Shown: positions 1-64,000 of the stretch, piece by piece
Layout: every line of letters starts with the position of its first letter
How positions within the stretch are numbered: the first letter of the stretch is position 1
DNA from: Endomicrobiales bacterium
GTDB lineage: Bacteria; Elusimicrobiota; Endomicrobiia; Endomicrobiales; JALOBY01
Length of the DNA: 64,000 nt
Reading direction: 5' to 3'
Assembly (NCBI GenBank): GCA_963796955.1
Contig: CAWCNJ010000004.1
Coordinates: 365,624 to 429,623 of the forward strand
The notes under the pieces: model-generated
Seen by the model: only the letters and a program-made list of their open reading frames with translations
The model's database searches: none
What the model was told of the DNA's origin: nothing
Made by a program: the position numbers and the translations under genes

Positions 1-164
1 TTACGCGCGTTCCAAACCCCGCCATAGGCGATGAAGTCGTTCTGGTCGGCACGCAGGGCAAGGAACGCATACGCGTAGAAGACCTTGCCGCAATCGCCGG
101 TACCATAAGCTATGAAATAACGTGCGGTATAAGCCACCGCGTGCCAAGGATCGAGACAAAATGA
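1..164 (+). CDS. alr: Alanine racemase, C-terminal part (truncated by window start)
   Basis: Frame 3, translated by hand (not in the ORF track): ...PAIGDEVVLVGTQGKERIRVEDLAAIAGTISYEITCGISHRVPRIETK*. The GTISYEI.C....RVPR motif is the Alr C-terminus. TGA 162-164 overlaps the next ATG. Confidence 0.9.
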   Translation, partial: TRVPNPAIGDEVVLVGTQGKERIRVEDLAAIAGTISYEITCGISHRVPRIETK

Positions 165-955
165 TCCTGAGTTCCTTAGAGTTCATAGGAAAAAAATCGT
201 CCGATATTGCGACCAGCGTGGGAAAGTTCACGACGCTGGTGACAGAAACTTTCTACTGGGTTTTGCGCGGCAGGATAAATGTAAGGAACACGGTCATCCA
301 GATGGTGAAGGTGGGCTGGGATTCCATGCCGGTGATCTGCCTGACCTCTTTTTTTACGGGCATGGTGCTGGCACTGCAGGCCGGTTCCTCTACCAGAAAT
401 GTTTTCAACGAGCCGGTGTATGTCGGTACGCTGGTAGGTTTTTCTCTGGTCAAGGAACTGGGTCCGGTTATGACGGCAATAGTACTTTCCGGCAGAATGG
501 GCGCTGCTATCGCCGCCGAGCTTGGCACTATGAAGGTAACCGAGCAATTGGACGCTTTAAGGACCCTCGGCACGAACCCGGTTAAATATCTTGCGGTGCC
601 CAGATTTCTGGCTTTTATCACGATGATGCCGTTACTTGGCGTGCTCTCAAATGTGGTCGGCATCGCGGGCGGTATGCTGGTGGCTTCTTCAGTCTTGAAC
701 GTGCCCACAACGGTCTTCTGGGAAGATATTATAACGTTCATGGACACCGGTGACTTTTTTCACGGCTTTATTAAAACGGTCGTCTATGCCGCGATAATCG
801 TTTTTATTTCCTGCTACAAGGGGTTTGAGTGCGAGGGCGGTGCCGAGGGTGTCGGGAAGGCTACAACCGATGCCGTGATGGTTTCTATGATACTGATACT
901 GGTATCGGATTACTTCCTGACGGCAACGCTACGGGGCATTGGTATCGGCGGATGA
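161..955 (+). CDS. mlaE: MlaE-family ABC permease
   Basis: ELGPVMTAIVLSGRMGAAIAAELGTMKVTEQLDAL motif; ATGA overlap with alr gives start 161. Confidence 0.93.
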   Translation: MILSSLEFIGKKSSDIATSVGKFTTLVTETFYWVLRGRINVRNTVIQMVKVGWDSMPVICLTSFFTGMVLALQAGSSTRNVFNEPVYVGTLVGFSLVKELGPVMTAIVLSGRMGAAIAAELGTMKVTEQLDALRTLGTNPVKYLAVPRFLAFITMMPLLGVLSNVVGIAGGMLVASSVLNVPTTVFWEDIITFMDTGDFFHGFIKTVVYAAIIVFISCYKGFECEGGAEGVGKATTDAVMVSMILILVSDYFLTATLRGIGIGG

Positions 956-1716
956 TAAGTATCGTAGATCTCCATAAGAGTTTCGGTGATAACCATGTGC
1001 TGAGAGGCACCAACCTGGAGATCCAGGACGGCGAAACGGTCGCTATTATCGGTGGTTCCGGTACCGGCAAAAGCATATTGCTGAAAAACATCATCGGCCT
1101 GGTGAAACCCGATTCCGGGCAGGTTTGCATAGACGGCAATGAAGTGACGTGTATGGACGACCGTGAATTATTATCCGTACAGAAGAACATCGGCTATTTG
1201 TTCCAGGACGCAGCGTTGTTCGATTCCCTTACTATCGAAGAGAATGTCGCCTTTGGCCTGCGTACCGTTGATAAAATGAAAGATGAGAGAAAGATACGCG
1301 ACCGGGTGAATGACTGTCTGGCGATGGTGGGTTTGAAAGGCGTCAATAAGCAGCTGCCGGGCGAACTTTCAGGCGGCATGCGGAAACGCGCCGGCCTTGC
1401 CCGCGCGATAGCCTACAAGCCTAAATATCTTTTGTACGATGAGCCGACGACCGGCCTTGATCCCATTATGTCGGACGTGATCAACGACTTGATCTTGCGG
1501 ATGCAAAAGCAGATAAATGTTACATCGATAGTCGTATCCCATGATATGAAGTCCGCCTACAAAATATCGAACCGCATAGCAATGTTGTACAAAGGCACCA
1601 TTATCGAGATCGGTACACCCGATGAGATAAAGCATTCGAAAAATCCGGTCGTCCATCAATTTGTGGAAGGGTTAAGCGAAGGACCCATTACCTTAGATCT
1701 TGAAAAGAGCAATTAG
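952..1716 (+). CDS. mlaF: MlaF-family ABC ATPase
   Basis: Walker A GGSGTGKS, LSGGMRKR signature, YDEPTTGLDP; ATGA overlap at 952. Confidence 0.93.
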   Translation: MISIVDLHKSFGDNHVLRGTNLEIQDGETVAIIGGSGTGKSILLKNIIGLVKPDSGQVCIDGNEVTCMDDRELLSVQKNIGYLFQDAALFDSLTIEENVAFGLRTVDKMKDERKIRDRVNDCLAMVGLKGVNKQLPGELSGGMRKRAGLARAIAYKPKYLLYDEPTTGLDPIMSDVINDLILRMQKQINVTSIVVSHDMKSAYKISNRIAMLYKGTIIEIGTPDEIKHSKNPVVHQFVEGLSEGPITLDLEKSN

Positions 1717-1728
1717 GAGACCGTATCT

Positions 1729-3054
1729 ATGAACCGTGAAACGAAACTGGGGATGTTCGTGCTGATGGGACTGGCGCTGCTGGTTGCCAGTATCATGCTG
1801 CTGGGCGACTTTCATATACGGCGTTCATACGAGATCTCCGTGAGCTTTAATGACGTTTCAGGGTTGCCGGATAAAGCAAAAGTGAAAATAGCCGGTGTGG
1901 TCGTCGGATCGGTCAGAAAGATAGTTTTGCAGGGTGATAAAGCGATCGCATACGTGAGGATAAACGCCGGGGTGCGCGTTCACAGGGACACAAAACCCTG
2001 CATTGTTTCAACCGGTATTATCGGCTCAAAATATTTGCAGTTGACGGCCGGAACCGACCAGGCACCTTTGCTTGAAGAAGGTGACGCTATATCCGGCGAA
2101 GAATGCGTTTCTCTTGAGCAGATGGCCTCAAATCTGGTTAAAAAAGTTGATGAGTTATTTTCTTCTTTCAAAGGTAAAGAGGGGCAGGGCAGCCTGGGCG
2201 AGAATCTTGGCGACACGGTTGCCAACCTTAAGGCTGTTTCGAGAACGCTTAAAGTTGCCATCGGCGACCAGGAAGAAAAGATCCGCAGGATAGTGAACAA
2301 TATCGACGACTTCACCGCTGATGTCGCGGAGATGACCGCAGAGAATAAGCAGGATATCCGTGATGCCGTCGCCAACATTAAAGAGCTGAGCGCCAAGATG
2401 GACCGCGTGATGACGAAGGTGGATAAAGGGGAGGGCACGATCGGCAAGCTGCTATCCGACGAAAAAATGGGTAACGACCTGAAAGACACCTTTGCTGACG
2501 TGAAAGAGACCGCGAAAGAGGCCAAACGCGTGCTGAAACGCATCAATTATATAGAGACCAGCTGGGACTATACCCAGCGCTATGACAGCACATACAGCAC
2601 TTTTCGTTCTGACGCAGGGCTTCTTATCAATCCCCGTCCTGACAAATTTTATTATGTAGGCGCCTCGAATGTTGGTGACAGTACGAATTCGACGGACATA
2701 GAAAAGATGAATACGATCAACTTTTTAATAGGAAAAAATCTGGGACCGGTAACGGCCTACGCCGGGGTGATCCGTTCCAAAGGCGGCCTTGGCGTGGTGA
2801 TCCGCCCACTATGGCATTGGGAGCCGTGGCGCAAACTTGAAATTACAGGTCAGTCGTATGATTTCTCAAGGACCACCCCGAACAAGCCTGTCGTTACCGC
2901 TGGCGCGCGGGTGCAGTTGACCAGGTGGGTCGCTATCGGTTCACAGGTAGAAGATATGAGCAACCGGGCGAATGTGAACAGCTATATAAACTTTACCGTC
3001 CGCGACGACGACCTTGGGTATGTTCTCGGCCTAGTAGGCCTTGCCAGGCCGTAG
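1729..3054 (+). CDS. mlaD: Long MlaD/MCE protein with helical stalk and beta-rich C-terminal domain
   Basis: N-terminal TM helix, MCE motif (FNDVSGL...VKIAGVVVGSV), KGEGTIGKLL, amphipathic beta-strands at the C-terminus; SD AGGAG. Confidence 0.88.
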   Translation: MNRETKLGMFVLMGLALLVASIMLLGDFHIRRSYEISVSFNDVSGLPDKAKVKIAGVVVGSVRKIVLQGDKAIAYVRINAGVRVHRDTKPCIVSTGIIGSKYLQLTAGTDQAPLLEEGDAISGEECVSLEQMASNLVKKVDELFSSFKGKEGQGSLGENLGDTVANLKAVSRTLKVAIGDQEEKIRRIVNNIDDFTADVAEMTAENKQDIRDAVANIKELSAKMDRVMTKVDKGEGTIGKLLSDEKMGNDLKDTFADVKETAKEAKRVLKRINYIETSWDYTQRYDSTYSTFRSDAGLLINPRPDKFYYVGASNVGDSTNSTDIEKMNTINFLIGKNLGPVTAYAGVIRSKGGLGVVIRPLWHWEPWRKLEITGQSYDFSRTTPNKPVVTAGARVQLTRWVAIGSQVEDMSNRANVNSYINFTVRDDDLGYVLGLVGLARP

Positions 3055-3068
3055 CGTCCCAGGAAATC

Positions 3069-4432
3069 ATGAAACAAAAAAATAAAACGATATTCAGGTG
3101 TCAGGAATGCGGCTATGAGTCATCAAAATGGCTCGGCAAGTGCACTGATTGCGGTAAATGGAATACTTTTATAGAAGAAAAGCAGGAGACCGTCGCAGGC
3201 ATACGCCATAGTTCTCACCTTACTGATTTCACTTCTGAAGTGACGCTGCTAAACGATGTCTCCACAGCCCAGTGCGACCGCTGGCAGACGGATATCGGTG
3301 AGTTTGACCGCATAGTCGGCGGGGGTCTGGTACCGGGCTCCCTGGTGCTGCTGGGCGGTCCTCCGGGTATCGGTAAATCCACGCTCATGCTGCATATCAG
3401 CGCGGCCCTGGCGCCGCAGCACAGCGTGCTCTATGTTTCCGGCGAGGAATCCCTTGCGCAGGTAAAGGCGCGCGCCGACCGGCTGAACATTAAAAGCGAT
3501 AATCTGTACCTGCTTTCTGAAACAAATCTTGAAAGCATTCTTACCGCGATAGATAAGATAAAACCTTCCGTCCTGGTGATAGATTCCATCCAAACGACGT
3601 ATCGCGGCGATATGGTGGGCGCCCCGGCGCCGTCGGGCAGGTGCGCGAGTGCTCTGCCGAATTCTTACGCATCGCGAAATCCCGGCATATCTGCATTTTC
3701 CTTCTCGGCCATGTCACTAAAGAAGGTGACCTTGCCGGGCCCCGCATTCTTGAACATATCGTTGATACCGTGCTGTATTTTGAGGCCGAGCGGCAGCAGA
3801 TCTACCGGGTGTTGCGTGTGTACAAGAACCGCTTCGGCGCGACGAACGAGATAGGGGTTTTTGAAATGCGGGAACAGGGTCTGATAGAAGTCCCTAACCC
3901 TTCGCTCATATTCCTCGGCGAGCGTTCCATGAACGCGCCCGGCAGCGTGGTAGTGCCGACCGTTGAAGGCACACGGCCGCTATTGCTTGAGATACAGTCT
4001 CTGGTCAGCCGCACCAGCTTTGGCCTGCCGCGGCGCATGGTGACGGGGTATGATGCCAACCGTGTGATGCTGCTGATCGCCGTCCTTGAAAAACGTGTCG
4101 GCCTGCATTTGGAGACACAGGATGTTTTTGTCAATGTCGTCAGCGGTATTAAAATAAAAGAGACAGCCGTTGATCTGGGCATAGCCTGCGCGATAGCTTC
4201 GGCGAACGGCAATTACGTCTGCCCGCCGAAAACACTTATTATCGGAGAAGTGGGTCTGGCGGGTGAAGTGCGTTCGGTAAGCCGCATAGAGGAACGCCTG
4301 ACTGAAGGGGAAAAACTGGGTTTTGAAAAAGCGATCGTGCCGAACAGCAATGTAAAGTCATATAATTACAAAGGCAGTATGCAGGTGGCGGGTGTTGACA
4401 CCGTAAGCGCCGCCATTGAACATCTGCGATAG
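3069..4432 (+). CDS. radA: DNA repair protein RadA/Sms (1-nt frameshift at ~3626)
   Basis: C4 zinc finger, GPPGIGKS, KNRFG. Adding one G to GG at 3626-3627 restores APGAVGQVREC and joins ORFs 2925..3854 and 3641..4432. Confidence 0.93.
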
Positions 4433-4441
4433 GGGTTATCT

Positions 4442-5602
4442 ATGATCCGTTTTGTCACAGCCGGTGAATCTCACGGAAAACAATTGACCGTCATCATTGA
4501 GGGGATCCCCGCCGGACTTTCGTTTACCGCCGCAGATATCGATACAGACCTTGCCCGTCGCCAGAAGGGTTTCGGCAGGGGCGCGCGCATGAAGATAGAG
4601 AATGACACCGTGGAATTTGTCGCCGGGGTTCGCGATCAGGAAACCACGGGCGCGCCGGTTTGTATGATCGTGAAGAACCTTGATTGGGCAAATTGGGAAA
4701 AACTTATGTCACCGGCGTCCGCCGCTATAGCGCCCGGGGACATTCAGACAAAACCGCGCCCCGGTCATGCCGATCTGCCGGGTGTATTGAAATACGACCG
4801 CGAGGATATCCGTGATATTCTGGAACGTTCTTCCGCGAGGGAAACCGCCATGCGTGTGGCGGCAGGCGCGTTGTGTAAAAAATTCCTTGCCTCGTTCGGT
4901 GTTGTCATCGGCTCCTTTGTTACGGAAATAGGCGGCATTAAGGCGGAACATTCAACCGTGTCCCTTGAGGATGCCATCAATACGGCAGAGAATTCCGAGG
5001 TGCGCGCGCCGGTTGCGGCGGCGGGCGAAAAAATGAAGGCAGCCATTACCAAAGCCGCTCAGGAGGGTGACACTCTTGGCGGCGTTTTCACGGTGGCGGC
5101 TCGCGGGGTAGTGCCGGGTCTGGGAAGCCACGTCCAGTGGGATAAAAAGCTTGACGCCCTGATCGCTTATGCTATGATGTCTATACAGGCGGTAAAGGGT
5201 GTTGAAATAGGCGCCGGGTTCGGCTCCGCTGCCCTGCCCGGATCAAAAGTGCATGATGAGATATATTTTCATGAAAAAATAGGTTTCCACAGAAAGACGA
5301 ACAACGCCGGCGGGATAGAAGGCGGAATTTCAAATGGCGCAACTGTAGTTGTGTCTTGCGCCATGAAGCCGATACCGTCACTTAAAAAACCTTTGAGCTC
5401 CGTTGACATTCACACAAAAGCGGTGGTAAAAGCTGAGGCCGTTAGATCTGATGTTTGCGCTGTCCCGGCAGCCGCCGTGGTTGGAGAGGCCGCACTCGCG
5501 ATCGCCCTGGCCGCTGCTTACCGCGAGAAATTCGGCGGCGATTCCATGAAAGAAATACTGCGTAATTATCAAAATTATCGTCAGCAGATAGCGGCATATT
5601 AA
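4442..5602 (+). CDS. aroC: Chorismate synthase
   Basis: TAGESHG, RPGHAD, RSSARETA, NNAGGIEGG. Confidence 0.97.
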   Translation: MIRFVTAGESHGKQLTVIIEGIPAGLSFTAADIDTDLARRQKGFGRGARMKIENDTVEFVAGVRDQETTGAPVCMIVKNLDWANWEKLMSPASAAIAPGDIQTKPRPGHADLPGVLKYDREDIRDILERSSARETAMRVAAGALCKKFLASFGVVIGSFVTEIGGIKAEHSTVSLEDAINTAENSEVRAPVAAAGEKMKAAITKAAQEGDTLGGVFTVAARGVVPGLGSHVQWDKKLDALIAYAMMSIQAVKGVEIGAGFGSAALPGSKVHDEIYFHEKIGFHRKTNNAGGIEGGISNGATVVVSCAMKPIPSLKKPLSSVDIHTKAVVKAEAVRSDVCAVPAAAVVGEAALAIALAAAYREKFGGDSMKEILRNYQNYRQQIAAY

Positions 5603-5612
5603 CGGAGGGGCT

Positions 5613-6857
5613 TTGGGAGCGATCACTTCGACTCTGGGTAAACGGTTCTCATTGAACGAAAAAACAATACTGATAGTGTTGCGCTCGCTGGTGTTATGCG
5701 TTTCGCTTTTCCTGGTGTTCTACAACGCGGATGACAATACCCGCCTGATGCCGGTGTGCGTCACGATAACGCTGATGTTCCTCTCTATTGCGGGGCTGAT
5801 CTTCGTACGGCGTTCATACTTTTCCGCGCGCTGGTTCCGCAATACCATATTCGTGCTGGATGTGGTCCTGATTTCAGCGATCATTTATTTCGCCGGCGGC
5901 ATGGGTACCGACCTGTACCTGGCGTACTTCCTGATCATCTTTATGGCGAGCTCCGGCCAGAACGTAACCAATGCATTCTTCCTGACCATCGTTGTTGCCT
6001 CGGTTTACGCCATGCTTCTTTTTGCCAGGGGCATGACGTTCTCACTGGCGAATCCCGGTATTTTGCTGCGCATCCCGTTCTTTTTCATAGTCTCTTTTAT
6101 TTTCACGCATTACGCCCAGGAAGACCGCAAGCTGCTGCAGGTACAGTCGGCGAGGATGGAAAAACTGTCCGTGCTCGGCGAACTAATGGCGGGTGTTCTG
6201 CATGAGCTGAAGAACCACCTTACGATAATTATCGGGTACGCGCACCTGCTTGATGAGATAAAGGAACCCGAGAAACAAAAACTCGTCTGGGACAAGATAG
6301 TTAAGGCGAGCGGCGAAGCTAACCATGTCATGAAAAATATCCTGGCTTTCGTTTCTTCGAATTCCGAAACCGAACAGGCTAATATCGACGTAAATCAGAT
6401 GGTCAACACGACCCTTGAGATGCTTAACGAGAACCTGAAGATGGATCAGGTAAAACTGGTCAAGGTACTGGATTCAAATTTGCCGCCGGTCCTGGGCACC
6501 GCCTCTCAGCTGCAGCAGGTGATCATGAATCTGGTCACCAATGCCCGTTACGAGCTGGTAAAGTCCCGCGACACATCAAATCGAAATATCATGGTCACGA
6601 CGATACAAAAAGGCCGCGATATCTGCATACGGATACAGGACAATGGTGGCGGAATAAAGACGGAGAACCTGGAAAAGATCTTCGACCCGTTCTTCACCAC
6701 CAAACCCGAGGGCGAAGGTACCGGTCTCGGCCTTAGTATTTGTTACCGCATTATAAACCACCACGGCGGGGAAATAACACTGGACAGCAAAGTAGGCGAA
6801 GGGACGAGCTTTACCATCAGCCTGCCCGCAGCCTCAAGGCCGGAAAATATACTATGA
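5613..6857 (+). CDS. Multi-TM sensor histidine kinase
   Basis: About 6 hydrophobic helices, HELKNHL H-box, N-box, [22 protein letters not shown] start after GGAGG. Confidence 0.9.
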
Positions 6858-7354
6858 ATCTGGCATTAACCGGTTTTATGGGCACGGGGAAAACCGCGGT
6901 CGGCAGGCTGCTCGCCGGACGTCTTGCCTGGCAGTTCATTGATATTGACGCGGAAATAGAAAAACTGGTGGGTATAAAAATATCCGATATCTTCGCAAAA
7001 AAAGGCGAGCCCTATTTTCGCAATGCCGAAACGAACGCCATTAAACTGGTCAGCCTTTTGAACCATGCCGTTATCGCCACCGGCGGCGGCGCCGTTCTTC
7101 GACCGGAGAACATGACCGCCTTAGAAACAACAGGCCAGATAGTCTGCCTGCGCGCCTCCGTAGAAACGATCTGTGAAAGAGTAAAGAACGACACCAATCG
7201 CCCCCTGCTGCAAGTCCCCGACCCGAAAAAGAAGATCGAAGAAATGCTATCCTCCCGCGCCCGCGCCTACTCCCACTGCACCTTCGCCGTAGACACCGAC
7301 GGCAAAACAGTAGAAAAGATCGTTGATGAGATAATAGAAAAAGCCGGGGTGTAG
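6854..7354 (+). CDS. aroK: Shikimate kinase
   Basis: GFMGTGKT, GEPYFR, ATGGG, RPLL; ATG 6854 overlaps the kinase stop. Confidence 0.95.
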   Translation: MNLALTGFMGTGKTAVGRLLAGRLAWQFIDIDAEIEKLVGIKISDIFAKKGEPYFRNAETNAIKLVSLLNHAVIATGGGAVLRPENMTALETTGQIVCLRASVETICERVKNDTNRPLLQVPDPKKKIEEMLSSRARAYSHCTFAVDTDGKTVEKIVDEIIEKAGV

Positions 7355-7355
7355 G

Positions 7356-7829
7356 TTATTTCTTTTCGAGGGTTTCAAAAATTTCTGGGAGGTTTACGTC
7401 GGTGTTGGCGCAGCCGTCTTTGGTGAGAGGAACGAATTGGACGGTCAACTTATGTTTTTCGCACAGTTCCATGCCCTGGGCGCCTTCGAACGAGCAGGCG
7501 ACGCCGATTATCGCGCCGGGTTTTTGCTCAGCGATCAGTTTTTCTATTGTTCTGCCGCCTTTCAGGATGTACAAGCCGTTATAGCCGAGCTGTTTGCATT
7601 TTTTGCTGATATCGGCGATCTTGCATTTGCCGCATTCTATGCAAATATAGTAGCTGCCGTGGTCTTTGGCCTTGCAAACTTCATGGTTGCGCAGGCAGTG
7701 GGGGACCAGGGCAATGCGCTTGTCCATGGGAACGGCGCGGTATTTCGCGTCCATCGCCTTGTTCCGCCTGGTCGTTGCGGCAGCGTAGGCAGCCTGCCTG
7801 GTCTTCTTCAGCACCTTGCATAATTTCAT
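7356..7829 (-). CDS. DUF116-family Cys-rich protein
   Basis: PHCLR...C..CGKC, GG, GVAC, GC.NT.V pattern typical of DUF116. Confidence 0.75.
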   Translation of the reverse strand: MKLCKVLKKTRQAAYAAATTRRNKAMDAKYRAVPMDKRIALVPHCLRNHEVCKAKDHGSYYICIECGKCKIADISKKCKQLGYNGLYILKGGRTIEKLIAEQKPGAIIGVACSFEGAQGMELCEKHKLTVQFVPLTKDGCANTDVNLPEIFETLEKK

Positions 7830-7835
7830 GAATTC

Positions 7836-7902
7836 ATTGTACTAAAATCCGATCAAAAATCAAAACTTTTCGTCCCAAAACCCTTGATAAATATGCTATA
7901 AT
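7836..7902. promoter_or_regulatory. Divergent sigma70-type -10 elements for the DUF116 gene (-) and the aroB operon (+)
   Basis: Minus-strand TACAAT at 7836-7841; plus-strand extended -10 TGcTATAAT at 7894-7902, followed by a small cUUCGg hairpin (7902-7914). Confidence 0.6.
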
Positions 7903-7937
7903 ACCCTTCGGGTAATATTGTGCAGAGGATCATTTTT

Positions 7938-9011
7938 TTGAAAAAAATAATTGTTAAACTGAAAGAACGCTCATATGCCATTACCATCGGCGGTGCTTTG
8001 GCCGGTGTTGGCAGGGCAATGTCTTCCGCAGGGCTGCGCGGGAAGGTGTTGCTGGTCACCAATACTACCGTGCAGAGGCTGTATGCCAAAGAGGTTCAGG
8101 ATAGTTTAAAACGGGCCGGTTTTACGGTCGCTGCTATCGCGCTTCGCGACGGAGAGGAATATAAGGATCTCACGTCGGTATCAAATATCTACACCGCGGC
8201 CCTGAAAGCCGGATTGGACAGAAAGTCCACGATAGTCGCCCTTGGCGGCGGGGTTGTGGGTGACATCGCGGGTTTTGCCGCGGCCACGTATCTGCGTGGT
8301 ATTTCGCTGGTACAAATACCCACGACGCTGCTTGCCATGGTAGATTCATCTGTCGGCGGCAAGACCGGGGTTGACCTTAAAGAAGGGAAGAACCTTGCCG
8401 GCGCTTTCTATCAGCCCAAACTTGTCTGGATAGATCCCGCCGTACTTAAGACCTTGCCCCCCCGGCAGCTGCAAAACGGCATGGCCGAGGTCATAAAATA
8501 CGGCGTTATCGCGGACCTCCAATTGTTTTCTTTCCTCGAAAAGAAGTTAACTCCGGTCTCCGGTCTTCGGTCTCCGGACCTGGTTGGCGTAATTGCCCGT
8601 TGCTGCGGTATAAAGGCAAAGGTCGTGGAAAAAGACGAATTTGAAACAAAGGGTTTGCGTGAAATACTGAACTTTGGGCATACGTACGGCCATGCGGTGG
8701 AAGCCGCTTCCGGCTACAAGGTTTTGCATGGCGAGGCGGTGGCCATTGGTATGATGGCGGCCGGCAAGATAGCTGTGAAGCTTGGGTGCCTGAAGCTGAA
8801 AGATCTGGCAAGGCTTGGTGATCTTATTCAAAACACCGGTTTGCCGGTTCTGTCAAAGGTGAAATACCCTTTTTCCACGATCGAAAAAATAATGCTGAAA
8901 GATAAAAAGACGCGTGACGGGAAATTTCGTTTTGTGCTGCCAAATAAAATAGGGCATGCCGCCGGTGGAATAATGGTGCCGGCCAATGTCCTGCGCGAGG
9001 TGCTGGAATGA
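7938..9011 (+). CDS. aroB: 3-dehydroquinate synthase
   Basis: [43 protein letters not shown] start 7938 is probable. Confidence 0.96.
8551..8578 (+). repeat. 4x heptamer CTYCGGW tandem repeat inside aroB
   Basis: ctccggt ctccggt cttcggt ctccgga; same unit as at 53049-53136. Confidence 0.85.
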
Positions 9012-9445
9012 AAAAAAAGATACTGGTCATCCATGGGCCAAATTTGATGATGTTGGGCGAGCGCGAACCGGAGATATACGGAACCATAACGCTGGACAAG
9101 ATAAACGACGAGATATGCGCCCTTGCGATAGAACTGAATATTGACGTCGAAATATACCAATCCAATATTGAGGGAGAGATCGTAACCAAGATCGGCGATG
9201 CCCGTAAACTTTTCGACGGCCTTATAATCAACCCTGCCGCCTATACCCATACCTCGGTCGCCATCCGCGACGCGATAGCGGCTTCAAAGCTTCCCGCGAT
9301 AGAGGTGCACATCTCTAACGTTTACGCGCGCGAAGAGTTCAGACAAACATCCATCACCGCGCCGGTATGCAAGGGCCAGATAGCGGGCCTCGGCATAGAC
9401 AGCTACCTTCTTGGGCTGCGCGGTCTTTCTAAACTGCTTGCCTGA
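9008..9445 (+). CDS. aroQ: Type II 3-dehydroquinate dehydratase
   Basis: [30 protein letters not shown]. Confidence 0.97.
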
Positions 9446-9449
9446 GATC

Positions 9450-10481
9450 ATGCCTTCCAGAATAACAAAATTATCCCAAAGCCTGAAAACCGGGGCCTTG
9501 CTGCTTACCGGCAAGACTGATATTTTCTATTTAACGGGAATAGAGCTGGAAGGTTTCTGGCTGGTGGTCACAAAAAGAGGTTGCACGGCGATCGCTTCTC
9601 CTATGCTCGCGGGCCAGCTGCGCGCCATGAAGCCCGGGTTGGAAGTCATAGAATCGGACAACATGGCAAAAACTCTTGGGGAATACTGTCGAAAACGCCG
9701 CATTCGTTCTATCTTTGTTGATATGGATGTTACCACAGTGTCATTAGCCGCACGGCTGAAGAAATTCATTGCTGTAACACCTATTCCTTCCCAACTGTCG
9801 TCTTTGAGGCTTATTAAGGATGTTCAGGAAGTAAACGCGATCAGAAAAGCCTGCCGGATAGCTGTCGACGCCTGCAATTATGCGCGCACGTGGTGCAAGC
9901 CGGGAGTAACTGAACACGAGGTATATTTTAAAATAGAGGAATATTTCGCGCGCAACGGGGTAAAAGCCTCATTTCCAACCATCGTGGCTTTCGGCCCGAA
10001 CTCGGCAAACCCGCATCATGTGCCGGGGGCAAGAAAACTGCGTATAAACGATACGGTTTTGATGGACTTGGGCTGCGTCTGGAAAGGCTATTGTTCCGAC
10101 TTGACACGCACCTTCTTTTTGGGTAGAATTACAGGGTTACAAACGCGTGTATTTTCATGTGTAAAACGCGCCCAGCATGCCGCTTTAAAGGCGGTCGTTG
10201 CTGGTGCTTTTGCATATACGGTAGACGCCGCCGCCCGGGACCTTATAGGCGCCGACGGCTATGGGCCGAACTTTATCCATACCACGGGGCATGGCGTCGG
10301 TATAGATATTCACGAAGCCCCGCGTATAAGCGCGAAGGACAAAACCGTACTGAAGGCCGGTATGGTAGTTACCGTTGAACCGGGTGTGTATCTTCCCGGA
10401 AAGTTTGGCGTAAGGATAGAAGATACCGTGCTCGTTACTGGTAAAGGTTTCGAGATTTTAACCAAGGAGTTTCATAAATGA
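9450..10481 (+). CDS. Xaa-Pro aminopeptidase (M24 family)
   Basis: D.G...[33 protein letters not shown]; usual aroQ-peptidase-efp context. Confidence 0.92.
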
Positions 10482-11041
10482 TTTCAACCGCAGATTTTAA
10501 GAATGGTTTAACGATCTTCGTAGATAAAGAACCCTATCAGATAATCTGGTTCCAGAACCACAAACCGGGCAAGGGCGGCGCCGTTATGCGCACCAAGATG
10601 AAGCACCTGCGCAAAGGCAGCATTATAGAGCGCACCTTTAAATCCGGCGAAAAGTTCGATTCTGTTGACGTTGAACGCCGCAAGAAGCAGTTCATGTACG
10701 GTGATGGAACGGATTTTCATTTTATGGATATGGCCAGCTTCGATCAGGTGGCGGTCTCAAAAGAAAAACTCGGCGACAGCGCCCTCTTCCTGATGGAAAA
10801 CATGGAAGTTCAGGCCATATATCTGGAAGGCGAACTGGTGGAGATAGAAATGCCCCTGAGCGTGGTGCTGACCGTTACCGAAACGGAGCCCGGCTTGAAA
10901 GGCGATACGGTTTCCAACGTAATGAAACCTGCCAAACTTGAGACCGGCGCTAATGTGAAGGTGCCAATATTCATCAAGCAGGGAGATAAGATAAAAGTAG
11001 ATACCCGTACCGGTGACTACGTTGAACGCGTAACAGAATAA
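10478..11041 (+). CDS. efp: Elongation factor P
   Basis: KPGKGGA loop, PGLKGDT, VDTRTGDY. Confidence 0.97.
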   Translation: MISTADFKNGLTIFVDKEPYQIIWFQNHKPGKGGAVMRTKMKHLRKGSIIERTFKSGEKFDSVDVERRKKQFMYGDGTDFHFMDMASFDQVAVSKEKLGDSALFLMENMEVQAIYLEGELVEIEMPLSVVLTVTETEPGLKGDTVSNVMKPAKLETGANVKVPIFIKQGDKIKVDTRTGDYVERVTE

Positions 11042-11062
11042 GGTTGCATTATAGAGTGCCCG

Positions 11063-11143
11063 ATCCCGCCATTGTGAGGCACACACGCCGTTGACGGCGG
11101 GATTTCGCGGTACGGCAATGATAACAGCAAGAGGTGCTCCATG
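11063..11143 (+). repeat. Hairpin + RBS leader, copy S1 (before accB)
   Basis: 47-nt core 11063-11109 is 45/47 identical to 19449-19495; same 31-nt spacing and CAAGAGGTGCTnC before ATG. Confidence 0.92.
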
Positions 11144-11578
11144 AACACTGATTCCCTGAAAAAACTGTTGTGCTCCCTGAGGGAGACGGACGTCGAAGAA
11201 TTGAAATATGAAGCCGGTGAAACCAAGATATCTTTTCGCAAAAGCAACGTAAAGGCCGCTGCTGTTTCCCAGTCCGCGGTCGCGGTTGCCGCTCCAGTTG
11301 AACTGGCAAAGAAGATGGTATCCATCAAGTCCAACATGGTCGGCACCTTCCATCAGGCCGACAAGGCCAACCGCCCGCCGTTCGTTATGGAGGGTAACCA
11401 TGTGCTGCCCGGCAAGAAAGTAGGCGTCATCGAAGCAATGAAGATAATGAAGGATGTTACCAGCAACGTAAAAGGCAAGATCGTTAATGTTCTTGTTAAA
11501 GACGGCCAGCCGGTAGAGTACGGACAAGAACTTTTTACCATTGACCCCAACGACGTGAAAGAAGAAGACGATAAATAG
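11141..11578 (+). CDS. accB: Biotin carboxyl carrier protein
   Basis: EAMK biotinylation motif, VEYGQ.LF. Confidence 0.95.
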   Translation: MNTDSLKKLLCSLRETDVEELKYEAGETKISFRKSNVKAAAVSQSAVAVAAPVELAKKMVSIKSNMVGTFHQADKANRPPFVMEGNHVLPGKKVGVIEAMKIMKDVTSNVKGKIVNVLVKDGQPVEYGQELFTIDPNDVKEEDDK

Positions 11579-11608
11579 TAGCTATCAAATCGACATTGAG
11601 AGGCCAGC

Positions 11609-12961
11609 ATGTTCAAGAAAGTTCTTATAGCCAACCGCGGTGAGATCGCCTGCCGCGTCATCCGAGCCTGTAAAGAGATGGGCATGAAGACGGTAGCTAT
11701 CCATTCCGAACCGGACCGGGATTGCCTGCATGTACGCCTAGCCGATGAATCTATTTGCATCGGTCCGGGACCTGCCTCTGAAAGCTATCTTAACATTCCG
11801 AGCATTATTTCCGCCGCGGAAATAACCGGCGCAGATGCGATACACCCGGGCTACGGTTTCCTCGCAGAAAATACCTATTTCGCGGATGTGTGTGAATCGT
11901 GCCACATCAAGTTCATCGGGCCGGATAAATCTTCCATTGAACGCATGGGCGATAAGATCCGCGCGCGCGAACTGATGATTAAACGCGGCGTGCCCGTGGT
12001 GCCCGGCTCGGACGGCCCGGTAAGCGCGGATGATCCCGATCTTTTCAAGATCGCGAAAAAGATCGGCTATCCGGTCATCATCAAGGCGTCGGCGGGCGGC
12101 GGCGGTAAGGGCATGCGCGTCGTTGCGTCAGAAGAGGCGTTGAAGAACGCTATCGCGATGGCTTCATCCGAGGCAAAGGCTTCTTTTAACAATGAACAAG
12201 TGTACATGGAAAAATATATTGAGGAACCGCGCCACATAGAGTTCCAGATCCTTGGAGACAGCAAAGGCAAGGTCGTGTACCTGCCGGAGCGCGATTGCTC
12301 TATTCAGCGCCGCCATCAGAAATTGTTGGAAGAAAGCCCCTCGCCGTTCGTTGACGCGACGCTTCGTAAAAAAATGGGCAAAGCCGCGCGTCTTGCGGCC
12401 GAGGCTGTTGATTACGTTACTGTCGGCACCATAGAATTCCTGGTTGATAAACACGGGCATTATTATTTCATGGAAATGAATACCCGTATCCAGGTAGAGC
12501 ATCCCGTCACGGAAATGATAACCGGCGTTGACCTGATAAAGGAACAAATTCGCCTTGCTGCCGGAGAAAAGCTCAGCTTTGATTCCGAAGACATAAAGAT
12601 ACTCGGCCACGCCATAGAGTGCCGTATAAACGCCGAAGATCCGGATCGCGATTTCATGCCGAGCCCGGGCAAGGTCACCCAGTTCATAGTGCCCGGCGGA
12701 CCCGGCGTACGCGTAGAAAGCCACGTCTACACCGGCTACACCATACCGCCCTTTTATGACAGCATGATCGCCAAGGTCATTGTGCTGGATTCAACCCGCG
12801 AGGCCGCCATCACAAAGATGCAGCGCGCCCTTAAGGAAATGGTGGTTGAAGGCGTAAAGACCACCAAGTCGCTGCACATCAAGATCATGGATAATGAGGT
12901 ATTCAAGAGCGGTGATGTTGCCACTGACTTCCTGCCCAAACATTTTTTCGGGCAGAAATAA
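11609..12961 (+). CDS. accC: Biotin carboxylase
   Basis: ANRGEIA, HPGYGFLAEN, GGGGKGMR, EMNTRIQVEHPVTE. Confidence 0.97.
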   Translation: MFKKVLIANRGEIACRVIRACKEMGMKTVAIHSEPDRDCLHVRLADESICIGPGPASESYLNIPSIISAAEITGADAIHPGYGFLAENTYFADVCESCHIKFIGPDKSSIERMGDKIRARELMIKRGVPVVPGSDGPVSADDPDLFKIAKKIGYPVIIKASAGGGGKGMRVVASEEALKNAIAMASSEAKASFNNEQVYMEKYIEEPRHIEFQILGDSKGKVVYLPERDCSIQRRHQKLLEESPSPFVDATLRKKMGKAARLAAEAVDYVTVGTIEFLVDKHGHYYFMEMNTRIQVEHPVTEMITGVDLIKEQIRLAAGEKLSFDSEDIKILGHAIECRINAEDPDRDFMPSPGKVTQFIVPGGPGVRVESHVYTGYTIPPFYDSMIAKVIVLDSTREAAITKMQRALKEMVVEGVKTTKSLHIKIMDNEVFKSGDVATDFLPKHFFGQK

Positions 12962-12972
12962 GGGGAACACGA

Positions 12973-13551
12973 GTGGAAAAAACAATAGCAGGTTTTATCG
13001 GCGACAGTATAGCGGCGAAGCAGGGAATGCTTGCCCCTGAGCAGATCGCCATGGTCAAGGCAATAACGGAGATGATCGTTAAGGCTTACCGCGCCGGCAA
13101 AAAGATAATCGTTTGCGGCAACGGCGGCTCGGCTGCGGACGCCCAGCATTTCACCGCTGAGCTTGTGGCCCGCTTTGAACGCGAACGCCCCGCCCTGCCT
13201 GCTATCGCGATAACCACTAACAGCTCTACCATTACAGCCATCGGCAATGATTATGGCTATGACGCCACCTTTCGCCGCCAGGTGGAAGCGTTCGCCCAGG
13301 AAGGCGATGTTGTTATAGGCATTTCCACCAGCGGTAATTCTGTTAACGTTCTCCTGGCGCTTGAAGAGGCCAAGAAACGCAAAGCATTCACCGTCGGCAT
13401 GACACGCAAGCAGGGCGGCAAACTTACAGGCGCTGCTGACCTTTGCTTTTGTGCGCCCTCAGACCACACGCCAAGGGTGCAGGAATGCCACATTCTGGTA
13501 ATTCACATTATCTGCAAGCTGGTTGAGGAGTCGTTGTTTGGCGATAAATAA
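12973..13551 (+). CDS. gmhA: Phosphoheptose isomerase
   Basis: GNGGSAADAQH, GNDYG, STSGNS, RVQECH. Confidence 0.95.
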   Translation: MEKTIAGFIGDSIAAKQGMLAPEQIAMVKAITEMIVKAYRAGKKIIVCGNGGSAADAQHFTAELVARFERERPALPAIAITTNSSTITAIGNDYGYDATFRRQVEAFAQEGDVVIGISTSGNSVNVLLALEEAKKRKAFTVGMTRKQGGKLTGAADLCFCAPSDHTPRVQECHILVIHIICKLVEESLFGDK

Positions 13552-14023
13552 GCCCCCTAAAATTCAGCCCCGCGCGGCTCTCCGCAGGATACTGGTTGCG
13601 CTCAAAAAAAGAAAGCAAAGCATCGTTATTACGAATGGTTGCTTTGATATTTTACACGCCGGTCATATTAAGTCTTTCGAGACGGCCCGTTCCAAGGGCG
13701 ATGTGCTGGTGGTCGCCATTAATACCGACGCCTCGGTGCGGCGCCTGAAGGGTAATAAGCGTCCCATCGTCGATGAAATGAACCGGGCAAAACTCCTTGC
13801 GGGCCTTGCCTGTGTGGATTTTGTTACTTTTTTTGAAGAAGATACGCCTGAAGAGCTGATAAAAGAACTAAGCCCGGATATTCTGGTAAAGGGCGGGGAT
13901 TATAAGCTGGAAGAAATAGCCGGCCGGCAATATGTAAAAAAAGTCGTCCGCGTGCCGTTAGTGAAAGGAATTTCCACTACAAAGATCATAGAGAAGATAG
14001 TTAAAGCGTATGGTCCCAAATAA
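13538..14023 (+). CDS. rfaE2: ADP-heptose synthase, adenylyltransferase (HldE domain II)
   Basis: TNGCFDILHAGH, SVRRLKG..RP, LVKGGDY, STT; start approximate. Confidence 0.9.
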   Translation: MAINKPPKIQPRAALRRILVALKKRKQSIVITNGCFDILHAGHIKSFETARSKGDVLVVAINTDASVRRLKGNKRPIVDEMNRAKLLAGLACVDFVTFFEEDTPEELIKELSPDILVKGGDYKLEEIAGRQYVKKVVRVPLVKGISTTKIIEKIVKAYGPK

Positions 14024-14432
14024 AAAGTTTCTCAGGCTTTTCGACGCGAATGTGAACCGATGCCGGGAAGGGTTGAGGGTGCTGGAAGACAGCGCCCGGT
14101 TCGTAATGAACAAGCCGGCGCTCTACAAGAAGTTAAGATCTCTGCGCCATAGTGTTGATAGATTGACGAGAAATATTTATCCTGAAATGCTGGCGGTCAG
14201 GGATTCTGTTTCGGACAGCGGTCGTTCGATGAAAGAAAATAGCAAAAGATCCGGACTTGGAGCGGTCCTTGCGGCGAATTTTCGCAGGGTTGAAGAATCT
14301 CTCCGGGTCCTTGAAGAGTATGGAAAGATAGTTTGTCCTGATTCCGCAAAAGAATTTAAAGCGATACGATACGCCGCATATACCATGGAAAAAAAGGTCA
14401 GCCTTGAAAACGAAAGCTCTGACGTTGGTTGA
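14010..14432 (+). CDS. Stand-alone ThiD2-like domain (N-terminal domain of cyanobacterial-type ThiE)
   Basis: DANVNRCREGLRVLED and ANFRRVEESLRVLEE...FKAIRY..Y..EK repeats; adjacent to thiC. Confidence 0.8.
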   Translation: MVPNKKFLRLFDANVNRCREGLRVLEDSARFVMNKPALYKKLRSLRHSVDRLTRNIYPEMLAVRDSVSDSGRSMKENSKRSGLGAVLAANFRRVEESLRVLEEYGKIVCPDSAKEFKAIRYAAYTMEKKVSLENESSDVG

Positions 14433-15678
14433 AGCAGCAAAAGCACATAAACAACACCCATCAATAACAGCGGCCGCAAAAAGCGAGAAGCTTTCCGCCT
14501 CATTTATCAGCAAGGGTGTGGCGGATGGTACCATCGTTATACCGCGCAACCGCAACCGCAAATTAAAACGCGTCGTCGGCGTCGGCAAGGGCCTTGTTTC
14601 CAAGGTCAACGCCAATATCGGCTCATCACCAAAACATATTTCAATAGAAAAAGAACGCCAAAAGCTGCAGGCGGCCATCTCTGCGGGCGCTGATGCTGTT
14701 ATGGACCTTTCCACCGGCGGCGACTTGAAAAAGATACGCCGTATGGTGCTGGACGAATGCCCCGTGCAGGTCGGCACCGTGCCGCTGTACCAGGTTTCCT
14801 GCGAGACGATGAAACGCGGGAAAGGTCTTTCGGACCTTGACGGTGAACATTTATTCGACGTTATAGAGCAGCAGGCCGAAGAGGGCGTTGATTTTGTGAC
14901 CGTGCACTGCGGCATAACGAAGCGTACCGTGCAGGCATTGCACAGCCGCAAGCGCCTGGTCGGTGTTGTCAGCCGCGGCGGCTCTATGCTCAGCAAATGG
15001 ATACTGGCTACCAAAAAAGAAAATCCGCTCTTTGAGCAGTTCGACCGGCTGCTGGCCATAGCAAAAAAACATGACATGACCTTAAGCCTCGGCGACGGAC
15101 TGCGCCCGGGCTGCCTCGCGGATGCTAATGATGCCGGACAGCTTTCAGAATTGTCGGTGCTTGGCGATCTTGTGCTGCGCTGCCGTAAGGCCGGTGTGCA
15201 GGCTATGGTAGAAGGCCCCGGTCACATGCAGCTGAATTATATCGCCGACCATGTTAAAGCTGCCAAGAAAGTAATGCACGGCGCGCCGTATTATCTTCTT
15301 GGGCCACTGGTATGCGATGTCGCTGCCGGCTACGATCATATAACCGGTGCCATAGGCGGCGCTATAGCCGGCGCCGCTGGAGCCGACTTTTTGTGTTACG
15401 TTACACCCGCGGAGCACCTGCGGCTGCCTAACGCCGACGATGTTTATCAGGGAGTGATCGCCAGCCGTATAGCGGGACACGCTGCCGACATTGTTAAATA
15501 TGGACAGAAAGCCCGTCAGTGGGATGATACCTTTTCAAAACACCGCAAGGCCTTCAACTGGAAAGCCATGGGAAAGCTGGCTTTGGACCCGATAAAATTC
15601 AATAAAGAAAAAGAAGTTATAGTAGGCGAAGGCGCGGAAGTTTGTACGATGTGCGGCGAATTTTGCGCGATGAAGTAA
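14404..15678 (+). CDS. thiC: Phosphomethylpyrimidine synthase
   Basis: KVNANIG, MDLSTGG, SRGGS, EGPGH, CTMCGEFCA. Confidence 0.96.
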   Translation: MKTKALTLVEAAKAHKQHPSITAAAKSEKLSASFISKGVADGTIVIPRNRNRKLKRVVGVGKGLVSKVNANIGSSPKHISIEKERQKLQAAISAGADAVMDLSTGGDLKKIRRMVLDECPVQVGTVPLYQVSCETMKRGKGLSDLDGEHLFDVIEQQAEEGVDFVTVHCGITKRTVQALHSRKRLVGVVSRGGSMLSKWILATKKENPLFEQFDRLLAIAKKHDMTLSLGDGLRPGCLADANDAGQLSELSVLGDLVLRCRKAGVQAMVEGPGHMQLNYIADHVKAAKKVMHGAPYYLLGPLVCDVAAGYDHITGAIGGAIAGAAGADFLCYVTPAEHLRLPNADDVYQGVIASRIAGHAADIVKYGQKARQWDDTFSKHRKAFNWKAMGKLALDPIKFNKEKEVIVGEGAEVCTMCGEFCAMK

Positions 15679-15689
15679 ATTGAAACGGT

Positions 15690-15814
15690 CGTACATTTCG
15701 GCCATCTTTCGGATTCACACTTTCAGAACGGCCTCCTGAGACTGCGTCTCATAGCGGAGGCCTCTAGAACCAACACACTCTGAAAGTGTTCACCCGAAAA
15801 TAGCCTCGTGTACG
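15690..15814 (-). repeat. ~120-nt structured palindromic repeat, copy L-A (reverse orientation)
   Basis: Its reverse complement aligns end to end with 15854-15980 and 23483-23602; central TGAGAC-GCA-GTCTCA hairpin. Confidence 0.9.
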
Positions 15815-15853
15815 CCGCATTAAGAACAACTGCTGTTCTGTCAACGAAAAACC

Positions 15854-15980
15854 GCTATGTACGAGGGTATTTTCGGGGAGCATTTTCAGAGTGTGTCGCC
15901 TCTCGAGGCCCTCGTCATGAGACGCAGTCTCAGAGGGCCGTTCTGAAAATGCGAGTCGAAAGATACCCGAGATGCATAGC
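15854..15980 (+). repeat. ~120-nt structured palindromic repeat, copy L-B
   Basis: Nested stems gctatgta/tgcatagc, gggtattttcg/cgaaagataccc, gcattttcag/ctgaaaatgc, ggccctc/gagggcc, tgagac/gtctca. Confidence 0.92.
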
Positions 15981-15997
15981 ACCTTAAGGGAAAAAGT

Positions 15998-16627
15998 ATG
16001 AATATAGTGTGTTTAGACCTTGAAGGTGTGTTAGTGCCTGAGATATGGATAGCTTTCTCTGAAAAAACAGGGATTGCCTCCTTGCGGGCGACGACCAGGG
16101 ACATCCCTGATTATGATGTTCTTATGAGACAGCGTTTAAAGATACTGAAAGAAAATAACCTTAAGCTGAAAGATATTCAGGACGTGATCGGTACGTTGAA
16201 GCCGCTTGATGGGGCGCTGGATTTCATTAACTGGCTTAGAGAGCGCTTTCAGGTGGCGATATTATCAGATACATTCGATGAATTTGCTTTGCCGTTAATG
16301 CGCCAGCTTGGCTACCCGATGTTGTTGTGCCATCGACTGGAGATCGACAGTAACGGTATGGTAGCAGGTTACTGTCTGAGGCAAAAAGAGGCCAAACGCG
16401 AATCGGTCAAAGCTTTCAAGAGCCTGAAGTACCAGGTGATCGCCGCAGGCGATTCTTATAATGATACGGCTATGCTTTCAGAGGCGCACGCGGGGATACT
16501 GTTTAAACCTCCCCAGAACGTGATAAACGATTTTCCTCAATTTCCGGTAACAAAGAGCTACGCGGAACTGCAGGATACTTTGCTGAAAACTCAAAAACGC
16601 TTAAGTGAGGGTAGCATATGCCTTTAG
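15998..16627 (+). CDS. thrH: Phosphoserine phosphatase / homoserine phosphotransferase (HAD)
   Basis: CLDLEGVLVPEIW, TTRDIPDYDVLM, GDSYNDTAML. Confidence 0.94.
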   Translation: MNIVCLDLEGVLVPEIWIAFSEKTGIASLRATTRDIPDYDVLMRQRLKILKENNLKLKDIQDVIGTLKPLDGALDFINWLRERFQVAILSDTFDEFALPLMRQLGYPMLLCHRLEIDSNGMVAGYCLRQKEAKRESVKAFKSLKYQVIAAGDSYNDTAMLSEAHAGILFKPPQNVINDFPQFPVTKSYAELQDTLLKTQKRLSEGSICL

Positions 16628-17850
16628 TGGTCATGAAGTTCGGTGGTTCATCGGTAGCGAACGCGGAGAAAATTCGCCACGTGGCCGGGCGCGTTATTGC
16701 CAAAAAGAAGGCCGGTAACAAAGTCGTCGTAGTGGTTTCGGCACCAGGCGACATGACCGACGATCTGATAACAATGTCCGAGGGCGTGACGGATTCACCC
16801 GACGAACGTGAGATGGATATGCTGCTCGCCACAGGTGAACAGGTTTCTATAGCGTTGTTGTCCATGGCCATTAAACACATCGGCGGCAAAGCGATATCCC
16901 TTACGGGGCCGCAGGCGGGAATTTTCGCGGATGCCTCTCACACGAGAGCCCGCATTACCAGTATCGTGCCGACAAAGGTGCACCGTGAACTAAAGAAGGG
17001 AAATATAGTCATAGTAGCGGGTTTCCAGGGTTTGAACCCTAATGAAGATATCACGACGCTCGGCCGCGGAGGCTCTGACCTTACCGCTGTCGCGCTCGCC
17101 GCCGCCCTTAAGGCGGACATGTGCGAGATATATACCGACGTTGAGGGCGTTTACACGACCGACCCGCGCGTTGTGCCTGAAGCGAGAAAGATAAATTACA
17201 TTTCCTACGAAGAAATGCTGGAGATGGCGGGCCAGGGCGCGCAGGTAATGCAGGGTCGCAGCGTGGAGGTAGGTAAAAAATACGGGATAGAGATACATGT
17301 ACGTTCCACGTTCTCAGACAACAACGGCACAATAATAACGACAGAAGAGATCGCCCGGAGGAAGAATATGGAAGAAGTCGTCGTTTCATCAATAGCGTTC
17401 GATAAAAATCAGGTTAAGCTCTCTATCGTTGAAGTGCCCGACCGCCCCGGAATAGCCGCCAAGGTGTTCGGCGCGATGGCAAAAGGCAACGTCAACGTAG
17501 ACATGATAGTACAGTCCGCCGCAGCCGACCGCACGAACGACATTTCCTTCACGGTAAACCGCAGCGAGCTGAAAAAAGCCATGCCGATACTTGAAAAAGC
17601 GCAAAAAGAGCTCGGCGCCAAAGAAATACTGAGCGAGGATAAAGTTGCAAAACTCTCTATAATCGGCGTAGGCATGCGCAGCCACCCCGGCGTTGCCGCA
17701 AAAATGTTCGAGACCCTTGCCGATGAAGGCATCAACATAGAGATGATCTCCACCAGCGAGATCAAAGTAGCCTGCGTAGTCCGGGAAGATCAGCTCCACG
17801 ACGCCGTAAAAGCGCTGCATAAGGCCTACGGCCTGGATAAAAAGAAATAA
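16618..17850 (+). CDS. lysC: Aspartate kinase
   Basis: KFGGSSV, TTLGRGGSD, two ACT domains, ISTSEIK. Confidence 0.96.
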   Translation: MPLVVMKFGGSSVANAEKIRHVAGRVIAKKKAGNKVVVVVSAPGDMTDDLITMSEGVTDSPDEREMDMLLATGEQVSIALLSMAIKHIGGKAISLTGPQAGIFADASHTRARITSIVPTKVHRELKKGNIVIVAGFQGLNPNEDITTLGRGGSDLTAVALAAALKADMCEIYTDVEGVYTTDPRVVPEARKINYISYEEMLEMAGQGAQVMQGRSVEVGKKYGIEIHVRSTFSDNNGTIITTEEIARRKNMEEVVVSSIAFDKNQVKLSIVEVPDRPGIAAKVFGAMAKGNVNVDMIVQSAAADRTNDISFTVNRSELKKAMPILEKAQKELGAKEILSEDKVAKLSIIGVGMRSHPGVAAKMFETLADEGINIEMISTSEIKVACVVREDQLHDAVKALHKAYGLDKKK

Positions 17851-17852
17851 GA

Positions 17853-19433
17853 ATGAAAAAAATACAGTTGTTCGATACGACGTTGCGGGATGGTGCACAA
17901 TCCGCGGGGATATCTTTTTCCATCGAAGATAAACTTAAGATCGCGAAGGCGCTTGATGCTTTCGGGATGGATTATATCGAAGGCGGCTGGCCGATGGCCA
18001 GCGCCAATGTTGAACAATTTTTCAGGGAAGCCGCCAAAATTAAATTCGGTCATTCAAAACTGGTGGCATTCGGTTCTACGCGGCATAAGGCGAACAAGGC
18101 GCACAACGATCCGAATTTGAAGTCCATAGTGGCTTCAAAGGTAAAGGTGGCCTGCATATTCGGAAAGACGTGGGCCTTGCACGTGGAACACGCCCTGCAT
18201 TCGACGCTTGACGATAATTTAAAGATGATCTCGGAGAGCGTCGCGTATTTGCGTTCGAAAGGTCTGAAAGTTGTTTATGACGCCGAGCACTTTTTTGACG
18301 GATATCTGGATAACCCTGATTATGCCATGGCGACACTGAAGGCAGCGGCAGACGCCGGCGCCTTTAATTTAACGCTGTGCGAGACCAACGGCGGTAAGCT
18401 GCCGGGCGATATCAGGGAACTTGTTGGTGTAGTGCGCAGGGCTTTTCCTGAAATGGAGCTTGGCATACATACACACAATGATTCCGATTGCGCCATAGCA
18501 AACTCCATAGTCGCCGTTCAGGAAGGCTGCACAATGGTGCAGGGCACCATAAACGGGCTTGGCGAACGCTGTGGTAATGCGAACCTTTGTTCTATAATAC
18601 CGGCGCTGCAGTTAAAACTTGGTTACGGTTGCGTTCCGGAAAAGAAATTGCGCCAGCTTACTGAACTTTCATATTATGTGGATGAGGTTGCCAATATCGT
18701 CCCGAACGACAACCAGCCCTACGTCGGGCGCAATGCCTTCGCTCATAAAGCCGGCATCCATGCTTCCGCAGTAGCGCGCTTGTCAGCGACTTACGAGCAC
18801 CTTGACCCTGCCTGCGTTGGCAATGAACGCAGGATACTGGTCAGCGAGATGGCCGGGAAAAGCAACGTCTCCTTTAAGGCCAAAGAGCTGGATCTGGATT
18901 TTGAGAAAGATCCTCAGGCAGCAAAAAAAATAATAAGCGCCGTAAAAGAAATGGAGAACAACGGTTATCAGTATGAAGACGCCGATGGTTCCTTTGTACT
19001 GCTGACTAAAAAAGCTCTGGGTACCTATATACCAAGCTTTACCCTGAAAGGTTTTCGTGTGAGCGTTGAAAAAGACGACCGGGGTGAAATAGTTACCGAA
19101 GCGACCGTTAAGCTGGATATTAACGGCCATATCGTGCACACCGTCGCCGAAGGGGACGGACCGGTGAACGCGCTGGATAGCTCGCTGCGGAAAGCGCTGC
19201 TTAAATTCTACCCCGAGATCGGCGATGTTTCATTGATGGACTTTAAAGTTCGTGTTATAAATGCAGGCGCCGGTACAGCGGCCAAGGTTCGCGTTTTGAT
19301 AGAATCAAAAGATGCGCACAGCACCTGGGGCACGATCGGCGTATCAGAGAACTTGATAGATGCTTCTTGGAAAGCTTTAGTTGATGCGGTAGAATATAAA
19401 CTTATTGGAAAGAAAATAAAGAAGAAAAAGTAA
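17853..19433 (+). CDS. cimA: Citramalate synthase
   Basis: DTTLRDGAQ, AFGST, YDAEHFFDG, HKAGIH, GDGPVNALD, WGTIGVSEN. Confidence 0.9.
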   Translation: MKKIQLFDTTLRDGAQSAGISFSIEDKLKIAKALDAFGMDYIEGGWPMASANVEQFFREAAKIKFGHSKLVAFGSTRHKANKAHNDPNLKSIVASKVKVACIFGKTWALHVEHALHSTLDDNLKMISESVAYLRSKGLKVVYDAEHFFDGYLDNPDYAMATLKAAADAGAFNLTLCETNGGKLPGDIRELVGVVRRAFPEMELGIHTHNDSDCAIANSIVAVQEGCTMVQGTINGLGERCGNANLCSIIPALQLKLGYGCVPEKKLRQLTELSYYVDEVANIVPNDNQPYVGRNAFAHKAGIHASAVARLSATYEHLDPACVGNERRILVSEMAGKSNVSFKAKELDLDFEKDPQAAKKIISAVKEMENNGYQYEDADGSFVLLTKKALGTYIPSFTLKGFRVSVEKDDRGEIVTEATVKLDINGHIVHTVAEGDGPVNALDSSLRKALLKFYPEIGDVSLMDFKVRVINAGAGTAAKVRVLIESKDAHSTWGTIGVSENLIDASWKALVDAVEYKLIGKKIKKKK

Positions 19434-19448
19434 CAGTTAAAAGTTTTT

Positions 19449-19529
19449 ATCCCGCCACTGTGAGGCACACACGCCGTTGGCGGCGGGATTTCGCGATGAA
19501 GCTATGACAAAAACAAGAGGTGCTACATG
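19449..19529 (+). repeat. Hairpin + RBS leader, copy S2 (before ilvD)
   Basis: Near-identical to 11063-11143; the two core differences are a compensatory T-A to C-G pair. Confidence 0.92.
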
Positions 19530-21176
19530 AGAAGCGATGCAATAAAGAAAGGGGCGCGACGCGCGCCGAACCGCTGCCTTATATATGCTACTGGTATATC
19601 AGATCGTGACATAAACAAACCTTTTATCGGTATAGCCTCATCTTTTACCGACCTTGTTCCGGGCCACATAGGCATGCGCGACCTTGAACGTTATATCGAA
19701 CGCGGCATCGCTGCCGGCGGCGGAGTTCCATTTATTTTCGGAACACCCGCTATCTGCGACGGTATTGCTATGGGCCACGGCGGCATGCACTATTCCCTGC
19801 CCAGCCGCGAACTAATTGCCGACATGGTTGAATCCGTCGCTAACGCTCATGCGCTTGACGGCCTCGTGCTGCTCACCAATTGCGATAAGATAACCCCGGG
19901 CATGTTGATGGCCGCGGGGCGCCTGAATATTCCGACGATCGTCGTTACCGCCGGCCCCATGATGACCGGCCGGTACGGTGGCAAGCGCCGCAGCTTTGTG
20001 CGCGATACCTTCGAAGCTGTCGGCCAGTATCAGGCGGGAAAAATGAAGGGATCCGAGCTGACCGCCCTTGAGATGGCGGCCTGCCCCGGTGCAGGTTCCT
20101 GTCAGGGTCTTTATACGGCTAATACAATGGCCTGCCTGACCGAGACCATGGGTATGTCCTTGCCCGGCTGCGCTACGGCTCTTGCGGTTTCGGCTAAAAA
20201 ACGTCGTATCGCCTATGAATCCGGTATACGCGTTGTTGAGCTCGTAAAAGAAAATATTACTCCAAGAAAGATAATGACGGAAAAAGCCTTTCATAATGCC
20301 GTTATGGTAGACGTTGCACTCGGCGGTTCATCCAATACCGTTCTGCATTTGCCGGCTATCGCCCATGATGCCGGAGTGAAACTTGAACTGGATATGTTCG
20401 ATAAGGTGTCTAAGAAGACTCCACATATAACCTGCATGGAGCCCGCCGGAGACCATTACATGGAAGACCTGGATTACGCGGGCGGCATACCGGCTGTTCT
20501 TTCAGCGCTCAGGGCAAAACTGCTGCCCGGTCTTACGGTGAGCGGGAAAAATATACTTGATATAGCAAAAAATGCAGCCGTGCTTGATACAGATGTTATC
20601 CGCGCGAAGAACCCGTATCATAAAGAAGGCGGCATAGCCATTTTGAAGGGCAATATATCGCCAGATGGCTGCGTAGTGAAGCAAAGCGGAGTCTCGGAAA
20701 AAATGATGGTCTTTACCGGCACTGCCCGCGTTTTTGAATCCGAAGAAACAGCGATGAACGCCATCCTTGGCAAAAAGGTCAAGAAAGGCGATGTCGTGGT
20801 TATACGCTACGAAGGTCCCAAAGGCGGCCCGGGTATGCGCGAGATGCTTGCCCCGACGGCAACGCTGCAGGGCATGGGCCTTGCCGATTCAGTGGCACTT
20901 ATTACTGACGGCAGGTTCTCAGGCGGCACCAGGGGCCCCTGCATAGGCCACATTTCGCCTGAAGCAGCGGAAGGCGGACCTATCGCCGCTATACGCGACG
21001 GAGATATTATTAAAATAGATATACATAAACGCCAGCTGAACGTTGAGCTGACGCCGGATGAGATAAAAGCGCGCATGGCCAAATGGAAGCCGCCTGCGCC
21101 GAAATTCACCACCGGTTATCTGAGCCGATACCAGAAGATGGTAACATCGGCGAGCACGGGCGCCATTGTCAAATAA
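19527..21176 (+). CDS. ilvD: Dihydroxy-acid dehydratase
   Basis: [37 protein letters not shown]. Confidence 0.97.
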
Positions 21177-21239
21177 TACCGTGTTAACGCCGCTGGGCGC
21201 CCACGGGCGCATAAACTCGGATAATTCAGGAGAAGTATA

Positions 21240-22975
21240 ATGATAAAAACAGGAGCAGAGATACTGGTGGAATGCCTTATGCGCGAAGGGTCGGATATGG
21301 TTTTTGGCTATCCGGGCGGCCAGGTTATTCCGATATTTGACGCAATATACCGCAGTAAGCTTAACCTTGTGCTGGTGCGCCATGAACAGGGCGCCGCCCA
21401 TATGGCAGACGGTTTTTCACGCTCGACCGGCAGGGTCGGCGTTTGTCTTGCCACATCAGGGCCGGGCGCCACAAACCTTGTTACCGGTCTTGGCACGGCA
21501 TACATGGATTCTATACCCATGGTCGCTATTACCGGACAGGTGCCGACAACATTGATCGGCAACGATGCTTTTCAGGAAGCCGATACGACGGGCATAACGC
21601 GCCCTGTCACAAAACATAATTTCTTGGTGAAAGATGTTAAGGACCTTGCGCGTACGATTCGCGAGGCTTACCATATCGCTTCCACCGGCAGGCCGGGTCC
21701 CGTCCTGGTGGATATTCCCGCTGACGTTCAGCGGGCTTCTACGGAATTCATTTGGCCAGAAAAAGTCGATATCAGGTCGTATAAACCGAATCTCGTTGGA
21801 CATCCCGGACAGATAAAAAAAGCCGCGCAGGCTATAAACGAGGCGAAACACCCGGTGCTCTACATCGGCGGCGGAGTTATTACGAGCAGTGCGGAAAAAG
21901 AGTTATGCGAGCTGGCTGCCAAGGCTGAGATCCCGGTTACAAATACGTTACTTGGGATCGGCGCTTTTCCGCCTCAGTCGCCGCTTTATCTGGGTATGCC
22001 GGGCATGCACGGAACATATTACGCCAATATGGCCATACAAAATTCCGATCTGATAATTGCCGTAGGCGCCCGTTTGACGACAGGGTTACCGGAAAGGTCT
22101 CGGCTTTCGCACCGAAGGCAAAAATAGTCCATATTGACATCGACCCGACCTCGATCTCTAAAAGTATTGTGGCAAATATTGCCATAGTCGGAGACGCAAA
22201 AGGCATACTGAAAGAATTGCTTAAAGATGTCCGCAACAATAAGCATGCCGAGTGGATGAAGACCATCGCAAATTGGAAAAAGACACATCCTCTCACATAT
22301 AAAGACACAGACAACAGGCTGCGCCCGCAGTACGTGATCGATCAGATCAGCGAACTGACAAAAGGCGAGGCGATAGTCGTTACCGAGGTGGGCCAGCATC
22401 AGATGTGGGCGGCCCAATTCTATAAGGCCAGCAAGCCGAGGAATTTCTTGAGCTCAGGCGGTCTTGGCACCATGGGTTTTGGATTTCCTGCCGGTATAGG
22501 CGCGAAAATGGCCAACCCTAAAGAGCAGGTTATAGTTATAGCGGGAGATGGTTCCATTCAGATGAACATTCAGGAAATGGCTACCGCCGTGCTTAACGGG
22601 GTGAACGTTAAAATAGTTATACTTAACAATTCATATCTTGGCATGGTGCGCCAGTGGCAGGAGATGTTCTGGGACAAGCATTATTCTTCCGTCTGTCTGA
22701 AAAAGAACGACCAGTGCCCGTTCCGCTGCAACAAGCGCACCGCCGACTGCCCGGGCTATATACCGGACTTCGTGAAACTTGCCGAGGCCTACGGGGCGGT
22801 GGGTATGCGTGTCACTGATAAAAAAGATGTAATCTCGTCATTGAAAAAGGCATTAAAACTCAACAAGACGGTTGTTATGGAATTTATAGTTGAAGAGCAG
22901 GAAAATGTTTATCCCATGGTGCCGGCCGGCCACGCTCTGGATGAAATCGTCACTCTTACAACTAACCTCGCATAA
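21240..22975 (+). CDS. ilvB: Acetolactate synthase large subunit (1-nt frameshift at ~22074)
   Basis: [20 protein letters not shown]. Adding one T to TTT at 22073-22075 restores [11 protein letters not shown] and joins the two ORFs. Confidence 0.94.
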
Positions 22976-22986
22976 GGAGAAATAGA

Positions 22987-23481
22987 ATGCGCCATACCAT
23001 ATCAGTCCTGGTGGAAAATAAGTTCGGTGTCCTTGCGCGTATATCAACATTGTTCGCGGCGCGGGGTTTTAACATAGATTCGCTTTCAGTCGGTGAGACG
23101 GAGAATCCTGATGTTTCACGCATGACCATCATCGTTCAGGGCGACGACCGCATACTTGAGCAGGTGGAAAAACAGCTTAATAAACTTGTCGATGTTATCA
23201 AGGTGCTGGACTTTCAACAGACCAAGCACATTGAGCGTGACCTGGCTCTGTTGAAAGTGAAAGTTGATAAACATAACCGCTCTGAGATTATGCAGATGGT
23301 AGATGTCTTTCGGGCGAAGATAATCGATGTCGCCCAGGATTCTATAATAGTAGAGATAACGGGCACGGAAGATAAAGTTGACGCTTTGATGGAGCTGTTC
23401 AAGCCCTTCGGCATCAAAGAAATGTCCCGCACCGGTGTTATCGCCATGGCTAGAGGTTCTAAGCTTGGTAATAGTAAATAG
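22987..23481 (+). CDS. ilvN: Acetolactate synthase small subunit
   Basis: VENKFGVLAR, RGFNIDSL, KQLNKLVDV. Confidence 0.96.
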   Translation: MRHTISVLVENKFGVLARISTLFAARGFNIDSLSVGETENPDVSRMTIIVQGDDRILEQVEKQLNKLVDVIKVLDFQQTKHIERDLALLKVKVDKHNRSEIMQMVDVFRAKIIDVAQDSIIVEITGTEDKVDALMELFKPFGIKEMSRTGVIAMARGSKLGNSK

Positions 23482-23482
23482 A

Positions 23483-23602
23483 GTACACGAGGCTATTTTC
23501 GGTGGGCATTTTCAGTGTGTGTCGCCTCTCGAGGCCCATGTTATGAGACGCAGTCTCTGAGGGTCGTTCTGAAAATGCGAAGCGAAAGATAGCCGAATGT
23601 AC
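23483..23602 (+). repeat. ~120-nt structured palindromic repeat, copy L-C
   Basis: gtaca...tgtac ends; same nested stems as L-A and L-B; begins right after the ilvN stop (23481). Confidence 0.92.
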
Positions 23603-23665
23603 GATAATGATCGAGATGTAGGTTTTTGAATTAAAGTAATATACGTTAAAACAGGAGGAAGTAAA

Positions 23666-24667
23666 ATGGCAGCCAAAATGTATTATGACAAAGATGCGAA
23701 TCTGGATCTTCTTAAGGGTAAAAAAATAGCGGTGATCGGTTACGGTTCACAGGGCCATGCACAGGCGCAGAACCTGCGTGATTCAGGCTTGAACGTTGTT
23801 GTCGGCCAGCGCGAAGGCGGCGACAATTATAAGAAGGCGATCGCCGACGGTTTTAAGCCGGTCAGCGCTGCTGATGCTACCAAGGGTGCGGATTGGATAC
23901 ATATCCTTTTGCCCGACGAAGTACAGGCGGGCATCTGGAGCAATGACATATTGCCGAATTTGAAAAAAGGCGCCACCGTCAGCTTCTCTCATGGTTTTAA
24001 TATCCGTTTCTTCCAGATAGAGCCGCCCGCGGATACGAATGTGGTGATGATAGCTCCCAAGGGCCCCGGCCATCTTGTGCGGCGCCAGTATGAGGAAGGC
24101 AAGGGCGTTCCCTGCCTTATAGCCGTGCATAACGACGCGACCGGTAATGCCAAGGATCTGGCACTTGCGTTCGCCAAAGGCGTCGGCGGAACACGCGGCG
24201 GTGTGCTTGAAACAACGTTCTCTGAAGAGACCGAGACGGATCTTTTCGGCGAGCAGGTGGTACTGTGCGGCGGACTTGTTGAACTGATCCGCGCCGGATT
24301 CGAAACGCTTGTTGAAGCCGGCTACCAGCCTGAGATCGCGTACTTTGAATGTCTGCACGAGTGTAAGCTTATAATAGACCTGATATGGGAAGGCGGCATC
24401 AACCGCATGAATTATTCCGTTTCAGATACCGCGGAATACGGTGAATATAAAGTCGGCAAACGCATTATTACCGACGAGACACGCAAAGAAATGAAGAAAG
24501 TGCTTGCCGATATCGTTTCCGGACAGTTCGCGCACGACTGGCTGCTGGAGAACCGCCTCGGCCGCCCTAAATTCAAACATTCACGCAAAGTCTGCAAGGA
24601 AGAGCCTATTGAAGTCGTCGGCAGCAAGCTGCGCGCGATGATGCCGTGGCTGAATAAGGGGAAATAA
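23666..24667 (+). CDS. ilvC: Ketol-acid reductoisomerase
   Basis: [33 protein letters not shown]. Confidence 0.97.
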
Positions 24668-25633
24668 ATGCTTAAGCCGTTCTTTAAGCCTAAGACGGTG
24701 CGGCTTGGCATTATCGCCGCTGTCGTGCTGGTATTGGGCGGCGTTACGGTTGACCTTGTTATGGACACTATCGTCCATTCCCGCAAGGATGTGATGGTGC
24801 CGGACTTTAAGGGAAAATCCCTGGGCGAAGCGATGACCATGACCGCCTCCATGAACCTGGGCATTAAAAAAGAAGGGGACGAGTTCGCTCAGAACCTTCC
24901 GGCGGGCACCATCATACGCCAAAACCCGCTGCCCGGTATGACGGTGAAAGAAGGTAAGATCATAAAGGTCACGCTCAGCCGCGGCGGAGAAGTGCTGTTC
25001 GTCCCTTCGCTTACCGGCCAGCCGGTGCGGACTGCCGAGATCGCTATTCGCCAGGCCGGGCTTGCCCTTGGTGAAGAGGGAACGCGTTTTTCTCTCAAGG
25101 TTGAAAAAGGCGATGTTATATCACAGGATCCGCAGCCCGGCGCGATCGCCGATAAAGATTCTATCGTGAGCCTTGTCGTTTCAGCAGGTCGCCCGCCGGA
25201 AGGCACCCTGCTGGTCCCGGATTTTTCAGGGAAAAGCATCGATGAGGCAAAGTCGTGGGCTTCCTCCAACAAGATCAGCCTGCAGATAGCGGAAGAAAAA
25301 TCTACTACCGCAGGCGCGGGCACCGTATTACGCCAAAATCCCACGCCAGATCAGGAAATAACCGGGGGGGGCACCGTTTCGGTAGTGATAGCGTCCGGCC
25401 AGTCATCCGGCAACGCACCGTCAATAGGGCGTAATTTCTATTACGAGATACCCCAGGGCGGCGAAACCCGTAAAGTACGCATCACCATGCTTGACGATAC
25501 GGGTGAAACCGAGATATTCAAGGGTGAACGCGCGCCCGGCAGCAAAATAGAGATACCGATCAATGCACGGGGTGCGGCCCGGGCAAGAATATACCTTAAC
25601 GGCATATTGGTTGAGGAAACGGATATTAAATAA
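24668..25633 (+). CDS. Membrane-anchored protein with three PASTA domains (no kinase)
   Basis: N-terminal TM; three VP.(F/L).G...Q.P repeats. Confidence 0.85.
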   Translation: MLKPFFKPKTVRLGIIAAVVLVLGGVTVDLVMDTIVHSRKDVMVPDFKGKSLGEAMTMTASMNLGIKKEGDEFAQNLPAGTIIRQNPLPGMTVKEGKIIKVTLSRGGEVLFVPSLTGQPVRTAEIAIRQAGLALGEEGTRFSLKVEKGDVISQDPQPGAIADKDSIVSLVVSAGRPPEGTLLVPDFSGKSIDEAKSWASSNKISLQIAEEKSTTAGAGTVLRQNPTPDQEITGGGTVSVVIASGQSSGNAPSIGRNFYYEIPQGGETRKVRITMLDDTGETEIFKGERAPGSKIEIPINARGAARARIYLNGILVEETDIK

Positions 25634-26767
25634 ATGAATAAGATAAAGATAGCTGACTACGTAAGGCCGGAAAGCAGCAAGTTCGAGCCGTATATCGCCG
25701 GCAGGCCTGTTTCCCAGATCAAACGGGAACTGGGTCTTAAGAAAGTCGTTAAGCTCGCTTCTAATGAAAATCCGCTTGGTCCTTCCCGGGCCGCGATCAC
25801 GGCAATAAAGAATGCCGCACGCGAAAGCTATTTTTACCCTGACGGGAATTCTTTTTTATTGAAGCAGGCTATCGCGGAAAAATTCGATATACCCGTGTCG
25901 CAGATAATACTGGGCGCCGGTTCCGATGAAATAATAGAGCTTTTGGCCAAGACGTTCTTTAAACCTACCGACGAAATAGTGGTCTCCCAATACGCCTTTA
26001 TCCGTTATAAGATGGCGGGCGACCTGATGGGCTGCAGGGTAGTGACGGTTCCCATGAAGAATTACCGCCACGATCTTCCTGCGATGCTGCAGGCCGTTAC
26101 TAAAAGAACGAAGGCTGTTTTTATCGCGAACCCCAATAATCCCACCGGAACCTATAATTCGGCGCGGGAATTGGAAGCGTTCCTGAAAGGCCTTTCAAAA
26201 AAATTCGGCGCGCACGCGCCGCTGGTCGTGCTGGATGAAGCTTATTATGAATTCTCGAGCATAAACCCCGATTATCCTCAGTCGATGGAATATCTGGAAC
26301 AGTATCAGAATCTAGTCATCACGCGCACGTTCTCAAAAGTTTACGGCCTGGCGGGCATCCGCGTCGGCTACGGCTTCGCATCTTCCGAAATAGCGGGTTT
26401 CATAGACCGCGTGCGGCCGCCATTCAATATTAATTCCGCGGCACAGGCAGCGGCTGTCGCCAGCCTTAAAGACAGCGGCCAGGTCACCAAAAGCGTACGC
26501 CTGGTTGAACAACAGAAAAAAGTCTTGTACAGCGCGTTCCTTAAGCTCGGCATAGAATATATCCCTTCTGCCGGAAATTTCATGTTGTTCCGCTCAAAGC
26601 CGTACGGCAGTTCGGAGCTGTTCAAGCTGCTGTTGAAAAAAGGCGTCATAGTAAGGGCCATGGACGAGTATTGCCTGCCCGACTGGGTGCGGGTGAGCGT
26701 GGGCCTGCCGTCGGAAAATGCGTTCTTCATCTCAAAACTAAAGCAGCTTTTTAAGGAAGGCCGGTAA
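25634..26767 (+). CDS. hisC: Histidinol-phosphate / aromatic aminotransferase
   Basis: KLASNENP, NPNNPTG, DEAYYE, RTFSKVYGLAGIRVGY. Confidence 0.93.
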   Translation: MNKIKIADYVRPESSKFEPYIAGRPVSQIKRELGLKKVVKLASNENPLGPSRAAITAIKNAARESYFYPDGNSFLLKQAIAEKFDIPVSQIILGAGSDEIIELLAKTFFKPTDEIVVSQYAFIRYKMAGDLMGCRVVTVPMKNYRHDLPAMLQAVTKRTKAVFIANPNNPTGTYNSARELEAFLKGLSKKFGAHAPLVVLDEAYYEFSSINPDYPQSMEYLEQYQNLVITRTFSKVYGLAGIRVGYGFASSEIAGFIDRVRPPFNINSAAQAAAVASLKDSGQVTKSVRLVEQQKKVLYSAFLKLGIEYIPSAGNFMLFRSKPYGSSELFKLLLKKGVIVRAMDEYCLPDWVRVSVGLPSENAFFISKLKQLFKEGR

Positions 26768-26769
26768 CC

Positions 26770-27786
26770 ATGATCATAACACTGAAGAAAGGCGCCGACA
26801 AAAAAAAGGTTGAGGCAGTTATAGCACGGGTCAAGAAGCTTAAGTACACACCGCATGTTTCCCGGGGCGCCAACCTGACCGTTATAGGCATGATCGGCGA
26901 GCGGGCTGAACGCTACCGTGAGATGTTCGAGGCGATGGAAGTCGTAGACCATATCAGTGAAATTGAAAAGCCGTATAAGCTGGCAAGCCGTGAGTTCAAG
27001 AAAGATAATTCAGTCATCAAGATCGCCAAGGGCGTTGAGATCGGCGGCAAGAAAATAGTCGTTATGGCCGGGCCCTGTGCGATAGAATCCCTGCACAATT
27101 CCCTGCTCACCGGCGGTCTAATAAAGGAGGCGGGCGCGACTATGTTCCGCGGCGGTGCCTTCAAGCCCCGCAGCTCTCCCTACGCCTTTCAGGGCCACGG
27201 CGAAAAAGCGCTGAAATATATCGCGGCCGTAAAAAAGAAACTGGGGTTGGCGACGATCAGCGAAGCGATGGCTGTCGATCAGATAGGCCTGGTGGCGAAA
27301 TATTGCGATGTGCTGCAGATAGGCGCCCGCAACGTGCAAAATTACGATCTGCTGAAAGAAGCCGGCCGCCAGAAAAAGCCCGTGCTGCTGAAACGCGGCA
27401 TGGCGACGACTCTCAAAGAGCTATTGCTTTCAGCCGAATATATCATGGCGCAGGGAAACTATAACGTTATCCTGTGCGAACGCGGAATCCGCACATTTGA
27501 AGACTCGACCCGTAACACTCTGGACCTGAACGCTGTACCGGTGCTGAAAAAACTAAGTCATTTGCCGGTCGTTGTCGACCCTTCTCACGGCATCGGCATC
27601 CGCGAACACGTAGCCACCATGGCCAAAGCCGCCGTGGCTGCTGGCGCGGACGGTCTTATCATTGAAGTTCACCCGAACCCGGAAGAAGCCCTCTCGGACG
27701 GACCGCAAAGCCTGCTGCCAACGCAATTCAAGACCATGATGGACGAACTTCGGCTGATAGCCGCCGCAGTTGGCCGGGAAATTTGA
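26770..27786 (+). CDS. aroF: DAHP synthase, type I-beta with N-terminal regulatory domain
   Basis: AGPCAIE, RGGAFKPRSSPY, QIGARN, DPSHG. Confidence 0.95.
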   Translation: MIITLKKGADKKKVEAVIARVKKLKYTPHVSRGANLTVIGMIGERAERYREMFEAMEVVDHISEIEKPYKLASREFKKDNSVIKIAKGVEIGGKKIVVMAGPCAIESLHNSLLTGGLIKEAGATMFRGGAFKPRSSPYAFQGHGEKALKYIAAVKKKLGLATISEAMAVDQIGLVAKYCDVLQIGARNVQNYDLLKEAGRQKKPVLLKRGMATTLKELLLSAEYIMAQGNYNVILCERGIRTFEDSTRNTLDLNAVPVLKKLSHLPVVVDPSHGIGIREHVATMAKAAVAAGADGLIIEVHPNPEEALSDGPQSLLPTQFKTMMDELRLIAAAVGREI

Positions 27787-27788
27787 TC

Positions 27789-28655
27789 ATGAAGTCCGCT
27801 AAGACAACTGTTGCGATAATCGGTGTCGGACTGATAGGCGGCTCACTGGGCCTTGCGCTTAAAAAACGTAAGCCCTGCAAATACCGCGTTATCGGTATCG
27901 GGCGCCATCCTCAAAAACTCTCGCAGGCTAAAAAATGCGGCGCGATAGATGAGGTTTTCACCGACATTTCTTCCGGTGTGCGCGAAGCTGATATTGTTGT
28001 TGTGTGCTCTCCGGTTGATACTATCGGCGCCATCGTCGGCACGATCGCACCGTTCATTAAGCCCGGTGCGGTTATTACTGACGTCGGAAGCGTAAAAGGG
28101 AATGTGACCAAAGAGGCTCTTGCCGCTTTGCCTAAGGCCTTAAGGAAAATATTCGTCGGCGCTCACCCCATGGCGGGTGCGGAAAAATCGGGTATAGCGG
28201 CCGCCGACTGCTCGCTGTTCTGCAATAGTTCGGTTGTTATCGATCCGGCTAACAAAACAGCTGCGGCAGTAGTAGCAGCTCTCTGGAAGGATGCCGGAGC
28301 TATACCCGTATGGCTTTCTCCCCGGACACATGATACGATAGTCGCTGTTACCAGCCACCTTCCGCATATACTCGCTTACGCGCTTTGCGCCCAGGCTTCA
28401 AAACTGGATCATGACGGCGAGGTATCCAGGATAATTTCGGGGTCTTTCAAGGATCTCACCAGAGTCGCCGATTCCGACCCGGATGCCTGGGCAACTATAT
28501 GTTCTTCGAACGCAAAACAGATCGCTCTTGCGATCGACAATATGATAACGGCGCTCAAAAAAAATAAAACGCTATTGTTTTCCAAAACGTCCCATAAAAA
28601 ACTTCTTACGCACGGCCACTTATGCCGCTCTAAACTGCTTAAAGGTACAAGGTAG
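27789..28655 (+). CDS. tyrA: Prephenate/arogenate dehydrogenase
   Basis: GVGLIGGS, DVGSVK, HPMAGAE, HD...A..SHLPH. Confidence 0.93.
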   Translation: MKSAKTTVAIIGVGLIGGSLGLALKKRKPCKYRVIGIGRHPQKLSQAKKCGAIDEVFTDISSGVREADIVVVCSPVDTIGAIVGTIAPFIKPGAVITDVGSVKGNVTKEALAALPKALRKIFVGAHPMAGAEKSGIAAADCSLFCNSSVVIDPANKTAAAVVAALWKDAGAIPVWLSPRTHDTIVAVTSHLPHILAYALCAQASKLDHDGEVSRIISGSFKDLTRVADSDPDAWATICSSNAKQIALAIDNMITALKKNKTLLFSKTSHKKLLTHGHLCRSKLLKGTR

Positions 28656-28664
28656 ATAAATTTT

Positions 28665-29966
28665 ATGGAATGGACGATCACTCCCGTCAGCAACGTTTTC
28701 GGCGAAATTTTAACCCCGCCGGACAAATCCATCACACACCGGTCTATCATGTTCGCCGCTCTGGCTGAAGGTGAATCGGTCATCGAAAATTATCTCGCGG
28801 CGGAAGACTGCATCAGCACCCTGAACGCTTTTAAAGCGATGGGCGTTGTTATAGACCGTTCCCCGGGTAGACTTTTGATCAGCGGCCGCGGTCTGAAAGG
28901 CCTGAAAGCGCCGAAAAAAGATATCGATGCCGGCAATTCGGGCACGACCGTGCGTATGTTGTGCGGCGTAGTGGCAGGCTGCGATTTTTCTGTAACTTTT
29001 ATCGGCGATAACAGCCTCTCCCGCCGCCCTATGAAGCGCATCATGGAACCGCTGCGCCGCATGGGCTGCACGTTCACCGCACGGGAAGATAATTTTTTGC
29101 CGCTGACCATAACCGGCAACCCGCAATTGAAGCCGATAGATTGGAAAAGCGAGGTTGCCAGCGCTCAGGTAAAGTCTTCCATACTGATCGCGGGATTGCA
29201 GGCTATAGGCACTACCAGTGTTACAGAGCCGGTAAAATCGCGTGACCATACCGAACGCATGCTTGCCGCGCAGGGCGCCCGCATTACCGACAAAGGTCTT
29301 ACGGTTTCAGTAGAAGGCCCCGCCAAACTAAAGCCCCTTAAGATCAAAGTACCGGGCGATATCTCATCGGCGGCGTTCTTTATGGCCGCGGGTCTGCTGG
29401 TGCCGGATTCAAAGATCATCCTCTATAACGTCGGTATTAACCCGACCAGGGACGGCATCATCGAAGTGCTGCAGCGCATGAACGCGCGCATGACCATATT
29501 GAAGAAATATAACGTCTCGGGCGAGCCGACCGCAGATATCCTGTTTGAATCGTCTCATTTGAAAGCCGTTAAGATCGGCGCGTCTCTGATACCCCGGCTT
29601 ATTGACGAAATACCGATACTGGCTTTGCTTGCGACCCAGGCAAAGGGCACCACGGTCATTTCCGGCGCCCAGGAATTGCGCGTTAAGGAAAGCGACCGGC
29701 TGCGGGTCATAGCAGTCATGCTTAAAAAGATGGGGGCAACGGTCGGCGAGACGACCGACGGGCTTATCATAACGGGCCCCACAAAACTGAAAGGTATCAC
29801 GGTAGACAGCTGCGGCGATCACCGCATCGCGATGACAGCCGCTATCGCGGGCCTTATCGCCGAGGGAAAAACTACCGTACAGAAAGTGGAATGTGTGAAC
29901 ACATCGTTCAGTTCATTTCATTCCAAACTAAAAACTATTTGCAAGGACTGCAGAGACAATGGCTAA
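28665..29966 (+). CDS. aroA: EPSP synthase
   Basis: DKSITHR, GNSGTT, SAQVKS, RDHTE, RVKESDR, DHRIAM. Confidence 0.97.
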   Translation: MEWTITPVSNVFGEILTPPDKSITHRSIMFAALAEGESVIENYLAAEDCISTLNAFKAMGVVIDRSPGRLLISGRGLKGLKAPKKDIDAGNSGTTVRMLCGVVAGCDFSVTFIGDNSLSRRPMKRIMEPLRRMGCTFTAREDNFLPLTITGNPQLKPIDWKSEVASAQVKSSILIAGLQAIGTTSVTEPVKSRDHTERMLAAQGARITDKGLTVSVEGPAKLKPLKIKVPGDISSAAFFMAAGLLVPDSKIILYNVGINPTRDGIIEVLQRMNARMTILKKYNVSGEPTADILFESSHLKAVKIGASLIPRLIDEIPILALLATQAKGTTVISGAQELRVKESDRLRVIAVMLKKMGATVGETTDGLIITGPTKLKGITVDSCGDHRIAMTAAIAGLIAEGKTTVQKVECVNTSFSSFHSKLKTICKDCRDNG

Positions 29967-30552
29967 CAAACATCCGTCGCATTTCGTTTTTATTTTTTTC
30001 CGGTTCATATTCTGGCTGCTTTCTTCTACCATCTGGCGCCGCAAGATCATCGGTATCGAGAATATCCCGAGAACAGGCGGGGTTTTAATAGCGCCCAACC
30101 ACCGCAGCGTTGCCGATCCGCCTATCGTAGGCTCAGCGGTTAACCGCCCGATGTTCTTTATGGCGAAACAGGAACTTTTTGACGTGCCGGTTTTCGGCTG
30201 GATAATGCACCGGACGAATTCTTTTCCCGTAAAGCGCGGAGCGCAGGACATGGGCGCGTTCCGCAAGGCGCTTAAACTGCTGAAGGACGGCATGCCCGTG
30301 CTTATATTCCCAGAAGGGGGCCGCTCTAAAACGGAAGGTTTCAGAGAAGCGAGGCCGGGCCTCGGCATGTTCGCCTGCATGGCGCAGGTGCCTGCTATAC
30401 CGGTGCGCGTTATCAACTCTGACCGTCTTTCCAGTTTCAAGCCTATCAAGATCATTTTCGGGAAACCGATCTATCCTCCCAGGGAATGTACCAAGGACGA
30501 TTATCAAAAGTTCTCGGAACAGGTATTGGAAGCGGTGAAAAAACTTGCGTGA
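29959..30552 (+). CDS. plsC: 1-acyl-sn-glycerol-3-phosphate acyltransferase
   Basis: NHRSVAD (HX4D), FPEGGRS. Confidence 0.9.
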   Translation: MANKHPSHFVFIFFRFIFWLLSSTIWRRKIIGIENIPRTGGVLIAPNHRSVADPPIVGSAVNRPMFFMAKQELFDVPVFGWIMHRTNSFPVKRGAQDMGAFRKALKLLKDGMPVLIFPEGGRSKTEGFREARPGLGMFACMAQVPAIPVRVINSDRLSSFKPIKIIFGKPIYPPRECTKDDYQKFSEQVLEAVKKLA

Positions 30553-31468
30553 CAATAAACGGCGGGTTAAGGCTCAGGTTAAGATCAAGACAGCGAAAAC
30601 CGCCGGGTTTTGTTTTGGGGTACGGCGTGCTATAGAGTTGGCGGAAAAGACAGTACGCGGTAAAGAAAAGATATATACGCTCGGCCCTATAATTCACAAT
30701 CCTCAAGAAATAAACAGGCTTTCAACACTGGGTATTAAAGCGGTGGAGCGGCCCCGGGGTTTAAAGAACGAGACGATCATAGTGCGGACCCACGGCATTC
30801 CCGCCGGCCTGAATGAAAAATTAAAACAGAATTGTCTGACGGTAGTTGATGCGACATGCCCGTTCGTTAAGCGTGCCCAGGAAATTGTGAAGCGCCTGTT
30901 CGCGAAAGGTTCCCAGGTGATCATCGTTGGGGACAAAACGCATCCCGAGGTGGTGGGCCTGGTATCGTACGCGAAAGGCAATTGCCGTGTCGTGGAAAAG
31001 AAGACCGATCTTAAAAAGATATCCCTTGCCGCTCAGGTCGGGGTGGTCTGCCAGACGACCCAGTCCCCCGAAAATTTCAAAGAGATCATGGCGGAAATAC
31101 GCAGGCGCAGGCCCCTTGCCGAGGCGCACAACACGATATGTCGCGCGACGGAAGACCGGCAAAGCGATGTGCGGCGCCTGGCAAAAACAGTTGATGTCAT
31201 GATCGTGGTAGGCGGGAAAAATTCCGGCAACACCCAGCGCCTTGCCGAGATAGCCCGCGAATATGTTCCTACGCACCATATAGAAACGGCTGCGGAACTC
31301 AAAACAGCCTGGTTAAAAAATGCTATAATAACAGGCATCACGGCCGGAGCTTCTACGCCGGATTGGATAATAAAGGATGTTCAGTGTCGTATTCGCGCAC
31401 TTGTGCGCGCCCCGCTAAAGGGAACTTTTAAATATAAGGAGCAGTACGATGGCAAACACAGACATTAA
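30545..31468 (+). CDS. ispH: HMBPP reductase
   Basis: GFCFGV.RA, IIHNP, DATCPFV, HPEV, TIC.AT, SGNT, GASTP; start approximate. Confidence 0.95.
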   Translation: MRDNKRRVKAQVKIKTAKTAGFCFGVRRAIELAEKTVRGKEKIYTLGPIIHNPQEINRLSTLGIKAVERPRGLKNETIIVRTHGIPAGLNEKLKQNCLTVVDATCPFVKRAQEIVKRLFAKGSQVIIVGDKTHPEVVGLVSYAKGNCRVVEKKTDLKKISLAAQVGVVCQTTQSPENFKEIMAEIRRRRPLAEAHNTICRATEDRQSDVRRLAKTVDVMIVVGGKNSGNTQRLAEIAREYVPTHHIETAAELKTAWLKNAIITGITAGASTPDWIIKDVQCRIRALVRAPLKGTFKYKEQYDGKHRH

Positions 31469-33140
31469 GCATGACGATATCGATAACGATGAAGAGATGA
31501 CGATGGAACAATTGCTTGGCCCTGAAAAAACGATGGAACAGGGCAAGGTCATATCCGGCACGATCATCAGTTTCAGCGATGAGGGCGTGATGGTGGATCT
31601 GGGCACTAAATCCGAGGGGCTGATCCCTAAATCGGAATTCGGCTCCAAGGCGATGCCCTCTGAATTCGTGGCGGGTGCCCGTGTGAATGTCAGATATGTA
31701 AAATACGATCCGGATCTCGGCCACGCTATCGTTTCTTACCGTCAGGTGCGCGATCAGGAGATATGGGATACGCTGGATACGGCTTTTAAAGCCGCCACCC
31801 AGGTAGAAGGCACTATTCTGAGAAAGATCAAGGGCGGTTTTACCGTCGACATTGGTGTGGAAGCCTTTTTGCCGGCGTCCCAGCTGGAACTGCGCATGCC
31901 GAAGGACCCGGATAGTTATGTGGGTAAAAAATTCACTTTTGCTGTTGCAGAGTTCAACCGCACACAGCGTAACGTCGTGCTTTCCCGCCGTACCTTGCTT
32001 GAAAAAGAGCACAAAGAAAAAGCCGGTGTGATCATGGCCACCCTCGTCGAAGGCAGCATTCTGGACGGTGTGGTTACCAATATTACCGAATTCGGCGCTT
32101 TTGTCGACATCGGCGGTATCGAAGGCCTGTTGCACATCGGCGATCTTGCATGGTTCAGGGTCGCGAAAGTTACCGATATATTAAAGCCGAAACAGACCGT
32201 GCGCGTGAAGGTGCTGCGCGTAGACCGTGAGAAAGGCAAGATCTCCCTGGGCCTTAAGCAGCTGGCTGCCCGCCCCTGGGAAACCGCCGAAGAGCGCTAC
32301 CCCGTGGATGTGGTCGTTAAGGGCACCGTTTCTTCTATCACGGATTTCGGTGTATTTGTGGCGCTTGAGCCGGGCCTTGAAGGCCTTTTGCACGTTTCTG
32401 AAATTTCATGGAACGAAGATTCCCGCAACGTAAAGAACCTGTTCAAACCGGGACAGGAAGTTGATGTAAAGGTCATCGGCATAGACAAAGAGAAAGAAAA
32501 GATCTCTCTTTCCATTAAGCGTCTGCACTCAAACCCGTGGGACGATGCCTTTAAGCATTATGTTCCCGGTACCAGGGTAAAAGGTCCCATAACCCATCTC
32601 GCGCCGTTCGGTGCTTTTGTTAAGCTTCCTGAAGGGATAGAAGGCCTGATACATGTGGGCGATATGTCCTGGACGAAAAAAGTAAACCATCCGCAGGATG
32701 TCGTCAAGGTTGGCGAAGAAGTGGAAGTGGTCGTTCTTGAAGTAAAACCCAAGAGCGAAAAGATATCGCTTTCCCTTAAGCACGCTAACGAAGACCCATT
32801 CAAAAAATATAAGGTAGGCAAGGCTGTGGAAGGCGTGGTTACGCGCATCACCGAGTTCGGCGCTTTTGTAGAATTAGAGCCGGGCATAGAGGCGCTGTTG
32901 CGTATCGGCGAGATCAGCAGTGAAAAACGGCTGGAAAGCGTTTCAGAAGCATTATCCGTCGGCCAGAAGATAGAGGCGAAGGTCATCAAAAGCGATACGA
33001 AAGACCATAAGATAGATATCTCCATGCGCAAGCATGAGCGCGACCAGGAACGGGCGCTGGTAAAGAAGTACGCTAATAACACCGACGAACGCCCGACGCT
33101 CGGCCAGATGCTGCGGGACGATTCTGAGGAAGGGGATTAA
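31449..33140 (+). CDS. rpsA: 30S ribosomal protein S1
   Basis: Six S1 repeats (FGAFV...GIEGL.H). Confidence 0.96.
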   Translation: MANTDIKHDDIDNDEEMTMEQLLGPEKTMEQGKVISGTIISFSDEGVMVDLGTKSEGLIPKSEFGSKAMPSEFVAGARVNVRYVKYDPDLGHAIVSYRQVRDQEIWDTLDTAFKAATQVEGTILRKIKGGFTVDIGVEAFLPASQLELRMPKDPDSYVGKKFTFAVAEFNRTQRNVVLSRRTLLEKEHKEKAGVIMATLVEGSILDGVVTNITEFGAFVDIGGIEGLLHIGDLAWFRVAKVTDILKPKQTVRVKVLRVDREKGKISLGLKQLAARPWETAEERYPVDVVVKGTVSSITDFGVFVALEPGLEGLLHVSEISWNEDSRNVKNLFKPGQEVDVKVIGIDKEKEKISLSIKRLHSNPWDDAFKHYVPGTRVKGPITHLAPFGAFVKLPEGIEGLIHVGDMSWTKKVNHPQDVVKVGEEVEVVVLEVKPKSEKISLSLKHANEDPFKKYKVGKAVEGVVTRITEFGAFVELEPGIEALLRIGEISSEKRLESVSEALSVGQKIEAKVIKSDTKDHKIDISMRKHERDQERALVKKYANNTDERPTLGQMLRDDSEEGD

Positions 33141-33148
33141 CAAACCGC

Positions 33149-33367
33149 ATGCCCCTGTTCGAATATGTATGCATGTCATGCGGTAAAAAAATAGAGTTGC
33201 TGCTTTCCGCCGGTGAAACGCCTTCGTGCAAACACTGCGGCGGAAAGCAGTTGGAAAAACAGTTCTCGACGTTCGCATCCTCTTCGGGCGAGCATAAAAG
33301 CGGCCATAGTCATGGCGGCGGCTGCGGTTGCTGCTCTAAAAGAGAAGCCTGCCCGGGAGCTGAATAG
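33149..33367 (+). CDS. FmdB-type zinc-ribbon protein
   Basis: MPLFEYVC..CG...C..CG...LEKQFSTF with a Cys/Gly tail. Confidence 0.85.
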   Translation: MPLFEYVCMSCGKKIELLLSAGETPSCKHCGGKQLEKQFSTFASSSGEHKSGHSHGGGCGCCSKREACPGAE

Positions 33368-33397
33368 TCTCTAAAAAATCCGCGGTCTGTGAGCGAC

Positions 33398-36183
33398 ATG
33401 AAAAGCCTGTTGCGCCGCCCTTTGTTGGCCGTTGTCCTTCTTTCCTTGCTGCCCGTCTTTCTTTATTCGCAAAACAAAGTCATCACCCACGATATCCGCT
33501 GGCGGCTCAGCGCAATACCTCATTTTGATCTGTACCACTACGACACCGGCGGCACCGTTCTGGAACCCGTGGTTTCCCGCTATCTTGAAGACGCCTGGCA
33601 GCGTTCCACCATCATTCTTTCGACACAACCTGCCCAAATATATCCGTTCTTTCTGTATAATAACCACAATGATTTTGAAGGTTCTAATATCGTCGATATT
33701 ACCGATAATACCGGCGGTGTCACCGAAGCCTTTAAAGACCGGTTCCTTATCGCCCAGACCGGCTCCCAGCGCACGCTGCAGCATGTTATAGCCCACGAAT
33801 TCACCCACGAGCTGGAGTTCGAATATCTGTATACCGGTTTTTGGAAGTCCTTCAGACTGCTTAAGACAGTGCTGTACCCGTCGTGGCTTATGGAAGGGCT
33901 GGCGGAATACACCAGCGGTGATCTGGACTGGGTGCTGAGAGAGATGATCGTGCGCGACGCCGCCACCTCCGGCGGGCTTTTAAGCCTCGATGACCTGCAT
34001 AATTTCAATCATTTGCTGCCGCATCAGGTAACGCTGGCTTATAAGGAAAGCGAGCTGTTGATGCGCTATATCGCCCGTGAATACGGACAGGAAAAATTTG
34101 CCGTCATACTAACGCTCTTTCACGACGCCTATGCGGTAGACCCGGTCTTAAAAAACGCTATCGGGATCGGCTTGAATACTCTGGACTGGCGGTTCCGTGA
34201 AAGCCTTGAGGACTATTATAAGACGCAATCAGCGCAATTGTTCGAGCCGGAGCATTTCGGCCGGCGGCTTACCAATGATGGTCCCTATCCGCGTTTTTAC
34301 AGCGGTCCCGTGTATTCCGGTGACGGCGCACATATCGCCTGGCTTGGCGATGATAACGGCGCGCAGGAGTTGTACCTGGCTGACGGTGACGGCCGCAACG
34401 CCCGGCGTTTATGGCGGCAGAGCGGTGCTATAAAAGAAGAAGCGATCTATACGGAAGGAAGCTGTGTCAGGTTCTCGCCGGACAATACCACGCTCGCTTT
34501 CGCCGGGAAATATGCCCAGCGGGACAAGATCTATCTGTATTCGATCAACAGCGGCGGTCTCAGAAGCTTTCGCCCGGGTACCGACTCGGTAACCGACCTG
34601 TGCTATTCCCGGGATGGGGAAAAAATATATTTCTCCGGTCTTGCCGACGGCATGAGAGACCTCTACGGGTATTCTCTGAAAGACGGTTCTCTGCGAAAGT
34701 TAACGAACGGTTATATGGACAAAACGAACTGCGCCCTTTCGCCTGACGGCAGCACGCTGGTGTTCGCTGCTGAACGCCTGAACGCGCGCGGACGTATCGA
34801 ATACGACCTGTGCGCTTTGAACCTTGGGACGCTGGAAAGGCGCTGGCTTACGGCGATGCCCGGGGATGAAACGCAGCCCTGTTATTTTCCTGATGGGAAG
34901 CATCTTGCTTTTATCTCCGACCAGGACGGAGTCAAAGATATGTATACCATAGATCTTTCGAACGGTGAGACGCAGCGGCTTACCAAAGTTATCGGGGGGT
35001 GTTTTTCTCCGAAAGTCTCGCCTGATGGGAAAAAGGTATTGTTCACATCATACCGCAGAGGGCAGCGGCATGTTTACGAGATGCTATTAGCTGAACAACC
35101 GCCGATGCCGGCCGGCGCAGTCGTCGCATTTGATGTCGCGCGCGCTTCAACGACCGTGCCTGCCTTCGTTGCAGCGCAAGCCGCAAAGCCTTACAAAACC
35201 AAGGCTTCCCTTGACCTGTTCTTCCCGTTCGCCTTCTATTCTTCGGTAGACGGTTTTATCGCCGCCACCTATGCTCAGGGTTCCGATTACCTCGGCAACC
35301 ATCAGGCGGCCGGCCTTGTCAGCTACACCAGTGCGGCGGACTCCCTGAACTACGACCTTACCTATTCATATTTGCGCTGGCGTCCCAAAGTGTATTTCAC
35401 GTTCAACGGCAAGGCCTATTACGACGATCAAGCGCTTTCTCATAGAATAAGCGAGGACCGTCAGGGCCTGCAGGTCAATTATCCGCTTAACCGCGAACAA
35501 AGTGTTTTAACCGGCGCTTCAACGATCGACCGGCGCGATACCTATTCTCACACTCCGGCTCTGAACGCGCATTCCAGGGAGAACAATGTTACGCTCGGTT
35601 TTTCTCATTCCAACGTTGAAGGGCCGTATTTGGAAATAACTTCGGGCTTTCAGGCGTTGATCCTGGGACAATATTCCGGACATGCTGTTTCAAGCGATCT
35701 TGAATACCAAAATTACAGCGCTCAGTTAACCGGCTATATTCCTGCCGGATGGGGAAGTGTTGTTATGGCGAATTTATTCACCGGGGAGAATTTTGGCCGT
35801 AATGCCGGAACGTTCCGCCTGGGAGGCGTCGACCGTATCCGCGGTTTGTCAGATAAGGTGGCCGATACGGGTGTGGCCGTTGCCAACGTGGAACTGCGCT
35901 TCCCGCTGTCGTACAACCTGAACTACCATGCCTGGTATATTTTCCCGGATCTCTACTGCAAAAGTCTGTACGGAGTGGTTTTGCCGACGGTGGATGCGGC
36001 TGGCCGGATAACGCCCGATTGTCCGGCGTTGGTTTTACCGACACGTATGCCAGTTACGGCGTAGGTCTCAGGCTTAACACCTATGTCATTGAAACCTTTC
36101 CGCTGCTGATAAAGCTTGATCTGGCCCGGCGCACGGATTCCGGCGCCGGAGCCGTATACATCAGCTTCGGCGCGATCTACTGA
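33398..36183 (+). CDS. Secreted gluzincin-like + PD40/TolB propeller + Omp85-type barrel protein (1-nt frameshift at ~35980)
   Basis: Signal peptide; AHEFTH...WLMEGLAEY; several (F/L)SPDG repeats; GG.DRIRG. Adding one T to TTTT at 35979-35982 gives VFADGG...SYGVGLRL...YISFGAIY* (stop 36181-36183). Confidence 0.85.
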
Positions 36184-36191
36184 AGTGAGAT

Positions 36192-36824
36192 TTACCAGAA
36201 TTTAGACGGGAATTGTTTCAGCGTGCCGATCGAGATCGTGTCGGCCACGTTCATCGCCTGGTTGAAGGTCGCATCAAAGCCCGCCACATCCACCGTGCCG
36301 GGGTTAGGGTACTGCAGATTGATCTCAGCGATAAGCAGATCGTCGTATTTCTTTAACGAAGCCGTAAGCTCGTCTTTGTTCCAATACATATTTTGCAGGC
36401 ATAGCAGGGATGCCAATGCCGTGGCATTGTCGTAAAACGCGGTAATGATCTGGGTCTTATCGCCGCCGCCGCTGCGCACCATGTTGGCGTAATCATCAAT
36501 TGTCTGCGCATTCTGCTTTAAAAGCATCGAGGCCTGGTTTCCGGTATCATCGCCGTAATAGGTTCTGATCAGGTTCGCAATTTCGTCCTGGCTTGCCAGC
36601 AGGCGCGTCTTCGCTTTATCCGTATCCGGCGTGTTCGCGACGCGGTCAACGGCAAAGATTCTCGCCCATGTCAGGTTCTGTGCGTACGTTGCTCTAACGG
36701 TAGACATGAACTGAACTTCTTTCGGTGAATAGGAAGTTTTGTCCAGGGTCATTTGCGCGAAGGCGGTACTGCCGAGGAAACAAAGGGTGAGAGCGAGCTT
36801 CAGAGTGCCGAAAACGTTTTTCAT
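36192..36824 (-). CDS. Secreted hypothetical helical protein
   Basis: Signal peptide ending AFA; SD GGAGG; TW.R...RLL..Q.EI...I..YYG pattern. Confidence 0.8.
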   Translation of the reverse strand: MKNVFGTLKLALTLCFLGSTAFAQMTLDKTSYSPKEVQFMSTVRATYAQNLTWARIFAVDRVANTPDTDKAKTRLLASQDEIANLIRTYYGDDTGNQASMLLKQNAQTIDDYANMVRSGGGDKTQIITAFYDNATALASLLCLQNMYWNKDELTASLKKYDDLLIAEINLQYPNPGTVDVAGFDATFNQAMNVADTISIGTLKQFPSKFW

Positions 36825-36927
36825 AGGTCCTCCGTTGAGTTAGTGAAAATATTCTACCTGATTTTTAGATGTTTGTCACGCCTGCAGCCGGTAGATGAGT
36901 GGGTATAATAAATGATACAATTTAAAC

Positions 36928-38811
36928 ATGACCTCTAAACGCGTCGCATTAACGATCCTGTCGGTGTTGTCGTTGCTTTGCGCGTTGAGAGTTCTGTCCC
37001 CTATTTTCAAACAATCGGCCACTTTTGACGAGGGCGTGAAGATCGGGGCAGGTTACGCTCAGTTCAAACAGCACTATTTTCTGTATGACCACCGCAGCCC
37101 TCCTTTTTCCAAGTTCCTTATTTCATGGCCGTTGCTGTTGCTGAACCCGTCCATTCCCGTGCCCGAGCCCGCACTCGCCGCACAGGATCCCGCGTTTTTT
37201 AAAGACCACTTCCCGTTCGGTTATCGGTTCCTTTTCAACAACCGGTTGCCAGCTGATACCATGCTGGTCTACACCCGGCTGGGCGTTTGGGGTGTATATG
37301 CATCAGGCGGGATATTTCTTTTTCTTTTTCTGTATAGAAAATACGGGCTTTCGGCCGCGGCTATCGGCAATGTCTTGTATTTTCTGTGCCCTGATATCGC
37401 GGCCACCGCCGCAGTCGCGACAAGTGACATTCTTGCCATAGTCTTCGCCATACCCGTGGTGATAGCAGCCATATCTCTATATGAAAACCCATCCCGTAAG
37501 AATGCCGTTATTGCCGGGATCGCGCTGGGGCTTGGCGTCTGCACAAAATACTCCCTGCTTATATTCATACCGTTGTTCGCCTACATCCTTTTTAAATTCT
37601 ATCTGCGAAAGGCAAAAGCATCGGAACTGGCGGTATACGGTACCATCCTCATTGGCTGCCTGTTGTTCATTATCGAAGCGAATTATCTTTTCATGGACCC
37701 GTCGGCGATCTACGGCATGATACACGAAACCCTGGATGTGGTGACCGGCGCACGGATGTCCTATTTCCTCGGCCAGTACACGACCGGCGGCTTCCTGTAT
37801 TATTTCCCGCTGGCGATACTGCTTAAAACCCCGCTCCCCGTGCTCGCCGCGGCCGCCTATGCCGTGTATTTGTACGTGACAAAAAAGGGATGCCGCGAAC
37901 CCGCTGCAGAGATAACGGGCCTGGCGATAGTGCTTTTGGCGGGTGTTTCGATATTTTCAACGCTGGATCTGGGTATACGCTATATATTGCCCATTTATCC
38001 TCTTGTCTTTCTGTTCATCGCAATAGTCCTGCACCGTTCAGTAGTAGATCACAAAAAGCTGGCGGCTATTTTTCTGTGTCTCGTTATTTCCAACGTTATG
38101 GTACATCCGCATTACCAGTCTTATTTCAATCTGCTGATTGGGAAAAATGAGAATGCCTACAAATATTTCGCCGATTCAGCCGTCGATTGGGGCCAGGACC
38201 TGAAAGAGCTGGGTGAATATCTGAAGAGCGAAGGCAGCCCGGAATTAACGCTCTCATATTTTGGCACCGCGAGCCCGAACTACTACGGTATTCAATATCA
38301 GAACCTTGAATCCAACGGTTTGGACGCAGTCTATGATAATACCCGGTACCGGCAGATCAACAGCGACACCCCGAGAAGGGAACTGCTTGCGGTCTCGGCG
38401 ACCTGCCGTATTGGCGTTGACTACCCGAACCACCATTGGTTCGATTTCCTGAACGAACTTAAACCCATAAGGGTCATTGGAAACTCCATATTCGTTTATG
38501 ACATAACCGGCAACGTCAGCACATATAAACATATCGCGCAGATCTATTACGAAAGCAGGCATCAGGTGCATCTGCTGCGGTGCGGCAGGGTCATAGCAGG
38601 TCTTGATCCAGCCGATCCGTTCGGAAAGTCCGCCGTCGAGGCCTCGCAGGCAAAATACCGGACGTATTACGATCTTGGCGTACGCTACGAAAGATCGCAT
38701 GATCTTACCAACGCCCGTAAGGCTTACATTGCGGCCCTTGCCTTTAAGCCGGGCGACGCGCAGGCTATCGCCGGTCTTCAAGATGTTCAAGCATCCAAAG
38801 AGGTTAAATGA
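36928..38811 (+). CDS. GT-C (ArnT/PMT-like) membrane glycosyltransferase with C-terminal TPR
   Basis: SATFDE after TM1, many TM helices, YYFP.A.LLKTP, G.RYILP, DS..DWG, TPR-like end. Confidence 0.8.
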   Translation: MTSKRVALTILSVLSLLCALRVLSPIFKQSATFDEGVKIGAGYAQFKQHYFLYDHRSPPFSKFLISWPLLLLNPSIPVPEPALAAQDPAFFKDHFPFGYRFLFNNRLPADTMLVYTRLGVWGVYASGGIFLFLFLYRKYGLSAAAIGNVLYFLCPDIAATAAVATSDILAIVFAIPVVIAAISLYENPSRKNAVIAGIALGLGVCTKYSLLIFIPLFAYILFKFYLRKAKASELAVYGTILIGCLLFIIEANYLFMDPSAIYGMIHETLDVVTGARMSYFLGQYTTGGFLYYFPLAILLKTPLPVLAAAAYAVYLYVTKKGCREPAAEITGLAIVLLAGVSIFSTLDLGIRYILPIYPLVFLFIAIVLHRSVVDHKKLAAIFLCLVISNVMVHPHYQSYFNLLIGKNENAYKYFADSAVDWGQDLKELGEYLKSEGSPELTLSYFGTASPNYYGIQYQNLESNGLDAVYDNTRYRQINSDTPRRELLAVSATCRIGVDYPNHHWFDFLNELKPIRVIGNSIFVYDITGNVSTYKHIAQIYYESRHQVHLLRCGRVIAGLDPADPFGKSAVEASQAKYRTYYDLGVRYERSHDLTNARKAYIAALAFKPGDAQAIAGLQDVQASKEVK

Positions 38812-41066
38812 ACAAACGTAATATCTTTATATTTATTTTAGCTCTTGCCGTGGCAAGCAGCTTCAGATTAGTAGTGCCGTTGGTGCGCCAATCCGCGACC
38901 TTTGACGAGCCCTTTAAAATAGCTTCTGCCTATCTGCTGGTAAAAGACGGCGCTTTCGATTACGCCACCTGGGACCCGCAGATAATCTTCAACCCGCCGC
39001 TTTATAAATACCTGATCGCCCTGCCCCTGCGCTTGCTGGATCCTGAGATACCCCGCCCTTCTCCTCAGATGGAGATGAAGGGCCGCCCCGGCTATTTCGC
39101 GAACGCCTTCGCCTTCGGCTATCGCTTCCTGCACGAGAACAGGGTACCCGCTCAAAAACTGCTTATCTATAGCCGCGTCAGTTCTCTGGCGCTCTATATT
39201 GCGGGCGGCATTTTGTTGTTCTTCCTGCTTAAGATCCTTTTCGGCGCGGAGCCCGCCCTGATATTTATGGTATTATATTTTCTATGTCCGAACCTGGCGG
39301 CCTCGGCGGTCCTCGCGACCAACGATATCCATGCCGCGGTGCTTGCCGTTGTGTACACCGCGCTATTGCTGCTGTTCATGAAAAAGCCCGGCCGCCTCTA
39401 CACTGTCTTGATAGCTGCTGCCTTTACCCTCGGTATCTGCACAAAGGTCACGTTTGTTTTGCTTGCTCCCTTATACGCGGTCGCGTTGGTGCTTATGTTC
39501 CGACATAAAAAAGTTACGCCCCGCCAGGCTGCTATATTTACGGCCTACGCCGCCATAACCTGCGCCCTTCTGCTTGAAATAATATTCCAGTTCCTGGAAC
39601 CCGCCGCTATTATCGGTATGTTCAACAGCGCCATGCACATAACGGGCATCAAACTGCTCTATTACGCCCTCGGCAAATATTCTTTTGAGGGATTTTCCTA
39701 TTACTTTCCGCTCGCGTTTTTGCTGAAAACTCCGCTGCCGGTGCTCGCGCTGCTGGGGTACAGCCTCTACCTTATTTATCGCGAGAAGGCATATAAGGAA
39801 GATGCCGTCATTATTATTTTCGCCGGTATACTTACTTTCTTAATAACAGGTATCAACTCCCGCTTGAACGCCGGCCTCCGGTATATATTGCCCGTGTACC
39901 CGCTATCCTTTATGCTGATAGCAGCAGCCATGCGCTACAAGCCGAAGATGCGCCTTGAACTTGCGGGTTCCTTGCTGGCCGCCCTGCTGGTCTCAAACTT
40001 TCTGGTCCACCCGCACTACCAATCTTATTTCAACGTGCTGATAGGAAAAAATGACAACGCCTATAAATATCTAGTCGATTCTTCTCTGGACTGGGGGGAG
40101 AACGTTGGTGACCTGGCGAAGTATTTGAACGAGACCGGCTCGCCGGAACTGCTGCTTTCATATTTCGGCAGCGCCGATCCCGCTTCCTACGGCATTACCT
40201 ATCAGGACCTGGGCTGCGACGGCCTGGACCTGGCGCAGGACGATAAGCGCTTCATGCACGTAAACTCCGACAACCCCGCGAAAGAATACTGGGCCGTTTC
40301 CGCCACCAGCCTGGTCGGCTTAAATTATCCCGACCACAACTGGTTCGCCTTCCTTAAAGACCGCGAGCCGGTAAAAGTGATAGGCAGCAACATCTTTATT
40401 TATGATATTACCGGCAACGCTGCCATTCACCGCAGCATTGCGGGGGTATATCTGCAGATGGGCCGCATGGCACAATTTCTGCGGGAAGGCCGCACCATCC
40501 TTGCGCGCGCACCCGGTGATACTCTGGGCATGCTGTGTCTTTCGATCTCTGAATACGGCCGCGACAAAGCCAAAGCCGCCGATATCCTGAAAGGAACAGC
40601 GCTTACGCCGGCCACCCTGGTCGCCGATAACGCCCTTCCAATGAATGCTGCCATGACCTACACCGGCATCATGGTACAAAACAAAGATTTCAAATCCGCC
40701 CACGCCTTGATTACCAGACTGCTTGACGCCAAGATCTCACCATACGAGACCCGTTTGTATAATTTAAACGGCGTCGCCTACCTGCGGGAAAAAGACCTCC
40801 CAAAAGCAAAAGAGAATTTCGAAAAAGCGATAAACAACGAACCAACCTATCCGGTTTCATACTACAACCTCGGCCTGGTATCTGAAAAATCGGGTAACCT
40901 GGAACAGTCAGTTGGTTTATACCGCAAAGCCCTGGCCTACAACCCAAAGTTTGTCCCTGCGCTTAGAAAACTGCGTGCCCTGCAACAACAATATTCCAAG
41001 AACCATCCCGCTCCCCAGCGCCCAGAAGGCTCTGCGATCGCTCCTGATTCTGAAATGTTGCAATAG
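38808..41066 (+). CDS. GT-C (ArnT/PMT-like) membrane glycosyltransferase with TPRs; paralog of the upstream gene
   Basis: Same motifs; shares blocks such as VHPHYQSYFN.LIGKN.NAYKY; YYNLG TPR. Confidence 0.8.
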   Translation: MNKRNIFIFILALAVASSFRLVVPLVRQSATFDEPFKIASAYLLVKDGAFDYATWDPQIIFNPPLYKYLIALPLRLLDPEIPRPSPQMEMKGRPGYFANAFAFGYRFLHENRVPAQKLLIYSRVSSLALYIAGGILLFFLLKILFGAEPALIFMVLYFLCPNLAASAVLATNDIHAAVLAVVYTALLLLFMKKPGRLYTVLIAAAFTLGICTKVTFVLLAPLYAVALVLMFRHKKVTPRQAAIFTAYAAITCALLLEIIFQFLEPAAIIGMFNSAMHITGIKLLYYALGKYSFEGFSYYFPLAFLLKTPLPVLALLGYSLYLIYREKAYKEDAVIIIFAGILTFLITGINSRLNAGLRYILPVYPLSFMLIAAAMRYKPKMRLELAGSLLAALLVSNFLVHPHYQSYFNVLIGKNDNAYKYLVDSSLDWGENVGDLAKYLNETGSPELLLSYFGSADPASYGITYQDLGCDGLDLAQDDKRFMHVNSDNPAKEYWAVSATSLVGLNYPDHNWFAFLKDREPVKVIGSNIFIYDITGNAAIHRSIAGVYLQMGRMAQFLREGRTILARAPGDTLGMLCLSISEYGRDKAKAADILKGTALTPATLVADNALPMNAAMTYTGIMVQNKDFKSAHALITRLLDAKISPYETRLYNLNGVAYLREKDLPKAKENFEKAINNEPTYPVSYYNLGLVSEKSGNLEQSVGLYRKALAYNPKFVPALRKLRALQQQYSKNHPAPQRPEGSAIAPDSEMLQ

Positions 41067-41091
41067 TTACGTCTTTCTGCTGGGTTGACTC

Positions 41092-42438
41092 TTAGCTCAG
41101 GATTTCTAGGATGCTCTTTTTGACGATATTGACCATGCGGGATATTTCCGGATTGGTAATGGTTATTGGTGGCATAAGCACAAGGGTATTGCCGAGGGGG
41201 CGGATGATAAGGCCTTTGGGGCGGCATGCTGCGCAGATACGGGCACCGATCCTTTCTTTAGCGGGGAAATCTTTCAGCGTAATGCGGTCCTTTGCAAGTT
41301 CAATTCCAGCCATTAAACCAACTTGCCTTACATCAACGACATTCGGCAAATCCTTAAGTGAAGTAAGTTGCTTTCCCAGGTGTTCTACCTTGGCCGGCAG
41401 GCTTTCAATAATTCTGTCTTTCTTAAGGATGTTGATGGTTGCAATGGCAGCGGCGCAGGCAAGCGGATTTGCTGTGTATGTGTGGCCATGAAAAAAAGTT
41501 TTAAATTCCTCGTAACATCCTAAAAAACCTTGGTATATCTTTTCATCGGTCAGGGTAACGGCAAGAGGCAGGTAGCCTCCCGTGATGCCTTTTGAAAGGC
41601 ACATGAAATCGGGCTTAACGCCTTCCTGCTGGCAGGCAAACAATGTTCCTGTCCTACCAAAACCCGTTGCCACTTCATCGGCTATTAGCAATATTCCATA
41701 TTTTCTGCAAAGTGCGGCGAATGCCTTAAGATATCCCGTAGGCATTTTTATCATACCGCCTGCCGCTTGCATAAGCGGCTCAATAATAGCTGCTGCTATA
41801 TTTCTTCCGTTAGTTTGTAATATCCTTTCTACGTCCTGAAGGCACTGATGCTTGCAATTCCCCTGGTGTTTGCAGCGCAGGCAGTAAGGCGACTGCGCAA
41901 AGTGTGTTTTAAAGAACAGCGGCCCGAATTTGGCGTGGTATATATCGATGCCGCCGACGGCTGAGGCACCGATCGTGTCGCCATGGTAGGCGTTGCGCAG
42001 GGCAAGAAAAGTTGTTTTACCTTTGTGGCCTGTTTGCAGCCAATACTGATACGCCATTTTAAGAGCTATCTCAACGGCGGTAGAGCCGTTGTCGGAATAA
42101 TAGACTCGGGAAAAACCTTTTGGCGCGATAGCAATGAGCATTTGTGAAAGTACGGCGGCGGGTTCGTGCGTAAGACCAAGGAACGTGGTGTGCGCAACCT
42201 TGTCCAACTGTGTTTTTATTGCCTTGGTTATCGCAGGGTGGCGGTGGCCAAGCAGATTGCACCAGAGAGAGGAAACTCCGTCTATATATCTTTTGCCGTC
42301 AGTGTCGTAAAGATAAATACCTTTAGCACGGCTTATGGCCAGAACAGGGGAGGGCGCGTCTTTCGCCCAATCGGCCATCTGGGTGAACGGGTGCCAATTA
42401 TATTTTTTGTCGAGCGCTACGATCTCTTTTGAATTCAC
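41092..42438 (-). CDS. bioA: DAPA aminotransferase
   Basis: WHPFTQM, SSLWC, YHGDT, DEVATGFGRTG, SKGITGGYLP, HGHTYTAN. Confidence 0.96.
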   Translation of the reverse strand: MNSKEIVALDKKYNWHPFTQMADWAKDAPSPVLAISRAKGIYLYDTDGKRYIDGVSSLWCNLLGHRHPAITKAIKTQLDKVAHTTFLGLTHEPAAVLSQMLIAIAPKGFSRVYYSDNGSTAVEIALKMAYQYWLQTGHKGKTTFLALRNAYHGDTIGASAVGGIDIYHAKFGPLFFKTHFAQSPYCLRCKHQGNCKHQCLQDVERILQTNGRNIAAAIIEPLMQAAGGMIKMPTGYLKAFAALCRKYGILLIADEVATGFGRTGTLFACQQEGVKPDFMCLSKGITGGYLPLAVTLTDEKIYQGFLGCYEEFKTFFHGHTYTANPLACAAAIATINILKKDRIIESLPAKVEHLGKQLTSLKDLPNVVDVRQVGLMAGIELAKDRITLKDFPAKERIGARICAACRPKGLIIRPLGNTLVLMPPITITNPEISRMVNIVKKSILEILS

Positions 42439-42448
42439 AGGGGATGTG

Positions 42449-43114
<666 letters not shown>

Positions 43115-43148
43115 TTACCGCAAAATCCCGCTAAGCGAGATTGATACC

Positions 43149-44168
43149 TTATCTAAAAATAATTATAGTCGATATGTAACCCAGGTAAAACAGCCCCAGA
43201 AAAAGCGCTGTGTAAGGTGATAACTTTTTACGGAATTTAACTTCGGCCAACATGATCAACGCTGATGAAAGGGCTATTATCGCCGATAACAACGGAAGGC
43301 CTTTTACCTGCCAGTCGGTAAGGAGCAATCCTACTGAAACGGGGAACGTCGCCTGAAATACCATGGCTCCCGTAATATTGCACATCGCCAACGTGTCTTT
43401 GTTCTTCAGTGTCCAGGTTATGGAGTTGAATTTTTCAGGCAGCTCGGTGGCAATGGGTGCGACGATCAAAGCGAAAAGCATCGGGTCAAAACCGAAATAA
43501 GCACAAACGTCAGATATCGAGTTTACAAAAACCTGGGCGCTGCCGACCATGATAGCCAGGGTGGAAACTCCCTGGATTATTATCAGCCACATCCGGCTGT
43601 GTTCGGGCTCGGCCATTCCTAACTTCCCGAGTAAATTGCTAAGGTGCAGGTTGCCGTCATGCTCTACATCCGCGCTGTCGGCTTTCGCGGTTAAGTGAAT
43701 GTAGTAGCCGTAGCCAAGGATAAGTAGAACAGCCAAAGGTATTTTTATGGAGTGCCCGAGTACCATCGGAAGAAGAACGGCTGAGCCGTACAGGATAACA
43801 AAGAACGTCAGATCCCTTTGAACGGATCTGTATTCCAGGTTCAACGAAAATTTGCGGCGGCCTAATAAATAGGTTACCAGCGCGGTCACGCCGACAAGGC
43901 AGGTGGTAAGCGTTGACAGCATGAACGGGGCGCCGAGAATAGCGCCGACACCGATCTGATCGCTGGTCTCTTTTGAGTCCATCAGTATGGCCACGAGCGG
44001 CAATATGGTTTCCGGTAAGGCGGTACCGACAGCCGCGAACACGCTGCCGACAACAGCCTGCGACAATTCCAGTTTTCTGCCAAGGGCCTCAACCGAATTC
44101 GTAAATCCCTCGGCGGCGGCAAGGATGGCAAGAAGGCTGACGATCAGCAGCACTATCGAAAATAGCAC
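43149..44168 (-). CDS. CaCA-family (Na+/Ca2+ exchanger-like) membrane protein
   Basis: Alpha repeats GTALPE and ATELPE; GTG start at 44168 with AGGAG inside the bioF end. Confidence 0.88.
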   Translation of the reverse strand: MLFSIVLLIVSLLAILAAAEGFTNSVEALGRKLELSQAVVGSVFAAVGTALPETILPLVAILMDSKETSDQIGVGAILGAPFMLSTLTTCLVGVTALVTYLLGRRKFSLNLEYRSVQRDLTFFVILYGSAVLLPMVLGHSIKIPLAVLLILGYGYYIHLTAKADSADVEHDGNLHLSNLLGKLGMAEPEHSRMWLIIIQGVSTLAIMVGSAQVFVNSISDVCAYFGFDPMLFALIVAPIATELPEKFNSITWTLKNKDTLAMCNITGAMVFQATFPVSVGLLLTDWQVKGLPLLSAIIALSSALIMLAEVKFRKKLSPYTALFLGLFYLGYISTIIIFR

Positions 44169-44170
44169 GG

Positions 44171-45282
44171 TTACTCCTTGATCAGACCTATCAACGTATC
44201 GATATGTTCGTCGGTGTGGTCGGCGGTTACGGAAAAGCGTATGCGGCACTGGCCGTCGGGCACCGTGGGCGTCCGGATGGCCGGCGCGTATATAGTATGC
44301 TCTTGCAGCAAACCGGCTAACTCCTGCGCGCTCGCCGCGGTCCCTGTTATAAGGGGGATGATCTGGCTTTGGCTTCCGGCTATGTTTTTACCGGCGAGAG
44401 TGAAAGCTTCTCGTACGCGTCGAGCGTTAGAAAGCACCCGCGCTCTCAAATTCGGTTCTGTTTTGATTATCTCGATGGCTTTCAACGCCGCTGCCGCGTT
44501 CGCCGGAGCCAGGGCGGTGGTATAAATAAATGAACGGGATTTGTTGATCAGATAGTCCACAAGTTCCGTGGAACCGCAGACGTACGCTCCCTGCGAGCCT
44601 ATTGCCTTGGAAAGCGTTCCCATTATTATATCAATTTTTTCGCTGAGATTGAACTGCTCCGCAAGGCCCGCGCCATTCGCCCCGAAAAGGCCGGTGGCGT
44701 GCGCTTCATCAACCATGGTCAACGCCCCGTACATCGCAGCAAGTTCGACGATACTATCAAGCGGTGCCATGTCGCCGTCCATGGAAAAGAGTGTGTCGGT
44801 TATCACAACCTTCTTTTTATAGCCTTTGGCCCGTTTGAGCACTTTTTCAAGGCTGTTCATGTCGGTATGTGCGTACGGGAATATGCGGGCGCCCGAAAGT
44901 TTCGCGCCGTCCCAGAGGGATGCGTGGTCGAGGCGATCCATAATAATGCAATCGCCGCTGTTGAACAGAGAACTGATTATGCCAAGGTTCGCCTGATAAC
45001 CGCTGGGGTACACCAGCGCCGCCGGTGTGTATTTGAAGGCCGCCAGTTCCTCTTCCAATTGCCGGTGTATCGCCATAGTGCCGGAAATAAGGCGGGAAGA
45101 AGTGCCGCCGGTCCCGAAGGTGTGCAGGGCATCAACAGCAGCAGCGATCATTTTGGGGTGGTGGGAAAGGCCCAGGTAGTCGTTCGAGGAAAAATGTATG
45201 TCTGCCGGTCGCGCGTGTCTAAGGGTGCGGTACAATCCTATCGTTTTAGCTGCTCCAATTCCTGGCGCATGAAGTTTTGCAC
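44171..45282 (-). CDS. bioF: 8-amino-7-oxononanoate synthase (1-nt frameshift at ~45245)
   Basis: FSSNDYLGL, SGYQAN, HAS, FSMDGD, DEAH, GTLSKA. Adding one A (plus-strand T run 45244-45247) gives N-terminus MQNFMRQELEQLKTIGLYRTLR from GTG 45282. Confidence 0.93.
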
Positions 45283-45290
45283 GGATAGCC

Positions 45291-46421
45291 TCAAAGTCTG
45301 CGCGCGCTCAGCACGCCGATCTGGCCGCCGAAGCCGAAGGAGAGCGACATAGCGGTTGTGACGGCGCGGCGGCGGCTTAAGTGCGGCGTATAGTCAAGAT
45401 CGCAGTCAGGGTCGGCAAAATGCAGGTTCAGTGTCGGGGGAATGGTGTTATCCCGCATGGCAAGCAAAGAAATGCCGAACTCTACGGCGCCCGAAGCGCC
45501 AAGCAGATGGCCGGTCGCGGCCTTTGTGGATGATACGGAAATGCCCGCTGCGTTCTCGCCAAAAGCCTGTTTGATCGCCAGTGATTCGGCCCGGTCGTTT
45601 TGTGTTGTCGCGGTGCCGTGGGCGTTAATATAGTCCACCGTGGTTTGGCCGGTCATTTTAAGGGCGTTGCTGATAGCGCCGGAGATGCTTGTACCATCCG
45701 GTGTGAACGAGCAGGGCATATGGATATCGTTAGCCATCGCCCAGCCGTTAAGTATGCCATACACCTTCGAGCCCCTCAGCAAGGCGTGGTGTTTGTTCTC
45801 CAGTATCAAAATGCCGGCGCCTTCGCCTATGGCGAAACCCTGGCGGTTCCTGTCAAAAGGCCGCACCTGGTCTTTTGCCAGCACGCCCATCTTGTTAAAG
45901 CCGGCTATGTATAACGGGTGCAGGGAAGATTCCGCGGCGCCGGCGATAACCACATCGCACACACCATCGCGTATCCACTGGGCGCCCAGCATTATGGAAT
46001 GTGTTCCGGTCGCGCAGGCGGCGCTGATAGAGCGCAGGGGGCCGCGCAGCTTCAATATTCTGTAGAGCTGTTCGCCGACGGCGCCCGGATAGTAGGCTTC
46101 ATTAAAGGGGATACTGCGGACATCTGAACTCGCTAAGTTTGGTTTGCTGGCGCTTACGGTGCATCCTATGCGGGCGGCCGCGATCTCATGCAAATTCATC
46201 TTTGCATCATCAACGGCCTCAGCCGCCGCCAGAAAGCTCATGGAGAGCAGGCGCAGTTCGGGGGGAAAAGACAGACCCTCGACAGAGGCCGAAACAATGC
46301 CCGGAAAAAGAGGATTATCCTTAACGGCGCTCGCTGAGGCAGTAAGCGCGGCCCAGGTCTTTTCCCGGCCAATGCCAAGCGGCGTCACCATCCCAATACC
46401 TGTTATCGCTACTTCGTTCAT
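45291..46421 (-). CDS. Divergent FabF-like beta-ketoacyl-ACP synthase
   Basis: Cys-His-His triad intact: SAACATG, INAHGTAT, STK..TGHLLGA; also GEGAG and SFGFGG. About 376 aa. Confidence 0.9.
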   Translation of the reverse strand: MNEVAITGIGMVTPLGIGREKTWAALTASASAVKDNPLFPGIVSASVEGLSFPPELRLLSMSFLAAAEAVDDAKMNLHEIAAARIGCTVSASKPNLASSDVRSIPFNEAYYPGAVGEQLYRILKLRGPLRSISAACATGTHSIMLGAQWIRDGVCDVVIAGAAESSLHPLYIAGFNKMGVLAKDQVRPFDRNRQGFAIGEGAGILILENKHHALLRGSKVYGILNGWAMANDIHMPCSFTPDGTSISGAISNALKMTGQTTVDYINAHGTATTQNDRAESLAIKQAFGENAAGISVSSTKAATGHLLGASGAVEFGISLLAMRDNTIPPTLNLHFADPDCDLDYTPHLSRRRAVTTAMSLSFGFGGQIGVLSARRL

Positions 46422-46454
46422 AATTTCCTTTACGACCATTCGCAATCGCTCATA

Positions 46455-47186
46455 CTACAACAGCCTTGAATCCCAATTAAAAGTTTGACCCGAAATTGTT
46501 TTTGTTGACGCCAGCATTACTACGAACTGTGCCAGTTCGTGTATATCTGTTGTCGTTTTGAGTACGCTGTCTTCCCTGCTTTGTTTTATATAATTTTCGC
46601 TGGCATGAGCGCCCATGCCGGACAGGTGAAAGCCGGGCATTACGGAGTTGACGCTAATTCCGTGTTCACCGAGCTCAACAGCTGCTTGCCTGCTTAGTTC
46701 AATAAGCGCGCCTTTCGCGGCGGCATAATTGGCCGAGCCCGCCATGCCTTTGATGCCGCCTATGGAAGCAATGTTTATTATGTTGCCGGAGTTTTGAGAG
46801 ATCATAGCCGGGGCGCAGGCGCGGATCATGTTCCAGGGGCCCTTCAGGTCTGTCTCTACTACCAGGTCCCAATGCGCCTCGTCCATCCTTGAGAGGGAAG
46901 AATTATGGCATACGCCGGCGTTGTTGATAAGGGCGTCGATACGTCCGTACTCATCTAAAACAGATTCTATCATTTTATGTACCGTATTTGAATTCGAAAC
47001 ATCCGCCTGAAACGGTTTCGCTGTGCCGCCGAGCGTCTTGATCTTCCGGCAGAGAGCTTCCGCCTGTTCCGCCGAGGTGTGATAGTTTACCGTTACCGCC
47101 CATCCTGTCCGGGCAAATGTTTCAGCCAAAGAGCTGCCGATACCCCGGGCTGCGCCGGTAATAATGACCGTTTTCGCATTATTCAT
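46455..47186 (-). CDS. FabG-like short-chain dehydrogenase/reductase
   Basis: TGAARGIG, NNAG, S...YAAAK; overlaps the bioB stop. Confidence 0.9.
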   Translation of the reverse strand: MNNAKTVIITGAARGIGSSLAETFARTGWAVTVNYHTSAEQAEALCRKIKTLGGTAKPFQADVSNSNTVHKMIESVLDEYGRIDALINNAGVCHNSSLSRMDEAHWDLVVETDLKGPWNMIRACAPAMISQNSGNIINIASIGGIKGMAGSANYAAAKGALIELSRQAAVELGEHGISVNSVMPGFHLSGMGAHASENYIKQSREDSVLKTTTDIHELAQFVVMLASTKTISGQTFNWDSRLL

Positions 47187-48141
47187 TTATTGTTAAACCA
47201 AGATCGGTTATCATTTGAATATCGGTTTTGGGTGAGCGTCCGGGTGTGGTAAGATAGCCGCCGGTCATGGTGCCGTTCGCGCCGGCGTAAAAGATCCAGG
47301 AAAGGCAATCCCGCAGGTTCGTTTCCCTGCCGCCGCAAACGGCGATGTCCTTGTCCGGCATGATGAAACGGAAAATGGCGACAGTGCGCAGGATATCGGC
47401 GACAGGTAAGGGGCTGGTGTTCGCCAGAGGAGTGCCTTCGATGGGGTTGAGTATGTTAATGGGAATAGAATCAACATCAAGCTCCCTGAGCGTTAAAGCG
47501 AATTCCACCCGCTGCTGTGCGTTTTCTCCCATACCGATTATGCCGCCGCTGCAGATTTCCAGGCCTGCTTCTTTCGCCAGGCGGATCGTGCGCAGTTTAT
47601 CGTCGATCGTGTGGGAGGTGCAAATGGAGGGGAAATAGCTGGGCGCTGTTTCCAGGTTGTGGTGAAAACGGTACATGCCGTGTGATTTGAGTTTTTCAAG
47701 GGATCCTTTATCCATAACGCCGAGCGAGCCCGAGATACCTATCTTAAGATGCTGTATCTTGTCGAGAGCCTTGCAGACGACCTCCGTTTCATCATCGGTC
47801 AACGAGCGGCCGCTGGTAACGATGCCAAAACATTTCGCGCCGGCATTGGCCGCCTGCGTGCAGGCTTTGACCAGTTGTTCTTCGTCGACAAGCGGGTAGG
47901 TGGCGACAGAGGTCTTATTATGGGAGGATTGGGCGCAATAACGGCAGTTTTCAGAACAACTGCCGGATTTGGCATTGATGATGCTGCACAGGTTGATGGC
48001 ATTGCCTTTGAAGTGTTTACGCAGGCGATTGGCCTGATATAACAGCTCGTCATAGTCGGCGCTGAGGAGCGCTGTTGCTTCGGTCTCACTGATGCGGTGG
48101 CCGTTAATGATCCTGTCTGCTAAAGCTGTTGATCCTGTCAT
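47179..48141 (-). CDS. bioB: Biotin synthase
   Basis: CSENCRYCAQS radical-SAM motif, HHNLET, CSGGIIGMGE, YLTT.G. Confidence 0.96.
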   Translation of the reverse strand: MTGSTALADRIINGHRISETEATALLSADYDELLYQANRLRKHFKGNAINLCSIINAKSGSCSENCRYCAQSSHNKTSVATYPLVDEEQLVKACTQAANAGAKCFGIVTSGRSLTDDETEVVCKALDKIQHLKIGISGSLGVMDKGSLEKLKSHGMYRFHHNLETAPSYFPSICTSHTIDDKLRTIRLAKEAGLEICSGGIIGMGENAQQRVEFALTLRELDVDSIPINILNPIEGTPLANTSPLPVADILRTVAIFRFIMPDKDIAVCGGRETNLRDCLSWIFYAGANGTMTGGYLTTPGRSPKTDIQMITDLGLTINE

Positions 48142-48144
48142 GTG

Positions 48145-48176
48145 TTGTTAACCTCTAAAAATGTTGTGGTTGACAA
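48145..48176. promoter_or_regulatory. BirA operator of the bio operon
   Basis: TTGTTAAC-N16-GTTGACAA directly upstream of the bioB ATG, matching the known BirA palindrome wwTGTtAAC-N14-16-GTTaACAww; overlaps the bioB SD. Confidence 0.85.
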
Positions 48177-48213
48177 TGACTGCATAAAAATGCGGGAGAA
48201 CGCCCGGCAAATG

Positions 48214-49509
48214 CTAGGCGATGACCCGCAATTTCATAGATGGTTCTTTGGTGAAATTTTGTTTGTCGATCTCTTTTATCGCTTTCGAGATATTGCCTTC
48301 CATCGCGATATGCGAGAGCATAACCACCGAGACTTTTTTGCGGGCCGGGTTGAGCCCTTCCCGTTGATAGACGCTCGCGATAGAGACTTTGTGTTTGCCG
48401 AGTATGCCGGCGATCTTGGCGAGCACGCCCGGCTGGTCCGCGACGGTAAAGCGCAGGTAATAGCAGGATTCTATTTTTTCGGCCGGAAGGAATTTTACTT
48501 TATTGGCCGGGTTGTACGTCACATCGGGCAGTATGCCGGCGGTGCCGTGCGCGACGTGGCGGGCCAGGTACATAATATCGCTGACGACGGCGGAGGCGGC
48601 GGCAAGCTGCCCCGCGCCTTTGCCGTAGAGCATGACATCGCCGACGGAATCGCCGGTTATGGAAACGGCGTTATATTCTTTTTCAACGTTGGCGAAGGTA
48701 TGTTTCTCGCTGATCAGGCAGGGTTCAACGGAAAGGGCGAGCCGGCCGTCCATCATCTCGGCGGAGCCTATCAGCTTTATAACGTGGCCGAATTCTTCGC
48801 GCGCCGCTTTTACGTCTTCGTCGGAAATTCTGGTGATGCCGGTGGTCTTAATATCCTCTATCTTGATCCAGGTGGACCAGGCGAGCGATGAAAGAACTGC
48901 CAGCTTATGGGCGGTGTCTATGCCGTCCACGTCGAATGCCGGGTCTGCTTCCGCAAATCCCGATTTCTGGGCACGGGCAAGGGCTTTTGCATAGTCCAGT
49001 TTGTTATGCGTCATTTCTGAGAGAATGAAATTGGTTGTGCCGTTAAGGATGCCGGTAATTTTCTCAATGCGGTTAGCGGCGAGGCCTTCGTTCAGGGCCT
49101 GTATCACGGGTATGCCGCCGCCGACGGAAGCTTCAAAATAGACCAGTTTCTGGTGTTTTGTGGCCTCGGTGAAAACCTCTCCCCAATATTTCGCGAGCAC
49201 GGCTTTGTTGGCGGTAACCACGTGTTTGCCGGCTTTCAGCGATTCCATTATGATGGTGCGGGCCGGCTCATAGCCGCCGATAAGTTCGACGATGATCTCT
49301 ATTTCGGGGTTTTCAAGCAGGTCCTGATAACGTTTCGTGAATATATCTTTACGGCCTGCAGGCGCGGGGCGCAGGTCGCAAATACCGGCGATCTCTATGG
49401 GAACGCCGATCCTTTCAGATATGCATTTTTCGTTGTCCTCAATGATCTTGTCGACACCCTGGCCGACAGTGCCGTAGCCTATCAAGCCCACTTTTATTGA
49501 ATTGGTCAT
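48214..49509 (-). CDS. hom: Homoserine dehydrogenase with ACT domain
   Basis: GYGTVG, VVTANKA, EASVGGGIP, NGTTN, GFAEADP. Confidence 0.96.
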   Translation of the reverse strand: MTNSIKVGLIGYGTVGQGVDKIIEDNEKCISERIGVPIEIAGICDLRPAPAGRKDIFTKRYQDLLENPEIEIIVELIGGYEPARTIIMESLKAGKHVVTANKAVLAKYWGEVFTEATKHQKLVYFEASVGGGIPVIQALNEGLAANRIEKITGILNGTTNFILSEMTHNKLDYAKALARAQKSGFAEADPAFDVDGIDTAHKLAVLSSLAWSTWIKIEDIKTTGITRISDEDVKAAREEFGHVIKLIGSAEMMDGRLALSVEPCLISEKHTFANVEKEYNAVSITGDSVGDVMLYGKGAGQLAAASAVVSDIMYLARHVAHGTAGILPDVTYNPANKVKFLPAEKIESCYYLRFTVADQPGVLAKIAGILGKHKVSIASVYQREGLNPARKKVSVVMLSHIAMEGNISKAIKEIDKQNFTKEPSMKLRVIA

Positions 49510-49531
49510 CTATAGATCCTTATCCTTTTTT

Positions 49532-50728
49532 CTATTTTCCGTGAGTTTTTATGAATTGTTTCAGGCGCAGCAGTACGTCGTGGAAGCGCTTGTCGTGCGT
49601 AACCAGCGCCATGCGGATATAGCCTTCGCCGCATTCGCCGAAGCCGGTACCGGGGGAAACCACCACACCGGTCTCTTTCAGCAGCAGCTCGGAGAACGTC
49701 ATACTGTCCATGTGGCACAATTGTTTCGGCAATTTAAGCCACAGGTACATGGTGCCTTTGGTCATCGTGCAGGGCCAGCCCATTTTGTTAAGGCCGTCCA
49801 CCATCATTTTAGCACGGTGCTCGTAGATCTTTGATTGTTCCTTCACGCAATCCTGCGATCCTTCCAGGGCGGCGACCGCGGCCAGCTGAATGAACGTTGG
49901 GGCGCCGTAATCAAGGAAAGACTTGAATTTTTCTATCGGGTACAGAAGTTTTTGATCTCCGCACGCCCAGCCGATGCGCCAGCCGGCCATGTTGAACGTT
50001 TTAGACGTCGAGTGGAATTCCAGAGCGATATCGCGGGCGCCGGGTATCTCGAAGATAGAGGGGGCAACGTAATCGCCGAACGTGATCTCAGAATAGGCGT
50101 TATCATACACCAGCAATATCTCATGCTTTTTGGCGAAGGCGACGGCTTCGTAGAGGAACCCGATATCTTCGACCACGGCTGTCGTCGGGTTGCTGGGGTA
50201 GCTGAGGAACATGAGCTTGGCTTTTTTTGCCGCGCTTTCCGGTATCTTTGAAAAATCGGGCAGGAATTTGTTCTCTTCTGTAAGAGGCACGGAGTGCACG
50301 ACGCCGCCGGCAAGCACCACACCGTTAAAATGCACGGGGTACGTGGGGTTGCAGACCAGCGCGGTATCGCCCGGGTTCAGGTAGGCCATGCACAGGTGCG
50401 CCACGCCTTCCTTTGAACCGATCAGGGAGATGATCTCTTTTTCGGGATCCAGTGTTACGTTGAACCGGTTTAGCATCCAGGTAGCGACGGCCTTGCGGAA
50501 CCGGGGCATGCCTTTCGCCTGCGGGTAACGGTGTGTTTTAGCGTGATGTTTTACGGTGTCCACCAGCCGGTCTACCACGTGCGCGGGCGTCGGCAGATCG
50601 GGGTTGCCCATGCCAAGGTCGATCACATCAAGTTTCTTGGCGTAAGCATCCATCTTAAGCGCGTTAATGCGCGCGAAAAGATACGGCGGCAGAGAGGCAA
50701 GTTTGTCGGACGGTCTAATTTTTTCCAT
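49532..50728 (-). CDS. Class I/II PLP aminotransferase (AlaC / LL-DAP aminotransferase-like)
   Basis: DLGMGNPD, GSKEG, YPSNPT, D.AY, SKTFNMAGWRIG. Confidence 0.88.
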   Translation of the reverse strand: MEKIRPSDKLASLPPYLFARINALKMDAYAKKLDVIDLGMGNPDLPTPAHVVDRLVDTVKHHAKTHRYPQAKGMPRFRKAVATWMLNRFNVTLDPEKEIISLIGSKEGVAHLCMAYLNPGDTALVCNPTYPVHFNGVVLAGGVVHSVPLTEENKFLPDFSKIPESAAKKAKLMFLSYPSNPTTAVVEDIGFLYEAVAFAKKHEILLVYDNAYSEITFGDYVAPSIFEIPGARDIALEFHSTSKTFNMAGWRIGWACGDQKLLYPIEKFKSFLDYGAPTFIQLAAVAALEGSQDCVKEQSKIYEHRAKMMVDGLNKMGWPCTMTKGTMYLWLKLPKQLCHMDSMTFSELLLKETGVVVSPGTGFGECGEGYIRMALVTHDKRFHDVLLRLKQFIKTHGK

Positions 50729-50737
50729 TAAGGGATC

Positions 50738-51031
50738 CTATAATAAAGTTTTTTGCGTAGTTTGACGTTCTATGAACAGCGGCAGCCTTTTAGCGTAGTG
50801 AAAAAGTATTAATGCGGTTAAAATGCAGGCCGCGCCGTATGCTATCTCAAAGCCCGACCAGGTGAACCATTGCTGGCGGGTAACGAACTCCCATTTGTGC
50901 TGCGAAAAGTAATTCGCCTCAGGTTCCCCTATAAAAGCGTCCCATACGCCTTTCAACGATACGAAAACACCCCAAATGAAAAATATCCTTCCAGCTATAT
51001 GTAATAATCCGCGTATCTTGATCTTTTCCAT
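50738..51031 (-). CDS. Small two-TM hypothetical protein
   Basis: ORF with two hydrophobic segments filling the gap; start 51031 or 51040. Confidence 0.65.
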   Translation of the reverse strand: MEKIKIRGLLHIAGRIFFIWGVFVSLKGVWDAFIGEPEANYFSQHKWEFVTRQQWFTWSGFEIAYGAACILTALILFHYAKRLPLFIERQTTQKTLL

Positions 51032-51048
51032 GGTTGCCATATTATAAC

Positions 51049-51079
51049 AAAAAACTCCCATGAATGCACTCATAGGAGT
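51049..51079 (-). terminator. Intrinsic terminator of the HU gene
   Basis: Minus strand ctcctatgag-tgca-ttcatgggag followed by U6. Confidence 0.75.
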
Positions 51080-51101
51080 CGAAAATAGGTGCTATTTCAA
51101 A

Positions 51102-51374
51102 TTACTGGATCAGTTTGCGTAAGGTGGTTGTTGGCTTGAATGAGACCTTTTTCCCGGGAGGGACGGGAATGATCTCGCCGGTTTTAGGATTTCTGCCCTG
51201 GCGCGCCTTGCGTGCCTTGGTGCGGAACGAGCCCAGGCCGGAAAGGGAGACGACTTCGCCGGTCTTAAGGTTGTCCTGGATAACATGCACCAGCGCTTTT
51301 ATCGCCTTGTTCGCGTCTCCAAGAGTTAAACCTGTGAAATCCGCAACTTTTTTAACCACGTCCGGTTTCTTCAT
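51102..51374 (-). CDS. hup: HU DNA-binding protein
   Basis: GLGSF...RKARQGRNPKTGE...VSFKP; SD AGGAGG. Confidence 0.95.
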   Translation of the reverse strand: MKKPDVVKKVADFTGLTLGDANKAIKALVHVIQDNLKTGEVVSLSGLGSFRTKARKARQGRNPKTGEIIPVPPGKKVSFKPTTTLRKLIQ

Positions 51375-51521
51375 TGCGTCTCCTCCTGACGAACTACAAC
51401 ACGCTAATCGTCTCAGACAAGTAAAATATTCAATTTTAGGTTGAATTCTATATCACTTTCACTTTATATATAACATACGCATCTATCTTTGTCAAGGGGA
51501 AAATGAACTGTTATTTCAATG

Positions 51522-51559
51522 AAAAAAAGAAAACCACGCTTGTAAGCATGGTTTTCTTT
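51522..51559 (-). terminator. Intrinsic terminator after gltD
   Basis: Minus strand aaagaaaaccatgct-taca-agcgtggttttc followed by U7. Confidence 0.8.
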
Positions 51560-51584
51560 GTATGGTTTTTGTAATTCCTACTAC

Positions 51585-53030
51585 TTATATAACAGGCAGC
51601 GAGCTCTTTCCCATCAGATATTCGTCAATAAAACGGGCCGCTTTGCGCCCTTCCGATATCGCCCAGACTACCAGAGACTGGCCTCTTCTCATATCTCCGG
51701 CGGCGAAAACCTTCTTAACGGAAGTCATGAATTTTTCATCGGTTTTAACGTTGCCTCTGGCGTCGAGCTCCAACGCGAGGTTCTTGATGAGACCGCCGTG
51801 TTCGGGATGCAGAAAACCTATTGCAAGAACAACGATATCTGCCTCTATTATGAATTCAGATCCCGCAACTTCTTTCATGACAGGGCTGCCCTTGGCATCT
51901 TTTTGCGAGAAATCTGCTTTAACGCAGTGGACTTTAGTCACCTTGCCGTTGGCGCCTTCAAACTTTTTAGTAAGAATGGCCCACTGGCGATCGACACCTT
52001 CTTCATGGCTTGAGGTCGTTTTCAGCAGCGTCGGATATTTCGGCCAATCCTGACCTTCCGGACGCACTTCTCCAGGCTGCGGCATCACTTCTATCTGTTT
52101 AACGCAGGAGGCACCCTGTCTGTTTGCCGTTCCGACGCAGTCCGATCCGGTGTCACCGCCGCCTATGACCAGCACTTTCTTGCCTTTAGCGTTGATATCG
52201 GCGCTGTAACAGAAGGTCTCACCGCAAATTTTGCGGTTCGTCTGCATAAGGTAATCCATCGCAAAGTAGATGCCGTCCAGCTCCCGGCCTTCTATTTTCA
52301 TATCGCGCGGGGTTCTGGATCCGCCGCTCAGGCATATCGCGTCGAAATTCTTCAAAAGTTGATCGGTGGTCATATTAACGCCGACGTTCACTTTTGTTGT
52401 GAATGTTACGCCGGCGTCCCTCAAGAGGTCTATTCTCCGGGAAACGACTGATTTTTCAATTTTGAAGTCGGGAATGCCGAAACGCAGGATACCGCCGGGC
52501 TGCTCATCTTTTTCGAAAACCGTTACGGTATGTCCGGCCTTGTTCAGTTGGTCGGCAGCCGCAAGACCTGCGGGGCCTGAGCCCACGACGGCAACCTTTT
52601 TGCCGGTGCGCACTTTGGGAGCGTCAGACGTTACATAGCCCGCTTTGAAGGCATGCTCAATAATGGCAAGTTCATCTTCACGTATGGTAACGGCATCGTC
52701 GTTTATACCAAGCACGCAGGCGTATTCGCACAGCGCCGGGCACAGCCGGCCCGTGAACTCCGGGAAATTATTGTTGGCGGCAAGCAGTTCGTAGGCCTGT
52801 TTCCACTGTTTGCGGTAGACCAGATCGTTCCATTCCGGTATATAATTACCTACCGGGCAGGCGCTGTGGCAGAACGGTGTGCCGCAGTCCATGCATCGGG
52901 ACGCCTGTTCAATACTTGCGGCGTCGCTGCGTGCGGCCACCACATCCTTATAATCTTTAACCCGTTCGCAAACGGGGCGATAGTCAGATGTCTCTCTGGT
53001 AACCTTCAAAAATCCTTTTGGATCGCCCAT
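51585..53030 (-). CDS. gltD: Glutamate synthase small subunit
   Basis: RCMDCGTPFC, GSGPAGL, GGGDTGSDC, GDMRRGQSLVVWAI. Confidence 0.97.
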   Translation of the reverse strand: MGDPKGFLKVTRETSDYRPVCERVKDYKDVVAARSDAASIEQASRCMDCGTPFCHSACPVGNYIPEWNDLVYRKQWKQAYELLAANNNFPEFTGRLCPALCEYACVLGINDDAVTIREDELAIIEHAFKAGYVTSDAPKVRTGKKVAVVGSGPAGLAAADQLNKAGHTVTVFEKDEQPGGILRFGIPDFKIEKSVVSRRIDLLRDAGVTFTTKVNVGVNMTTDQLLKNFDAICLSGGSRTPRDMKIEGRELDGIYFAMDYLMQTNRKICGETFCYSADINAKGKKVLVIGGGDTGSDCVGTANRQGASCVKQIEVMPQPGEVRPEGQDWPKYPTLLKTTSSHEEGVDRQWAILTKKFEGANGKVTKVHCVKADFSQKDAKGSPVMKEVAGSEFIIEADIVVLAIGFLHPEHGGLIKNLALELDARGNVKTDEKFMTSVKKVFAAGDMRRGQSLVVWAISEGRKAARFIDEYLMGKSSLPVI

Positions 53031-53048
53031 AATGTATCTTCCTTAATT

Positions 53049-53136
53049 AGTCCGGAGCTTGGAGTCCGGTGTCCGGAGTAAAATCCAACAACACATTTGC
53101 TTCATTCTCCGGACTCCGGTCTTCGGACTCCGGTCT
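53049..53136. repeat. Inverted pair of heptamer tandem arrays between gltB and gltD
   Basis: tccggag cttggag tccggtg tccggag (53051-53078), a 28-nt spacer, then ctccgga ctccggt cttcgga ctccggt (53107-53134). Confidence 0.88.
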
Positions 53137-53141
53137 GTTGT

Positions 53142-56100
53142 TCAGTCTGATCCCTGGTCGAGGTTCAGCTTCTTTTCCAGGGCCTGTTGTTCCAGAATGC
53201 GTTTATATTCAAGCGGCAGAACTTTAATGAAGTGTTTTATCTGCGCATTGAAATTGTCCAGTACGCCGCGTGCGATGGGGCTTTGGGTGTGCAGGTAATG
53301 CTGGTTAAGCAGATGGCGTATGGTCACGGCATCTTCTTCGTCAGGAACGGTCAGCTCTACCATTTCCATATTGCACTTATATTTAAAATCACCCTGCTTG
53401 TCATAGATGTAGACGATACCGCCGCTCATGCCGGCGCCGAAATTGCGGCCGGTGCTGCCGAGTACCACTATCCTGCCGCCGGTCATATATTCGCAGCCGT
53501 GGTCGCCCAGGCCCTCTACAACGGCATTCAAGCCGGAGTTGCGGATGCAGAAACGTTCGCCTGCGACGCCGCGGATATAGGCTTCGCCGCGAATAGCCCC
53601 GTAGAACGTGGTGTTGCCGATCAGGATGTTCTCTTCGGGTTTATACGTGGCTTCTTTGGACGGATATATTATTATCTTGCCGCCTGAAATTCCTTTGCCC
53701 ACGTAATCGTTGGCCATGCCTTCAAGCTCGAAGGTTACACCTTTGGCAAGCCAGGCGCCGAAGCTTTGTCCGGCGTAGCCGTTGAATTTAAAGCGTACCA
53801 GGTCTTCGGTCAGGCCGTTATCGCCGTGCCTTGTGCAGATAGCGCCGCTGAGCATGGCGCCGGTCGTTCTGTTTACGTTCGTGATAGGCAAGGTATGGTT
53901 CACCGGCAGTTGTTCTTCAATAGCCGGTTTTGCCAGTTCTATCAGTTTGCGGTCCAGTACGCCGTCGATGTTGTGGTCCTGTTTCATAGTGCAATACGGC
54001 TTATCGCCGGAAGGGGAAGCAGGTTTGTACAATATCTTTGAAAAATCTATACCGTGCGCTTTTTTAGGAAGTATTAGGTCGTTAACCTCAAGCAGGTCGG
54101 TGCGGCCGATCAGCTCATCCATCGTTTTTACGCCGAGCTGTGCCATGGTTTCCCGTAACGAGGTGGCAATGAAGGTCATCAGCGTAACAACGTATTCCGG
54201 TTTGCCGCCAAAACGTTTCTCAAGGGCTTCGTCCTGCGTGGCTACGCCGAGCGAACAATTGTTCAGGTGGCAGTGGCGCAGCATTACGCAGCCGAGAGAA
54301 ATAAGGGCGACCGTGCAAAAACCATATTCTTCAGCACCGAGCATGGCAGCTATGGCAACGTCGCGGGCGGTGCGCATCTGGCCGTCCGTCTGCAACCGCA
54401 CACGGCTTCTCAGGTCGTTCAAGACCAGCGTCTGGTGCGTTTCCGAAAGGCCCAACTCCCAGGGCAGGCCGCAGTGTTTAATGGAGCTCAGGGGCGATGC
54501 GCCCGGTGCCGCCGTCTCCGCCGGAAATAAGTATCATGTCCGCGTGGCCTTTGGCTACGCCCGCGGCTACCGTGCCTACGCCGATCTCGGATACCAGCTT
54601 CACGCTGATGCGCGCTTTCGGATTGGTGTTCTTAAGATCGTATATAAGCTGGGCAAGGTCTTCAATAGAGTAAATGTCGTGGTGCGGGGGAGGGGAAATA
54701 AGCGTAACGCCGGGTGTGGTATAACGGGTGCGGGCGATAGTAACGCTGACCTTGTGGCCGGGCAGCTGTCCGCCTTCGCCGGGTTTGGCGCCCTGGGCGA
54801 TCTTTATCTGTATCTCGTCGGCGTTCACCAGATAATTGGTGGTAACACCGAAGCGGCCAGAGGCGACCTGCTTGATAGCGCTGCGGGCGTTGTCGCCGTT
54901 GGCGCGGACTTTGAACCTTTCAGGATCTTCGCCGCCTTCACCGGTATTAGACTTGCCGCCCAGTTTGTTCATGGCTATCGCCATGCTTTCGTGAGCGCCG
55001 CGGCTGATAGAGCCGAAGCTCATGGCGCCTGTGGCAAAGCGCTTAAGTATGGTTTCCAGCGGCTCCACCTGTTCCAGGGGTATCGCGTTCGTTTTCTTGA
55101 ATTTCAACAGGCTGCGCAGCGTCGTAGGGTTGGCGCTTTGGTCGTTAATAAGGTCTTGGAAGCGCTTGAATTTTTCATAGTCATTGTGCCAAACAGCGTC
55201 TTGCAATGCCGCGATGCTGTCGGGGTTCCACAGATGGAATTCACCGTCGCGCTTCCACTGATATTGGCCGCCGCTGCGCAGCGTGTTCTGGGAATCGCCG
55301 CGTTCCGGGAAGGCGCTGCGGTGGCGTGCCAATGTTTCCGAAGCGATATCGGCAAAGGTAACGCCGCCGATGCGCGAAGGGGTATTGGTAAAGCTGCGCT
55401 CGATCACTTCACTGCTGATGCCGAGAGCTTCAAATATCTGGGCGCCGGTATAGCTTTGCAGCGTCGAAATACCCATTTTCGACAGGATCTTTTGGATGCC
55501 TTTATATATGGACTTCATATAGTTAAGCTGGGTTTTTTCAAACGGTAGTTTGATCTCGTCTTCACTAATAAGATATTTCAGCGTATCATACGCCAGGTAC
55601 GGGTTTATAAGGTTCGCCCCGTAGCCGAACAGCACCGCGAAATGGTGTACCTCGCGCGGTTCAGCGCTTTCAACGATCAGGCCCACTCTTGAACGGGTGG
55701 AATTCTTTACCAAATGCTGATGCACGGTCCCTACCGCCAGCAGGGAGGGAAGAGCCGCTTGCTCCGCGTTGGTCCCTCGGTCGGAAAGGATTATAAAAGT
55801 AAATCCATCCTTTATCGCGTAATCCGCCTGTGTGCAGATGCGGTCCAGGGCCTTCATGAAATCTTTGTCGTTCTTAGAATCAAAAAGCGTTGAGATGACC
55901 TTGGTCTTAAAGCCTGCGGTGTTGATGCCGGCGATCTTCGCTAGATCGTTATTGGTAAGTATAGGGTACTTCAGGTACAGCTTGTGGCAGGCTTCAGGTG
56001 ATTCTTTCAGCAGGTTCTTTTCTGTTCCCAGATAGCACTGCAGGCTCATAACGCATTCTTCGCGTATCGGGTCTATGGGCGGGTTGGTTACCTGTGCGAA

Positions 56101-57666
56101 CAACTGCTTGAAATAGAAGAACATCTGCTGGGGCGCTTTTGAAAGCACGGCAAGCGGTGTGTCGTTGCCCATGGAGCCGACGGGTTCCTGGCCTGTTTCG
56201 GCCATTGGCTTAAGTATGGTTTTCAGGTCTTCCCGGGAATAGCCGAAGGCCTTCATTAATGAAACGGTGTCGCAGGCTTCCGTCGATTTATTTTCAACTT
56301 CCGGCAGCTTGTCAAAATCCAAAAGATGCTTTTCAAGCCAGGCGCCGTAGGGCTGCTCTTCAGACAGTTGTTTTTTAATTTCCGCGTCTTCTATCACTTT
56401 TCCGGCTTCGGTATCTATAAAGAATATTTTGCCCGGCTCTATTCGCCCGGACTTCGCGATGTCTTTAAATGCTATATCCAGCACGCCCACTTCAGAGGAC
56501 ATAACCACCGTGCCGTTCTTGGTGATCAGGTAGCGCGCCGGTCGCAGGCCGTTGCGGTCCAGCACCGTTCCTATGCGCGTGCCGTCGGTGAAAGCAACGG
56601 CGGCGGGGCCGTCCCACGGCTCTGTCAGGCAGGCATGGTATTTATAAAAATCGCGGACTTTTTCGTCCAATTGAACGTTGTGCTCCCAGGCAGAGGGAAT
56701 AAGCATCATCATGGCATGGGGCAGGCTTCTGCCGGTAAGCGAAAGCAGTTCAAAAGCGTTGTCGAGGGCCGCCGAATCCGAACCGCCCGGAACGATGACC
56801 GGCATAAGTTCCTGAATATCTTTAAAATCCGGGTGCGCCAGCAGTGATTCGCGCGCGCGCATCCAGTTAATGTTGCCTCTGAGCGTGTTTATCTCTCCAT
56901 TGTGCGCTATGAAACGGAACGGCTGCGCAAGGTCCCAGGTGGGAAAGGTATTGGTGGAGTAACGTGAATGCACCAGGCAGATGGCGCTGTCTATTGATGG
57001 ATCTTTCAGGTCCGTGAAGAATTTTTCTACCTGATAGGTTATCAAAAGGCCTTTGTAAAGCATGGTTCGGCTTGATATATTGGTAATATAGAAATAGGAT
57101 TTTTGAGTGATGGTGGAAGTTCTGACGGCGTTTTCTATTTTTTTGCGTATCACATACAGTTTGCGTTCGAATGTTAAGGGGTCTTTGCTTTCAGGAAGTG
57201 TGCTGCCTATGAATATCTGTTCAATAACGGGCTCTGTCTCACGGGCGGTCTTGCCGATGTCCGTGTTGTCTACGGGAACCGCGCGCCAGCCGAGCAGCGT
57301 CTGGCCTTCGTCGGTGATGATCTTTTTGAATATATCTTTTACGGTCTGGTATTCATTCTTGTCTTTGGGAAGGAAAATGATCCCGGTGCCGTAGCTGCCG
57401 GCCTTGGGAAGCTCAAAACCTTCCGCCTTCGCCGCTTTCTTGCAGAACTCGTGAGGTACTTGTATAAGTATGCCGGCGCCGTCGCCGGTTTTCGGATCCG
57501 CGCCCGTTGCGCCGCGGTGCGTAAGGCGGTCAAGTATCTGCAGGCCTTTATTTACAATGTCGTGGGATCTCTGTCCTTTGATGTTGCATACGAAACCTAC
57601 GCCGCACGCATCTTTTTCGTACTGCGGATCGTAAAGCCCTTGCGCTGCCGGAAAGCGGTTGTCCAT
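53142..57666 (-). CDS. gltB: Glutamate synthase large subunit (1-nt frameshift at ~54503)
   Basis: [39 protein letters not shown]. Removing one base from CCC at 54502-54504 restores [21 protein letters not shown]. Confidence 0.96.
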
Positions 57667-57700
57667 GATCGTTACCTTTAATGTTTAATCGTGCTGCGTA

Positions 57701-57769
57701 CCCTTATGTGCGAAAAGCGTCCATCTGGCGGCCGTTCATCTGGCCAGAAGGACGCCTCCGCATATAGGG
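57701..57769 (-). promoter_or_regulatory. Long hairpin between rpsI and gltB (terminator/attenuator candidate)
   Basis: Stems gcgtcc/ggacgc, tctggc/gccaga and ccc.tatgtgcg/cgcatataggg. Confidence 0.5.
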
Positions 57770-57782
57770 AAATAGTAATAGT

Positions 57783-58184
57783 CTAGCGTTTTGAGAACTG
57801 GAAACGTTTGCGGGCTTTAGGCCTGCCGGGTTTCTTACGTTCAACCATGCGGGAATCGCGTGTAAGGAAACCTTCTTTTTTAAGCGCAAGGCGTGCCGTA
57901 GGGTCAAGAGCGATGATCGCCCTCGCTATGCCGTGGCGCGCTGCTTCTGCCTGTCCGGTGACTCCGCCGCCGGTGGCGTTAATGTCAATGTCATAACCCT
58001 TTGCGGCGGCATACACGTCTATGGGTTTGGTCACTTGTTTTTTCTGGCGCTCGTTGCCGCCGAAAAATTCGTCAAGGGACTTGTCGTTGAATGTTATCTT
58101 TCCGCTGCCGGAAACCATGGTGATGCGCGCTATGGCGTTCTTGCGGCGGCCGGTCGCTGTTATTGCGGGAACTGTTTCGGTCAT
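57783..58184 (-). CDS. rpsI: 30S ribosomal protein S9
   Basis: TGRRKNAIAR, GGGVTGQA, C-terminal QFSKR. Confidence 0.98.
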   Translation of the reverse strand: MTETVPAITATGRRKNAIARITMVSGSGKITFNDKSLDEFFGGNERQKKQVTKPIDVYAAAKGYDIDINATGGGVTGQAEAARHGIARAIIALDPTARLALKKEGFLTRDSRMVERKKPGRPKARKRFQFSKR

Positions 58185-58195
58185 TTAAATTACTC

Positions 58196-58630
58196 CTATT
58201 TCGATTCGCCGGCTATCTGAGCCGCGTGAGTGTGTTCGCTGCCGCGGAAAACCTTAAGACGCGTAAGCTGCCGTGCCGCAAGGCGGTTGTCGGGCAGCAT
58301 GCCCATAACCGCTTTCAAAACGGCTTTTTCCGGCTGCTCAGCCATAAGCTTCTTATACTGGGTAAGCACGCCTCCGCCTGAATATCCGGAATGGCGGTAG
58401 TCGGTCTTCTGTTCCAGTTTGTCGCCGGTAAGGCGTATTTTAGCTGCGTTGAGCACCAATACAAAGTCGCCGCAATCAATATTGGGCGTGTATATGGCCT
58501 TCTGCTTTCCGCGCAGCAAATCCGCTGCTTTGGTGGAAAGGCGGCCAAGCACTACATCTGCACCGTCAATTACGTGCCACTTGCGTTTGATCTCATTTGC
58601 CTTGGGCAAATATGATTTTGTCATCTTCAT
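58196..58630 (-). CDS. rplM: 50S ribosomal protein L13
   Basis: W.VIDG...LGRL, DCGDFV, HSGYSGG, GMLP; ATG 58630 after GAGG. Confidence 0.97.
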   Translation of the reverse strand: MKMTKSYLPKANEIKRKWHVIDGADVVLGRLSTKAADLLRGKQKAIYTPNIDCGDFVLVLNAAKIRLTGDKLEQKTDYRHSGYSGGGVLTQYKKLMAEQPEKAVLKAVMGMLPDNRLAARQLTRLKVFRGSEHTHAAQIAGESK

Positions 58631-58713
58631 CGTGTGATCCTCTTTCAATTATTCAGCTTTAAAACGCCCCGATGCACGGGGATGCCGTGACGTTTTGCAG
58701 CATAAGTCCGTAA

Positions 58714-58742
58714 AGTATAAGAAATTACCCGGCCAATGTCAA
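58714..58742 (-). promoter_or_regulatory. sigma70 promoter of rplM-rpsI
   Basis: Minus strand TTGACA-17 nt-TATACT. Confidence 0.85.
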
Positions 58743-58783
58743 GAAATTTGCAGCGCCGCGAGGAAAGTTGAACAAGAAATGAA

Positions 58784-58855
58784 TGGCAGGGGTGAGGATT
58801 GAACTCACGACCAACGGCTTATGAGTCCGCTGCTCTACCACTGAGCTACCCTGCC
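58784..58855 (-). tRNA. tRNA with CAT anticodon (probably elongator Met); CCA not encoded
   Basis: Cloverleaf GGCAGGG/CCCTGCC-A, GCTC/GAGC D-arm, loop CTCATAA, GTTCAATC T-loop. Position 1-72 is paired (not initiator) and C4-G69/C5-G68 of Ile2 are absent. Confidence 0.92.
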
Positions 58856-58925
58856 GTGAGGAACAGATATTAGCAAATCACATCATCAAAAGTCAAACCG
58901 GCCGGGCCGGATCATGTCCGGGGCT

Positions 58926-58953
58926 TTGCAATCGGATTAATATTTTGTATAAT
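58926..58953 (+). promoter_or_regulatory. sigma70-like promoter upstream of Re-citrate synthase
   Basis: TTGCAA-16 nt-TATAAT. Confidence 0.6.
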
Positions 58954-59048
58954 CATTCAATAAATTGCATCAGATCTGGTAGTAGGTTGCCGGCAACGCG
59001 GTGTGCCGGCGGCGGCTGTTACCCTGTCTAGCTTTAAGGAGACCGCAC

Positions 59049-60464
59049 GTGCTCAGGTACAATGGACATCGCCGCATGCTGGAACCAGAAGAATTCCGCT
59101 ACGAGCTGCAGGATGTGACGGAGCCGAACCTTTTCCGTGATATCTTTCCTTATTCAGACATTCCCAAGATCCCATTCAACCACCGCGTAGTGCCTATGAA
59201 CCCGCCTGAAGATATCTGGATAACGGATACGACTTTTCGCGACGGCCAGCAGGCCCTCTCGCCCTTTACCGTTGAACAGATAGTTCAGCTTTACGATTAC
59301 ATGCACCGGCTCGGCGGGCCTAAGGGCCTTATCCGTCAGACGGAATTTTTCCTTTATTCGGATAAAGACCGCGCTGCCGTGCGTAAATGTCAGGAGCGCG
59401 GCTACGAGTTCCCGGGCATAACTTCCTGGATACGCGCGACGAAAAGTGATTTCAAGCTGGTAAAGGAAATGGGCCTTAAGGAAACCGGCATACTAACTTC
59501 CTGCTCCGACTATCATATTTTTTTGAAGCTGAAAAAGACTCGTCGTCAGGCTCTGGATATGTACCTTGATATAGTGAGGGCGGCTTTGGACGAAGGTATC
59601 AGGCCGCGTTGCCATTTTGAAGATATTACGCGGGCCGATTTTTACGGATTCGTGGTGCCTTTTGCCGCTGAGCTAATGAAACTTTCAAAAGAAGCGAAAA
59701 TACCGGTAAAGGTTCGCGCCTGCGACACTCTTGGTTTCGGCGTTGCCTACCCCGGCGCCGCTATGCCCAGGAACGTCAGCGGCATTATTCACGGCCTGAC
59801 ACAGATCGCCGGTGTGCCAAGCGAAATGATGGAGTGGCACGGCCACAACGATTTCCACCGCGGCCTTACCAACTCAACGTTCGCCTGGCTGTACGGCTGT
59901 TGTGCCATTAACGGTACACTGCTCGGTATCGGCGAACGCACCGGCAATACGCCGGTTGAAGCTTTGGCTATTGAGTATACTGCGCTCAGGGGCGCCAGCC
60001 AGGGTATGGATTTCTCGGTCATCACCGAGATCGCCGATTATTTTGAGAACGAGATCGGTTATAAGGTGCCGCCCATGCAGCCGTTCGTCGGTGCGCATTT
60101 CAACCTCACCCGTGCCGGTATCCACGCCGATGGGTTGCTTAAAGATGAAGAGATATATAACGTATTCGATACCCAGGGCATACTTAACCGCGCCCCCGAC
60201 GTTGCGCTTACGGACCGTTCCGGTCTTGCCGGCATAGCCTTCTGGCTTAACACCCAGCTGCATCTGCCGAAAGACAAAAAACTCGACAAGTCGGATCCCG
60301 GCGTGGCGAAGATAAAAGAATGGATAGACGGTCAATTCGCGGCCGGCCGCGTGGCTGTTATATCGGACGACGAGATGCTGGAGCTGGTGCAGCAGCATCT
60401 GCCGGAGCATTATCAGTATTCAAAAAAAGCACGGGAACATAATGATCAAGGCTGTAGCGCATAA
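59049..60464 (+). CDS. Re-citrate synthase (DRE-TIM / isopropylmalate synthase superfamily)
   Basis: ITDTTFRDGQQ, QTEFFLY, SCSDYHIF, RCHFEDITRADFYGFVVP, EWHGHNDF, TRAGIHADG.LKDEEIYN, as recalled for clostridial Re-citrate synthase; GTG start after AAGGAG. Confidence 0.85.
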   Translation: MLRYNGHRRMLEPEEFRYELQDVTEPNLFRDIFPYSDIPKIPFNHRVVPMNPPEDIWITDTTFRDGQQALSPFTVEQIVQLYDYMHRLGGPKGLIRQTEFFLYSDKDRAAVRKCQERGYEFPGITSWIRATKSDFKLVKEMGLKETGILTSCSDYHIFLKLKKTRRQALDMYLDIVRAALDEGIRPRCHFEDITRADFYGFVVPFAAELMKLSKEAKIPVKVRACDTLGFGVAYPGAAMPRNVSGIIHGLTQIAGVPSEMMEWHGHNDFHRGLTNSTFAWLYGCCAINGTLLGIGERTGNTPVEALAIEYTALRGASQGMDFSVITEIADYFENEIGYKVPPMQPFVGAHFNLTRAGIHADGLLKDEEIYNVFDTQGILNRAPDVALTDRSGLAGIAFWLNTQLHLPKDKKLDKSDPGVAKIKEWIDGQFAAGRVAVISDDEMLELVQQHLPEHYQYSKKAREHNDQGCSA

Positions 60465-62265
60465 AGAAGCGACCGTTGAAACGAATACATTAAAAGACCC
60501 TTCGGCATGCCGATGGGTCTTTTTTCGTCAGTTCCTTACCCGTCTGTCGCTCAGGTACAAAATAATCACGCTGGTAATAGCGGCGATCGTGCTGCCTTCG
60601 CTGCTGTTGAGCGTTATCATAACATCCGTCAGCCGCAGGACGCTTACCGAATCTATTTTCTACCAACAGCAGGAGACCCTGCGCCGCGTCGCCGACCGTA
60701 TCACCACGCAGCTGGAGCGACATCAGCAGTTGCTTAAATTCAACGCCGATATCGGTTCTTCAAAAAAACAGTCTCAGCTTGCAGCGTGCCGGGCGATACT
60801 CAGACAAGGCGAAGCCTTCTCCGAGGTGGCCGTGCTGGACAACAAGGGCCGCGAGACGCTGAAGGTGCAACGCGGTTCAGCCCCGGCCAAAGCGTTGGTT
60901 AACCGTTCCGGGCGGCCGGAATTCAGGGAAGCCATGTACGGCAGGAGTTATACCGGCCAGATCGCGATCTCGGGCGAGCGCCACCCCTACATCATTCTTT
61001 CCATCCCCCTGGAACACAAAGCCGGCGTGCTGGTGGCCAGGATGGAGCTGGACCAGGTCTGGCAGTGGATCTCGCAGGTAAAGATCGGCGAATCGGGTTA
61101 CGCGTTTGTGGTCGACCGTAAAGGCAATTTGCTGGCACACCCGGATACCGAACGGGTCTGGGCGCACAGCAATTTCGCGAGCCTGCCGATCGTTAAAGAT
61201 TACATAAACAAAACTGAGCCCGCCTCTGAAAAATGGAGCGGTTACACGGACGAGCGGGGCCGCAAAGTGGTAGCATTATACGAGGCGATGCCTGCGCTCG
61301 GCTGGGCTGCCGTTATTCAAATGCCGTCGCAAGAGGTATACAGACCTATATATAAGATGTACGGCGGCATATTGTTCTGGACGCTGATCTGGATAGCCGC
61401 GTTTTCATTCCTCGGTTATGGCATTGTCCAGCGTATCGTGCGCCCGATAACCATCCTGCAGGACGGCGCCCATCTTATCAGTCAGGGGAAACTGGATATC
61501 AAGCTGGACATCCATACCGGCGATGAAATTGAGGAACTGGCGCATAATTTTGAAAAGATGGCGCTGGGCCTTAAACAACTGAACCAGCTGAGAGAGGACT
61601 TGGTGCGCATGATCGTGCACGACCTTAAAAGCCCGCTTAGCGGCATCATGGGCAGCCTTGATTTTTTGGGATCCGGTATGCTCGGCGATATGAGCGAAGA
61701 GCAGCAGGTGATACTCAACACCGCGAAAAAATCGTCGGAGAATCTTCTGGGCATGATTCAAAACCTTCTGGACGTCGCGAAAATGGAAGAAGGCAAAATG
61801 GATCTGCACAAAGAGAATGTCGATCTGCGCTCTGTGTTGAGCGATCGCCGCACCCAGCTGGAAGCGCTCGCCGCGACCGAGCGTAAGACTATAACAGTGG
61901 AATCCTCAGTCAAGACTGCGCCGGTGCAAGCCGACAGGAATCTTGTGGAACGGGTGATAAACAACCTGATAAGCAACGCCCTGCACCACACCTCCGGCGG
62001 CGGTCATATATGGCTTGGGCTGAAGTCTCTGCCCGGATACTACGAGGTCGCGGTTTCCGACGACGGCGTAGGCGTGCCAAAAGAATATCTGGACAAGATA
62101 TTTGAAAAATTCGTCCAGGTAAAACGCGCCGAAGCAAAACTGCGCACCGGCGCGGGCCTCGGCCTTACCTTCTGCCGCATGGCCGTAGAAGCCCACGGCG
62201 GAAATATCCGCGTAGAAAGTGAACTCAACAAAGGAAGCTCATTTATATTCTCTTTGCCTCTATGA
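60442..62265 (+). CDS. Cache-HAMP sensor histidine kinase
   Basis: Two TM helices around a Cache domain (YAFVVDRKG.LLAHPD), HAMP (DEIEELA..F..M), HDLKSPL, GAGLGL. Confidence 0.92.
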   Translation: MIKAVAHKEATVETNTLKDPSACRWVFFRQFLTRLSLRYKIITLVIAAIVLPSLLLSVIITSVSRRTLTESIFYQQQETLRRVADRITTQLERHQQLLKFNADIGSSKKQSQLAACRAILRQGEAFSEVAVLDNKGRETLKVQRGSAPAKALVNRSGRPEFREAMYGRSYTGQIAISGERHPYIILSIPLEHKAGVLVARMELDQVWQWISQVKIGESGYAFVVDRKGNLLAHPDTERVWAHSNFASLPIVKDYINKTEPASEKWSGYTDERGRKVVALYEAMPALGWAAVIQMPSQEVYRPIYKMYGGILFWTLIWIAAFSFLGYGIVQRIVRPITILQDGAHLISQGKLDIKLDIHTGDEIEELAHNFEKMALGLKQLNQLREDLVRMIVHDLKSPLSGIMGSLDFLGSGMLGDMSEEQQVILNTAKKSSENLLGMIQNLLDVAKMEEGKMDLHKENVDLRSVLSDRRTQLEALAATERKTITVESSVKTAPVQADRNLVERVINNLISNALHHTSGGGHIWLGLKSLPGYYEVAVSDDGVGVPKEYLDKIFEKFVQVKRAEAKLRTGAGLGLTFCRMAVEAHGGNIRVESELNKGSSFIFSLPL

Positions 62266-63803
62266 AACGAATAATTTGTTCGCTCACTGCTCTCTGCCTG
62301 CTGAGCGCTTCTTGTTATAGCGCGTCCACAAGGGGTGCCGGTACTAATAATACGGACGCGATCTATTTCTGGTTCGCCATTAATCAGAGGGCTGAGGGGC
62401 CCGTAGTCGGCGATGGTAAAACAAATTTTTCCGTAGAAGAAGAGGCGCTATCTGCGCTCGTGTTTCTGCGGCGGGGGCATGTGCCGCGGGCTACAAAGAT
62501 CCTGCGGTACTTTGCGGATATTGCGTCCCGGGATTCGGATTTCAGAGGTTTTTGCCGCTACTATAATTTAGACGGTACGCCGGCCTCGGAAGAGATATTT
62601 GCTTCAAATCAGTTGTGGATCATGCTGGCGGTAAATTACTTTACGCGCGTTACCGGCGACAGAAGTTTTTTGGGCTTGTCGAAAAAACTTGCAAGGATAC
62701 TTGGGGATATGGAAGGCGACGAGGGGGGTATCGGAACGGGGTATTACGGAAAAGAACCGCTCGCCTATGTTAATGTCGCAGACAACCTGCTGGCTTCATC
62801 GGTTTTTTTGTCGTATAATGATCTGGTCGGTAATAAAACCGACTTTTTAAGCGCTCGCTGCCAGAGATATTTGTTGCGGTATTACTGGGACGCTCAGACG
62901 AAAGGGTTCAGAAAGATCGCCGGAAAATCGGAACGCAACCTGGTAGAGAACCTGTGGGGAGCGTTGATATTTTCCGACCTGCCGGTAGAGTGGCGCGATC
63001 TTTTTTCGCAGGAAGACTTGTATGCCCGGGCGCTGGAAGCCGTGGTTTTGATAGAGCGGGGCGAGAAGACCGCCTACCACCGCGCTATCCTGAACCTTGA
63101 AAAAAATATGGTGGTCTCAAAACGCAGGGCTGATGCCATGGGCATTCCGGCCCTTTCCCTGGGACATGAGATCGATATCGCGGCCTCGGCCTGGTACCTT
63201 TTCTCTCTGGAAGGTTTCAACCCCTTCGCGATGGATATGGACCTGCTGATGGAAGTGAACAGCAACTATCAGTCGCAAGCGTTTACCGGCGATGATTTTG
63301 AGACGAATCGGTTGAAACTGTTCCTGACGTACCCGCAGGATATGCTGCAAACGAACGAATGCAGGGCTGTTGTCGATCTTGAAACAGGTTCGAATAATGT
63401 CGCCTCCGGCAATGGCGCGCTCAGCATCGTGTTCTCGCCCGATCCGGGCGCGAAGTCTCCGCGCGTAGTTATGGGCCAGGAAGTTCTTGGACAATCAGGA
63501 TTACAGCGGGTGTTACGATGCGTGTCTGGGCAAAAGTCGTATCGAAGGTCTCTACGTATGTAACCCAGCTTACAATAAAGCTGTCTTTCGTAGATCTGGA
63601 CGGTGAAGTCTATACTCGCCTTCTTTTACCCTCTGGGAAGCAAAGGGTGCATGAACAGGTCAGTTTTCCCATGTCGTTTACGCTGGAAGGGCCAAGACAA
63701 ACGGTGTTTTTGATATCGGCAACGTCTCGGAAATGCGCATCGTGGTAACCCAGCAGGGAGACACCCCGGCGGTCATGATATAAACGGGATATCATTCAAA
63801 TGA
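62262..63803 (+). CDS. Secreted hypothetical protein (helical N-part, beta-rich C-part); 3' end broken by several indels
   Basis: Signal peptide. After ~63470 the reading appears to continue in shifted frames (ARKFLDNQDYSG; MRVWAKVV...FVDLDGEVY). The true stop is uncertain. Confidence 0.55.
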
Positions 63804-64000
63804 AGATCAAAGTCGTCGCGACATGCTTTGTGTCGTGTGCTATTTGTCCATGGCGCGGGCCCGGGATATATTCGGGGCCCGTTCGGCCGGTATGGGTAAC
63901 GCGGTAACGGCGTATAGCGATGATGTGAGCTTTCTTTTCGAAAATCCCGCCGTAATCTCGGGATGCAATACGGCGAATTGGGTTTGCTGGGTGGACGTTC
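63800..64000 (+). CDS. PorV/PorQ/FadL-like outer-membrane protein, N-terminal fragment (frameshifted, truncated)
   Basis: The frame starting at 63841 reads GARSAGMGNAVTAYSDDVSFLFENPA, the GAR..GMG.A......D......NPA family motif. Confidence 0.7.

Follow-up and report, generated by a model that had tools for sequence, protein, structure and literature searches.

A family of rod-shaped intergenic repeats in an Endomicrobiales genome as a candidate non-autonomous mobile element

Introduction

What are the three folded stretches of about 120 nucleotides that lie between operon genes in a 64,000-nucleotide segment of an Endomicrobiales genome (contig CAWCNJ010000004.1, hereafter termed the window), and how did they come to reside there? 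The initial annotation, made from the DNA letters, had described them as copies of a rod-shaped repeat constituting either a mobile element or a structured non-coding RNA under selection for its fold. Repeats of this general kind are common, and the movement of those resembling ERIC, REPIN and TwoAYGGAY elements is a largely open question. New are the rod family itself and its presumed mover, neither of which is described in the literature searched, where the supplements of one preprint (bioRxiv 10.64898/2026.09.22.753630) might contain such rods. By combining filled and empty sites, a sharply delimited invariant core, a strict rule for the arrangement of doublets and a candidate core-to-core recombinant, this family renders the question of movement testable.

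Results

A repeat family of limited range

Our analysis confirms that the three stretches are genuine copies of a real and uncatalogued repeat family, whose coordinates and strands had been assigned correctly and whose mean column identity is 84% (Table 1). The 3' end of L-A is located 8 bases from the stop codon of thiC, and this copy is the minus-strand partner of L-B in a divergent doublet. L-B ends 17 bases ahead of the gene of a HAD hydrolase, which was labelled thrH in the initial annotation. L-C is the most decayed copy in the window and contains all three of the pairs with a broken cell. A small open reading frame in the A core (MRRSLRGPF) was rejected as a gene, as it is truncated in L-C and absent in type B.

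Table 1. Positions of rod copies, their conserved cores and adjacent host genes in the window.
Feature	Position	Strand	Remarks
thiC	14404..15678	+	PF01964; host gene upstream of doublet, outside element
Rod copy L-A (type A)	15687..15814	-	antisense to operon; model R1 144.7 bits over 15685-15818
L-A conserved core	15721..15785	-	pattern match C4:381344-381408
Spacer between 5' ends of L-A and L-B	15815..15853	.	39 bases; small palindrome inside
Rod copy L-B (type A)	15854..15980	+	sense; model R1 148 bits
L-B conserved core	15884..15948	+	pattern match C4:381507-381571
HAD hydrolase, thrH-like	15998..16627	+	PF00702, PF12710; host gene downstream of doublet
ilvN	22987..23481	+	PF10369; host gene upstream of L-C
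Rod copy L-C (type A)	23483..23602	+	sense; begins 1 base past ilvN stop
L-C conserved core	23510..23574	+	pattern match C4:389133-389197
ilvC	23666..24667	+	PF07991, PF01450; host gene downstream of L-C

The number of three copies, though correct for the window, underestimates the family, since the source genome, which is 81% complete, holds six type-A copies and one divergent type-B copy among a total of 17 rods, with further copies found in metagenome relatives. Outside this circle, the exact core pattern was absent from 400 other genomes of the phylum, and the model R1 found no match in 121 genomes of the class or in the 39 nearest relatives. The initial genome-wide screen with R1 had overlooked the B copy, which cmsearch scores at 49.9 bits, and divergent relatives may thus remain behind negative model searches. 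A pattern scan of metagenomes provided four matches, three of which are real and one (L060) was judged to be a chance match. The A profile gave no score to any of the 22 pattern matches in viral contigs or the 17 in genome contigs, the three-part A pattern had no match in viral contigs, and the single match to the C pattern found there is located in coding sequence and was attributed to chance. BLAST was equally negative, both against plasmids, with L-B and a type C rod as queries, and against phages, with the doublet. The search for known structured RNAs that had been suggested as a check on novelty returned only a tRNA for the 64-kb window at the Rfam gathering score, and when rod loci were searched by E-value, all hits stayed below threshold, among them a miRNA model over the hairpin of the C2 copy. 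A locus from Anaerolineae (L045) is single-copy in its own genome and was set aside as a probable chance match (R1 E-value 0.05); its two motif halves are paired around a REP-like palindrome.

A strand-specific fold with a conserved core and variable arms

The alignment of the window copies displays the structure that had been proposed for them, including five nested helices, all four compensatory stem blocks, the CGA/GA(A/G)A loop and the 17-nucleotide bulge that places GTGTGT opposite GTT. The apical GAGAC-GCA-GTCTC is also found in this alignment, but it is not invariant across the family: one copy carries GAAAC-GCA-GTTTC, the tip is damaged in the metagenome locus L059, and type B has a different one. 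Directly before the tip, CGTCA is found in four of nine A copies.

As had been claimed, the fold is specific to one strand, with the element strand outperforming its complement in all three window copies. RNA folding of the element strand resulted in z-scores of -6.9, -6.9 and -3.7, which were equalled by none of 200 shuffles. Thirteen of the 40 pairs vary between the window copies, eight of them on both sides. When extended to eight type-A copies, double changes are found at 18 of 40 pairs with 95% of cells remaining paired, a score that was reached in none of 500 shuffles and that no slid control came near. In the same copies, G-T occupies 19 cells at 12 pairs, compared to a single A-C cell (p 0.003 by pair).

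Conservation is concentrated in the core, which in L-A consists of the TTTCAG stem, the 17-nucleotide bulge, a 7-bp stem, the c(GCA)g tip, GTT and CTGAAA. Across the eight type-A copies, identity amounts to 88% in the core compared to 62% in the arms, with 17 of 27 unpaired core columns being invariant. Arm identity between copies ranges from 46 to 89%, outermost stems and termini are copy-specific, and GTT is retained in every type.

The double changes had been read as evidence for selection on structure. Their presence is confirmed, but this reading only holds in part, since some arms were rewritten all at once with the opposite arm as the template, a process that generates double changes without stepwise selection. 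In three of eleven A/B copies (C2, L59B and partly C4:288722), the outer loops were lost because the 3' arm became the complement of the 5' arm, and the four arm differences that remain in the C2 copy are all of the G-T type. Such features would be expected if the covariation were largely mutational, reflecting old palindromic insertions with arms rewritten by template switching and C-to-T and A-to-G changes on an exposed strand under little structural selection. We consider this scenario improbable, as most copies have retained their loops, the unpaired core columns are invariant next to diverged arms, and individual compensated pairs are found well inside the core, as in the tip of C4:209750, where G-C is replaced by A-T; this scenario would moreover leave the spread of the rods and their doublets unexplained.

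Rods as insertions

The gene pairs thiC-thrH, ilvN-ilvC and purN-purB are adjacent in relatives, and the gaps between them permit a comparison of filled and empty sites, which the initial annotation had suggested for the first two. Both are rod-free, ilvN-ilvC in five of five relatives and thiC-thrH in the two relatives that have thrH, and so is the gap before purB (four of four). Conversely, the metagenome loci L059 and L057 each contain a B+A doublet at positions where the source genome has a 16-base gap and a remnant of two outer arms only, respectively. Rod-free orthologous gaps, together with rods of a relative at a site that is empty in the source genome, identify the copies as insertions and support the mobile half of the earlier proposal, as do the patchy distribution and the head-to-head doublets described below. 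The eleven A/B copies showed no constant flanking repeat by eye that would reflect a target duplication, and in the sole clean pair of filled and empty sites the flanks are merely 79-82% identical. Since the arms have diverged to the described extent and the L-A/L-B doublet is common to a relative (run X4 record 31), the data do not demonstrate a recent jump, and an excision joint was not seen in runs X1-X5, which covered low-depth contigs of relatives only.

Parts of the rods have been exchanged as modules. L-A and L57B have common arms on an A and a B core, respectively, and the outermost stem of C4:209750, which has an A core, recurs in C4:288722 around a B core.

Orientation and head-to-head doublets

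With respect to the host transcript, four A/B copies are sense and three antisense, and their neighbouring genes are unrelated. A hand tally of the 17 rods in the source genome counted nine sense, six antisense and two in a convergent gap, with eight located on and nine off the locally G-rich strand, and there is no replichore bias. The nearly equal share of both orientations argues against a cis-regulatory RNA, which would be expected upstream of related genes in a fixed sense orientation. The arrangement of close pairs is strict in comparison, as all eleven are divergent (6/6 in the source genome and its metagenome kin, 5/5 among the sister rods introduced below).

The non-coding RNA half of the earlier proposal is thus not favoured. 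It would apply in a broader sense if the selected form were RNA, with rods being transcribed by read-through or in antisense and acting or spreading as RNA in a manner resembling TwoAYGGAY. RNA folding would account for the G-T bias just as well. In favour of this reading, G-U wobbles fall on one strand, the asymmetry between strands is stronger with RNA energies, U-rich linkers and 3' hairpins are common among the sister rods, and divergent doublets are also described for TwoAYGGAY RNAs (bioRxiv 10.64898/2026.09.22.753630). We nevertheless regard this possibility as unlikely in light of the mixed orientation, the L-A/L-B spacer, where neither promoter nor terminator consensus was found within its 39 bases, the lack of a 3' hairpin in types A-D, the missing match to a reverse transcriptase in the source genome, and tips that are triloops instead of RNA tetraloops.

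Search for a mover

The statement that the window encodes no mobilising enzyme holds genome-wide for the five families searched, and none of the movers that had been put forward (RAYT/Y1, GIY-YIG, reverse transcriptase, integron integrase) could be linked to rods. Four matches to Y1 transposases at three loci each have their own inverted ends, the nearest being 22.8 kb from any rod, and a comparison of their flanks with 20 rods showed nothing shared better than an E-value of 0.24. Reverse transcriptase (PF00078) and IS110 had no match in the 81% complete genome, a single small GIY-YIG gene is devoid of rod flanks, and two tyrosine recombinase genes (PF00589) are located on C3 and C5, both contigs without rods. 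Pfam matches beside rods are almost exclusively housekeeping genes, and no protein family recurs as mobile-element neighbour across 76 rod loci.

In integrons, attC sites contain AAC/GTT R boxes that pair at the base, and they are accompanied by an integron integrase and cassette genes. Rods were rejected as attC sites, since their GTT resides in an inner loop without an AAC partner, their neighbours are operon genes and the PF00589 contigs are rod-free. A related reading, in which the host maintains rods as sites for recombination or protein binding that, read as attC-like folded single strands, would reshuffle operons, draws on the exchange of arms and cores, on the GTT found in all types and on the metagenome locus L058. 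Here, the flank of purB and the left half of the C2 rod are fused to the right arm of L-B and its thrH flank, an arrangement that differs from the ancestral order of purN-purB and thiC-thrH. L058, however, is one 1.2-kb metagenome contig and might be mis-joined across the repeat, the sites are not conserved among relatives, and the missing AAC pairing and rod-free recombinase contigs stand against this reading as well, leaving it the least probable of those considered.

Sister rods

Longer sister rods of types C, D and E were found in 31 of 150 phylum genomes, with 1 to 21 or more per genome, and in viral contigs, so that roughly one in five of the searched genomes of the phylum carries this unannotated multi-copy element. 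Any relationship to type A is weak and unproven: model R2 does not match A or B copies, R3 matches one of them (E-value 0.98), R1 gives a hit over the rod in 8 of 26 sister loci (E-values 0.05-2.5), and the mean score of A versus E is 49.0 compared to 36.9 ± 2.9 for null rods (maximum 42.7 among 60 null rods). Of 51 parsed central hairpins, 16 have a c(RNA)g triloop at their end, in which the middle base varies, and two end in GNRA or UNCG, with no triloops on the opposite strand. Triloops of the c(GNA)g type, to which the c(GCA)g tip of type A conforms, are unusually stable in DNA. The triloops favour DNA over RNA as the folded form, an argument that derives mostly from sister rods, whose kinship to type A is weak.

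It is possible, albeit doubtful, that types A-E form one cross-phylum superfamily of single-stranded DNA rods, whose recombinase or nuclease would read the inner loop (GA, G-stem-C, GTT), insert head to head, swap cores and arms and potentially rearrange operons. If true, this would be transposition of a kind that involves neither terminal repeats nor REP ends and that does not duplicate its target.

Discussion

We favour, with moderate confidence, an interpretation of the rods as a non-autonomous mobile element of about 125 bases that was inserted between housekeeping genes and, as a folded DNA single strand, would be recognised by a trans-acting enzyme. The recognised part likely comprises the inner stem and the asymmetric loop (GA, G-stem-C, GTT), and in the outer arms pairing might suffice, leaving their sequence free to drift and to be exchanged between copies. 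A single strand would be the working strand irrespective of the direction that a copy faces, and a new copy would probably land on the other strand beside the 5' end of a rod already in place, giving rise to a head-to-head doublet.

In this behaviour, rods are best read as akin to REPIN, ERIC and TwoAYGGAY repeats while belonging to none of them. TwoAYGGAY (RF01731) is likewise a multi-copy structured intergenic element of variable copy number, and 68.4% of its doublets are divergent as opposed to all eleven in rods (bioRxiv 10.64898/2026.09.22.753630). Rods differ in being unbranched, without Rfam match and without the pair of AYGGAY-loop hairpins, and 5-6-mer upstream arrays were not seen. 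The UG27 ncRNA array described in the same source is found in a prophage beside a reverse transcriptase and two accessory genes, a relationship we rejected since the source genome has no PF00078 match and the copies are dispersed. A classical MITE of a DDE transposase would require fixed terminal inverted repeats in all copies, which is incompatible with copy-specific outermost stems, and CIR repeats, consisting of two arms and a linker according to a review (PMC2229807), are unlike the rod. The bcr1 element of the Bacillus cereus group resembles rods in its length (about 155 bases), strain-variable positions and compensatory changes that preserve the fold, but it is cruciform-like with two stem-loops and 5-bp direct repeats (PMC3184786), compared to a single rod without constant duplication.

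REPINs, which are associated with RAYT transposases (Bertels and Rainey 2011, PMC3116915), are similarly extragenic, consist of about 90-130 bases forming one long hairpin with compensatory changes, and are non-autonomous and clustered with a proposed single-stranded intermediate. They contain two conserved REP ends and a variable middle, whereas rods show a conserved middle and variable ends that lack a REP hairpin, and no rod is located beside a Y1 gene. CGTC-tagged REPs (PMC3733652) combine the tag with an 8-9-bp stem, a 4-5-nucleotide loop and a CCA tail, and rods were rejected as members with their 6-bp stem, 3-nucleotide loop and absent CCA tail.

Like rods, ERIC, IRU and RU-1 elements are imperfect palindromes of about 127 bases that are found between genes in operons (PMC2229807, PMC3184786). 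They have TA termini, a 7-bp terminal inverted repeat and a target duplication (PMC2229807), none of which was seen in rods, whose termini differ between copies and whose arms are far more variable. R1 did not match at the ERIC position in 13 E. coli loci, and the mean global alignment score of rods and ERIC (32.3) lies at background (null 29.8 ± 2.9). The ERIC copies of E. coli likewise fold better on one strand in eight of eight cases.

Fold and covariation of the rods

The three copies of a rod, a repeat of about 125 bases predicted to fold into one long hairpin, that the initial annotation had described in the window were recovered at the same positions, with an alignment column identity of 84% and with the same five helices and conserved loops. 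The proposed strand-specific folding was found in all three, with RNA folding energies of -62.4, -63.1 and -48.6 kcal/mol for the element strands of L-A, L-B and L-C (z of -6.9, -6.9 and -3.7 against shuffled sequences) compared to -51.5, -53.2 and -41.7 kcal/mol for the complementary strands, and with the same order for DNA energies. A profile of these copies located three further type A rods in the source genome (2.1 Mb, 11 contigs, 81% complete, with genes indicative of Elusimicrobiota), and three of four matches in a metagenome scan were real (L057, L058 and L059). At two of these three loci, a type B rod, with the same arms (outer stems) and a different core, lies 20-30 bases upstream of the A rod on the other strand. 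Type B occurs once in the source genome, and its three copies score 42-50 bits with R1, a covariance model built from eight A copies.

In the A alignment, 95% of cells are paired and double changes occur at 18 of 40 pairs, a value reached by 0 of 500 shuffles and by no slid control in a test whose structure was drawn from the same sequences and where relatedness was uncontrolled. G-T wobbles occupy 19 cells at 12 pairs compared to one A-C cell, identity amounts to 88% in the core against 62% in the arms, and of the 27 unpaired columns in the core 17 do not vary. Arms and cores have been exchanged between rods: L-A, with an A core, has the same arms as L57B, with a B core, and C4:209750 (A) and C4:288722 (B) have a common outermost stem. 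Since the 3' arm has become the complement of the 5' arm, with loops erased and in the same direction each time, in the C2 copy, L59B and partly C4:288722, block copying of arms accounts for part of the apparent covariation. Such copying also speaks for a largely mutational source of the covariation in old palindromes, which we nevertheless regard as quite improbable. L058, a single metagenome contig of 1.2 kb, carries a hybrid rod whose purB flank and left arm are those of the C2 copy and whose right arm and thrH (HAD hydrolase) flank are those of L-B. Judged by the known ancestral order of the genes, this arrangement is derived; either the core was the site of a rearrangement or the contig is mis-joined.

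Insertion at sites that are empty in relatives

The ilvN-ilvC gap is free of rods in all five relatives inspected (20 bases in G001). Both relatives possessing thrH likewise lack a rod between thiC and this gene, and four of four lack one directly ahead of purB, with purN and purB touching in G001. Since the same gaps are rod-free in relatives, A/B rods are insertions. In L059, a B+A doublet separates genes for a ferredoxin oxidoreductase gamma subunit and an acetyltransferase, where the source genome has 16 bases. Another, in L057, lies between argG and argH, a gap that in the source genome holds about 35 bases, the two outermost arms only, and reads as a deletion remnant of the doublet. A contig from sequencing run X4 covers 15709-15943 of the window with 28 differences, and the L-A/L-B doublet is thus common to a relative and no assembly artefact. 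None of 400 other genomes of the phylum contained the A core pattern, and R1 had no match in 121 class genomes or the 39 nearest relatives, in a search whose coarse first filter missed a known B copy. One candidate (L045:2499-2580), a single copy in an Anaerolineae genome with a REP-like palindrome enclosed by an outer stem that fits both halves of the A core pattern, was rejected as probably due to chance.

By hand tally, the seven A/B copies of the source genome comprise four sense and three antisense to the operon, all 17 rods comprise nine sense, six antisense and two in a convergent gap, and the locally G-rich strand carries eight rods and the other nine. The folding strand is therefore a property of the element and not of transcript or replichore. 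Rod pairs less than 400 bases apart in the source genome and its metagenome kin are divergent in six of six cases (chance 0.0002 if independent), and those of sister rods in five of five among the matches listed, which are not a census.

Sister rods

Folding of 703 intergenic regions revealed longer rods of 180-210 bases in the source genome, six of type C and four of type D (one partial), with strong covariation (both-sided change in 28 of 46 pairs) and with three in divergent doublets; one doublet separates lexA from a dinB/umuC-type gene. Their model R2 found relatives in 11 of the 39 nearest genomes, and R3, built from 14 of these type E rods and three C/D copies, matched 31 of 150 phylum genomes, with at least 21 matches in the richest. 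A pattern search added three viral contigs of high G+C. After many type E rods come a T-rich linker and a hairpin of 14 bp, and neither C/D nor E rods match Rfam.

Location of rods and neighbouring features
Feature	Position	Loci
Type A rod L-A	window 15687-15814 (-)	
Type A rod L-B	window 15854-15980 (+)	
Type A rod L-C	window 23483-23602 (+)	
Further type A rods	C2:24794, C4:46900, C4:209750	
Type B rod	C4:288722	
Arms in argG-argH gap	C9:54805-54840	L063
Type C/D rods	C1:2530-2930, C6:94825-95240, C6:97925-98135, C7:74190-74650	L074-L079 set
Type C/D rods	C8:29490, C8:230775, C8:457000	L074-L079 set
Type E rods	G001, G002, G004, G006, G008, G038, G065 and others; viral	L111-L193; viral L146-L148
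tRNA gene	window 58784-58855 (-)	
230-base structured repeat	C3:77425-77658, C5:55703-55936, C8:455704-455937	
Long near-perfect hairpin, separate	C1:664-827	
Small repeat families	C5:5166, C6:13985, C6:45501, C7:84342-85571	
Small repeat families	C5:15890, C5:19443, C6:26599, C4:418672	

Sister rods and A/B rods have in common an inner loop that ends in GA ahead of a G-C stem, with GTT following this stem, as well as a GAA(A)TG loop and a T-run/A-run stem. R2 did not match the A and B copies, R3 matched one (E 0.98), R1 touches 8 of 26 sister loci (E 0.05-2.5), and A-to-E alignments score 49.0 on average against 36.9 +/- 2.9 for artificial rods, a null drawn from 3 of 14 targets. We regard kinship as likely, with a weak statistical link. 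In G006, near-identical D-like rods (L187, L188, L193) lie inside RHS-like toxin/immunity gene runs as if separating cassettes, one of them after a barstar-type gene.

Proposed mode of propagation

We lean towards the rods being a non-autonomous element, in which one folded DNA strand would be the working form, its inner loop would be recognised by an enzyme acting in trans, and new copies would preferentially land beside a rod already in place, on its 5' side. Between the two readings initially offered, mobile element or ncRNA, the empty sites support mobility, and an element acting at the level of RNA is retained as an unlikely alternative. Among 51 parsed central hairpins of sister rods, types C and D included (some mis-parsed), a c(RNA)g triloop forms the tip in 16 and GNRA/UNCG in two, with no triloop on the opposite strand. 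Such tips, with few GNRA/UNCG, favour DNA as the folded form. That the rods are a site of host recombination we consider highly improbable.

The source genome encodes Y1 transposases at three loci (L052, L053, L055), with a C-terminal helix-turn-helix and each bounded by its own long terminal inverted repeats, two tyrosine recombinases and two GIY-YIG matches; reverse transcriptase and IS110 had no match in this 81% complete assembly. Contrary to the suggested association with RAYT/Y1, GIY-YIG or reverse transcriptase genes, all candidates are more than 22 kb from rods, and the flanks of the Y1, tyrosine recombinase and GIY-YIG genes bear no likeness to them. Pfam detected no transposase among rod neighbours (37 in the source genome, 51 in relatives), the named ones being housekeeping and a few defence-type genes, and clustering of 321 proteins from 76 rod loci yielded no recurring mobile gene. 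One Y1 locus splits a tyrosine recombinase gene that adjoins a type I restriction gene; another carries an IS3-type element on the right, and 411 bases of it are repeated at the start of C4.

Relation to known repeats

In its mode of action the rod would be an inside-out REPIN, yet compared with REPINs as described (PMC3116915), it has neither REP ends nor a RAYT link. Divergent doublets are shared with TwoAYGGAY repeats (bioRxiv 10.64898/2026.09.22.753630), whereas rods have no Rfam match. ERIC sequences are alike in size and placement; set against the descriptions in PMC2229807 and PMC3184786, rods lack ERIC homology and TA ends, and ERIC aligns to A rods at background level. The Rfam scan of the window matched no rod, upholding novelty in this respect, its sole match being the tRNA gene. 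We found no paper on the rods in a search of openly accessible literature; the family is real, mobile and undescribed in the literature searched.

The small repeat families of the source genome comprise CCCCTC-rich hairpins and 6-7-mer arrays in inverted pairs. In relatives, other small repeats occupy several rod-free operon gaps (L084, L085, L093, L094), with C-rich hairpins between ilvN and ilvC (G008), heptamer arrays (G004) and, in the purN-purB gap of G004 and G006, a short gene flanked by heptamers.
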